In this document: positions 1 through 64,000 of the stretch, piece by piece
Layout of the letters: each line of letters opens with the position of its first letter
How positions within the stretch are numbered: position 1 is the stretch's first letter
DNA from: Octopus vulgaris
Lineage: Eukaryota
Direction: 5' to 3'
NCBI GenBank assembly: GCA_951406725.2
Contig: OX597839.1
Span: 14,446,001 to 14,510,000, forward strand
Length of the DNA: 64,000 nt
Program-made: the position numbers and the translations under genes
Notes under the pieces: generated by a model
Told to the model about the DNA's origin: nothing
Database searches by the model: none
Seen by the model: only the letters and a program-made list of their open reading frames with translations

Positions 1-21
1 AGGGATTACTGTATGTGTGTG

Positions 22-70
<49 letters not shown>

Positions 71-73
<3 letters not shown>

Positions 74-2083
74 TATGAAGACAGGGAAAAACCCCGGCCC
101 ATCAGGAATTACTGCAGAGATGCTCAACATATCTGGCAGTATTGGCTATAGCCTAGTCACCGTTTAGTTAACTAGGTGATACACGAAGGAGTCATACCCA
201 ATGACTAGTGTAGCAGCATTAATAGTCAACTGCTACAAAAGTAAAGGTGACGCTTTAGATACAAATAATTACAGAGGTATCAAGCTGTTGGATCAGGTAA
301 TGAAGGTCATGGGGAGGGTCATAACCCAACTAATTGGGGAGAGAGTCAGTTTAGATGAGATGCAGTTTGGGTTCATGCCAGGGAGAAGCACCACTGATAC
401 TATATTTATGGTAAGACAGCTGCAGGAGAAATACCTAGCCAAGGATAAACCTCTGTACATGGCTTTTGTTGACATAGAGAAAGCCTTTGACAGGGTCCCC
501 TGAGGTGGTCAATGAGGAAACTAGGGATAGATGAATGGTTAGTGAGAGCTGTGCAAGCTAGTACAGGGACACTGTCAGTAAGGTGAGTATTGGCAACAAG
601 TTCATTGAAGAATTCCAGGTAGAAGTAGGGGTTCACCAAAGTTCAGTCCTCAGCCTCCTCCTATTTATTATAGTTCCCCAGGCAATAACGGAGGAATTCA
701 AGACAGGATGCTCCTGGAGATCCTCTAATTGCCCAGTCACTATCAGAACTAGAGAAGTTTCAGGTGTGGAAGTAAGGATTAGAATCGTAGGGCCTTAGAG
801 TCAACCTAGCTAAAACCAAAGTTCTAATAGGTAGGAAGGCAGGCAAACCACAAATCCCTTCAGGTAGATGGCCCTGCTTGATCTGTAGAAAAGGCATAGG
901 TAGAAACTCAATAAGATGTACCCAGTGTAGACTATGGACACATAAGAGTGCAGCAATATCAAAGGAAGGCTAACTGAGAAGATAGTTTTTGTATGTGGTA
1001 GATGCTCAGGAGCAATAAACATTGAAAAAAGTGCAGAGAACAACTTCTGCCACATTCCAGGGAGAAAAACTAGAAGTAGTCAATAGCTTCTGTTACCTAG
1101 GCGACCAAGTCAGTAGTCGGGGTGGGTGCACTGAAAGTGTAGCTGCTAGAATAAGAATAGCCTGGGCAAAGTTCAGAGAGCTCTTACTTCTGCTGGTGAC
1201 AAATGGTCTCTCGCTCAGAGTAATAGGCAGTGAAACATGGGCCGTGACTGCTGAGGATATGCGTAAGCTCGCAAGGAATGAAGCCAGTATGCTCCACTGG
1301 ATGTGTAATGTTAGTGTGCATACTCGACAGAGTGTATGTACCTTGAGAGAAAAGTTGTACCTAAGAAGCATCAGATGTAGTGTGCAAGATAGATGACTGC
1401 GCTGGTATGGTCATGTGGTGAGAATCGATGAGGATAGCTGTGTGAAAAAGTACCACACCCTAGCGGTTGAAGGAACCTGTAGAAGAGGTAGATCTAGGAA
1501 GACCTGGGATGAAGTGGTGAAGCATGACCTTCGAATATTGGGCCTCACTGAGGCAATGACTAGCGACCGAGACTTTTGGAAATATGCTGTGCTTGAGAAG
1601 AGCTGGCAAGCCAAATGAGACCATAACCTTATGGCCTATGCCAGGGTTGTAACCAGCCCACTTATGCATACCTTCCCTTCATTGGACACTGATTGCGAAG
1701 ACCTGTTGAGGCAAGTGAAATCGAAATCAAACTCAATGACTGGCATCTGTGCTGGTGGCACGTAAAAAGCATCATTCGAGCGTGATCGTTACCAGTGTCG
1801 CCTTACTGGCACTTGTGCTGGTGTGCAGGTGGCATGTAAAAAAAATCACCATTTGGGCATGGCCGTTGCCAGTACCGCCAGACGCCAGACTGGCCTTCTT
1901 TCTGGTGATACGTAAAAGCACCCACTACACTCTCGGAGTGGTCGGCGTTAGGAAGGGCATCCAGCTATAGAAACTCTGCCAGATCAAGATTGGAGCCTGG
2001 TGCAGCCATCTGTTTCACCAGTCCTCAGTCAAATCGTCCAACCCATGCTAGCATGGAAAGCGGACGTTAAACGATGATGATGA
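71..2083 (+). mobile_element. Degraded 5'-truncated RTE-clade LINE (RT, C-terminal region and 3' UTR ending in (GAT)n)
   Basis: Broken ORFs with RTE-type RT motifs NYRGIKLL, QFGFMPGRST, AFVDIEKAFDRVP, VGVHQSSVLS, FCYLGD and the C-terminal RGRSRKTW. Multiple stops and frameshifts. Paralogous to 33270-35915. Confidence 0.9.
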
Positions 2084-2085
2084 TA

Positions 2086-3352
2086 TCTGGTCATTAAGAA
2101 TGAAATGTCTGATTTTCTTATGCACCAAGTTTGAAAGTCATTAACTTTAATGTTTTTTACTGACAATTCTTTGTTTTACAACATTGAAGATTTACATCAT
2201 CACTTTTCAAAATGCAATTCATGATATCTGATTATATTGTGAGTTTTCTCTTATAAATCAATTTTTGTGAACCCATGGATAGATAAAAAATTTGTGTTGT
2301 TTATGAATATGAGCTCCGTTGTGGGACCAATGCATCCCAGACAGCTTGAAACATCAATGATGTGTTTGGTGAAGATGTGGCAAATGAGCACACTGTACAT
2401 TGATGGTTTGAGAGTCTGCTGACTCTTAAAAATAAGCCCCATGGAAGACTAAGGTGGATAATGATGAGCTGGAAACGGTGGTGGAAACAGATATATCTCA
2501 AACTATACATGAGTTAATAGCAAGGTTTGATGTTTCAATTCCAACTGTATTGGATCATCTGAAACAAATTGGCAAGGTAAAGAAGCTGGACAAGTGGGTA
2601 CCACATGAACTGAACGAGCATCAGATGACACGTCGTCTCAAAACTTGCTGTTCTTTGTTGTCACAGCATAAAAGTGAACCGTTTTTGCATCATATTGTTA
2701 TGTGTGATAAAAAAATGGATTATTTTCAATAATAGCAAGCGTTCTGCATAGTGGTTGGATAGAGACGAAATGCCAAAATACAATCCAAAAAAGAATATTC
2801 ACCGAAAGAAGCTAATGGTGTCTGTTTGCTGGTCCAGCACTGGTGTCATCCATTACTGCTTCATGAGACCTGGCAAGTCAATTACAGCGGATGTATACAT
2901 CAACCAATTGGATGAAATGATGAGTGAACTTGTAATTAAACAACCGCGATTGGTCAATAGAGACAGGCCAATTCTCTTGCAAGACAATGCTTGACCACAT
3001 GTTGCACAAAGAACACTAGTCAGGTTACAGGAACTGAACTTGCAAATACTCTGTCATCCAACATACTCACCAGACCTTGCACCAACTGACTATGATGTTT
3101 TCCAGGCATTAAACAACTTTTTGCAAGAAAAAAACTTCAAATCTGAAGATGACACAAAAACAGCCTTTCATGATTTCATCACCTCTTGCTCGCCAGAATT
3201 CTTCGGTGCCAACATAAATAAGCTACTGATAAAATGGCAAAATTGTGTTGATAATTTAGGTGCATATTTTGATTGACTGCCTTGCATTTTGTTGAGATAA
3301 AGTAAAATAAAATTTCAGTTAAAAATCGGACATTTCATTCTTAATGACCTGG
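2086..3352 (+). mobile_element. Mariner (Tc1/mariner) DNA transposon, full-length, transposase pseudogene
   Basis: ~31-bp TIRs (tctggtcattaagaatgaaatgtctgatttt / aaaatcggacatttcattcttaatgacctgg) flanked by TA. Transposase motifs WVPHEL, LLQDNA, HPTYSPDLAPTDY, interrupted by stops. Confidence 0.93.
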
Positions 3353-4172
3353 TACGCATGCACATACACACACACACACACACATATATCATCCTCCTCC
3401 TCATCATCATTGCTTAACATCTGTTTTCCATGCTGACATGGCTTGGACAGTTGGACATGATCTATCCAGCCAGAGGGCTCCAGATTCAAAATTGTGTGTT
3501 GTGGCATGGATGTCTACTGTCAGATGACTTCAACACCAACCATTTTACAGTGTGCTGGGTACTTCTTATATAGAACCAGCAACATTGGCACAAATGCATT
3601 TTACCTGGCACCAACACATTTAAAGAAGCCTGTATTTATGGATTACAGTGATTTTACTTGACTCAATACTGGAAATAATTTCTTGTGAAATGCATTATGG
3701 AAAGAGGAATTTTTACATCAGTTTTGCTTTTGTGATAAGAAACTAGCCTGGTGTGTACCTTGAGTGTGGTATCTGTGAGTAGAGATTGGTCTTAGATTGT
3801 TGCTAAGGATCCATTATGTTTTGGGTTGTATTATTTTCTATTTATGAAGTTTCAGGTTCACAGGAATTCATATCTGGTAATAATGGCATTATCATCAAGA
3901 TAATGACAACAATTTGAAGGTCCCTTTATGAGTTTACTCGATCTGCTAGAAATAGAAGTCAAATCATAGTACAGTCTCTTTTAAAAAACAACAGAATGTT
4001 CCTGACAGGAAGAGATCTGCTCAGTTTCAGCTGGCTGGAGCTAAACAACAAAAACAATGACAACAACAACAGCAACAACAACAAAACAAAAACAGCAGCA
4101 ACAATAAGATCAACTCATTTGTTTTTAATTCTGATAATATTGTTTTATTTTTATCACAGTTTATGTTGATAG

Positions 4173-4274
4173 TCATGGGTTTTCCCATGGATCAATCTCT
4201 GGTTTACTGCATTTGATGTTGGTGAGAGTCTCAAGGGATCATCTGTAGATTTCAGGCAAGACAAATACCACAAG
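4173..4274 (+). CDS. Possible internal exon of an unidentified plus-strand gene (SWVFPWINLWFTAFDVGESLKGSSVDFRQDKYHK)
   Basis: Pyrimidine-rich acceptor region, AG at 4171-4172, AAG|GTATTT donor, 102-nt open phase-0 frame in non-repetitive sequence. An alternative acceptor at 4159 gives stops. No homology recognised. Confidence 0.35.
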
Positions 4275-4789
4275 GTATTTTGTTCCAAAGCTGTGTTTTT
4301 TTAAAATTTTTCTCACTCTTGTTTATATTTTAATTGTGGTAAAAAAACACACACACACACATGCACTCATGTGAGTACAGGCACATAAACACATATACAA
4401 ACACACACACAGCATGCACATAGTGTGAAGGAGAGAGAGAGAAAGTGAGAAAGGAAATTTGCAAATTTTGACGATAATGAAAAAACACTTTATGTCAGTG
4501 AAAAAGGTTTTATTTACATACTGAACTCTAGTGGTCATTAACCCTTTCATTATCAACCTGGCTGAAAACGTCTCTGGTTCTGTAGTACAAATGTCTTGTT
4601 TTCAAAAGTTCTGAATTAAAATCTTCCTTGGTCACATGTTCCTAACACTAGCTTAATGATAACGATGTTATTTTACTAAATTCTTTGTTATATTTAAAAC
4701 TAACAGAGACACCCATCATTGATTGGGTTGAAAAAAGCTACCAAAATTGTACTATGAATATTGAAATTTGTTCACTTAGATTGTATTAA

Positions 4790-5275
4790 ACTTGAGAGCC
4801 ACTATGAATAGCAGTGGCTTCAAGACAGTGCTCTGTAGAACACTACTCATTATCTGTGTTTTCTTGAAGGTGACCCCATTGACCACCACTACCTAACTTC
4901 TAATTTTTGGAAAGTCATGTAGCAATTCTCCAAGTTTTCTAAATATACAAAGATTTCAGAGCTTGTGACAAATCATACCAAAGTCAATTTTGGGAAAGGC
5001 TTTTGCAAAGTCGAGGTATATCATGTCCACATTTGTTGTGCAGCTGTTTTAGCATCCAGTCGTAATGCTGCAAGATCTGTGTCAGGCAGCTTGTACCTGG
5101 TCAATAACCACGCTGAGTGTCAATCAGCAAGTCATTCTCTTCAAGAAATGCAATTAATTTCCTTCAGATTATTCGTTCCATGACTTTGCTGATGTATGAG
5201 GTCAGAGAGATAGGCATATAGTTTTTAGCATCTACTCTGCCTCCTCCTGTATGGACAGGGCATATTATTCCCTCC
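4790..5275 (-). mobile_element. CR1/L2/Jockey-type LINE RT relic (part left of the Gypsy insertion)
   Basis: Minus-strand translation GIICPVHTGGGRVDAKNYMPISLTSYISKVMERII and downstream DFAKAF-like motif. Continues at 9535-9760 across the Gypsy insertion. Confidence 0.75.
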
Positions 5276-5552
5276 TGTGGTGTGGTGATGAGGGAGTGTG
5301 ACAGAGAGGGAGGGAGCGGAAGTGGGTCTTGCAGGTCTCGCAGGGCGCATGCGCCGGCGGAAGCGGAAGTGAGAGACAGAACGCACGTGCGGCATCGACC
5401 AGGGCAGTCAGACTCGAGAACGACGCCAAGACGACAAGACGCTAGCAAGTTGGCTCAAGGCGAATCCGGCTTCATCTCTGCAGGTAAGACCAAATTACAC
5501 TTCTAATTCTTTTCCTTGTTCTGTTACGCTCCTTTTCACCACACTTATCACA
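5276..5552 (+). repeat. 5' LTR of element A
   Basis: Direct repeat of 9258-9534. One substitution seen (gaatccggc vs gaatctggc). Confidence 0.97.
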
Positions 5553-5605
5553 AGCTATTTTGGCAAAATAATCACTCGGTTTCGTGAAAATAAAAAATAA
5601 AAATT

Positions 5606-6361
5606 ATGCAGACTGCTATGATTTCACGCGACCCTATAAGACCGTTTTGCGGCGACACCGACGTGGTCGCTTGGTTGAGGAGGGTGAAGTTGGTGGCGAA
5701 GCTACACGGCATAGCTGACCTGGCTAGTTTTATGCCGTTGTATTTGGATGGCCCTGCGTTGGCGTTATATCTGGAGATGGAGGAAGCGGACCAATGCAGC
5801 GCGGACAAGGTGGAGATCCGACTTATGGAGGCCTTCGCGGAAGGAATGTTCGAAGCGTACACTCGACTGGGTAGGATGAGGTGGACAGGACAGCAGGTGG
5901 ACGTGTTCGCCGGCGAGCTTAGAAGGTTGGCAAAACTTGCGGGATATGAGGGAGAGTCGCTAGAACGCACGGTCAGGTTAGCGTTCGTGACTGGCTTTCC
6001 CGACATCATGTCGGTCGAGCTACAGAAGCTCCCGAACGTGCGTTCGATGCCGATGGCCGAGATTATATCGCGGGCGCGTGTACTGGTGTCGTGCAGCAGG
6101 TTGACGTCGGTAGCAGCGACTGCAACGTCGAAAAGTGGCCCAGCTAGGAGCAACGGAGAGGGGCTGGGGAAAGAACGCGTGCGGTCGTTTAAGGGACAGT
6201 GTTTCCGGTGCCAGGGCCCACACATGGTCCGTGACTGCGCGTCGCCCAAGCCCGAGGTGATTTGCTACCGGTGCCGAGAGCCGGGGCATGTGGCCAGCCA
6301 GTGTCTGCAGGGAAACGGACCGCGGGAGACTACTGCGCCGGTAGTTGTCCCTTTGGATTAG
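5606..6361 (+). CDS. gag: Gag of element A with two CCHC zinc knuckles (intact)
   Basis: 251-aa ORF containing CFRCQGPHMVRDC and CYRCREPGHVASQC. Confidence 0.92.
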   Translation: MQTAMISRDPIRPFCGDTDVVAWLRRVKLVAKLHGIADLASFMPLYLDGPALALYLEMEEADQCSADKVEIRLMEAFAEGMFEAYTRLGRMRWTGQQVDVFAGELRRLAKLAGYEGESLERTVRLAFVTGFPDIMSVELQKLPNVRSMPMAEIISRARVLVSCSRLTSVAATATSKSGPARSNGEGLGKERVRSFKGQCFRCQGPHMVRDCASPKPEVICYRCREPGHVASQCLQGNGPRETTAPVVVPLD

Positions 6362-6371
6362 TAGTGGCGCA
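6310..6371 (+). promoter_or_regulatory. -1 programmed ribosomal frameshift signal (G GGA AAC + H-type pseudoknot)
   Basis: Heptamer 6310-6316 in the gag frame. Stem GGGAGACTAC/GTAGTTGTCCC. Loop TGCGCC pairs with GGCGCA at 6366-6371. Confidence 0.8.
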
Positions 6372-9222
6372 TTTCTCATCGTTACCTGTGGTCGACATTC
6401 TGGTGAAGGGGAAGATGTCGCGAGCCCTGGTGGACACGGGCTGTACGACGACCCTGATGACCACAGAAGTGGCAGAGACGTGGAGTGGAGGAAGCAGTGT
6501 CAGGGCAGTCGACGGAAGAGAAGTGCACTGCGAAGGGGTTACGGATGCGCAGATCGTGGTGCAGGGACTGCAGCTGACGTTGCGAGCGATTGTGGTCGGT
6601 CACTTGGTGGACGAGATCGACGTGGTGATGGGGATGGATGCGATCACCCGTCTGGGAGGTGTTACCGTCAACGAGGCTGGCGTAACGTTTGGGCTAGCAG
6701 GGAAGCCGTGTAGGGCGACACCACGCACCGACGACAACCGTGAGGAAATGGATGCGGCGCACACCATTGAAGACCAGGATTTTCGGGCTGTCTTTGATGG
6801 CGAGAGGTGGACAGTGGAGTGGCACTGGAAGGGAGAGCCCCCGATGTTAAAGAACAAAGTGGGCTGCTATCAGCATACTCTAAAAGGAGATGCCAGAAGT
6901 GAGTTCGAGGGGGAGGTGGAGCGGTGGATTAAGGAGGGCATACTGATCCCCTGGGAAAAAGAAGAGAGCGGAGTCCTGCCACTGATGGCGGTGATACAGC
7001 CCACAAAGCGTAAGGTCAGGCCAGTGCTCGACTTCCGAGAGCTGAATGACCACGTGTCGTGTCATACAGGCGGCGAGGCCACGGATGTCTGCGGAGACAC
7101 CTTGCGAGAGTGGAGGCAGACGGCGGGGGCCTCCACGATTGTCGATTTAAAGTCGGCATACCTTCAGGTTCATGTGGCTGAGAAACTATGGAGGTACCAG
7201 CTCGTCAGGTATAGGGGCCGGACGTACTGTCTGACCAGGTTGGGATTCGGGCTGAATTCAGCTCCGAAGATTATGGCAACAATTCTCAAGGCCGTCCTAG
7301 GGAAGGTGGACAGAGTAAAAAGGGCCACCAATTCATACATCGACGACATTCTGGTGGATGAAACCGTGATACCAGCAACGGAGGTCATAGGCCACCTGAA
7401 GAGTTTTGGACTGATCGCCAAGCCGCCAGAGGCTATGGAGGGAGGTGCTGCACTGGGCCTCAAGCTATGGAGAGACAAAGCCGGCGCCTTGGTGTTCCGG
7501 CGAGGGAATGAGATCCCTGAACTGGGCGCCAGCATGAGTAGACGGGAGCTGTTCTCTGTGTGTGGGAAGCTGGTGGGACACTACCCGATTGCAGGCTGGC
7601 TCCGGACAGCATGCAGCTTCATCAAGAGATGAGCCGAAGGAGTGAAGTGGAATGATAAAGTGGGGGAGAGGACGATCGACATGATGCAGGAAGTCCTGGT
7701 CAGAGTAAGAGCAGAGGACCCGGTGAGGGGCAGCTGGTACGTTCCCAAATCAAAGAGCGGGATCGTATGGTGTGATGCCAGTAGCATCGCAATAGGGATT
7801 GTCTTGGAAGTGGGAGGTGTCACGGTGTAAGATGCAGCCTGGCTCAGGAAGATGGATGACTGCAGTCACATCAACGTGGCGGAGTTGGAAGCCGTGCTGA
7901 AGGGGGTGAACCTAGCCTTGAAGTGGGGGTTGCACACCATAGAAATCAGGACTGATTCAGCCACTGTACTTGGTTGGGTGACGGCAGTCATCACCGATGA
8001 GCGGAGGGTGCGGACCAAAGGGGCTGCAGAGATGCTGGTAAAGCGTTGATTGGGGATACTGCGTGAACTGACCACTGAGTTCAATCTGAAGCTGAGCGTG
8101 ATCTTTGTGCCTTCCGAGAAGAACAGGGCAGACGTCCTGACCAGGGTTAAGCGAGCCTGGTTGCAAGTGCCAGAGGACGCGAAGCAGGATGTAGCTGCAG
8201 TATGCCATCTGAGCGACTCGGAGTTGCGGAGACTGCACACCATGCATCACATGGGTGTGGACAGGACGTTGTTCCTGGCCAGAAAAGTCGACTCCGACGT
8301 AACAAGACAGAGCGTGCGGAGAGTGGTTAGCAGTTGTGACAGGTGCCAGTCCATCGACCCTGCTCCGGTCGTGCATGAAGCGGGAAGTATTCCAGTGGAC
8401 CAGGACTGGAGACGACTGGCGGTGGACATAACACACTACCGGCAGGGGACATACCTCTCAATGGTTGACTGCGGACCGGGGCGGTTCGCCATATGGAGGG
8501 AGATGAGGTCAGGAACCGCAGAAGAAATTGCGAAAGTGCTGAACGAGATATTCCTGGAACGAGGCCCCGTGGATGAACTGCTTCTGGACAACGGCACTGC
8601 ATTTCGCTCGGAGGCGCTGAGAGAAATGCTTGATGAGTGGAAGGTCAACCGCTTCTTCAGGGCGGCATACCGGCCAAGTGGAAACGGGGTGGTGGAAAGG
8701 CATCATCGTACCATCAAGGCCATGGCTGAGAGGGGTCACATTTCACCAGTCAAGGCCGTGTTTTGGTACAACATGTCGCCCAGATCAGGACAGGCCGAGG
8801 AGTCGGTGCCACACAGGGCAATATTCAGGTACGAGTGGAGGCATCCGTGTACTACATCAATGCGACCCGGGGCAGAGGAAGAGCACGCCTTCGTGCAGGT
8901 CGGGGAGGAAGTCTGGGTGAAACCCCCGAACGCACGGTGTACATCGCAATGGGGAAAGGGGACAATAACCTCCGTAAATTCAAAGAATAACATCTCGGTA
9001 GATGGTATGCCACGCCACGTTTTGGACATACGGAGGATTGTCCATGCCCCGGAGGATGGGACAAGCAACAGTGGGCAAGACGATAACAACAGACAGGATG
9101 ACGAGGTCGGCAGCAACACGCCAGAAACAAGTCCTAGGGTCGCACTGCGACCACAGAGGGAGCGGCACCCTCCTCCCTGGTTGGCTGACTACGAAACCAG
9201 TTTCAGGTGCGGGAGCGAGTGA
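6310..9222 (+). pseudogene. pol: Pol of element A (protease, RT, RNase H, integrase), -1 frame to gag, three in-frame nonsense codons
   Basis: Motifs ALVDTGC, RPVLDFRELN, YIDDIL, WCDASS, RTDS, HHCC zinc finger and D-D-E (AVDITH/LDNG/VERHH). Stops at 7630, 7828 and 8047 in one frame. Confidence 0.92.
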
Positions 9223-9257
9223 GGAAGCCGGTTCAGTGATCTATAGATCAGGGGGCG

Positions 9258-9534
9258 TGTGGTGTGGTGATGAGGGAGTGTGACAGAGAGGGAGGGAGCG
9301 GAAGTGGGTCTTGCAGGTCTCGCAGGGCGCATGCGCCGGCGGAAGCGGAAGTGAGAGACAGAACGCACGTGCGGCATCGACCAGGGCAGTCAGACTCGAG
9401 AACGACGCCAAGACGACAAGACGCTAGCAAGTTGGCTCAAGGCGAATCTGGCTTCATCTCTGCAGGTAAGACCAAATTACACTTCTAATTCTTTTCCTTG
9501 TTCTGTTACGCTCCTTTTCACCACACTTATCACA
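9258..9534 (+). repeat. 3' LTR of element A
   Basis: Direct repeat of 5276-5552. Confidence 0.97.
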
Positions 9535-9879
9535 CCTCCTTTAGTTTGTCCAGGAGCTTACCATTTGTGAGGAAGCTATGAAAAAGTATCTGCAATGGTT
9601 TTGTAAGGACTCATTTGCCTGACTTGAGGAGGGTTGCTAGGAATCCATCAGGGTCAGCAGCTGAGTTTGCGTTATATCCTTTTCTTCGATGTTGATGTAA
9701 TCAATTCTTACTTCCCCCCATTCAGCTTCTGTAGCAGTAAAGAATTGTATAGGTTTGTGCATATAAACTTCTGATCTATGGTCTTTAGTATTTCAGTCTT
9801 CAAATTTATTATTCAGTCTGCAAATTTTAGTTTGTTGGTCCCATTCCTTTTAGACAATGTTTCAGGTTTTACCAGTAGG

Positions 9880-10430
9880 GGTGAAAATGAAAAGATTGTC
9901 CTGGTCCTCATCCAGGAGCCCCAAAATATACCTGACTGTGCAAAAAAACAGTCCTCCTCTAATTACAAAGCAGTAACTTTTAAAGTCTGATGTTGAGACT
10001 TATTAATAGACATTGCAAAAGACAGACGTATTTGAAATTGAAATCGTTTGAATTGGAATGGAATATTAGAAGGTGTCAAAGGTAAGCAAGGAATAAAAGC
10101 ATCTTTGCCTTTTCCACAGACAGAAATTATTGTGGCTTCTATGACATTTCTTGTTAATTTCTTTACAAAAAATCTTGTGCCATTGCACATCTTTGGTTGA
10201 GAAAATTTTTTTTACAGAGGTATGATTGGAGTGCCTATTTTCAATCGAAGGCAATGAGGAGGTGCTCCTTGTGGCTCCAGTAAGTTTAAGAAGCCGATGG
10301 GGCAATTGACAATTTCTGAGTCATCAACAACAGAGTTTATAGGTTTTTAAGTATGTTCATTTCCTGGTAAAACCTTTTCGAGTCTTTCATTTAAATTATT
10401 CACAGTAATGTTCTTTGGGGGCCGAAGTTT
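9880..10430 (-). mobile_element. Helitron RepHel PIF1-helicase C-terminal relic
   Basis: CNGTR...NVIEATI...GKGKDAFIP...PFQFKRFQFQIRLSFAMSINKSQ.QTL is the typical Helitron helicase motif region. Degraded. Confidence 0.85.
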
Positions 10431-10665
10431 TATTTAGATACTTCCTTGTAAACTGTTTTTAACATTTTCTTATTATTATCAAAGAATGTATATTCGTATT
10501 TTAAAACTTTTGTGACAACCAGTACTTAACACAACAAAGCTTATACAAAGCTTTACATTTTACTTTTGACAATCTTTTTCTAAAAAAGTGAAACCGGTCA
10601 AGTGAATAAACATCGTTAAAATTGCATTTTCAAACCTTCTTTCATATATATTTCCACTCGTGCGT

Positions 10666-10707
<42 letters not shown>

Positions 10708-10709
<2 letters not shown>

Positions 10710-11075
10710 TCATCATCATCATCATCATCATTTAACGTCTGCTTTCCATGCTAGCATGGGTTGGACAACTTGACTGAGTACTGGTGGACCAGATGGCTTT
10801 GCCAGGCTCCAATTTGATCTGGCAGAGTTTCTACAGCTGGATGCCCTTCCTATCACCAACCACTCCGAGAGTGTAGTGGGTGCTTTTACATGCTACCGGC
10901 ACGAGGGCCAGTCTGGTGCTACTGGCAACAGCCACCCTCGAAATGGTGTTTTTTATGTGCCACCTGCTCAGGAGTCAGTCTGGCAGCACTGGCAACGTCC
11001 TCACTCAAATGTTTTGTTCACGTGCCACCAGTACAAGTGCCAGTAACGTGATGCTGGTAATGATCACGCTCAAAT
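10708..11075 (-). mobile_element. RTE 3'-end / RTE-tailed short element
   Basis: Reverse complement of the RTE 3' UTR at ~1750-2083, including the (GAT)n tail. Confidence 0.75.
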
Positions 11076-11198
11076 GCATGCGTATGTATAAGCATGAATG
11101 TCACAGAGTATGGAAAAAATTACATATTTATGTAATATATTCAATATATTACATATAATAGTATATATATGTGTGTGTGTGTTTATGTATGTATGTAT

Positions 11199-11239
<41 letters not shown>

Positions 11240-11243
<4 letters not shown>

Positions 11244-11460
11244 TTAAAGCTGTGAGGAAAGGCAAACAATTAGGCAAGGCAGGACAAAGACATTTAATTT
11301 CATTTAATTCAGTCTTAATTTAGCTACACAACGAATAGTAAAAATAGTAAAAAATGCTGAAAGAATTTTTACCATTCATTGTGTAGCTAAATTGAAATTG
11401 AATTAAATGCCCTTGTTCTGCCTTGCCTAATTGTTTGCCTTTCCTCACTACTTTAACCTA
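11240..11460. repeat. ~220-bp imperfect palindrome (fold-back)
   Basis: taggttaaagctgtgaggaaaggcaaacaattaggcaaggcag... is mirrored by ...ctgccttgcctaattgtttgcctttcctcactactttaaccta. Confidence 0.85.
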
Positions 11461-11944
11461 CAATTTCTGACTCAAAGGGATGCCACCTATAGCCGTTTTT
11501 GGACAGGATAATCACACAACCACAATGTCAACTGTTGTTCAAACTGGAATTTTGGTGGCACACCTATTTGAGCACTCAGAACGCATACCTTTTAGTTTGA
11601 GTCATCCTGACGAAAATTCCGCATATCCTTTCTCTCTCTATGTATACATATATATATATGTATGTAATATATTTTATATTTGTATGTGTGTGTATGTATC
11701 ATATATATACATGTGTGTGTGTGCATATGGATATATGTATATCTCTATCCACCTCTCTCACTCTCTTTCACTGTGTATGTATGTGTGTGTGTGGATATAT
11801 GTATATCTATATCTATCCACCTAACTCTATCTATATCTATCTATATGTGTGCATGTGTGTTTCGAGAACATCTTTCCTTCTGAACATGTATTTCAAATAC
11901 GGCTCTGTTCTAGTTTTAACATTCTTTTTATCTTTTATGTTTAG

Positions 11945-12031
11945 TTTCTTTTAATAAAGTCTGAAAACCCTTCTTTGACATTCCTAATGCCATCGCTGTC
12001 ACATCTAGAGTCGGCATGGACAATGAAATAA
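11945..12031 (+). CDS. Possible terminal exon of the unidentified plus-strand gene (FLLIKSENPSLTFLMPSLSHLESAWTMK*)
   Basis: T-rich acceptor ending TTTAG at 11944, phase 0 compatible with 4173-4274, stop at 12029-12031, AATAAA near 12283. No homology recognised. Confidence 0.3.
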   Translation, partial: FLLIKSENPSLTFLMPSLSHLESAWTMK

Positions 12032-12412
12032 CTGCTGGAATTTGAAATTTTCATCACTCTTACATTTCTATTATCAGTCAGATGTCTCTTTTTGTTTATG
12101 ATTGATAAATGTTATCAGTGAATTTATTTTAGCTCTGTTATGTCAGGAGTTATATATCTATTATTAATCGACTATTTTTGTGGAAAAATCTGTAGAGTAC
12201 AAGTGTGTTACATATGAATGTATTTTTCTATCTAGATTTTGGTGTGTGTTTTTGTGTGATTCATGTACTGTGTTCTAGTAATAATAAAAGATGAAATCTT
12301 AGTACACTCACACTTTCAGTTAGTGTGACATCTGTGTGTATGTGTGTATACAAATGTATGTATGTTTGTGGGTATATATTGTATATATATATGAATGTTT
12401 GCATATACATAC

Positions 12413-12448
<36 letters not shown>

Positions 12449-12579
12449 GAATGTTTGCATATACATACATACATACATACATATATATATATATGTAGGT
12501 CCCGGGTTGATTCGGGGTTAACCACAGTAAATAAGGTACTCAATACATAGCAGAGTAAAATTAATTTATTATATAGAAG

Positions 12580-12632
12580 GAGCTTCTACAGGACTAGAAC
12601 TGTTTCATTCAAGAGAAATCATCAGGAAGCTC
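12580..12632 (-). ncRNA. Candidate type I hammerhead ribozyme in a palindrome (Penelope pLTR-like)
   Basis: Minus strand reads gagcttc CTGATGA tttctcttgaat GAAA cag ttctagtc ctG TA gaagctc. Stem I is 7 bp perfect, stem III is 3-4 bp, the cleavage triplet is GUA. Stem II closes with a U-U mismatch. Confidence 0.6.
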
Positions 12633-12675
12633 AGAGCTTCCTGATGATTTCTCTTGAATGAAACAGTTCTAGTCC

Positions 12676-12717
<42 letters not shown>

Positions 12718-13589
12718 AATGAGGCTGAAAAACTGGATATTAATTTGATAACATCAATTTTAACACCAGTGGTCTAGCATATAAAAAAAAACTGAGGTTC
12801 AGTAAATAGTATTAAATACATATAAGAGGTATTACATACATATATGTAAATGTGTGTGAGTACGTATGTATGTATGTATAATTTTCGGTGTTAAGTGGGT
12901 CATATAGCCATAGAAACCATGCCAAAGCTAAGATGTTGGAGCAAGACATGGTTTCCAACCTGTTGGATCATATCGAACCCTCCAACCCATACCAGCATGG
13001 AAAGCAGACGTAAAGCATCAAATGAATTAAATGATGCATATATATATATATATACACACACACACATGCTCACACTCACGTACAGGGTGGACCAAAAGTC
13101 AGGTACAGAATAAGTTCAATACGCTCCGGAATTGTTAAAGACATGCTTTAATTTTTCTAAAGTTAAATAGATAAAATAAAATAATGAGGAATATACATAT
13201 ACTTATACATGATGAAAAAAATGAGTAATAATAATAATAATGACAACAATTATAGACACATTAGGTATGATAAAAAATATTCAGACAAATGCATAACAAA
13301 AACACCAGGTCTAGCAAATATTTATTACATACAGAAAACAGCCCTACTAGGCACCGCACACATCCTATGTATAACACTTTCAATATAGTAAAAATAAGAG
13401 CTTTACAACAAAACACAGCACATACCCAAGGCACACAGAGCTGTGCTTTGTAGTGCAGTAAAAGCACATGATAAAAATAAAACTACTGAAAAATAATAAT
13501 AATGATAATAATAATTTATAAGTGTCAAATCTTTTAATGTGTAACTTTTGACACACACTATTTATTTATACACAAACATATACATAATA

Positions 13590-13763
13590 CAGTGGTTCCC
13601 AACAGTGGTTTCCAAGCCTTTCATTTAAACACCCTTTTAATATGCTTATCCTTATATATAAATAAATATATAAATATATGAAATTTTGAATTTAGTTCAC
13701 AGACCCCCAGTACTACCTTTGTGAACCACCTAGAATCTGCAGACCCCAGGCTGGGAATCACTG
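13590..13763. mobile_element. hAT-type MITE
   Basis: TIRs cagtggttcccaac / gctgggaatcactg and a near-perfect 8-bp TSD acataata/acatagta. Confidence 0.7.
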
Positions 13764-13774
13764 ACATAGTAGAA

Positions 13775-13887
13775 GCAATAGATACGGAAGATAGAGAATA
13801 CTGGAAGCTTTATTTATCGCAACAATCGTTTTGACACATTGTGATAAATAAAGTTTCCAGTATACTTTATCTTCCATATCCATTGTC
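13775..13887. repeat. Imperfect palindrome
   Basis: ggaagatagagaatactggaagctttatttatcgcaa is mirrored by ttgtgataaataaagtttccagtatactttatcttcc. Confidence 0.75.
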
Positions 13888-14719
13888 TTTAGTCAACGTA
13901 CACTGAGGAATTCCTATCATACATCCAGCGGTGATGGTGCAATTACTGTGGATGACACCATGTAGCCATAGGCAGCAAACACACTTTGTCAGCTTACTAC
14001 TAGTGAAGTGACACACCCAACATGCAAAGTTAAAATTTTAAATTTAAACTTTAATTTTAACTCACACACACACTTGTATGCATGTATATATATATATATT
14101 ATGTGTATATAGTTCATTGTAACAATATGGTGAAGGACAGAAATTAGGTTCAATAGGTTACTAAATTCCAACATTGTCTGCTTAGTGAGTAAAAGTTTTC
14201 AATCATATTGGGAATCTTTCATATGACATATATATTCTTAAAATGGGACGCCACCAGTTTATTTTTATTTTTGTTAGAAAATCTTATATATATATGTATA
14301 TATATATTACAGTATTAGTAATTGTTTACATATTTGTTTTTACAATATCAACAAAATTAGCATATTTCAATAGTGTCTGTAGTCAAAATGTGTTTTGAGT
14401 AAGCGCTGTGACACACTCTTGCACCCCACCCCCATACATTTCCATTTTGAGATGGGGTTCATTATGAATGAGTGCTGTGACTCACTTTCCTTCCCCACAA
14501 CCTTACACCATCTCCAGTTGTTGCTAATTTGCAGTATACAAGTTGTTGCTAACAGGCATGACATTCTCACATGAATTGGTTGTTGCTAACAGACATCACA
14601 TGTAACTGTAATCTTGATAAATGCTGCATTATTCACAATGGCTCAGAAAAAATAAACCTCAAAAACAACAACAAAAATGTAAAAAAAAAAAAAAAAAAAT
14701 CAAATTTGAGTATTTTCTT

Positions 14720-14985
14720 TTAGTATGACTGCAACAAAGCCAAAATGCCTGTTGCTAAAGTAATGACCAATGCAGGTGTGTGTGAATTTATCACAGCCGT
14801 ACTTTGAGGACCATTGCAAAAATCTGTTTCACATATTGTCAAACACAATACGCCGTTGAAAAAGGTACATAGTGTTGTGTTTTTCTCAGGATTAAGGTAT
14901 CGTAATTTGTGGAAAGTATCGTAGTTCTTATCGAAGGTGAAAGTGTTTCCATCAGAACATTCTCTAATCAAATATGAACTCTTAC
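14720..14985 (-). CDS. Three-finger (Ly6/uPAR/quiver-like) GPI-anchored protein 1, coding exon 3
   Basis: cttag| acceptor, phase 1. GKSSYLIRECSDG...LCTFFNGVLCLTICETDFCNG followed by a small-residue spacer and hydrophobic tail (GPI-signal-like), then stop. Confidence 0.88.
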
Positions 14986-16744
14986 CTAAGAGATAAAAAA
15001 AGAAAAAGAATGTTTTAAAATTGTTGATAAGTTAATTATAATTTTTGTTAATTACAAAGCACTGTTAGTCCACAATTATTACTGTAAACGAGGGTGATGA
15101 GCTGGCAGAATCCAGGTAAAATACTTGGCAGCATTTTGTCTGTCTTTATGTTCTGAGTTCAAATTTTGCTGAGGTTAACTTTGCCTTTCATCTTTTTGGG
15201 GTCAATAAAATAAGTACCAAATGAGCAATGGGGTTGATGTAATCAACTTACCTTCTTACCTGAAATTGCTGGCCTTGTGGAAAAATTTGAAACCAATATT
15301 ATATTGAGGATGAATCTGGGGTCATTAGTAATGCCAAACCACATGTGGTCATTAGGGTCACTCATCCACATTGCCATTCAGTGTTTGATCTTTAGCCAGG
15401 TAACAATTTCTATGGTCTAATAGCCTCTCATTTCAACTCCATTTCTCTTGACCCCTTCTTCCATGTACCTCATTCTCTACCTCTCCTAGACAGTCACTGT
15501 GATTTCCTTCCCAGGTGTGGCCAATGAATTACTTGAGTAATCAAAGCATTTCACAAAATACATTGCAGTACTTTCTCCAGGTCACTGTATTCTGAGTTCA
15601 AATTCCACTGTCGTTGACTCAGCTTTTTATCCCTTCAGGACTGATAAAATGAAATGCAAATGAAAGTGTAAATGGCAGGATTCTTAGCGATATTTGTTCT
15701 GATTTGTTTTGTGTCCATAATTCTTAGCTATTAGAGCTAATGTACCGCTTAGTTTAGCACCATTACCACCATGGCTACCATCACCCCCACCTTTCCCCCA
15801 CCATTGCTCCTGCTGCCATCACATCCACCATTGCTGTCGCTCCTTCCTCTGTCACTGATGCTGTCACCACTGCCACAACTACAACCATGACCACACAACT
15901 ATCATCCTCTTGCAGAAATCTGGCCATAAAGTGACAAGCTTGCTTCCCAACCACATGGTTTCGGGTTCAGTCCCACTGCATGGAACCTTGGGCAAGTGTC
16001 TTCTACTATAACCTTGTGCCAACTAAAGCCTTTTGAGTGGATTTCATAGACAGAAACTGAAAGAAGTATGTTGTATATATATATATATTTTTATATATAG
16101 GTGTGTGTGTGTGTGTGTTTGTGAGTGTCCAGGAAGATCCACCATAACTCGAGATCCAAGCCTTTTTTGAACAACACTGACACGCCACTTCCCATACCTG
16201 GTCAACTAAAAGATGCGAAAATCTCAGAATCATCATAAATGGGTGCTAAGATGTGTATGTCTGCAATCTTGGTCTCACTGACAGCTACTACATCCAAATT
16301 CAACCACCTGAGGTCATTGAGAAAGCGACCTCATTCCCAGAATGACCCCAGGCCACGTACATTTATGCAACCTACCCTTAGCATCACCATATTGGCCTAA
16401 AAGGAGGGAAAGAAAGATGAGGAGTGATACCCTCCTGGTGCCATTGGAGATTGGGTGATCCCACCTCCATTTCTTCGTTGGGCTCCTTTGGGAACCCTTG
16501 TAGAAGCCTTGCATTGGCATTTACTTGAGGGATCCCTACATCATGTGTAAAGGCAACCCTAATGTTTGGAAAATGTCCAGATCCATCCTCACCATCATTA
16601 GGTCCTTTGACACATTGCACGTACTAGTCCAATAAGTTTCCCCCCCCCCCCACCTTTTTCAATGTCTTCCCTTCGTGATAAGAGGGCCATCGCTTCTTTG
16701 TTGGCTCTCCTTACTAACACTAAGTTAGTTGCCTGCATCGTTGT

Positions 16745-17822
16745 TTTTTTCGCTGTTATTGTTGCGTTTGTGGTGTGAGTTTCCTTTTGGGATATATTTC
16801 TATCTGTAGTGGGGTTTTTGGTGCTTGTGGTACTTCAGTTGATGATTGTGGTGCTGCAGGAGTTGTCTGAGTTTCTGCATTTGTTGTGAGTGCGTGTGTA
16901 GTTTCTTTGTTATCTTGTTTTGGTGCAGGACAAGATGTTTCACCTCTATGACTTCTTTTTTGGATTTTTGGAATTACTCTGTTCCCCCTCCTCATCACTT
17001 TTCAATGTGATAGAACCAGTGTCTGTTGTAACCTCCTCCTCTCTGTGTGGAAGCGAATTCGTGTTTGTATGTGTATCTTTTTCTGTGTGTTTGTTTGAGA
17101 GAGAGAGATAGAAGGTGTTGTTGGACTTGATTGCAAGCTGTTGGTTTTTGTGGTTGACCTCAATGACGGTTTTCCTGCTGGTGCTATTGTTATGCCTGCA
17201 ACCACCGCCACTGTTGTTGCTATTTTTGCTGCTTTCCATGTTGTTGGTGGTGCTGATCTTTCTACAGCTGGTGCTGTTTTTTGCTTTCCCAGTCTTGGTG
17301 TTGATGTCAGCGGAGGTCTACAGACCTGTGTACTTATTTGCTGAGGGCAGAGTGCTTGTAGGTGTGTTGTTTCACCACAAGCAAAGCAATATGGCCTTCT
17401 GCCCTCAGAGATCGGGGTAACTTGAGGCGGACATGATCTGGGATATTCTCCAAGCCTTGTGGTTTTATTTGGACTAGCATTTCCTAATCCATCCTAACCC
17501 AGTCTTCTCTTTGCGCCCATTGGACTTTTAGGAGGAGGGTGTTGATTCCCTCCACGATCATGCATCTGACGAGGCACCATACGCTGATACCTGGTGTTAT
17601 TCTGGCGACTCGAACTTTCATTATTCTTCTACCTGTGTAGGACGGGAATATAATGAGCTGGTCAGTTTTGTGAGGTCCCACCAAATGCTTAATGGCCAGC
17701 TCTTCTGCTTTAAAAAGTACAGAGATGGCATCAAAACTTGAGGCCCTTTGAATGAATATGACATCCTCTCTGATTGATCTCACTTGAAGGTGGGAGGGTT
17801 GTTCTGCTCTCTGAGACTGCAC
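16745..17822 (-). mobile_element. Degraded LINE ORF1/gag-like relic with CCHC knuckle (L1/Tx1-like)
   Basis: Minus-strand EGRRPYCFACGETTHLQALCP near 17340-17405, followed by a low-complexity K/T/Q-rich region. Frames broken. Confidence 0.55.
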
Positions 17823-18576
17823 TAAGATGCACCATACTTTCTACTAAAGGCACAAGGCCTGAAAATTATGGGGAGGAGACTAGCGAGTTACAGCGACTCC
17901 AGTGTTTCACAGGTATTTAATTTATCAACGCTGAAAGGATGAGAGGCAAAGTCGACCTCAGCAGAATTTGAACCCACAATGTAGTGCCTGATGTGCTAAT
18001 GATTCTGCCAGCTTGCTGCAATGACGACAGCGGCAACGATGACGATGATTCTGCCAGCTCACTGCCTTAATAATGATAATGATGATGATGATTACAACAA
18101 ATATTCTGATTTACATGTCAGTTGCTTGACTTTAATGAGTTGACTGATTAGTGACTGATTATATGTGTGAGTACAAATAGTGGGGGAGCATCATAGCCAT
18201 GCATTGAGAGGGATTCTTTGGGGTTTGAATAATTTACCCCCTGGAAACATGGGTGTTTCATTCATCATTCTTAAATAACCCTTATTCAAGGACCTTTTGA
18301 GTATGATTCACTACTCAACCCGGAGAAGATACCAACTGGGGCCCCACTGGCAAGGTCATGTGCTGTCTATCTTGATATGAGATCACCATGTCATGCACAT
18401 ATGGTTGGGATGCATGTGCTGGGTGTATTCTTATCAGACTGGTAGTCATGAGGGGTATTTTGGGTTTCAGATATTTGTACTCCAGATTCCCCATGATGGC
18501 ATGCATTGTTCTCTTACCTAACAACAACAAAAACAACATCAACAAACAGGTTTGAAAAAAAAGAAATCATTCTTAC

Positions 18577-18753
18577 CATTGAGAAATCTGGTTTCAATGG
18601 CACAGAAAGCTTTGCCTTGAAAACTGTAGTCAGAACAGTTTTGTGCAAATTTAGAACTGTTGTACTTGGCAAATTCCTTAACACCCGTTTCACATTTGGA
18701 ACCAGGAGCTGAGCTGGAACAATGAAAACATTGTAGGCTGGTGACACGCAAAA
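18577..18753 (-). CDS. Three-finger protein 1, coding exon 2
   Basis: ttgcag| acceptor and G|gtaaga donor, 177 nt, phase 1-1. LQCFHCSSSAPGSKC...NCSDY...FCAIETRFLN. Confidence 0.88.
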
Positions 18754-19235
18754 CTGCAATGGAAGTGACATTAACTTTTGAGAAGTAGTGGTAGTAGTGG
18801 TGGGGTTTGTGGTGGTGGTGGGGGTTGTGGTGGTGGTGGTGGGGGAGTAGTACTAGTGGGTAGTGGAAAGAATGGAAGTGGTGATGGTGGTGACGGTGGA
18901 GGTGGTAGTGGTGGTGGTAGTAGTAGTAATAGTAGTTAGGTAGGGAAGTAGGGTTAGTGGTGGTGATGGGGAGTAGCAGCAGTCAGTAGTGGTGAGAGTA
19001 GTAGTGATGGTGACGACGGTGTTGGTGGTAGTGGTGGTGTTTCTCAAAACTGTGAGACTGTTGCAGAATAACAATATTATTCACTGGAAATGTAAGCTCG
19101 ACAACAATGTCCTGTTTTATTGTCTTTCCTTAATGTGTGTGTGTTTGTGTGTGTGCATGCATGTGTGTGTGCATGTAGGTGGGATTCATGCAAAGAAGTA
19201 GAAATGACTTCATGCTTACACATAAATGCACACAT

Positions 19236-19280
<45 letters not shown>

Positions 19281-19504
19281 ACTGGCTTCCTTGTAGTTTC
19301 CAACTACCAAATCCACTCACAAACAAGCTGTTAATCAGACTGAGGCTTCTTCTTTCTTCTTTATGCCTTTAACCCTCCAATGCGGAGTATCGGCCACTTA
19401 TAGTTGAATTCCATGTCACATAATTTTTGGTTTCTGAAGTTACATGTCAAATATATTTAAAAATTTATTTTGGTACTTTGTTTTGATAATTTAACCCTTT
19501 AACT

Positions 19505-19809
19505 CAGTGATTCCTAACAAGGGGCATACACCCCACCGGTGGGGCATGGGAAAATTGTGGTAGGGCTTGGGATCCAAAATATTTTTTCTTTTATTTAGTG
19601 GGACATGGAATTGTGGACAATGGTTTTTTCTTAGACAATGATGTACTGTTTTTTGTACTCAGTATTTAATAAAAGAGTTGCTAGAAGATTCTTTTCCAGT
19701 AGATAATTGTGATGAAATATTAAGAATAAAGTTGTATTTACCAGTAGTGGGGCCAACTTTTCTTAAAAGTTATTGAGGGGCTTGGGGGAAAATAGGTTGG
19801 GAAACACTG
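19505..19809. mobile_element. hAT-type MITE nested in a ttaaccct-ended repeat
   Basis: TIRs cagtgattcctaac / gttgggaaacactg with a decayed 8-bp TSD. Confidence 0.6.
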
Positions 19810-20678
19810 CTTTTGCATCTAAATTAGTCATGTCTGATCAAAATATTTCACCTGTTTTATATTCAAAGTGGCTAGATCTGATCTCTTACACCAACCTTAC
19901 AATGTCATTCTAAAAATAACAATCACATCATCCAAATCTCAAAGCTACAAGATTAATTCAAAATAATCCTTTCCACTATAGAAACAAAGCCTGAAATTTG
20001 GGGGTAGGGGACAAGTCGATTACATCAACCCAAGTGCTCAACTGGTACCTTATTTATTGACCCTTGAAAGGATGAAAGGCAAAGTTGACCTTGGCGGAAT
20101 TTCAACTCAGAACGTGCAGACAGACATTTTACTTGGCATACTAACACTTCCACCAGCTTGCTGCCTTTTGATTCAAAATAATGAAAATAAATAAGCATCG
20201 GATTTGAGAGAATAATCTGAATGCTAAGGGGTTAGGTACTCTCTGTGATTGAGGAGTTGATTCACAGAAATAGCAGAATAATAATGTGGACCCGCAAGTG
20301 AAGGACACCCCATGTATTATTGTTTATAGTCAGCAAACACGTAGGAAGATGAGGGTAAATCCAAACTCACACACACATACATATATGAAGATCATTGTAG
20401 GTTTTGCCTGAAGCATTGTGATCCAGGAGTAATATGGCAATTAATGAAGATGGAGAGCTTATAGCAATGCATGAATGGAAATTTAAGAAACCTTTATATA
20501 TTTTAGGCGTGAAGGCCCATCTTTAAAAGGTAATCATCATGGCAAGATCAAGTTTTTAAGCCATTCACTTCTGATGATGGACCTTTGTGCCTGAAATATA
20601 TAAAGGTTGACTGAACTTTGCCTTTTTGCACTTGTAAACCCTCTCTGTCGTCTCTATTTGCTATTTTACAGAGAGAGA

Positions 20679-20753
<75 letters not shown>

Positions 20754-21233
20754 CAAAAAGGGGCTCTTTAGGTAATGTGGTTTGATATACAGAATGTTTG
20801 GGTAAAGGATGATGCAGACATGGCTTAAAGCCCATTTGATCTTATGTCTGCTCAGTGAAGGCTAATGAGGAACTAAACAACAAAAACAACAACAGGGTTA
20901 GACAAACAGGAAGAGGTTGATAAATAGAGAGATGGACTTAGAGACTGATGAGACAGAGAGGTAATTAGAGATGGAGGCAGACAAAATGAGACAGACAAAC
21001 TGACAGCCAGACAAACAGATAGACAGGCAGACATATATTTAGAGAGATGATGAATTCAACAGAGACAAGGAATGTCTGGCTGTGGTAGAGAGAGAGAGAG
21101 ACATAAGGACTTGTAGAGAGTAAACGAAATAGATAAAGGCTCAACAAACAAACATTAATTCTGATTCAAATACATTCTCACATAATCCAAAAGAAATAAT
21201 CATTAGTTGAGAGATATTTACAAAGTTTCTTAC

Positions 21234-21288
21234 CTGATATTAGAAGACATAAAGGTATGATGAACCAATGTAAGCCTTGAGCCGACAT
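21234..21288 (-). CDS. Three-finger protein 1, coding exon 1 (signal peptide MSAQGLHWFIIPLCLLIS)
   Basis: ATG at 21288, CAG|gtaaga donor in phase 1, joining exon 2 in frame. An upstream acceptor at 21326 implies a 5' UTR exon. Full protein is 165 aa. Confidence 0.8.
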
Positions 21289-23388
21289 GTTTTCTCTCAA
21301 ATCTTATTTCTTCTTATTAGGAACACTGCAAGGTAGTATAATGTATGTGTCTGTGTATGAGTTTGTGTGTGTGTGTGGTTATATGTAATGTATATATGTG
21401 TTTATATGTATTTATATACACACATACATAAAAGATATGTGTGTATGTGCGAGCATGTGTTTGTGTGATTATATGTAATGTATATATAGATAAGTGTAAT
21501 GTGTGTGTGTGTTGGTTTTTATGGTTTGGTAAGTTTTAGGCTGTAAGCAAGACTGGTGATTGTGGGTGAATGAAAGAACTTTATGATTGACAGCAGAGTG
21601 TCATCAGGATTTCCCTATGTCATTGGATATGAATTCATAGAGTGTGATGGGTGTGGCAAAACTAGTATAAAAGTCTCAATACTGAAGCAACAGTTGTAAT
21701 TTTACTCCTCAGTTCTCAGTAAATGAAAGGGGGGAGTAGAGAGAGGGGGGAGAGTGTGTGCATGAGAAAGAAAGGGGGGGGGACTTCTAAAACTCATACA
21801 CCTGTGATTAACATTAGCCATTTTGATAGCAATCCACTCCAGACCATCTCTGATACAAACTTCCTATTTTAATCCTTTCGTATTCAGATTACTCTGTCGA
21901 ATGCTTTGCTTCTTCATTGACATTGTTTCCAAGTAATAAGGCATTATGTCACAGCCTTGAGATTTCAATGATGTGACTGTTTGTTTTTAGGATGACATAG
22001 TAGGGTAGGTGTGAGAGGCCAGATCTGGTCAGTTTGAACATAAAACAGGTAGAATATAGGACTGGATATGGCCAATTTAAATGTTAAAGGCTTAAAGTTA
22101 TCTAAATTAAAACCTCCTATCAAAATGTCATATTACTCTATGTTCCAAGCAGAATTGTTAGCATCCTGTTTTGTTGGATAGCTTCAGTGTCTCATTGACG
22201 ATCTCTAATGATCAGGTTGATTTTCCTGCTTTCATATCCTTACCCTCACTTTTAACTATGCAACTGTCAGGATCAATAGTTCATCCCTCTATTGTATCTT
22301 CTTGGGGTAGCTTATGCTTTCTCTCACTCATTCTCTACATTCAGTAACCTCTTGAAGTAGCACTCCCAAGACTGTCTTCTCAATACCACTGACAGCATGT
22401 ATGTCATTCTCAATCTGAAACCACTTTTCCTCAACAATGTCTTGATTCCTGCTTATACGCCCCTTTACAATCTCAAAACATTCCATGTCTCTCACCTTTG
22501 TATCACTTCTTACATTCAATTTCTCTCTTGCAGTATTTCCAGCCACCTCTTAGCTTTATAGCAATCACTACTCTATCATTTCACCATGTCTCCTTCTACC
22601 TGGTTTAGAACTTTGCTCCAACCACAGATTTGATTTATGGTTGCAGCAGGTTGTCTCATAAAGATTCTTAGTTGAGCTCCATGTTGTAACTGTCCCTTCT
22701 TCCCTTTTTGTATTTGATTTTTGATGTGAATTCATGTTGAAAAATATTTTGTTGTATATTGGGAGGGTCATTATGCTAAGAGTAATAAACACATGCACTG
22801 GTTTTATTTCACTTCTCCATAGTTAGTCAGTTGGTTAACTATTTAACCAACTAACTAATCATTCAGTTAATCAATCAATCAGTTGAGTTTGAAAAGTCCT
22901 TTTGTTGCCATCCGTGGGTTGTGAATGGTGATGAAAGGTTTTTAATTTACCTACCTAACTAATTGAGTGACCAAATGATCAACCATGCAATCAATTCATT
23001 AATTCGTTAAATAGTTAAATTAACTAATAATAATAAAAGAAGTTAAATAGAACCAGAGCATGAGTTTTTTATTGGCATAATAACACGCCTGAGATATGAC
23101 AATATCACTTCTTCCTTTTCTACAAATTGGTTATTCAGAGCCTTTCTGAACCTGAGTAGCAGAGGGATCATTCAGTTTCCATACCTTCTTTTGTCAGACT
23201 GTCTTTTGTTACTCAGTCTGTGTAACATTTACTCCAAAGGCATAAACCACTATTCTATGTTCAAGTGTGTTGAGAGGGCATCTGGTTGTAAAACAATAAA
23301 CAATATCTCAAAAATATATATGCCTAACCCATGGTGGCATGGAGAAACAGATGTAAAACAAATGAATGATAGGTTTGTGGATGTACAT

Positions 23389-23505
<117 letters not shown>

Positions 23506-23658
23506 ATATATATATACTTATATATATATGTGTGTGTGTGTATATATATATACTTAAATATATTCACACACACACACACACATATATACACATACACATC
23601 ACACACACACACACACGGGCCCTATAGTTTACATGAAGTATTGTCTGACATATATAGA

Positions 23659-24530
23659 AGAGGCTACCCAAAAGTAACCGGAAACGTTCTCTGTGGGACA
23701 AACCTGTTGTAGTTCAGGCTTCCACCCTAGAAAACACTTGATGTGATCCTCAGGCACTAGTCTGTCAACCAGCGGCATTGGGTGTTGTACTGCTATGTGA
23801 TGCATCTTTGTCTAGCAGTGCTTCTCCTCTGTTTGTCAATTTTTGTGATGGCTGAAACAAAAGAACAGTATGCTTCCATGAAATTCTGTTTCCTACTAGG
23901 GGAAAATGGCAGCTGAAACAACTGTCATGCTTCAAACAGCTTACAAGGATGCTGCCATGAACAAAACACAAGTTTACAAGTGGTTTCCACACTTTAGGAA
24001 TGGTCACTTATCAATTGAGGACCAACCTCATTCAGGATGACCGTCAACCTCCTGGATGAATGAAAACATGAAAATTCATGAACTGATTGATGAACAATTG
24101 ACAAACTTGTTGATATGTGCCTTGGAGTTACTGCCAACGAATTTTGAGTGAAGAATTGCAAATGAAAAGAGTTGCAGAAAAATTTGCACCTTGCTTGCTT
24201 ACAGAGCAAAATTAGTCTCGTCTAAATGAGTGTCATGAACTGAAAGAACAGTTGGAAGTTGATCCAGACCATTTTTCGAAATTCATCAGTGGTGATGAAA
24301 ACTGATGCTATGGAAATTTGCAGATTTGGAATAAGTGAACAGAAAAAAGGACAGAGGTGTAAAAAGGCATCACTTGGCAAGAGTTTCAGTACTGCTTCGA
24401 ATAGTGGAAAATGTAGCTGGACTGATGAATTGCTTCAAATGGAGAATAATTTGAATGCGATAAAAGTGTAAACATGTAAAACTAAGTGAATAAAATAATA
24501 TTGCGAAATTCCAATTTCTTCTGGGTACCC

Positions 24531-24533
<3 letters not shown>
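23659..24533 (+). mobile_element. Highly degraded mariner element
   Basis: Imperfect TIRs (gaggctacccaaaagtaaccggaa / ttccaatttcttctgggtacccc) within (TA)n context. Transposase N-terminal remnants (QVYKWF-like). Confidence 0.65.
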
Positions 24534-24593
<60 letters not shown>

Positions 24594-24690
24594 AAAAATG
24601 GTGAATAACTTTCCTGTGGTTTTTCTGCCATTTCTAATTCCTTCGGAATGAGGCAAAACAGCTCGCTGCTAGCCAACTTATTTTTCTTTA

Positions 24691-24721
<31 letters not shown>

Positions 24722-25276
24722 AGTAAATAGTATAAGTATATAAGTAAATATGTACAAATTACTGCACACTAACCTGGAATTTCTACTTTTGAATAGGTTG
24801 GTACATCCTTGTTACTTACGTGAATTTTGCTACCCTGGTTACTGTTTATTGAATTTTCGATGTTAACAGCAAACAAAGGACAATTCATTCATCCATATAC
24901 ATACATACATACATACATACATACATACATACATACTTACATACATGCATGCATGCATGCATGTATGTATTTGCATATTTGTTTGTTTGTTTGTTTAATT
25001 TTTTTATGAAGTTATAACAATGCAAGTTATAAGAAATAATACAAGTCAGTGTGTATCAATATTTCTAAGTAGGAGCCCTTCTTCAGGAAAACTTCAGAGA
25101 AATGAACTCAACACCATTTCTCCTAAGATTTCCCAAAGAATGGATTCTAATCTTGACATGTTGAAACAGGGTGTAAAAGTGCAAATCATTGACTTGTCAG
25201 TCTTATTTCTTCTAACTTATGTTGTTTTGGCAGCTTTATAAAAAAGATTTGTTTAAATTTATATACATGTACCTGC

Positions 25277-25335
<59 letters not shown>

Positions 25336-26246
25336 CATACATACACACACATACACACACATTTACTCAAACACATACGCGCACGAATAAATTTGTTATG
25401 CTTGAATCCTTGTGAAAAAAGAATTACATCATCAAACTAGATACCATGGTTACTTGGCAAGGTGTGCTAAATTGAATAGACAGAAAGGTATGTAAAAATG
25501 CAGGTATATATAGGTATTGGGATTTTTATTCACAAGTTTTCACTTGAGTTATTACATCCTATTTCAGTCTGATCAGAAAATAAATTACCTGCTAATGCAC
25601 CTGGCTGACATTTTTGTATGGATTATTTTTATATATCTACCGTATTCTCAAATGTGACAAGTATTCATGTCACTTTATTCAAGGGCTGCATTCACAAACC
25701 ACCAGCAGTGATTTTACCTTTCAGCTTTCTAGGGTTAAAAGTATTATGACATCAGTGAAGTTCAAGCTTGATGTCATCAACTAACCTCTGGCCAACTCCT
25801 TATAAATTTATGTCAAAACTTAATATCATAATTTCAGGGACAAGAGATTAGCAGAATAGTTAGAGAGTTGAACAAAATACCTTGCAATATTTAATCTGGC
25901 TTTTTATTTCCTTTGTTCAAATTTTATTAAGATCAGCTCTGTCTTTTCATTCTTTTGCAGTCAATTATAAAAGCTACCAGTTAAGTACCGGTTTGATTTA
26001 GTCGGTTACACCTCATTGTTCATTCCTAAATATGTGGCCTTTTTCTTATGTAGGAAGTTTATATCATATCTCCAATGATTTATTGCAAGTTTTCAGCTGT
26101 GATGCAAGGTGTGCCTCCATGTTACTGAGGTGTGTGTGTGTGTGTGTGTGTGTTTGTGTGTATCATTTCCTTGTAAAGGCATAAAAGTGTGTTTGTAATG
26201 CTACGTTAGTTTTAACTTCTTTTTTGTGTAGAAGATATTAATATGA

Positions 26247-26399
26247 TGGCTGTGTGGTAAGAAGCTTGCTTCTCAACCTCATGGTTCCATGTTCAGTCCC
26301 ATTGTGTAGCACCTAGAGCAAGTGTTTTCTACTAAAGCCTCAGGCCAACCAAAACCTTGTAAGTGGATTGGTAGATGGAAACTGAAAGAAACCTGTCGT

Positions 26400-26443
<44 letters not shown>

Positions 26444-27656
26444 GTGGGGCGTTCAATAAGTAATGCCCCTGACCCACTTCCCATAGCAGTAGAGCAACAA
26501 CACTTGGCACAGTTATTAGTCTTTTCCTACATAGGAACTACCCATCGTTTGATACAGCTCTGGAGACCGTTTTTGTAGAAGACCCCAGCTTGGTCCTCCA
26601 ACCACGACGTGACTTCAGAAATCAAGGCTGCATCATCTGGGAAACGCTTTCCTTTCAAAATCAACTTCATGGCTGGGAAGAGGTGAAAATCAGAGAGTGC
26701 AAGGGTAGGAGTTCATAGCTGCACGCCTGTGCTTCTGATCTGGCGACACGCGAGTTGTGGACCGGAGTGTTGTCCTGCAGGAGGAGGATGCCTTTGCTGA
26801 TCTTGCCCCGCCTATTGATTTTGATAGCTTCTCTTAATTTCCTCAAAAGTGAAGCATAATAGGCTCCTGTAATTGTGGTACCCATTGCCAGGAAATCTGT
26901 CATCACTACTCCGTCCTGGTCCCAGAAGACTGTGAGCATAACCTTGTCAGCAGAGGGCTGCACCCTTGCCTTCTTTGGAGGAGGTGAGTCACGGTGCTTT
27001 CACTGCATTGACTGGGCTTTGGTCTATGGATCATAGTGATGGACCCAGGTTTTATCCTGTGTGATCAGTCTTTTGAAAAACTTTGACTCATCTTCTTGGC
27101 ACATCTCCAAATTCATCCTCGAGCACTCAACGCGTTCTTGCTTCTGGAAAGGTGTGAGCAACCTGGAAATCCATCTGGCAGACACCTTTTGCATATGCAA
27201 ATGGTCATGAATGATAGTTTCCACAGACCCGGTACTAATCTTGACCGTATGGGCTATTTGGCGAATAGTTATGTGTTGACCTTCCAAAATGCCAGCCTCA
27301 ACTTGATGGACAGACGTCTCATCAACGGCAGAAGGGGGTGACCAGATCTGGGAGCTGTTTCCACAGAGTTCCGACTATGTTTGAATTCACAATGCCAGCG
27401 TTTTACAAGGTCATATGATGGGGCATCATCACCATAAGTTACTTTCATTTCATCAAAAGTCTCCCGTGGTGTGCGTCCTTTCAAATACAAAAACCAGATC
27501 ACTGCTCGACACTCAACAGGCTCCATTTCACACTTGACTCAGTTCAAACACCTGTAAATCAGAAACCACAATTAGTTCAGAGCTGTAATTCACCACTAAA
27601 TCAAACAACTGCAAGTGGGTCAGGGGCATTACTTATTACTATGAGTTAGGCCCCTC

Positions 27657-27704
<48 letters not shown>

Positions 27705-27910
27705 TATGTCTTTGCACTTGTGTTTGTCCCCCATCACCGTTTGACAACTGGTGTTGGTGTGTTATGTCCCCAAAACCTAGTGATTAGGCAAAAGATTAGG
27801 CAAAAGATTAGGCAAAACTAACAACCGGGTCAATTTATTCAACTAAAAGTTTTTCAAGGCAGTGCCCCAGTATGGCTGCATTCTATTGACTAAAACAAGT
27901 AAAAGATAAA
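26247..27910 (+). mobile_element. tRNA-derived SINE split by the mariner at 26443-27657
   Basis: 5' half (26247-26400) and 3' half (27700-27910) match the intact copy at 28427-28830. Confidence 0.7.
26443..27657 (-). mobile_element. Mariner DNA transposon, transposase pseudogene
   Basis: TIRs cgtggggcgttcaataagtaatgcccctgacccactt, with the right copy carrying a small insertion. TA flanks. Motifs SARWISRLL, ITQDKTWVHHYDP, KVMLTVFWD, LLQDNT. Confidence 0.92.
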
Positions 27911-28426
27911 AGATATGTATGTATAATATGAGTTGTATTACTTGACTGTATATAAATAGATTCTTCCTGAGTTATACACTCATAGGGCTGGTTTCCTGGT
28001 TTCTCTGGTGTATATATTTTCCCCTGGATGGGAAGCCAGTCCATCACAAGATGGCTCATTGTTTACCTGCTGAGTGGACTGGAGCAACATGAAATGCTTT
28101 ATATAAATGTGTGTGTGTGTAAAATTCAGTTTGAGAAAGCCATTCAATGCAGTTTGAAAATCATTTTATTAATTTCTGTTATTTCTGCCAAAAAATACTT
28201 TTGAAGAAGTGAGGGAAAGGAGTGAAAAAGACGTGAAATGAAATAATTTGGAGTTGGTATATAAAGCATAACACTCAGGGAACATTGAAATACGATGGTA
28301 GATACCATTCTCCTGATTAAGATCTATGGAGAAAATGAGACGTATATGTTTTTACAAATAATGAGAACAATTAAATGAATTTTCTTACATACATACATAT
28401 ATGCGCAGGCGCATATATGTATGGGC

Positions 28427-28586
28427 GTAGGAGTGGCTGTGTGGTATGTAGCTTGCTTACCAACCACATGGTTCCAGGTTCAGTCCCACTGCGTGGCACC
28501 TTGGGCAAGTGTCTTCTACTATAGTCTCTGGCTGACCAAAGCCTTGTGAGTGGATTTGGTAGATGGAAACTGAAAGAAGCCCGTCG

Positions 28587-28623
<37 letters not shown>

Positions 28624-28830
28624 TTGTGTTTCTGTGTTTGTCCACCCCAACATCGCTTGACAACTGATGCTGGGGTGTTTATGTCCCTGTAACTTAGCGG
28701 TTCGGCAAAAGAGACCAATAGAATAAGTACTAGGCTTACAAAGAATAAGTCCTGGGGTCGACTTGGTCGACTAAAGGTGGTGCTCCAGCATGGCTGCAGT
28801 CAAATGACTGAAACAAGTAAAAGAGTAAAT
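28427..28830 (+). mobile_element. tRNA-derived SINE with internal (TA/TG)n microsatellite, representative copy
   Basis: Pol III A/B-box-like head (ggctgtgtggt...ggttcagtccc). Further copies at ~15930-16075, 37500-37920, 41005-41225 and 43365-43735. Confidence 0.8.
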
Positions 28831-28919
28831 TAATATGTATAATATATCTATCTGTCTGTCTGCCTGTCTACCTATCTATTTTTCTATCTATCTATCTACC
28901 TATACACACACGTGCATGT

Positions 28920-28956
<37 letters not shown>

Positions 28957-28977
28957 AACACACAGGTGGCAATACAA

Positions 28978-29261
28978 TTAATTGTGATGACTGTTTAAAG
29001 TGTTAAATGAAGCGAATGAAAGAAAAGTGTAGAAGAGAGAAATAGAGAGAATAATAAGGGAAAATTGTAGACGTAGTTTTGGGGAGGTGTTTGCTGGGCC
29101 ATTGCAGTAGTCTTTGTTGCAGATGGAAGCAGCAACCACTGCTCCCTTTCTGCGTGCATACACAGTGATGTTGGTCTCAGCATTAAGGTGCTTCATCTTG
29201 GGATTGTTAGCAATTGTCATGCTTCCATTGCTACAGTGTCTGCTGAATATGTTTGTTTTAC
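28978..29261 (-). CDS. Three-finger protein 2, coding exon 3
   Basis: ttccag| acceptor, phase 1. GKTNIFSRHCSNG...ASICNKDYCNGPANTS followed by a hydrophobic tail. Paralogous to 14720-14985. Confidence 0.85.
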
Positions 29262-29469
29262 CTGGAATATCAAAGGTGGAAAGCATTTTGTAAAAGATTG
29301 ACAATGTTAAATAAAAATAGACTGTCCATAACATAATTACACAACTACATACATGCATGCATACATACGTATATACATGCATACCCACACACATACATAC
29401 ATACATATATACATACATACATACATACATATACATACATATACAAACATACATACATAATACATTATG

Positions 29470-29668
29470 GCTACCTCCTCGTTATCGAGTATGGCCATTG
29501 CACGAAGCTTAGCTGTTACTGGTTCTGTGATCGAATGTGACTTTTTAGCCCAGCTAAAGATCTACAATGTCTTGTACAGAATTGGCAACTAAAACCTTTA
29601 CCGGTAATAGCTGGCTGTAGTTGTAACTGGGCTTCATGTATCTTTGCATGTCGTTTAAGTCCTCCTGC
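29470..29668 (-). mobile_element. 3' end of an RTE/BovB-type LINE (C2H2-like C-terminus)
   Basis: FSCQFCTRHCRSLAGLKSHIRS, then stop, short UTR and a tetranucleotide tail. Confidence 0.6.
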
Positions 29669-30489
29669 ATACATACATACATACATATGTACATACAAAA
29701 CCTTGAAATGCTAGGTTTTTTTGAAGAAAGTGCAAAAGAAACTGATGTGGATTCCTCAAATCCAATCTATTAATGGCACAGGGAAGATTTGTAAGACTTT
29801 CCAAAGATTCTCAGTCTTGAGATTCTTTAGGTGAATACACACACACACTTGAGTGTAGGCATCGACAGTTCGAGCAACACTCCAACTCAACCACATATTT
29901 ACAAACATCAGGAACTCTCGTAATTCAGAAAGGCTTGTTGCTTTGTTAGTGATCTCTCAAGAAGAACCTAAATTAAACTCAAAGAAAAGCATCCATTCAT
30001 ACATACTTACGTCTTCATCCATATGCATCACACACCTAAACCAATGTCGTCTTTTCTTTTGCAAGCTGCCTCTAATTTCGTTCATGTCCAACTTTTCTCT
30101 CAGCACATTTGCACCTTGTCATACATGTACACTGATGTTGCACATCCTTCAAAGCATTCCAACTTCATTCCTCCCAAGTCTATGCATGTTGTCTTCATTT
30201 AGGGCCCATATCTCACTACCTTGGAGCATAACTGTTCATACATAAGCATCATGCAATCTACCTTTCACTCTCAGAGAGAGAGAGGCCATTGCAAATATAC
30301 AATGCCTTCTTTCAGTTTCCATCTCTGAAATCCACTCACAAAGCTTTGGTTGACTCAGGGCTATAGTGAAAAGACACTGGCTCAAGTTGCCAAGCAGTGG
30401 GACTGAACCCAAGACCACATTATTAAAAAACTGGCTTATTACCATCCAGCCATCCATGTGTCTATTATACCTTAAAAAGAAAGATATTA

Positions 30490-31267
30490 GGATCTTTTCC
30501 TTTTGAACGGCAGTTTTCAACACAATTTCTAGTTAACTAAACACTTTTAAACTTCATATACTGGTAGAATGTGTCAAAATAAAACATTTTTTCTCTTGGC
30601 TTTCTTGAGAAAATTGTAATTTGTAAGTTTAACGTAGTTTAATTTTTCGAATTTTAACCAATCAATTGCCTCTATTGAGCTAAAATCATTTGCTGCGTCT
30701 AAAACTGAGACAACATCCTGTCACTAACCCTAAAACTAGCCCCTGTCACTAACCCTAACACTAACCCTAACACTAACACTAACCCTAAATTTTAGCCTTT
30801 CGTTTTTTTTTTCTTAATTGTTAAATTAATTTAATTGTTACGCGTGTGTCTAAAATTATTTGTTTTGTTTTTGTTTTGAGATACACGAGTATTGTTTAAA
30901 CTATTTTCCATTGCTTAAGAAAAAAAAAAATGAAAGGCTAAAACGAAAGCAATGGAAAATAATTTAAACAATTAACAAACAAAATGATTCTATAATTTTA
31001 TACACACGCTCTCTGAACATAAACATAAAAGTGACAGGATGTTGTCTCAGTTTTAGACGCAGCAAATGATTTTAGCTCAATAGAGGCGATAGGATTGGTT
31101 AAAATTCAAAAAATTAAACTACGTTAAACTTACAAATTACAATTTTCTCAAGAAAGCCATGAGAAAAAAATGTTTTATTTTGACACATTCTACCAGTATA
31201 TGAAGTTTAAAAGTGTTTAGTTAACTAGAAATTGTGTTGAAAACTGCCGTTCAAAAGGAAAAGATCC
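30490..31267. mobile_element. Non-autonomous DNA transposon (MITE) with ~235-bp TIRs, 8-bp TSD and internal telomere-like repeats
   Basis: TIR ggatcttttccttttgaacggcagtttt..., TSD AGATATTA (30482-30489 and 31268-31275), CCCTAA/CACTAA array at ~30722-30788. Confidence 0.9.
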
Positions 31268-31342
31268 AGATATTAATAAATTGAAGAAGGTAGTATTTGA
31301 AAGATTTCAATTTTCCTTGTTTAGTAAAGCTAACAGCCTTAC

Positions 31343-31483
31343 CATCAATATATAGGCTCTCCACAGCACAGTAGGAATCCTTACAATTCACTACAAATTC
31401 TTTTAGTTTAAGATTATTTTCGCAGTCTGAGTGAGTGAAATTGCTTTGACATTGGTAGCAGAGCAGTGCTGTGGCACATTGTG
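31343..31483 (-). CDS. Three-finger protein 2, coding exon 2
   Basis: ttccag| acceptor and G|gtaagg donor, 141 nt, phase 1-1. LLCYQCQSNFTHSDC...NCKDSYCAVESLYID. Confidence 0.85.
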
Positions 31484-31794
31484 CTGGAATATAGAAATAT
31501 AACAGCATTTAAAAGATATTCACAATGAAGGGAACCTCATTAATATTTTCTCTGTAAATCTTATCCTTCCCCTCTCTCTCTCTCTTTGCCTCTGCATCCA
31601 CTTCTCTCCTTTTGCCCTTGGCTCTTTTCCCCAACTTTTTCTTTAAAAGTTTGTATGACTCTCTTCCCAGCTCTCTCTTTCCCTTTGCCTATATATATAT
31701 CTAATACTCACCCCGCTCTACCCATACATCTAATACTAACCCCTTCCTCTCTCTATATATATATGTGACTCTCTTCACCCTTCTCTGTCTAATA

Positions 31795-32307
31795 TCTATA
31801 TATATAAAACTGTAGTTGTGTGAGTGTCTGTCCCCTTCGATTTAGATTCCTAACTACTCCCACATTTTGCGGTGCAGTTTAACCAAATTCGGGTATCTTA
31901 TAGTCGTGATTCATATCGAGCTTGCCTAAGTATTAGCGCACGTCTACGATGAGTCTACGATTTAAAAAATAATTTAATATCATTTTTTATTCCATTTTAA
32001 TGCATAATTTTTCGTGTGTCGATGGCGGCGGAGTTGGCGTCCATGGTCACACCTGCACCTGTTTGCTTCTCCCCCTTCTTCCCTCCCTCGTGAAGCTGTG
32101 GGGAAGGGAGTGTAAGGAAATCAACGTCGTAAAGTGTTGTCAAGGAGACCAGTGTTCTTTTAGAACAACGACTTCATGGCTTGAAGACACCAAAACAGAA
32201 ATGGCTAAGAAAGCCCGAATTGGCATCTATAAGGAAAGTAACTCTCTAAAAATGCTTATATAGTTATTTCCCTTACAAACCCGAGCAACGCCGGGCGATA
32301 CTGCTAG
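31795..32307 (+). mobile_element. Non-autonomous Helitron
   Basis: 5' TC, 3' CTAG, inserted between A and T without TSD. Subterminal GC hairpin cccgagcaacgccggg near the end. Confidence 0.8.
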
Positions 32308-33269
32308 TTGTATATAACTATCTTACTACCATCCTCCTCTCTTTGCCTCTCTCTCCACTTCTTGCAGCCCACACCTTTCATCTACACAGCTTACTCTCCC
32401 TCACTAGTTTCACTCTCTATCTACTCAGCTATACAGATTTTCTCAAATATTTTTCAGAGTCAAAATTACAGTCCCAGAGACATGTCTAGCAGGACTTGGG
32501 ATTGTCCTTTGGAAGTTATAAGGACTTCTCTTACTTCAGTCAAAGAACAGCAGCTCTTATGACCTCTGTATGTCATAAGGGTGGCCCTTATGACATTCTG
32601 CTCCAGGGACTGGGGAACGACAGAGAAGAAACTGTGACACATGGGCCACTGTTAAATTCTTCTTTAATCCCTGTAGGTGACCCTATGAGAAGTTAAAGGT
32701 TGCATGGGGACCTGCTTTGCAAAGCACAATCCATGGAGCTAGGCCTTTGACATTTCTGGTGACAAGCCTCTACTGGAGAACCACTGTTACTGATATCTGT
32801 ATGGAGTTTGTGCTCAGTCATTTGCCCTACAAGAAAAAGTAACTAAATCTCCTTTAAACCATATCTTATCAAAAAAGAAAAGAAAAAAAAAGAATGGTGA
32901 CATTTAATAACACAGTCTCAGATACACTGAAAAAATTAAAAAAAGATGGGATGGCCATGATTAGATTGCCTGTGTTAGCAGAGTTCTTAGCTCAAAGATG
33001 ACTGAGGGTTTAAAACAACAACAACAACAACAACAAACAGTGCCACCACACGAAGAGGAAGTGAATTAAGAAGCAGGTTAGTCCACATTAGTCCGTAAGG
33101 AGTACGGGGCCAGTTTCCTGGTTTCTCCGATGTACATATCCCTCTCTGGGTAGGACACCAACTGAGTGGACTGGAGCAATGTGGAATGAAGTGCTTTGCT
33201 CAAGAACACAACACATTACCTGGCCCAGGAATGAAAACCACAATCATACAATAAATCATTTTCTTTTAA

Positions 33270-35915
33270 TAGCAGTGAATTGCCAGGTACCAGAGCAATG
33301 ATCTCATCTTTGTGACTGGAGATTTCAATGGGTATGTCGGACGGCAACCTGGTATCTTCCATGGTGTCCATAGGAGCCAGGGAATAGGTGCCCCCGAAAT
33401 GAAGAATGTGCAAGGCTATTGGAGTTCTGTGATGCAAATAACCCATTGATCTGCAACACCGACATCAGGAAGACAACCAACCACTTAATAACTTCCCAAT
33501 CAGGTGACTGTGATAGCCAGATCGATTACATTCTCACCAGACAGCAGGATGCATGGTTGCTCTTAAATACAAAGACCCTCCCTGGTGAAGAATGTACTCC
33601 CCAGCACAGAGTAGTCATTAGTGATTTTAGACTCCAGCCAGAAGGATGCCAAGAAGCAGACCAATCTAGAAAAGACGGATTTGGAAGTTTAAAGAGGACC
33701 AATAAACTGAAGTGTTTTGGATTGCAAGACATTGTGTAAGAGAAAATCGTGATGTCATAGGAAAGAAATGTGTCTGCATGGATGATGGTGCACTTGCATT
33801 TAATGATTCTGCAAAGGAAGAGACTTGGAAATGCCTTTATGGAAGACTGTTGAATATGGAGAATGAATGGGAGGAGAAGAGTCTACCAAATGTTGACCCA
33901 ATTGAGAGACCAGCTATCCAAATCAACAGTACCTTGGTAGATAAAGCAATTAAGGATATGAAGACAGGGAAAGTCCCTGGCCCATCAGGAATCACTGCTG
34001 AGATGCTTAAAATATCTGGTGGTGTGGGTTATGGTCTAGTCACTTGTATTTTAAATCAGATGGTTCACGAAGGAGTCATACCCAATGACTGGTGTAGCAG
34101 CACAGGTCAACTGCTACAAAGGTAAAAGTGATGCCTTAGATAGAAATAATTACAGAGTTATCAAATTGTTGGATCAGGTGATGAAAGCTATGGAGAAAGT
34201 CATAGCCCAACTAATCAGGGAGATAGTTAACCTAGATGAAATGCAGTTTGGTGAGGAAGAAACACTAATGGTGCTATATTTCTGTTATGGCAGCTGCAGG
34301 AGAAATAAATAGCCAAAGATAAACCTCTGTACTTGGCCTTTGTTGACTTGGAGAAAGCCTTTGATAGGATCCCCTGATCCCTTATCTGGTGGTCACTGTA
34401 AATTAGGGATAGACAAGTAGTTGGTGAAAGCTGTACAAGCTATGTACAGGGATGCTTGCTACCAGTTAAGTGAGGGTTGGCAATGAGTACAGAGAAGAAT
34501 TCAGAGTACAAGTTGGGGTTCACCAGGGATCAGTGCTCAGCTTCCTCTTGTTCATCATAGTTCTCCTGGCAATAACAGAGGAATTCAAGACAGGCTGCCT
34601 CTGGGAGCTCCTCTATGCTGATAACCTTGCTCTTATAGCTAAATCACTACCAGAACTAGAGAAGTTCCACGTTTGGAAGCAGGGTCTAAAGTCGAAGGGC
34701 TTTAGAGTTAACCTAGCAAAAATCAAAGTCTTAGGAAGTAGGAAGGCAGACAAACCACAAATTCCTTCAGGTAGATGGCCATGCTCAATGTGTAGAAAAG
34801 GCATAGGTAGAAACTCCATAAGATACATCCAGTTTAAGCTTTGGACCCATAAAAGGTGCAGCAATATCAGAGGAAGGTTAACAGGAAAACTAGTTTTTGT
34901 ATGTGGAAGATGCACAGGTACAATAAATGCTGAAAATATGTAGAAAATATACTCCATCCACTGCCAGAGGGGCAAGCTAGAGATAATAGATAGTTTCTGT
35001 TATCTAGGTGACCAAGTTAGTAGTGGAGGTGGATTCTTTGAGAGCATAGCTGTGAGAAGATTAGGCTAGGCAAAATTCAGAGAGCTCCTACCACTCTTGG
35101 CAACAAAAGGCCACTCTCTCAGAGTGAAAGGCAGATTGTATGATGCCTTCATGCAAACAGCTATGCTACATGCATAGCTTGAAAGAAATGAAACCAGTAT
35201 GTTTCACTGGATGTGCAATGTCAGTGTGTATATTCGACAGTGTAAGCATCTTGAGAGAAAGTTAGGCTTAAGAGGCATGAGATATGGTGTGCAAGAGAGA
35301 TGACTGCACTGGTATGGTCATGTGATGTGTATGGACAAGGACAGCTGCGTAAAGAAGTGCTGATCTCTAACTATGGAGGGAACCTGTGGTAGAGGTAGAC
35401 ACGGGATGAGGTGGTGAAGCATGATCTTTAAACTTTGAGCCTCACAGAAGCTATGACTAGTGACGGAGACCTTTGGCAATATGCTGTGCTTGAAAGGACC
35501 TGTCAAGCCAAGTAAAACTATAGTCATGGCCTGATGCTGGAGTCACATAACTGGTATCCAAGCTGGTGGCATGTAAAGAACAACTTTTGTGTGTTGGGTT
35601 TCATGGAGGCAAAGTAGCTGAGTTTCTTTTGAGTGTTGGGTCTCATGGAGGCAATGAGCAAGACCTTTGCCATTATGTCATGCTTGAGAAGAAGACCCAT
35701 CAAGCCGAGCAAAATTACAGTCGTGGCAGATACTGGTGCCATGCAAATGGCACCTGTGCTGGTGACATGTAAAAGCACCAGTTACTCTCTCTAGGAAAGG
35801 CATCTAGCCATAGAAAACCATGCCAAATCAGACTGGAGTCTGGTGCAGCTTTCCAGTATGCCAACCCCGCTCAAACTGTTCACCCTATTCCAGCATAGAC
35901 AACAGACATTAAATG
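33270..35915 (+). mobile_element. Degraded RTE-clade LINE (endonuclease C-part, RT, 3' UTR)
   Basis: SQIDYIL and QHRVVISD (APE endonuclease), GKVPGPSGI, NYRVIKLL, GVHQGSVLS, LLYADNL. Many stops. Confidence 0.9.
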
Positions 35916-36289
35916 ATGATATATATATATATATCAGAACTCAACTCCACCGGTCACTCAACTCCAATTAGGGTTGTTTTTATGGAAGATCAGCAGTTAC
36001 CCATGCATACCAGCCTCCCCTCTCCACACCACCAATATTATCCAAGGAAAAGGCAAAGACTAATACAGCTTGGCACCTGTGATGTCACAACTCATTTCTA
36101 CAGCTGAATGAACCGGAGCAACATGAAATAAAGTGTCTTGCTCAAGAACACAACACAGCCTGGTCCGTGAATTGAAGTCACAACCTCACAATCATAAGTT
36201 TGATGCTCTAAACACTGTGCCATGCACCTTCACCCCCCCCCCCCACGCACACACATATCCATATGTGTGTGTGTATGTATATATATATA

Positions 36290-36740
36290 TATATATAATA
36301 TTATTAGAGACAAAACCACTATTTTGCAAATCAAACAAGGAAATAATCAATACATAAAAAATTTTAATATAAAGTAAATAAATCGCCACTACAATTGTTT
36401 CCTGTCTTCAAATGACATTCATCAGGTGGATTTCATATCTAAAAATATCAATATTTAAAAATTTTTTAAATTTAAAAATTTTATATAGATTATATATTTT
36501 TATATATTTTCATTGATAAATTTATATTATTTATAGTTTTAGCCATTTTAAATTTATTTATTTAAAAAAATTTTTAAATATTGATATTTTTAGATATGAA
36601 ATCCACCTGATGAATGTCATTTGAAGACAGGAAACAATTGTAGTGGCGATTTATTTACTTTATATTAAAATTTTTTATGTATTGATTATTTCCTTGTTTG
36701 ATTTGCAAAATAGTGGTTTTGTCTCTAATAATATTATATA
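36290..36740. repeat. ~450-bp palindrome with near-perfect ~175-bp arms
   Basis: The arm starting tattattagagacaaaaccactattttgc is mirrored by the arm ending gcaaaatagtggttttgtctctaataata. AT-rich spacer. Confidence 0.92.
36603..36646 (+). ncRNA. Candidate minimal hammerhead ribozyme (mirror copy at 36386-36429 on minus)
   Basis: ccac CTGATGA atgtc atttgaa gacag GAAA caatt GTA gtgg. Stem I ccac/gtgg, stem II tgtc/gaca, palindromic ACAATTGT stem III, GUA site at 36640-36642. Confidence 0.7.
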
Positions 36741-37466
36741 ATATTTTACTATAAAATTGGATTCAATCCTAAATCTGATTTTTCCCTGTAAATTTGGATT
36801 TATTCCCTAATATTTATTATTATATTTATAATGTAATTGTAGCAGAATCATTGTAAATATTTTTGCTCTATAGATTTTAAACTCTGTTAAATCATTTCGA
36901 AAGTTCTTTATTTTGAAGTTCATGAATTCATATGCTGAAAACGGTTTCTTTATAATGATGGAATGTTTTCATTAATCAACTAAAGGCGTCATTAGAAATG
37001 ACCATAATGGACTGATACCGGTACCTCTACTGATACTCATTTATATTTTATTCACCTGTCTCGGAATCTGCCCTTCATAAATATTATGGACTATACATTT
37101 AATATAATGCACATGGCTGGATAGCTCGAGAGTGGATTTCTTTACTCAGTTGGGTCTAATTGTCTACATACGCTGTAAGAATATCATTCGGTCAGTACTT
37201 ATGTACCAAGTTTTATATTTACATAATGTTGTTGTGTGTGTATTATTCCAGCCTAATGAGGTGCCTCAATTTAAGTACCTAGTTCAACTGAATCTTACTT
37301 ATATATATATATAAGTAAATAAATGGAGTTTACTTATACTACACAAATTACTGCACATTAACCCGGAGTCTACTACATCCTTCTTACTTGCGTGAATTTT
37401 GCTTCCCTGGTAACTGTTTATTGAATTTTCCATGTTAACAGTAAACAAAGGATAATTCTTTCATCC

Positions 37467-37500
<34 letters not shown>

Positions 37501-37715
37501 TTTTATTTTTTTTACTTGTTTCAGTTATTTGACTGTGGCCATGTTGGAGCACCACCTTTAGTTGAAGAAATCAACTCCAAGACTTATTCTTTGTCAACCT
37601 AGTACTTATTCTATGAGAGTCCTTGGCTGGACTGCTTAGTTATGGAGACGTAAACACTCCAACATCAGTGTCAAGTAATGATGATGGGACAAACACAGAC
37701 ACACAAATAGAGACA

Positions 37716-37766
<51 letters not shown>

Positions 37767-38257
37767 GACGGGCTTCTTTCAGTTTCTGTCTATCAAATCC
37801 ACTTACAAGACTTTGGTCAGCCTGAGGCTACAGTAGAAGACACTTGCCAAAGGTACCACACAGTGGGACCGAACCTGGAACCATGTGCTTAGGAAGCAAC
37901 CTTCTTATCACACAGCTACTCCCGCACCAGCACAAATGCACGCACACACACACACACATATATGATGATGAGCTTCTTTCAGTTTCTGTCTACCAAATCC
38001 ACTCAAAAGCCTTGGGTTGTCCTGGGGTTATAGTAGAAGGCATTTCTCCTAGGTGCCATGCAGTAGAATTGAACTTGGGGCCATGCAGCTAGGAAGCAAA
38101 CTTCTTACCACACAGCCATGCCTGTGCCTCAGGACGGCTGTGATAGATGGTGCAGTGGTGGTGATGAGGATTGTGGTGCACTGGTGATTATGGTAAAAAA
38201 TAAATAAATGCATAAATAAAACCCTAAACCAAAAATGGAGTTTAAAAGAAAACTTAC

Positions 38258-38303
38258 TGGTGAGGAAGAGAAGCCATAAGGTCGAAGAAGTTCTCACATC
38301 CAT
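38258..38303 (-). CDS. Three-finger protein 2, coding exon 1 (signal peptide MDVRTSSTLWLLFLT)
   Basis: ATG at 38303 and A|gtaagt donor in phase 1, joining exon 2 to give ...LWLLFLTTQCATA|LLCYQC. Full protein is 156 aa. Confidence 0.7.
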
Positions 38304-41239
38304 GAAGGAAGTATATAAAATCACAACTATGTCTGTTTGTGTGTCTGTGTGTGTTGCTTGTGTTTTGTTTGAAAGCTGTGACAGAACCACACAGTGATTA
38401 TATTCCTTCCACCACCACCACCACCACCTACTATACTGTGATTGATAAATTCACTGAAAGACAACAGGCTTGCAAAGAGTTGGTGGGGTCTGCTATGTTG
38501 TATAGTGCGGGTTTGGTACAAAGTTCACAATAGATTATCTTTGGTGTGTTTTTAACACAGCTTGATAAAGCTAATGTCGTTCTTGTAGTTGCAAGAGGTG
38601 ATGGTGGTGGTGGTGCTGTGGATGATAGGGAGGTAGCAGCAGTAACACTAGTAGTAGTAGTAGTAGTAGTGGTGATAGTAATATTGACACTTGTTACTTA
38701 GCCCTAGATTAGTTCTAACTGTGCAGACTGATGATCAACCGTGACTATCCTGTCTTTTTTCTGCAAACAATGCTCAGAGTTGTCTCACTTGAGTATTTCC
38801 TTGGATAATGGCTAAATAGTTAGAATCCAGTAGGGAGCAGCACTAGGCAGTGTATGTTTCGAGTCACTTTGGCTGCAGAGTTTCCTTTTTTGTACTCATA
38901 AAGCATTATGTGCCTCAAATGCTCTTTCGATACTTCCATGTTACAAAGGGTTTTAATCAAAGAAATTTTAATTCTATTATTCTGTAAATTAATATCTAAT
39001 TAGTTTAAATGTGCACAAATGCATAAAAATAATTTTTAATTCCATTAGACATTCTAAAATACTATTAAATTTCATTCAATTTTAAAAAGGTAAATGCGGA
39101 CAGAACTTATGGGATGACCTGGTATATATAAACATATTTTGAAAATCCAGAGAGGAGTATATTTCATATAGAATTTTTGGTCCTCTAAGGTTACTTTGGT
39201 GTCTAAGTCAACTGACCTTTCTTTTGGCTGTAGATTTTGGTCTGAAAATTTTGACTAGTATTCTGGAAAATATGGTGTGTGAGAGTTTGTGAGCTTGTGT
39301 ATGTTGTGGCAGTTAGTTATCTCATAGATATCACATGATCATGTGAGTGACCAGATTATATCGGATGTTGTTATACATTGCTGGTCACAATGTGCTTCAT
39401 ATTGTTTTAACCTTCAAATAATGCCACTCCATCGGCTAGGTGAGCAGGCCAACATTCCTTCTTGATTAAAAAGGAGGACTGGCGCAATACGAAATTAAGT
39501 GTTTTGCTCAAGAACATAATGTGTCATCTGAACTGGGAATTGAGCCCACAATCTAGCAATCGTGAGTACAACAGCCTAACCACTATACCATGCACCTTCA
39601 CATCTAATCAATATATATTTTATGTTATATGCTTAGGTTTAGTTGTGTATATACCATATTTTCCAACATACAAGCCAGCATAATAAACAAAGTAAACATG
39701 TAGTGTAACATTCAAACATCATCACTACTTTACCAAATCTTGCTGCATTTCACATAGAATTTTTTTAGTCCTCCAAAGTCTTCTACGTGTATAAATGACC
39801 TATCTTTTTTCCTGTCAGTAAATTTTGATCTGGTAAATTTGATTTTTATGCCTGAAGAAATGGTACTAAATTTTCACACATGTGTTCACACCATGTTGGT
39901 ATCATGTAAAAATGAAACCAGCATATTCTGTAAAATGGTTGGCATTTGGAAGGGCATCAAGACGTAGAAACCATGCCAAAACTAGAGCCTAATAGTGCCC
40001 TCCAGCTAACCAGCTCCTGCAAAACCATCTAATCCATACGAGTATAGAAAACAGACATAATGATGATGATGAGGTTTTGATTGAATTGAGGCCATAGTAA
40101 ACAAACAGTCAACCTTCCCCACTACTATATAACTGCAAAATAATCTTCTTGAGTACACCAGTGCAGAGAAGGGTAAGTGAAATACTCACTTTTGATACTC
40201 ACATGTAATTCTGTTCTGCATTTGTGCTTCCTTTAGCAGTTTAGTAAGTATTTACATAAAATGGAAACGTGTAGTAATGTTTTTACACAGTCTTTCATAA
40301 AATTCCTTGTTATACAATGAAATAATAACGGAATGAAATAAAATATGATTCTATGACTGATAAGGATGTCAGTTGTTAAGCCTAGGTGTGCTGGACATCA
40401 TCATCATTATCAACAGCAGCATTTTACACCCACTTTTTTATGTGGCATAAATTGGATGAATAATCACAGTCTCCAGTTAGTTCTTACTTGAATTTGCTGC
40501 TCTCCTAGACAGGTCAGGGACCACATCTTGCTCAAATGTTCTGTTTTAAGCATGGTTCGTACAGATCTGTACTGGGTGCATTGTAATGTGATTCCAGCAC
40601 TAGATAATTTCCCTTTGTTTCAATCAAGATGAAACAGTTCTCCCCCAAATGTCATCTCTATTCATCTATCAACCATTTGACAAAAAATGTACTTGATACA
40701 TTTTACTGTGGAACCCGACTAATCTAAAGAATTCTTTCTGCCTTAAATTTTCTATAATCATTCCACAACCAACTTATAGAACATACTGGATACATTATAA
40801 ATCAGAACTGAAGGTGTAGTTTAAATTATTAGCAGTGCTCCATTGTTACAACAGCTGTTTTAAATGAAGCAAAAACAACCAGATCAAGGAAGAGAGCCAG
40901 GACTACATGCTCAGCTAACTGGCAGCTTAGGTTTTCATCTGTTAGTCTGTTGAATATATAAGCAATTTTAGGTCTTATATAACTGGCACACACACACACA
41001 CATATTCTCTTATTCTTTCACTTGTTTCAGTCATTTGACTGTGGCCATGCTGGAGCACTGCCTTTACTCGAACAAATCGACCCCAGGACTTATTCTTTGT
41101 AAGCCTAGTACTTATTCTGTTGGTCTCGTTTGTCAAACTGCTAAGATATGGGGATGTAAACACACCAATATTAGTTGTCAAGCAATGGTGGTGGTGGTGG
41201 GGGACAAACACAGACACACAAATACATACATATATATAT

Positions 41240-41271
<32 letters not shown>

Positions 41272-43856
41272 GCATGCATGTGTGAATAAATATATTCTTC
41301 AGAATAAATCTATTCAGATAAATTATAGTGAAGAATAGAGTAAACTTCTTCTATTAAGATTTTTATGAAGGCATAGGGCCTAATGATTAAGATCATAAGA
41401 TTGTGGCACTACTTCCAAGGTAGCACACTATCCTTAGCTAAGGTAATTCAAACCTCATTTCTTCAGTCTACTCAGCTTAAAATGGATTGCATCTGCTGTG
41501 GGTTGGTGCCTTGCATCTTATTAGGTCCTAATCTTGAAACCACAAGATAACAGTTGTCTTGGCTTCAGTATACTGGATATTGAGGAAGATGATAATGATG
41601 GTCTTTTGGTGACAAGTGTGGTCTTTATGTAATCTTAATTACTCTTAGTCTTTTTCAATTCTGTTGTAAAATTCTATTCACATATTATCTTTTAATAAGG
41701 ACAATGATAATTCACAATTTTAATTCTCTTGTTTTATGGTATGTTTGCTTGATTTCTATTGTAAATTGATTTACAGATAGACACGTTCAAAAATGGCATT
41801 CAATAGTCCCCATACATCACTGGCCAACTAGTCACCGTTCTTATAAAATAGCAGTAAATTAATTTCTTAAACTTCCTCTTGAAGCCCCTGATGATGTGAT
41901 GATGAAGATGTGAAGTGATATATTCCATCATTCATTAGACACAGCCTCTGTTGGATGTTGAACATATTTCTGTGTTAGCAGTTGATATCAGATAAGAAAA
42001 ACTTGAACAAAGAATCACTGTCAGGGTTATATTAAGTAGAACCTCTATAGACCAATGTTGACCACAAGTCTATGCAAGAGCCCAGACAATAGTCTCTCTC
42101 CTTGCTGCAATCCAAAGGAAAGGCCACTGATTTGGGCCAATTCTGCTTTACCCAGTATCATCACAGGTGTTGAGGTCGGAAAGCAATGCACCTTCTGATA
42201 AATGTTACCAAAAGAAATCTTTTTCTAATCCCTAAACAGTTCTGTCAAACTACCATTCTGGATTGGGAGGATTTTTTTTATATGAACCATGACAGAGCAT
42301 AAAAAGTCAGAACAAGTACCAGGAGGCTTTTGATCCAACACTAATGGTCTTGCTAATTCATCACCTTCAGGGATAAAAGTTTATTATTATACTCTACCAA
42401 GGCCGACTTAATCTTTCATTCTTATGGAGTTAAAATAAGTACCATTTGAGCACTGGGGTTTTTGTTTAGCCCCACACAGATACTGAACCTGCAGACTTAT
42501 GATCAAAGGTATTTAAAACAAACCCACCCAGATTCGTTTTAAGACGATTAGGTTCATAATTTGAGAGATTTGGCTGCCATTTCTAGCAGTTTGAAGGAAT
42601 GTGCAGAAGTTTACTTGTTGGCTCTTTTACTTCTTTTGCTTGTTGTCGTTTAGACCCAGGTCAGTCCTCATCCAGTAGATCTATAGTCAAAAATATTCCA
42701 GCCATGACCACCTCATTCTAATTTTCAAACACAGTGTATCTACATCATCCAATGGTTTCTTCCATTTTTAAACCAATAGAGTGATATAAGGCTTGTTGCT
42801 ATTTCTAGCAGGTCAAAAGACCACTTAGATGCTCCTTTGTTGTATTCCAGTGAATGCTTTGTTGATGCAACCAATGGTGCTTTTGGTGTCAGTGTTTTAA
42901 GGCCAAACATAATCATGGGGTTAGGAAGTTCACTTTGCAGCCGTGTGGCTCTGGGTTCAATCTCTCTGCATGGAAGCTGGGTCAAGTGTATTCTATTGTA
43001 GCCTTAGCCAGATTAATGCCTTGTGAGTGGAGTTTGGTAAGATGGAAACTGAATATGTTTGTGTATATGAATGTGTTTATGTGTCACTGTCATGTAAACA
43101 ACCCCTGTGCCAGTGGGTGTAAAAAGCACAAGCACCAATGTCAGTGCCACATAGGAAAGCACCTGTGCTGGTGCCATGTAAAAAAAAAAAAAGCACCCAA
43201 TACACTCTGTAAAGGGCATTATGAAGGGCATCTAGGTGTAGAAAGCATGCCAGAACAAACAACTGGAACCTGTTGCAGTTCCGGCTGGCCAGCGCCAGTC
43301 AAAACCGTCTAACCCATGCCAGCATGAAAAATGAATGTTAAATGATCAGTGTGTTTGTGTATACTCTTTTACTTGTTTCAGTCCTTTGACTGCGGCCATG
43401 CTGGAGCACCGCCTTTAGTCGAGCTAATCGACCCCGGGACTTATTCTTTGTAAGCCCAGTACTTATTCTATCGGTCTCTTTTGCCGAACCGCTAAGTGAC
43501 GGGGACATAAACACACCAGCATCGGTTGTCAAGCAATGCTAGGGGGGCAAACACAGACACACAAGTATATATACATATATACGACAGGCTTCTTTCAGTT
43601 TCCGTCTACCAAATCCACTCACAAGGCATTGGTCGGCCCGGGGCTATGGCAGAAGACACTTTGCCCAAGATGCCACACAGTGGGACTGAACCCGGAACCA
43701 TGTGGCTGGTTAGCAAGCTACTTACCACACAGTCACGAGAGTGTGTTTGTGTTTGTTTATGTCAATAGGATCGTGTTTGTGTACACAAACGTGTGTATAT
43801 ATGAATGTTTATGTGTCTCCATATGAATGTATCTGTGGTTGGGTATATGAAATATT

Positions 43857-44215
43857 CGATCTTTTCCGTTTGAACGGCAGTTTTTTCTAGCGGAGTCATA
43901 TGAAATTGTCACCCATAATTATGACCCTAGTATCGATCTATTGCATTTCAATCTGTTTTAGGGTATCTTTTTTTCTTCACAAATGTAAATAAACCCAATC
44001 TGTTTCTTAAACGAGGGACATATTCATACGGCACAGAATGTATTTTACCTCAATGGACGTCACTGATTGGTTGAAATTGCAGAAATTGAAGAAAAAAAAC
44101 AACAGCCAAGAGAAAAAGATATTTTATAAACACATTCTACGAGTATACGAAGTTTAAAAGTGTTTAGTTACGTGGAAATTATTTTTAAAAACTGCTGGTC
44201 AAATCGAAAAGATCC
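43857..44215. mobile_element. Shorter MITE of the same family as 30490-31267
   Basis: Termini (c)gatcttttccgtttgaacggcagtttt / aaaactgctggtcaaatcgaaaagatcc. 8-bp TSD GAAATATT (43849-43856, 44216-44223). Confidence 0.85.
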
Positions 44216-46270
44216 GAAATATTTCTACGTGTATACAAATATGCATGTATTTGTGTATATGAATGACAGTTGCTTCATCAATCTATGTCCCTTTCATTAT
44301 CAGCATAAAAAAAACAAAAAAAACTTAGCAATTCTGTATCGGAGATTACTAAAATGAATACCAGATAAAAATAAAAACAAGAAGTTGACACGATAGATTA
44401 TACAAAAAAAAAGAAAAAAAATCTTTGGAGGCGATTCCATAGCATGGCTGTAGTCCAATGACTGATACTAGTAAAATAAATGAATAAATAACAAGAAGAC
44501 AAACCAAATATTTTTATTTGTTCTTTGTTGTTTTCGTAGGTTAAATATTTATTTCATTGTCCATCATAAAATGTTTACATGGCCTTTTTTCTTTTTCTTT
44601 TTGGTAACCATTTTGACATTATGGCTTAAAAAACATCATTATTTAAATTAGAACTCAAAAGTGAACATATTTTGCATTCAAAGAATTATTTATTGAGCTG
44701 GGTGTGTCGGTGTGTATTATATCATACTAAAAAATGTTTTAAAAGTTAGTTTTTCACGACTGCTAAATGCATAGTTTGAAAAAAAAATCATAATAGTAAT
44801 CAAGTTAAAAAATATATAATACACACTAAAATAGCGTGTTTGATGGGTTTGTAAATTTTTGGAAAATTACAAAAAACATGGACTTAACCAAGCAATCAAA
44901 ATGGTAGCTTGTAAGGTGTTAACTGGTAAAGTACTGGCTGTCACTGCCACTGTATTATTATGTTAGTGTATGTGGGTCCTTGATTAAACCAGACTAGGTG
45001 AGGGGGGAAATGGGGTTTAGGGTTAGGGTTACAACAGCTGAATAAATCATCTGATATCGAGACATTTTGGATGAGGTTTCTTTCTGTTTTTCTTTTGATT
45101 TTAATTCGTTGTCTTTGTCCTTATCACCCACCCAACCAGGCTCTTTAGACAGAAAAATAGAAACAAATAAATAAAACAAAAATATTTTGTTTTTTCCAGT
45201 AGTGTGGGGTCATTTAGCTGCATTCGTAATATTATTTCGTTTTTCCTTGATTTTGTTCATTCTGATCCAGTTGAAAGAAATTATTACAAAGAAAGAAAAA
45301 AAAATGAATTAACAATAAAAAAAAAAGTTCATATTCAAATTTGCTTTCCAGGAAGCTGTTATAGGAACGCTTTCCTTTGGCTTGGTTTCTCCCAGTCTTT
45401 TTTGTCATCATTCAGAGAACTAATGACAAAATTATATACATATATATACATATATATATATATGAAAAATATTCTTTTCTTCCTTCTCTAAATTTCAGTC
45501 AGTTTAACAAAAGCCGATAGGGAAATTAGTTATTTTTCCTCCAGTTTTTGCATATTTTCTTTCGTTTAGATTCTATTATTAATATTTTTATAAATATATA
45601 AAATTTTACAAAATTAAAATGTAAACTTGAAATATACTTAGATAGAAATGTATTTATAGATTCATTTAAAATAGTTTATTTCAGTAGATAGCCTCAAAAT
45701 TTGTTAATTGACAAAAAAGGTCTTATCTACTTTCAATGTTAATCTTGCAAAGGTGAGGAAAACAGGAGGCAGGGAAAGAAGAATGAACCATTTTAATCAA
45801 GGCTTTTAAAGACAGTTATCAAATGGAGTAAAAGATTAAAAAAATTCATATACTGAGTGAATTTTATAAGAGCTTTTACTTCTCTGATGTCCATATTGGC
45901 AGTGTTTTTAGCAATGGTGTATGAAAGGAGGAAAAAAGAGAGATTAAAAACAAGGGAGCAAGAAATAAGAAAAAAAAACAGTATCATTAATTATTATTAT
46001 TATCATTATTAATCTTGTTATTTTTTTCAAAAGATTTCTTATTTTTGTAATGCTCTCACTGCACAATGGAACAGAAAATCTGTGTCCACAAAATCATTGG
46101 GTTTTACCTATATGGCATACAATAGTATTATTGTGTGTATACTGTGGGGCGTGTATGTGCACACACACACACATACATATGTATGACGACATCCTAATTT
46201 CATGCTTGTCTATTTTTAAAATCCTTTTTAGTGACTCCATTATATGTCCGTTTGATTATATTTTTTGTTG

Positions 46271-46330
<60 letters not shown>

Positions 46331-47077
46331 CTATTATCACCTCTTTCCTCTTTAATGGGATGTTATACAGGAGGTTAGTGGACTTAGAAATAAATTAGTT
46401 TCTTAGATAGCAACTTAATTGTCAAGCATGTATATGTGTGTGTGTATATGTATATAAAAATATACACACACATATATATATACATATATATATACATATG
46501 TGTGTGTGTGATAGAAAATAATGTGTTGGTTAAGATTAGATCTTCAACACAACTTCTCAATCTACTGCTGCTGTTATTGTTGTTCTTGTTACGATTAATA
46601 TAGTTAAAAATGTAGTAAACAAGACTCCTACCCTAAGTTGAATAATTTTGTTGAAGACAGAAGAAAAACAACATGGAAACAAAGTTGCCCTCACAATGGA
46701 GGGTAGCTTAAAAGATTTGATTTTCAAAAACAAAACCAGAAGACAGCCATGTGATTTGTGATAAATTACAGTATTAAACTCTGTGTGTGTGTGTGTGTGT
46801 GTGTTTTAATTAGTGTGTATGAATATATGTGTCTATATTTACTAGATGTTTGAAAACATATATTATAGGATTTCGTACATCCGGTCTTACTATGAAAGTG
46901 TTTGTATGAAAGTTTAAGTTTCAGTTGGAGGTTATAAGACACAGCAGATGCACGCACACACATAGACACATACACACACAAATATATACACTGCTACAAG
47001 ATGCTTGAATGAAGTACATTTATGATTTGAAACAGAGACCAACAGGTTTTGTGTATATGTGATATAGTAAGTACATA

Positions 47078-47133
<56 letters not shown>

Positions 47134-47602
47134 TCATGTGTTCATGTGCATAGGAGTATGTATATTTTATAAGACAGTGTTAGAATTTTGAACAACAGAA
47201 AAGTAACAATAATAATAATAATAATGATAATAATAATTGGAAGGGCAAAAAACACATTTATTAATTTATTATGTTTTACAAGAAATAATTTAGGACAACA
47301 ACTGAGTATTATGTGTGTTGTTGTTTTTAATTACATACCTAATATAAACAATAAAAATTGAAATCGAATTCTTTCAGTAAATTCCCAAAGGTTTATTTTC
47401 TTATTTAGTAAAAGATCATAGCCAAGGTGAAATAACTCACGTCAGAGGTGGGACGGCTGATAACAAAATAGGTCAATTGGTAATGATATTAAAATCAAAT
47501 TGTTGGACAGATTTCATCACAAAGCAGATATGGAGCCTTTATATATAATAGTTTCAATAAGAAAATCTTTCCTAATCAATTTCCAAACTCTTAGTTTTCA
47601 TT

Positions 47603-47637
<35 letters not shown>

Positions 47638-48313
47638 GATATTAATATGTACTGTGTGGTTTCTGTCACATCTTTAGTTGTCCCATCAGTGTACAGTGTT
47701 GTCCTACCCCCATCCACTCCTACCCAAGTCTGGCTTTGTCTTGGTGTTCTAGAATTATCTAGATGACCACAATGAGAGTAGAAAAATGTAAAAATAATTA
47801 TTAAAAAATTAGCATCTTTGTTCTTACCTGTTTCATTTTATTTTCATTTCAATTTTAATTGTTTTGTTTTACTAAATGTTGTAAAAGTTTTTTTTCTTTT
47901 TTTTTCAATTAAATATTTCTCTGAAATGCATTATTTTTTTTATTATATATTTTAATTTAGCCTTTTGGGGTTAAATTTTTCTCCCTCCCGCTTTTGTTTT
48001 TTTTTTTTTTTACATTTTCAGTTAAATAACAACCCAAATTGAATTTATTTAGAAAATGAGTTGATTGATGTTTATTTTTTTGGTTTGTTCTTTTGTTAAG
48101 TTTTTGATTTTGACTTTATTAATTCACTTTTTTTTTTTGAGCCAGTGAAACAGTGATGACCAGCGTATGGGGGTGAGTGGAGTTAGTGTAACAAATCAAC
48201 ACATCCAAGAACCCCAAATAATTTCGACTAAAACACTACTACGCATTTGATCGACAGTTCAGGTGCAGTTGAAACTAGCAGCAGGAGAGATGAAATGCAT
48301 TTCTAGTTCTTCA

Positions 48314-48489
48314 TTACTTAGTTGGCCAGTAGCCCCTAGAGTTGGTACAGTGTTTGATATTGAGTCCACCAATGGCTGCCTGTGACAGTTTCAAAGGACC
48401 CTGTTTGTTAATATAGATATCATTCATGCAACCAAAGAAATTAGTATCATGTAGTCCACCAGTCATTGCGTCAAGGTCTGGGACACCAC
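48314..48489 (-). CDS. HSPG2: Perlecan/HSPG2-like, terminal coding exon (end of last laminin-G domain)
   Basis: ttccag| acceptor, phase 1. GGVPDLDAMTGGLHDTNFFGCMNDI...AIGGLNIKHC...* aligns with the perlecan LG3 C-terminus (GGAPDVATLTGG...GC). Confidence 0.8.
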
Positions 48490-50232
48490 CTGGAAAATTA
48501 ACAAATAGTAAAAAGTAATTAATATATAATTACAGTCTCAAAAATATTATCATTACAATTTTTATTATTATTATTATTACTAGCAGAAGGCAGAAAGCTA
48601 TCAGAATGTCAGACAAAAGACTTAGTAGTATTTCTTTTGACTCGTTACATTCTAAGTTCAAATTCTGTTGCGGTCAACTTCATTTTTCATTCTTCTGGGA
48701 TCAAAGAAAGAAATTACTGTCGAGTGCTGGGGTTGATGCAATCAATTTGCTCCCTCTCCTCAAATTTTCTGGCTTGGTGCCAAAATTGGAAAGAATTATT
48801 ACTAGGAGAAAAATTCCCTCCATATCATAATAAGGATACTCACACACATGGATTTTATGTGACTGAGGGATACACTTTAGAGTAACCTGAGAAGTTGCTT
48901 TTCATCCTTTTCTGTGGATACACTGCTTACAAGACTGATGTATATCAGCTACACAAACACACACAATCTTGCCAGTATATATGAGACTACATTTTCCAAT
49001 ATGTTCTTACTTAATTGAAGATGACAAGTTGTATGTGGATCACTTACAGTCAAACAAGATTATGATGAAAAGCATTGTAGATATGACAATTTTGTCATTT
49101 ACATATCAGGAACCATATAATTCAATATAGCCTTTATTTAAGTATGTGATTTGTGAGAATTTTGACTGCTGTTTTCAGCTGACTGAATGACCCTGTGTCA
49201 GCTGCCAGTTCAACAAAATTTTCAGCAAATGAACAATATTTCACTTTTCCTTCTCCTTCAGTCTCATATTTTCAATTTCCTACCGTCTGAGTAGGTGGCT
49301 GAACTGACAAGCTAGTTTCATTACTGTAGCATAGTGATCGATTATCTTTAGAATTTTGTTTCACTTATCTTGAGATGGTCTCACATAAACACATAAGCAT
49401 CATTATAAGTATCTTCTTGTAATTATTATTATTATAGTAAACACTGTAAAGTGAGAAGTGAACCTGTCTCAGTTCCCAACTGCAATCTTGCATTTTGATT
49501 AGATAACTTATAATCTTGAGAAAGGCATGAATATCTTAAACTACTAATATATTCCTTCTAGCCCACTCATTGACCTTGATTTATAATGTCTATAGAACCT
49601 TGCCAGTGTGATATGTGGTTCTTAAGGAAGAAACTATTTAATACACTAATTTGAAAATCATCACTAATGTAATTGGTAAAGTCAATGCTAATATAATGTA
49701 GGTTAGCCAAGACATTTTAATAAATTAACATTACACCTGTGACAAAGAGAAATAACCATTAACTTGATCAATTCTAGTGAAAAAAAAATAAGATAGGGGA
49801 GACAACCATCATGACCATTAAACATCTGTTTTCCCATGCTGATACGGGTTGGACAGTTCAAAAAGAGTTGGTGATCCAAAGGACTGCACCAAATGCCACT
49901 GTCTGCTTTGGCATGGTTTCTACGGTTGAACACCCTATATTATATATTGATTAAACTTATGTGTGTTCATTATTATTAATCATCTAATTAAGATTACACC
50001 AGTGATAAGAAGAGGAAATAGCTTAATGAACAATTCTGATCTAAAAAAAGTTAAAGAAGAAAATCTTAAAATTTGAATTAACTAAAATTAAAATATGGAC
50101 AATAAAGTATTAATAATGTAACTGCCAAGTTGTCCATTCACTGAATGTATTTCAAGTGAGAACACCAAACATTATGTATGTTCAGGTGTAAATTATTTTC
50201 TTCATTTTTAGACAAAAAGTAGAGAAACTTAC

Positions 50233-50333
50233 CAAAATATATATTTCCATTAACATTCAACATCTGAAGAATTCCTTTTGAACTTCCTCGGAATTGTTGA
50301 CCATCTACAATCAGGTTACCAAAACGACCAGTT
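50233..50333 (-). CDS. HSPG2: Perlecan/HSPG2-like exon (laminin-G)
   Basis: ttgcag| ... G|gtaagt, phase 2-1. RTGRFGNLIVDGQQFRGSSKGILQMLNVNGNIYFG. Confidence 0.82.
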
Positions 50334-50439
50334 CTGCAAAAGAAATAAATATGATGAGGTTATTTTGATAGCAGCTCTTATGAAGGTGTTTTTAATTAGT
50401 TATTTCATGAGTGGAGTGAGGAAGCAGATAGCAAGAATT

Positions 50440-50850
50440 ATGACAAGTGAGGCAAAAGTGTCTGGAATTCTGTGAACCTAAGAAAAATCTGACGATTGAG
50501 AGACATGTATTTTTCACATGCGACAGATTTAAAGAATAAATCTAGAACTTGTGAGTATGGGACATTGAATGATGGGCTCATTAAAGAGAGAATCGTCTGT
50601 AAAATTCTTAGTGATAGCCTCAGAATGCAGTTATTGAGAGAACACGATCCTGATTAGGAAAAAAAACTGTACAGGTGTGTAGAGCTACAGAAATCAGTGC
50701 ACAACAATTGAAAGTTCTTAATGATGAACAGTCAACTGTATCTAAAGAAATCAATGCCAGTAGAGGTCCAAGAAGAAAGTATAAACCTAATGATACTTTT
50801 GTACAGAAAAATAGAAGCTGCAGTACTGTCCAATATATGTGAGCTGTACA
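50440..50850 (+). mobile_element. Degraded LTR-retrotransposon gag relic in a perlecan intron
   Basis: Broken frames read KKNLTIERHVFF...DLKNKSRTCEYG...LIKERIVC...LRMQLL...VQVCRATE. Confidence 0.6.
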
Positions 50851-51347
50851 TCAATATGAGCTTTGCTGGAACTTTATAGATGGTCAAAAACTGTTTTCAG
50901 TTTGAAGAATGTTTTGGGACTATATAGCCCCAGGCCATCCCTCATCATAAAGACATATAATCAAAAGCTTTCTAGCCATGACCATCCCATTATTTTATAT
51001 CTAGAATGTCATTGTCTAATGAGTCCCTCCCATACCTTTGAAACTGTGAGGAACAGGAAATATCTTACTTTAAAAAAGAGGCAGAGATTAGTATCAGGCT
51101 GCAAAACCAAGGGCTGAGTAACATATTCATGAAACTCATGCTAGTACGGGATATAGTGTACTGCTTGCTTGTTAGTAGGATCAGCAAAAATGTACTCAAT
51201 CCAGAGAGAGAAAAAACTATTTAATAAATGCAGGGATTATACTCGCTGGATAGTGCATGGTACGCTATGATAGTCTGTTCGATTATTGCACTATATGAAA
51301 ATGAAACTTGAAGTAGTTCAATTATAAATTATGTATAAGTGTATGTG

Positions 51348-51382
<35 letters not shown>

Positions 51383-51779
51383 TGTACTTAGGAATGGTCA
51401 TGTTGCCAGTTTAGCCAATAAAAGCACACACACTATATATTTGGTGTTAATTTGCTTCAGCTTTATTTATTTTTTACATTAATCTTAATGTTGTATTCCA
51501 TTTTGTATTCCTATTGTCTTCATTTGCACATGCGTATACCCCTATGTGTGTCTATGTTTAGTTTGTGTGTGTGTGTGTGTGGTGGAGTGCCAGTAATATT
51601 TGTATCTCCTGTTTATACACGTTCGTGCAATTTGTTTTTGTTTATTTTGTTCATGTGTTTACACCTACTTATTACTATTATTATTTTTTTTTTGTATTTA
51701 GTTAATGTATATAGGTATTTACTTCCATTTGTTTATTTATCTGTATTTTATTATGTTTTTAGTTTTGTTTATATTGTTA

Positions 51780-52605
51780 TCAGTTTATGGAGATCTTATT
51801 CTGTCATATGTTGTGGTCTTTTGGGTGAGTGTGCTAGTGTTCCATTCCAGTTTCCTGTTCAGGCTAGGTTTATCTTCTATTATGTGTGTAGCTTCTGTAA
51901 TTTGTCTAATTGTTGCATCTGTTCTATGTGTGGACAAGATTTTAACTTCTATGTTGTTGAGTGAGCCCCCGTGTTCCTGCTCGGCATGCTGGTACAGAAC
52001 TTTTCTTCCTTAAGTTCTCTCCAATGTTCATTTACCCGCTCTCCTATGCTCTGTGCCGTTTCCCCTACGTACATCATTGTCTTGTTACTGCATTGTCCCT
52101 CTGTACATCTTATACTATAGACTACATTTCTGGCTTTACAGTTTGTTTGTGGGCTAAATCTACACACAGTACAGTTCCTATCCATACAAGGGGTTCTACT
52201 AAAAGGGTAGGTTCTACCGATTTCAACAACCTTAATCCTTAGCTTAAGTTTGTCTAGGGCCCTCCTAAAGCGGTATGCCAGTTTGCCTCTAGGTGGTGTC
52301 GACGAACATGACACTCTGGTATTTGTGGCTATCATACCAAGAGTTGGCCTTCCCTATTTTCTTCTTAGTCCTTTCAATAGTGTTCCATGACTTGCTCATA
52401 TAGAGTGGGCAAATCACATTCCTATCATTACATATGATAGTATCAAATTTCTTCATTGCTCCTTTGTATACTCCGATCCTTTCTTTATGGCTGTAACCTG
52501 AGAACTGCATGCGGTGAATGAAATGTTGTATGTGTCTCTTTAACTCTGTCGGTTCGCACATGCAGGACACATTTCGCATTATTCTGACGATGTCTGCCAT
52601 CAAAA
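51780..52605 (-). mobile_element. Penelope-like element relic (RT thumb, Cys-rich linker, GIY-YIG endonuclease), probably Naiad clade
   Basis: RMQFSGYSHKER, VMFVD, PFSRTPCMDRNCTVC...C..RNVVYSIRC...YVGET...ERVNEH, then (frameshifted) VLYQHAEQEHGG...RQITEA...LNRKLEW. Confidence 0.85.
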
Positions 52606-52820
52606 TATTGAATTTGGCATCACGGACAATGCCAAATTCAATATTTAAGGACTACATATCTTATATTGAATTAGCAAAACAATTATGGGAACAGAACGAA
52701 GGAATAAACCCCGCTTTCCTGGGAATTACTGGGTACGTCAGCTAGTATGTACATATATACATTGTGTCCAGATCTCCAACCTGTAACCCTCGCCCATCAA
52801 TGACTGTAGTGAGTTCCTAC

Positions 52821-52904
52821 CTGAGAGCTGTAATGGTATGAGGCACACTATCATTGACTGTAACGTTAGACATGATTTCAGCTGGACCACCGCCTAATTC
52901 ATAG
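52821..52904 (-). CDS. HSPG2: Perlecan/HSPG2-like exon (laminin-G)
   Basis: ttttcag| ... AG|gtagga, phase 2-2. SYELGGGPAEIMSNVTVNDSVPHTITALR. Confidence 0.82.
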
Positions 52905-52969
52905 CTGAAAAGAGAGAAAGTAAGGTATTTTTAAATAACAACAACAACAATAATAATTAGTAATAATAA

Positions 52970-53530
52970 CAAATGCCCTGATGCAGTACCAGGCAGTGGC
53001 TCTCATGGCTTCTGATCGTAACTGATTGGAAGTGTTATCATTTACATGTTTTATTTTGGTGTAAAAAGATGGGCTACAGCAAATATTCTGCTCAATACCA
53101 CAGATTTGCTTGTCAGTTGTTGGACCATGACCAGTTGAGCATGTCCCTTAGTGGCTGACAATATGTGCATCTCTGATCATGAGCAGAAGTAGTGGGGGAG
53201 CATCATAGCCATGTGTTGAGAGAGATTCTTTGGGGCTTGAATAATTCACCTCTGGAAACATGGGTGTTTTGTTCATCATCCTTAAACAACCCTTATTCAG
53301 GGACCTTTTGAGTGGGATGGGTTACTCGACCAGAAGAAAATTCTAACTGGGCCCCACCTGCAAGGTCATGCACTGTTTATCTTGATATGAGACCACCATA
53401 TTGTGCACATATGGTTGTGATGCATGTGCCTGGTGTACCCTTATCAGACGGGTAGTCATGATGGGTATACTGGGCTTCGTATATTTTACCCCAGTGTCAC
53501 TTTGATGGCATCCACCGCTCTCTCACTCAA
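52970..53530. mobile_element. ~560-bp interspersed repeat flanked by (AAT/AAC)n
   Basis: Near-identical family copies at ~54020-54545 and ~18095-18515. Confidence 0.75.
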
Positions 53531-55461
53531 TAATAATAATAGTAATGTGTTTTAAGTGTTTTCTCTGATTAGTTGAATTAAATTTTTTTTTTTCACATAA
53601 CTTCATTTTATTTTGAAAAACCTAGTGTGTTTAGTATCATACCTATCAATGGTGACAGGGAGTTTCTTTGCCCAAAGAGTTGGGAAGATACTTGGCAAGA
53701 AATGGAGACAAAACTGAATGAAGAAAAATGCATAATAATAACAATTGTCCTTTGTACTATAGGCACAAGACCTGAAATTTGTGGGAAGGGGGCTATTTGA
53801 TTAGATCGTTCCTAGTACAAATTTCTTAATTTATCGACCCTGAAAGGATGAAAGGAAAAGTTGACCTTGGTGGAATTTGAACTCAGAACATAGTGATGAG
53901 GGGAAATCCTGATAAGCATTTCATCCAGCATGCTAACGATTCTGCCAGCTCACTGCCTTAATACTACTACTATTACTACTACTAATAATAATAATAATAA
54001 CAACAACAACAACAACAATAATGCCATGATGCAGTATCAAGCACTGGCTCACATGCCTTCTGATCTTATCTGATTGGAAGTGTTATCATGTACATGTTTT
54101 ATTTCGGTGTAAAAAGATGGGTTACAGCAAATATTCTGCTCAATACTACAGATTTGCTTGTCAATTGTTTGACCGTAACAAGTTGAGCATGTCCCTTAGT
54201 GGCTGACCATATGTGCAGCTCTAATCATGAGCAGTGTGGGGACATCATAGCCATGTGTTGAGAGGGATTCTTTGGGGTTTGAATAATTCACCTCAGGAAA
54301 GATGTTTCATTCAACATCCTTAAACAACCATTGTTCAGGGACCTTTTTGAGCATGACGAGCTACTCAAAATTCTAACTGCGGCCCCACCTGCAAGGTCAT
54401 GTGTTGTTTATCTTGATATGAGATTAAGTCATGCACATATCATTGTGGTTCATGTGTCTGGTGTGCCCTCATCAGATGGGTATATTGGGCTTTGTATATT
54501 TGTACCCCAGAAGCACTTTGATGGCATGTATTGCACTTTCACTCAATAATAATAGTAATAATAAAAAAAATAAAATAAATGCACCCTTTTTAAAGCCTAG
54601 CCAGGCTCATGCGCCTGGTTTCCTGGTTTATGGTGTATGTGTTCCCCAGCTGGACGGGACACCAGTCCATCACAGCGTTACTCATTTTTGTCAGCTGAGT
54701 GGACTGGAGCAATGTGAAATGAAGTGTTTTGCCCAAGAACACAATGCGTTGCCTGGTCCAAGAATAGAAACCACAATCCTATGATCATGGTGCTGACACC
54801 CTAACCACTAAGCCATGCGCCTCCACAATAGTAATAATAATGGTTTCAAATTTTGGCACAAGGCCAACAGTTTCAGGGAAGAGGCTAAGTTGATTACATT
54901 GACCCTGCTGTTATTTATTTTATCAACCCTGAAAGGATGAAAGGCAAAATTTATGTCAGCAGAATTTAAACTCAAAAGGTGCAGACGGACGAAATGCTGC
55001 TAAACATTTTACCCTGCATGCTAACAATATTTTAAACTTAGACCCTAGATAACTTAGAAAGCCATTATTGGCTCAGGCAAGTTAACCAAATTAGCCTCAG
55101 TATTTGTCTGGTTTTTATCGTATTAGCCTGTGTCTGTATATTCCTAGGATAAAAACAAACTGCATTACATCTCTGTTGATTCACTTTCTCATCAAATGTG
55201 TTATAAATCTCTGTTTAACTTTTACAACCTAAAAAAAATATTTACTATTTCTGTGTTAGAGGATTTCAGTAACTAGAAAGAGGTATTGAAATTCATTCTC
55301 TCAATCAAATCCTCATTGCTCTTGTAGCAATTGACAACAATGCTGTTTAGTCAGTCATCAGAAATGACATCCTCCTCTGTTACCTGATCTACTATGCAGG
55401 TGATTAGGCCATATCCTACTCTTTGAGATATTTTTAGATATACATACATACAAGTACAGGA

Positions 55462-55495
<34 letters not shown>

Positions 55496-55542
55496 ACAAT
55501 TATTACAAAAATACACATGTACATTGTTACAGCTGTACTGAC

Positions 55543-55768
55543 CTGAAGACAACATAACCATCCTTCAAATAAAGTGAGACATAGTCATTTCTTTGAAGAT
55601 TTTTACCATGTTCTACTGCCTGCCAGAATAGTAATCCTTTAGATTCTGCCGTGGTAACTGTGAAAGTGATGTTTTCATTCTGTCTGGCGTTCTGATGGGG
55701 GAGACTTTTTTGACTGAACATTGCAAAGCCATTACCACTAAGTTCAAACTCAGAACCGATTTGAATTG
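55543..55768 (-). CDS. HSPG2: Perlecan/HSPG2-like exon (start of last laminin-G domain)
   Basis: ttttcag| ... AG|gtcagt, phase 1-2. TVTTAESKGLLFWQAVEHG...DYVSLYLKDGYVVF resembles perlecan TSTASGLLLWQGVEVG...DFISLGLQDGHLVF. Pikachurin/agrin-type identity is not excluded. Confidence 0.82.
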
Positions 55769-56934
55769 CTGAAAAGAAACAGAATATGAAATAACAGTGA
55801 AGGTAAGCTGAATAGGTTGGAGGTCATTTATGCTTTGTTTGTAACTCTAACCCTAAGTGAGAAGACCAATGACGAAAGTATTCCAGTGATTGGTTGTACA
55901 AGCTACATCATTGATATTGAATGGTACTTATTTTATCGATCCCAAATTATGAAAAGCAAAGTTGACCTCAGTGGAATTTGAACTCAGAAAGTGAAGACAG
56001 ACATGTAAGCATAGAAAGTGGATGTAAGAGGATGATGATGTATGTAGGTATTTATATATGTATATTATTCACACACACTCACACACATATATACACACAC
56101 ACACACACACACAGACATGTATGTATACACATATACACACACACACACAGACATGTATGTATACACATATACATACACAGACATGTATGTATACACATAT
56201 ATGTACACATGTATATATGTATAGACATATATATATACACACAAATGTGTATATCAGTGCAGACATTATATATATTCATATATATATATATATATACATA
56301 CATACAATTAGGTTATGGGCATGAAACGTACGTAGTGGTTTTACTTTTTATCTTATATTAACTTTTTAATACTTTTTGATAGTTATATATATATATATTA
56401 AATAAATAAATAAAATAAAATAAAAATATATATATATATAAAAAAATATAAAAATTTATAAATGTTTCTTTTCAGATATCATCAGAAAAAGGTAATTAAA
56501 ATTCATTAAAATGACAGATCTGTTGGACTTTCCAAGAGGTCAAATTTTTGGTGCTTGTATTGTCTCAATGGTCCTGTGGGTAAAGACATACAGACATATC
56601 AACACATATACACCTTGGACAAAGGATCAGTAGTGAGTGCGCGATTTGAATATAGAGGCACCTACCTTCTCTTCTTAGTGACGGAGACCCTCCAGTAATG
56701 ACTAGTCCTTCCTCATAGCCCCGACCCGAACACTAACGATAGCAGCTGCTAGCCCAAACCCATAGCGACGTCCTCACACGTCTTGTCACCTGCACGACCC
56801 ACGTTGGAAAGGGCGCAATTTCCGCTCTCTGCGCATGCCTGACAGCTGACCCCTTTCCCTTGCCCCAGCTTCCGGTCAACGCACCCGGCTGCTGACGTCC
56901 AGCTGCTGACATCATCCCACACGCCACCCTGATC

Positions 56935-59748
56935 TTAAAGATCACAATCTCTCCGCTCCATGTTGTAGTCCACCATCCAACCGGGAGAACGCCTTGCTCG
57001 TCGAGATCTTCTCAAGCTGGGCTCCTTGTTCTTCCCCTCTCCAGAATCATCGTCCGTCGAAGCAACAATCCTGCGAAGGTCCAAGATGTGTCGTGGTGTT
57101 CCATCTACGGATACGTTGCTTCTGGAATTGATCGCCGTCACCGTTCCTCTGCTCCATTGAGACGTACAGCGCGCCTTTGGTGCCTTGACCCAGACTTCCT
57201 CCCCTATTTTCACGCGAACGGGTCCCTTCTCTTCCTTGTGACCCTCCGGCGCTTTGCTCGGGTGCCTCCATTCATATTTGAACACAGCTCTCTGCGGCAC
57301 AGATTCCTCAGTTTGTCCGGATCGGGGAGACAAGTTGTACCAAAATACTGCTTCAAGCGGCGAAATGTGCCCTCTTTCCGCTATGGCCTTGACTGTCCGA
57401 TGGTGCCTCTCCACGATCCCGTTACCGCTCGGCCTATACGCTGCTTTGAACAAGCGTCGCACATTCCACCGATCAAGCATAACCCTCAATGCTTCCGAAC
57501 AAAACGCCGCCCCGTTGTCCATCAGTAGTTCTTCCATGGGACCTCTCTCTAAAAATATCCCGTTCAGGATCTGCACGATCTCGTCAGCAATGCCCGATCT
57601 CAACTCCCTCCAAATGGCCAGCCGGCCTGGCCCACAGTCGACCATGGAGAGGTACATTCGCTGACGGTAGTGTGTCACATCCACAGCTAGCCTTTTCCAG
57701 TTCTGCTCTACGGAAAGGCTTCCCTGTTCATGCCCACACGGAGCAGGGTCGATGGACTGACACCTGTCGCAGCTCCCGACCACCTTCTGGACGCTTCTCC
57801 TAGTGACGTCAGCATCAATTTTTTTTGCCAGATACAGGGTCCTGTCCACACCCAGGTGATGCATAGCATGCAGTTTCTTCAGTTCAGAGTCATCCAACCA
57901 ACACGCCGCAGCTATCCCTTTCCGGGCCTCCTCCGGTTCTTCCAACCACGCTCTTTTCACCCTGGTCAGTACGTCCGCCCTGTTTTTCTCCGAAGGCACG
58001 AAAACCACGTTCAGCTTCAGTCCGAATTCGGCGACCAATTCACCTAGAACTCCTAGACGGCACTTCACTAACATCTCCGCAGCACCTTTCGTCCGCACTC
58101 TCCTGTCACCGGTGATCACCGATCCTACCAAGCCCAAGTTCCACCCTTTCAGCAGCGCGTCTAATTTGGTGACATTGATGTGGTTGAAATCATCTGCTTT
58201 CTGAAGCCAGGCCGCGTCCTCCACCGCAGTGCCTTCGATTGCCAACACCACCCCTATCGCTATACTGCTAGCATCACACCAGACGGTCCCGCATTTCATC
58301 TTGGGCACGTACCAGTTCCCCCTGACTGGGTCTTCCGCTCTTGTCCTCTCTAGGATCTCCTGCATCATCGCCACCGTCCCTTCTCCCACCTTGTCGCCCC
58401 ACCTCTCTCCTTCTGCTCGTCTCTTGGTGTAACTACACGCCGTGCGCAGCCATCCAGCGATCGGGTAGTGACCGACCAACTTCCCACACACCGAGAACAG
58501 CTCTCTCCTGCTGACGCTGGAACTCAGCTCTGGGATTTCATTTCCTCTCCGGAACACCAATTCACCTGATTCATCTCTTCGCAGCTTCAGCCCCAGCGCG
58601 GCTCCCCCTTCAATCGACTCCGGTGGCTTAGCAATCAGTCCGAACTTCTCCAGATGTCTAACTACCTCGTTGGCTGGCACTACAGTTTCGTCCACCAAAA
58701 TGTCGTCAATGTAGGAGCTGGTGGCCTTTCTAATCTTGCCATCTTTCCCTAGGACCGATCTAAGCACTGCTGCCATGATCTTCGGAGCGGAATTCAGCCC
58801 GAAACCCAGCCTGGTTAGACAGTACGTCCGGCCCTTGTACCGCACCAGCTGATATCGCCACAGTTTGTCGCTCACATGGAGCTGCAAGTATGCCGATCTC
58901 AAGTCGACAATCGTCACTGCCTCAGTCGACTGTCTCCACTTACGTAATGCCTCACCACAAACGTCTGTCGCCTCACCTCCCGTGTGACACGATATGTGCT
59001 GGTTTAGCTCCCTGAAGTCCAGCACCGGTCTGACTTTTCCCTTCGTAGGCTGCACCACCGCCATCAGGGGTAGCACTCCGCCCGCTACCTCCTCCTTCCA
59101 AGGGACAAGGACCCCTTCCTCGATCCACCTCTCCACCTCGTCTTCAAACTCGACCCTGGCGTGGCCTTTCAGGGTATGCTGGTAACAGCTCACCCTGTTC
59201 TCCAGCGTCGGGGGCTTGTCCTTCCATCGCCACTCTATCGTCCACCGCTGACCATCGAACGCCGCCTGAAAGTCTTTGTCCTCGATGGTGTAAGCGGCGC
59301 AGTCCCTCGCGGAGCTCTGCTCTCTCTGGCGATCCTGACTCGCAGTGCACGACGCCCCCACGCTTCCGAACGTGATCTCATTTCCCACAACACTGACGCC
59401 ACCGAGGCAGTTGATGGCGTACATCCCCATCACCACATCAACTCCATCTATCACGCGTTCGGCCACAATTGCCTGCAGCCTTAGCGTCGCGCCGCGCACC
59501 ACTATCTCTACCTTGCTGCTGCCTCTGCAATGGATTTCGCTGCCGTCGACCGCCCGGACACTACTCACCCCGTTCCATTCCTTCGTCACCCTCGAAGTCA
59601 CCAGGGTGGTCGTACAGCCCGTATCCACAAGGGCCTTGAACGTCTCCCCCTCAGCCTCCATGTCAATCAATGGCAGCGTCTCCAATAGCGCCTCTACTCG
59701 TTTGAGGGGATAGTTCGAGAGGCAGCAACTTCCCCGCGGTCGTTTCCC
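56935..59748 (-). CDS. pol: Pol of element B (PR-RT-RH-IN), open frame but ~19-aa deletion in RNase H
   Basis: 940-aa ORF with ALVDTGC, YIDDIL, WCDASS and integrase DDE. Lacks the ALKWG...RTDSATVL segment present in A. Confidence 0.88.
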   Translation of the reverse strand, partial: GKRPRGSCCLSNYPLKRVEALLETLPLIDMEAEGETFKALVDTGCTTTLVTSRVTKEWNGVSSVRAVDGSEIHCRGSSKVEIVVRGATLRLQAIVAERVIDGVDVVMGMYAINCLGGVSVVGNEITFGSVGASCTASQDRQREQSSARDCAAYTIEDKDFQAAFDGQRWTIEWRWKDKPPTLENRVSCYQHTLKGHARVEFEDEVERWIEEGVLVPWKEEVAGGVLPLMAVVQPTKGKVRPVLDFRELNQHISCHTGGEATDVCGEALRKWRQSTEAVTIVDLRSAYLQLHVSDKLWRYQLVRYKGRTYCLTRLGFGLNSAPKIMAAVLRSVLGKDGKIRKATSSYIDDILVDETVVPANEVVRHLEKFGLIAKPPESIEGGAALGLKLRRDESGELVFRRGNEIPELSSSVSRRELFSVCGKLVGHYPIAGWLRTACSYTKRRAEGERWGDKVGEGTVAMMQEILERTRAEDPVRGNWYVPKMKCGTVWCDASSIAIGVVLAIEGTAVEDAAWLQKADDFNHINVTKLDALLKGWNLGLVGSVITGDRRVRTKGAAEMLVKCRLGVLGELVAEFGLKLNVVFVPSEKNRADVLTRVKRAWLEEPEEARKGIAAACWLDDSELKKLHAMHHLGVDRTLYLAKKIDADVTRRSVQKVVGSCDRCQSIDPAPCGHEQGSLSVEQNWKRLAVDVTHYRQRMYLSMVDCGPGRLAIWRELRSGIADEIVQILNGIFLERGPMEELLMDNGAAFCSEALRVMLDRWNVRRLFKAAYRPSGNGIVERHHRTVKAIAERGHISPLEAVFWYNLSPRSGQTEESVPQRAVFKYEWRHPSKAPEGHKEEKGPVRVKIGEEVWVKAPKARCTSQWSRGTVTAINSRSNVSVDGTPRHILDLRRIVASTDDDSGEGKNKEPSLRRSRRARRSPGWMVDYNMERRDCDL

Positions 59749-60459
59749 TGGTCGCAATCACGGGCAATGTGCCCTGTCTGCCTGCATCGATAGCAAACGG
59801 GCCCCGGCTGCGTACAGTCCCGTGCCATGTGCGGTCCCTGGCATCTAAAACACCGTCCTGAGAACGGCCGCTCTCGTTGCACGGTGAGCTTCTGTACCTC
59901 TTTCTCGGGACGTCGTCCGTCTTTACGCGCCTCCATCACCGCCATCGCTATCGCCTTCCGCCCAGAGTGTCTCGTCAACACGCGAGCCTGAGCTACAAGT
60001 TCGCTCAACAGGCATCATTTTAACCCCGGGCAGTCATTGTAGGTGAATCCCTACATCGTCGGGGAACCCATTCACGAACGCCAGTCAGGCTGCTCTCTCC
60101 AGTCCTTCTCCGGCAAACCCGGCCAGAGTCGCTAGCCTTCTAACTTCTGATGCAAAGTCGTCCACTTGGCCTCCCGTCCACCTGATTGCACCTAGCTTAG
60201 CAAAAGCTGTGTACTCGCATTCCGTGTAGGCGTCACGCAAGCGTCGCTCTATATTCTCCTTGCTGAGCCGTTCCTCTTCATCCATCTCTAGGTAGAGCGT
60301 CAACACGCTCCCTTCCAAATACAGCGCCATAAGACTCGCCACGTCGCTTATGCCCTGCAGTCTTGCCACCAGCCTGATTTTGCGAATCCAGGCCACTACA
60401 TCGCCTTCGCCATTAAAAGGTCTGACGACGTCACTGGCGATCCTAATTTTTGCAGACAT
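59694..60459 (-). pseudogene. gag: Gag of element B, disrupted (stop at 60085 and frameshift)
   Basis: Two ORF pieces homologous to gag of A, with knuckles CFRCQGPHMARDC and CYRCRQTGHIARDC. Confidence 0.88.
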
Positions 60460-60839
60460 CGTGTTGAAAAAAATGTAAATGTTTAAGAACAGCCGAATTA
60501 GCTTGTAGTGGGTGCGCGAGTTGAATATAGAGGCACCTACCTTCTCTTCTTAGTGACGGAGACCCTCCAGTGATGACTAGTCCTTCCTCACAGCCCCGAC
60601 CCGAACACTAACGATAGCAGCTGCTAGCCCAAACCTTTAGCGACGTCCTCACACGTCTTGTCACCTGCACGACCCACGTTGGAAAGGGCGCAATTCCCCG
60701 CTCCCTGCGCACGCCTGACGGCTGACCCCTTCCGGTTGCCCCAGCTTCCGGTCAACGCACCCGGCTGCTGATGTCCAGCTGCTGACGTCATCCCACAGGA
60801 TCAGTCTTGGCCCATACTGATTGTTTTTTTTTCTTTTGT

Positions 60840-61476
60840 TTCGATAGGTTTAAATACATCATTTTCACACTAGTAATTGCTGTTGTCTCAATGGTCTTGT
60901 GGGTAAAGTCATGGACACAACACATGAACCTCTTTAACAAAGGTTCAACCTTTGTAAAAGTAGTCAGTGTTTTTTTTTCCCCCATCTCCTTCTCCATTTA
61001 CAGAAAAAATAGGATAAGATCATATCACAGTCCCTACCTGGGACTGAAACCTCTATCTACCCCACTGTCTTGTTTGTCACCAACCACTGGGCCACAAGGC
61101 CAGTAATACTACTTTTACAAAATATGAGATACTTAAATCTATTTTAATGATTGGTTAGTGATTACATTAGTTTGATAGGTTTAAATATATAATTTTCAAA
61201 CTAGTTATTGTTGTTGTCTCAATGGTCTTGTGGGTAAAGACATGGACACAGCAACACATACACCCCTTGGACAAAGGTTCAATCCTTGTAAAAGTATTCA
61301 GTGTTTTTTTTTTTTACCTCCCTTCTCCATTTACAGAAAAAATAAAATCATATCACACTCCCTACCTACCACCCTTATCCACTGGGCCGCAAGGCCAGTA
61401 ACACTACTTATACAAAATATGAGATACTTAAATCTATTTTAATGATTGGTTAGTGATTACATTAGTTTGATAGGTT
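60840..61476 (+). repeat. Tandem duplication of ~300-330-bp units, with a partial third copy at ~56558-56628
   Basis: Repeated blocks gataggtttaaata, gtctcaatggtcttgtgggtaaag and aaaatatgagatacttaaatctattttaatgattggttagtgattacattagtttgatagg. Confidence 0.85.
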
Positions 61477-62378
61477 CTCGTTTATTTATTTAATGAACGT
61501 GTTGTGTATTTATAGTTATTTAACTTATAATTAGTTTATTTTTTCAATTGTAGACATAAATGTATATAAATATATGGATATGTATGTGTTTGTGTATATT
61601 GATGTATAAATGTATGTGTATATATATTAGGTAGGACTGTATATATGTAGCTGTGGCTTTGTGTAAGAATATATCAATATATATGTATACATGTATATTT
61701 ATGTATATGTGTATAGAGGTTTGGTGTGGTACATCAAAGACTTAGTGGGAGTGTGTTGTGTTCAGTAAAGCCACGAAACAAACTTTGTTTTGTAATAAGG
61801 GTAGTAGTATCAATGACCATTTATTGCCCTCTCTCAGCCGAACACAATGAATATATCAAAACTATGTTGTTTTTACACAGACCAGCATTCAGTTAAGTTA
61901 GCAGTCAAATGAGCCATAGTTGGGTTTATGACACCAAAATTTGTCTTTGTGTAATGGGATCTAACAATGGTAAAGCAAAGATCTTGAAGGCATTGTATAT
62001 CTATAGGATATTTAGTGAAACAAACCCTCCCTCTTGGATATTTGCTCAATCAGTGTACGTTCAGAAAATTGAGAGCATCTTTGTTCTACAACATTGTAGA
62101 ATAGTAACAAGTGTGGAAAGACATGAGTAGGGAGAAAATTTGTGAGGGACCATATTCTGGGGCAGGAGAGATTGGGTATTATGATACTACAAAAATATAT
62201 AATTATAAAGAAAATTTACCATCTTTAATGTGTGATGCAGAGCTCATTAAGGATACCTAGAATATATTATCCTGAATACTAAATACATTTTTGATAAAAT
62301 AAAGCGAATGACAGAATTAATCGAATAATTTTTTTTTTTTTGAAAAATAATAAATAACAACAAAAACTTTAGCTTTAC

Positions 62379-62510
62379 CGTTTTCACAATTGAGACCAAT
62401 GAAACCAAGTTGACAGTCACAGCGGTAACCAGCACCGGTAACTGAGCAGAGGCCAGCATTTTGACAGGGGTTATTGGTGCAAATGTCAACCTTTGATTTA
62501 CAACGTTCTC
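62379..62510 (-). CDS. HSPG2: Perlecan/HSPG2-like exon (EGF-like domain before the last laminin-G)
   Basis: ttatag| ... G|gtaaag, phase 1-1. ERCKSKVDICTNNPCQNAGLCSVTGAGYRCDCQLGFIGLNCEN. The gene continues beyond the window. Confidence 0.85.
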
Positions 62511-62783
62511 CTATAAAAAAGAAAGATATGGTTAAAAATATCAGTAAAAAAAATATTTGTTAATTTTACTTTTTATAGTATTTAGTTTGAAGATGAAAAA
62601 GAAGAGAGGAGTGTTCATAACCTTTCTATGCCTGCCACCAGTGAGGATAGAAAGAGTTTAGGAGCATCAGAAGTCATCAATTAGAGAGTACAAACAGTTC
62701 AGAACTAGAGAAAAGTTGGGTTGCCTCTGGCAAAAAGATGAAGTGTTTTTGATGAGGACCTTTGTTTGAGTAGGTAGGTAGGT

Positions 62784-62845
<62 letters not shown>

Positions 62846-64000
62846 GTATCAGTGAAAAGGATGTTTCAAGACAGCTTATATTGGAGAATGGTTAGGTAGG
62901 GAAGACAATCAACAAGAGTCTTAGTAAAGAATAAATATTTAGGAGAAAGGAAAATAGGAGCAAAAGATATTAACATCAACAGAAGACACACACATACATA
63001 ATTCTGTTCAATTATAATATTTGTTCAGGCCTATTCATGTCCACTGCTTAGTGGTTCTCTATGCTTTGCTGATGAAATCTAATAAGACTGAAACATGTCT
63101 GGTGTTATCTTCCATATTCATCAAACTCATTAATATTAGGTTTTTTTCTTTCATCACATATTCATGACCTATGCTCAATAGAGTTAATGTTTAGTGTTAT
63201 CATTGATAAATTAATATCTGCTGGAAAAATGTTGGCTGGCGACAGGGAATTCCAGCAAGCTGATGTTCCAGGGAAATAAATCCCAGTTTGCACACAACCT
63301 GGTAGTGAGACACAGTTGTTGCTGCTGTTGTTTAGCCCCAGGTCAACTCTGACTGAACCTATGATCATGACACCATTTTATTCCTCGGATAGAGTATACA
63401 ACATATCTAGGGTCACATGATCTGAGAGAGATTTTGCAGCTATTTCTTTTAGTAAGTCAAGTGACCACTTAGAAGCTTCCTTCATCAGCACAATAAGGGG
63501 TGAGAGGGTTGACAAGAGGAAGAGATACAAATGTGGAGGTAATATTTATGCGGATGTTCCATTAGAACAAACTATACTGTGGTAGATACCGTGAGAGAAA
63601 CTCCATTAGTGGCTTTAGGTACAAAATGCAGACTTATTGATATCTGAAGTGGGGAGATGATTCCTCACCATCTTCAGTACTGAGATCATCAGATCATGTG
63701 ATTTCAACCTTCTTTGGTTTTGTTAAGGATGGATGCTTGACTACTAGAGATAGCAGCAACTCATCCCCCCACCAATGATATACATAAAAACAGTGCCAGA
63801 ACAGGCGCTGGTGTTGCAATTAGCCAGTGAGCTTATTAAAAATATATATATTAGCGACAGAGATAGAATTAATACCACAAGGTAAATATTTATCCCCACT
63901 TAAATGTGGATGTTCTGTTAGAACAAAGTAATATTTATTTTTTTAACAGATGTGAAAGCATAAGGCCTGAAGAAGGTGTGGTAAAACAGTGAAGGAGGGA

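Follow-up and report, generated by a model that had tools for sequence, protein, structure and literature searches.

Two compact LTR retrotransposons of Octopus vulgaris with a putative primer-binding site for the first twelve nucleotides of a host tRNA

What primes minus-strand synthesis in an LTR retrotransposon whose 5' LTR is not followed by a TGG-starting primer-binding site (PBS)? Two elements in a stretch of Octopus vulgaris DNA raise this question. The stretch, here called the window, comprises 64,000 nt of contig OX597839.1 (14,446,001-14,510,000, forward strand), and all coordinates below are positions within it. Sequence comparison points to an answer that we hold with a probability of about 0.75: the 12 bases after the 5' LTR are likely a PBS for a 12-nt piece cut from the 5' end of a host tRNA. 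What the sequences show is the position of the site, its exact length, its conservation, and its switching among tRNA 5' ends.

Layout of the two elements

The window contains two compact LTR elements, A at 5276-9534 on the plus strand and B at 60797-56629 on the minus strand. Direct terminal repeats with TG...CA ends, a target site duplication (TSD), a gag, and a pol with a DDE integrase identify them as LTR retrotransposons. Their features are as follows.

5271-5275, plus: 5' TSD of element A, CCTCC; second copy at 9535-9539
5276-5552, plus: 5' LTR of A, TG...CA, 277 nt; 100% identical to 9258-9534
5553-5564, plus: predicted PBS of A, complement of tRNA-Phe nt 1-12 with one G-U pair
5606-6361, plus: gag of A, with a CCHC zinc knuckle
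6235-9222, plus: pol of A, PR-RT-thumb/DUF7047-RNase H-IN; in a different frame, overlapping the end of gag
9237-9257, plus: hairpin of A (9237-9250), then G5 and 2 nt, a short PPT-like tract
9258-9534, plus: 3' LTR of A, identical to the 5' LTR
60504-60797, minus: 5' LTR of B, TG...CA; TSD GATCC at 60802-60798
60492-60503, minus: predicted PBS of B, complement of tRNA-Phe nt 1-12 with one mismatch
59698-60459, minus: gag of B, broken by an in-frame stop near 60085 and a frame change; 3' end approximate
56935-59757, minus: pol of B, a 940-aa open frame, PR-RT-thumb/DUF7047-RNase H-IN
56922-56944, minus: hairpin of B and short PPT-like tract
56629-56921, minus: 3' LTR of B, 94.5% identical to the 5' LTR; TSD at 56628-56624

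The pol frame of A is interrupted between 7630 and 8050. In the B copy the RNase H motif is partly degenerate, and the 3' LTR terminates in CT. The 12-mers are AGCTATTTTGGC in A (5553-5564) and AGCTAATTCGGC in B (60503-60492, minus), and each adjoins the CA of its 5' LTR. A first-pass annotation of this DNA had placed them there, with one G-U wobble to tRNA-Phe in A and one mismatch in B, and both placements and both deviations are confirmed. The same annotation held that the LTRs of A and B share little sequence; by blastn the two elements are indeed similar in gag and pol only, and their LTRs are unrelated. In the whole window, only these two sites lie within one mismatch of the motif. An Rfam search of the window gave no matches.

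Both 5' LTRs also contain a splice-donor-like AG|GTA(A/G)G (5480-5490 in A; about 60545-60535 in B), about 40-70 nt upstream of the site. Enrichment of such donors upstream of the site in relatives was considered and rejected (13/36 against 13.5 expected).

Elsewhere in the window there are two MITE-like elements with long terminal inverted repeats (30484-31273, 109 nt at 98%; 36292-36740, 192 nt at 97%) and a LINE-type RT fragment with QGS and YAD motifs (34470-34943, plus). A minus-strand frame at 17002-17493 has a CCHC-like motif (CX2CX4HX4C) and no Pfam match, and is perhaps a decayed retroelement gag. Two further minus-strand frames are a Thr/Pro-rich repeat frame (18780-19040) and one that ends in a Cys-rich CNKDYCN stretch and a hydrophobic tail (28978-29481), which we take to resemble a Ly6-type exon.

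The site and tRNA 5' ends in the host and in distant relatives

The 5' end of host tRNA-Phe(GAA) is the complement of the motif, as the first-pass annotation had given it for metazoans. It has 97 genomic matches against 0 for a reversed control, and ARAGORN called tRNA-Phe at 5/6 loci bearing this 5' end. About 48 tRNA-Phe genes form a tandem array with a 200-bp period at G000:C18:30147710-30157146. Genome-wide, an LTR end followed by the motif has 271 exact matches against 3 for the reversed pattern, so that the motif does not follow LTR ends by chance.

The host family was collected by a gag search in which 150 of 656 candidates were scored. Ninety of these 150 were examined, namely the top 30 and 60 lower-ranked copies down to 52% gag identity. 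The commonest motif is the perfect complement of tRNA-Phe, found in 66 of the 90 copies and in 29 of the best 30 gag matches; 20 copies have one mismatch, three have two, and one has three. The single deviations of A and B are copy-level variants. CA directly precedes the site in 89/89 copies within two mismatches, and every site position from 1 to 12 is conserved in 84-89 of these copies. Position 13 varies freely (A46 G11 C19 T13), and there is no pairing between tRNA nt 13-14 and the LTR bases upstream of the site. The match thus spans exactly mature tRNA nt 12 to nt 1. That it ends at nt 1 had been claimed for A and B; the host copies show sharp edges at both nt 1 and nt 12. The reversed motif occurs with at most two mismatches in 1/90 copies. 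The duplex energy with the tRNA 5' end is -18.7 kcal/mol for a perfect site, -16.6 for A, and -14.8 for B.

The absence of a TGG-starting PBS, also claimed for both elements, holds for A, B, and the family loci inspected: no TGG-type site for 3'-CCA priming was found near their LTR ends. Host Gypsy controls, selected by PF17917, have TGG 0-2 nt from the LTR end in 20/20 loci, which represent a handful of families and were judged by eye. The position of the minus-strand primer sets the LTR end. Since no TGG site takes its place, we read the 12-mer as the PBS.

The comparison extends beyond the host. A metagenome scan gave 67 loci with 34-55% pol identity, 42 of which hold the gag start with upstream sequence. 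All 42 have a 12-mer starting with AGCTA or CGCTA within 350 nt, a count in which the calling pattern required these letters and some loci are near-duplicates. CA stands directly before such sites in 39/41 (a separate tally). The family's 12-mer has related counterparts at the same place outside the host. Exact complements of a verified tRNA 5' end make up 32/42 sites (three Phe types, two Lys, one Met); the comparison draws on ends verified in the octopus, in archaeal genomes, and in contigs of bacterial assemblies rather than host by host.

Among the 32 exact sites, the host-type Phe end accounts for eight. Two other Phe variants, which differ where tRNA nt 5-6 pair, account for 11 and nine. 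tRNAs starting with either variant gave 55 matches, 54 of them tRNA-Phe(GAA) and one truncated, with a search pattern that had a Phe-like D-loop and was built after the variants were seen. Both variant ends were verified only in archaeal genomes (mostly Thermoplasmata) and in contigs of bacterial assemblies, some of which we infer to be eukaryotic contaminants. On one bacterial-assembly contig, probably such a contaminant, seven tRNA-Phe copies (L225-L229, L240, L241) repeat with a 3738-bp period.

Lys accounts for three exact sites. One is the complement of the host tRNA-Lys(CUU) 5' end (31 host matches; 8/8 loci called Lys), and two correspond to a Lys 5' end with A at nt 7 that was found in one host gene only. 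The single Met site, in locus L148, matches the 5' end of the host intron-containing tRNA-Met (43 matches; 3/6 loci called Met). Here site position 1 is changed so as to pair with tRNA-Met nt 12, and a tRNA-Met search that left one pattern position free found G in 43/43 host matches, as the L148 site predicts; this one element is the evidence for pairing at nt 12 by a changed base. The other ten of the 42 sites lack an exact verified host-type match: six are one base off, one matches a phage tRNA-Met only, and three are seemingly shifted. L117, L145, L146, L142, and L136 have a site seemingly shifted by one base or no verified host-type end. Shifted or unmatched sites may point to other tRNAs or to a primer of 11 nt.

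A quick tree of RT-RNase H (52 rows) has Lys-type sites in two starred groups that are separate from each other, and host-type Phe sites appear at three or more places in it. Among the 150 scored host candidates, no Lys-type family exceeds 52% identity to L140. Switching among tRNA 5' ends argues against a match to the 3' end of another RNA. The comparisons support a pairing rule of tRNA nt 1-12 across the clade, with Phe as the partner in the octopus and Lys or Met in some relatives. Priming by a 12-nt tRNA-Phe piece, as originally proposed for A and B, is supported by position and length and by the Lys and Met relatives, but its restriction to Phe is not; the rule is nt 1-12.

Named homologues come from Petrolisthes, Argonauta, Oratosquilla, Macrosteles, Hydra, and Octopus sinensis. 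The top Atlas cluster is eukaryotic and includes a few euglenozoan records, which serve as a lead only. No pol relatives were found in viral contigs, where tRNA 5' ends are mostly Thr and uninformative on hosts. Trypanosomatid supplementary sequences gave no match to the variant elements, and a sequencing-run search for them listed one soil metagenome and no RNA dataset. In 36 metagenome loci, AATAAA or ATTAAA occurs near the LTR end, within 130 nt upstream of the site, 17 times against 4.2 expected, which may suggest a short U5.

How the site might be used

Over site positions 6-12 the sequence is that of the tRNA's own acceptor 3' strand, which annealing would therefore displace. In the mechanism we propose, the element RNA would invade the acceptor stem by strand displacement, probably with help from Gag, and the 5' strand of the D-stem would be opened as well. 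The tRNA would be cut after nt 12, within the D-stem, since priming needs a 3'-OH at this nucleotide. RT would extend the primer into U5, fixing the LTR end at the adjacent CA. Our preference for the nuclease, held at somewhat less than even odds, is the element's own RNase H, which by analogy with Tf1 could cut at the duplex edge. Its four acidic positions are kept in 48-50 of 50 clade proteins.

The same 12-nt piece could come from a ready-made fragment, produced by a host nuclease as a D-loop 5'-tRF and trimmed to the duplex edge. Such fragments exist. Cut tRNAs are, moreover, described as primers in the available text on Copia-type half-tRNA priming (PMC6317226, PMC10886601). This sub-case of the main reading nevertheless appears less likely than a cut by the element. 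That the end stays at nt 12 whether the tRNA is Phe, Lys, or Met, and in distant lineages alike, better fits a rule set by the element, and Tf1 is a precedent of similar length.

Plus-strand synthesis would likely start from a G-rich tract of 7-8 nt bounded by a conserved hairpin. Of 60 loci that retain the integrase C-terminus, 39 (30 non-redundant) have a G-run call before the 3' LTR and 21 have none. The tract consists of G5-7 adjoining the hairpin, as in A (9237-9257), B (56944-56922), and many metagenome loci (L098-L161). In 27 of the 30 non-redundant calls the G run abuts the end of a stem of 4 bp or more, compared with 16% in shuffles, and in 25 of 30 this stem has 5 bp or more, compared with 5%. 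The hairpin arm sequences covary between families; the three loci without a stem look like miscalls. Together the G run and spacer mostly measure 7-8 nt, of which 1-3 nt separate the G run from the LTR.

The spacer bears on where the primer ends. The tRNA might pair through nt 1-12 but act as a primer only up to nt 10; the first two bases of the site would then be copied and trimmed by integrase. In retroviruses the site is usually separated from the CA by 2 nt, and the distance of 1-3 nt that most calls show between G run and 3' LTR is expected if integrase trims the other end; the spacer may reflect such trimming of 2 nt, in which case the primer would end at nt 10. However, site positions 1 and 2 are conserved (89/89 and 86/89 host copies), and position 1 changes with the tRNA in L148. 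We regard a primer ending at nt 10 as quite improbable.

A primer ending at nt 12 could also be had from an uncut tRNA that pairs through nt 1-12 and primes from a 2'-OH through a branched intermediate, as retrons do. This would make a nuclease unnecessary, and sequence data cannot separate it from a cut. We know of no LTR element that primes from a 2'-OH, though; nt 12 is U in some cases and G in another, and the fold class of the RT is LTR/retroviral, all of which leaves this route with a small chance. Smaller still is the chance that priming occurs otherwise and that tRNA fragments target the site for regulation or packaging, or that the site is a Pol III A-box in antisense. Five of its 12 bases equal the complement of the tRNA A-box start, but the remaining A-box is missing, the acceptor-stem part is equally conserved, and the site adjoins the LTR end with no TGG site in its stead. 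Self-priming by the element's own 5' end, suggested by a 12-nt site and zero spacer like those of Tf1, is rejected, since no complement of the site in the LTR exceeds shuffle level (best 7/12 in A and in B, in line with the first-pass annotation, and 6-10/12 in 37 loci with a perfect site) and the site is common to A and B although their LTRs are unrelated.

Classification and comparison with known systems

The first-pass annotation called both elements Gypsy, a label that is not established. The clade has the domain order PR-RT-RH-IN of Ty3/Gypsy, an order also given for BEL, Troyka, and retroviruses in the available text of PMC12440569. A GPY/F motif in the integrase C-terminus was found in 0/50 clade proteins and in 3/5 of the Gypsy control frames listed. 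Gypsy-type RNase H (PF17917/PF17919) had no match in the pol proteins scanned, nor, by eye, among the rows listed; the clade RNase H has weak RVT_3/RNase_H matches. Against this stand neighbouring Atlas clusters with PF17917 on 12-30% of members. The clade RT scores a median of 33 bits against four host Gypsy RTs, which score 184 among themselves. In an RT tree, 14 clade rows lie on one side (98*, stem 2.29), outside the four host Gypsy rows; the tree has a LINE root and carries a long-branch warning, and it was built without BEL, DIRS, retroviral, or chromoviral rows, host Copia and BEL copies being too decayed to include.

In a predicted structure (mean pLDDT 76), DUF7047 corresponds to helices after the palm (417-474), which we read as the thumb. 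In this model RNase H appears to follow the thumb helices directly, with no tether of the kind found between RT and RNase H in Retroviridae, Odin, or lokiretrovirus. Structure searches matched PR, RT, RNase H, and IN folds at 10-18% identity and do not give the element class. The BEL/Pao domain PF05380 was found in no clade pol; the host has only two decayed matches, neither in the window. The clade is possibly an unclassified LTR lineage marked by DUF7047. We do not file the elements as Gypsy, and sampling is too thin for a placement of the clade to be established.

Conservation of a site for tRNA nt 1-12 throughout a deep clade, with changes of partner among Phe, Lys, and Met, points to a fourth type of LTR primer. 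Very short 5' tRNA fragments thereby gain a specific candidate function, and such a primer is a plausible halfway stage between tRNA priming and the self-priming of Tf1. Pipelines that consider tRNA 3' ends only, as the available text of PMC13524379 and PMC4558846 indicates for theirs, would score such elements as lacking a PBS. The prediction is sharp and open to in vitro test. Taken together, the findings allow a wider conjecture, with the odds against it: an unrecognised superfamily-level LTR lineage of animals, and probably protists, whose RNase H would cut the tRNA after nt 12, a fourth priming mode that bridges tRNA priming and Tf1 self-priming and is accompanied by a minimal, hairpin-bounded PPT.

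Three primers of LTR elements are listed in a plant survey (PMC6317226): the 3' end of a tRNA, a half-tRNA produced by a cut at the anticodon, and a self-primer. PMC10886601 describes only 3'-end and anticodon-loop priming; both statements refer to the text available. In the literature covered there is no report of a tRNA nt 1-12 site or of DUF7047; Repbase Reports and most subscription journals lay outside its scope, and prior notice is possible. The portions available of PMC6934838, PMC4558846, PMC13524379, PMC7472051, PMC3587641, PMC5445492, and PMC6238403 contain no such site. The motif AGCTATTTCGGC does occur in tRNA-modification literature, as far as the text is accessible.

Canonical Ty3/Gypsy elements (Metaviridae, including the host PF17917 elements) share with the present clade TG...CA LTRs, a 5-bp TSD, a CCHC gag, and PR-RT-RH-IN order. 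They differ in the TGG site of all 20 controls, whereas no TGG site, GPY/F, or PF17917/PF17919 was found in the clade proteins and loci covered. Oikopleura Tor elements are said to use a spliced-leader primer, and Troyka reportedly has an internal tRNA site. The words PBS and tRNA are absent from PMC12440569, the description of Troyka (Kojima 2025). Troyka resembles the clade, in the accessible part of that paper, in being compact, once filed as Gypsy, and without tether or GPY/F; its CG...CG ends, 3-bp TSD, and CX2CX8-10HX4C contrast with TG...CA, 5 bp, and CX2CX4HX4C here. On this partial description, termini and TSD exclude membership in Troyka.

The closest likenesses lie in two systems that prime from a cut RNA. 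Tf1 primes with a short piece cut from the 5' end of its mRNA, and RNase H cleaves an RNA duplex, the latter according to a title cited in PMC4600332, of which part was available. As in Tf1, Tj1, and sushi, a short site here pairs with the extreme 5' end of an RNA that needs a cut. The RNA in those elements is their own mRNA, whereas here it would be a host tRNA acting in trans, and there is no self-complement. Half-tRNA priming is tied to the Copia superfamily (Drosophila copia, Ty5, Osser, Bryco, Bianca, and fungal Helenus) in the available text of PMC6317226 and PMC10886601. As described there, the primer is likewise the 5' piece of a cleaved tRNA, and the site likewise does not start with TGG. 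The cut in Copia elements, however, lies in the anticodon stem or loop, where the site pairs, whereas the present elements, with their PR-RT-RH-IN order, pair with nt 1-12, which would imply a cut in the D-stem.
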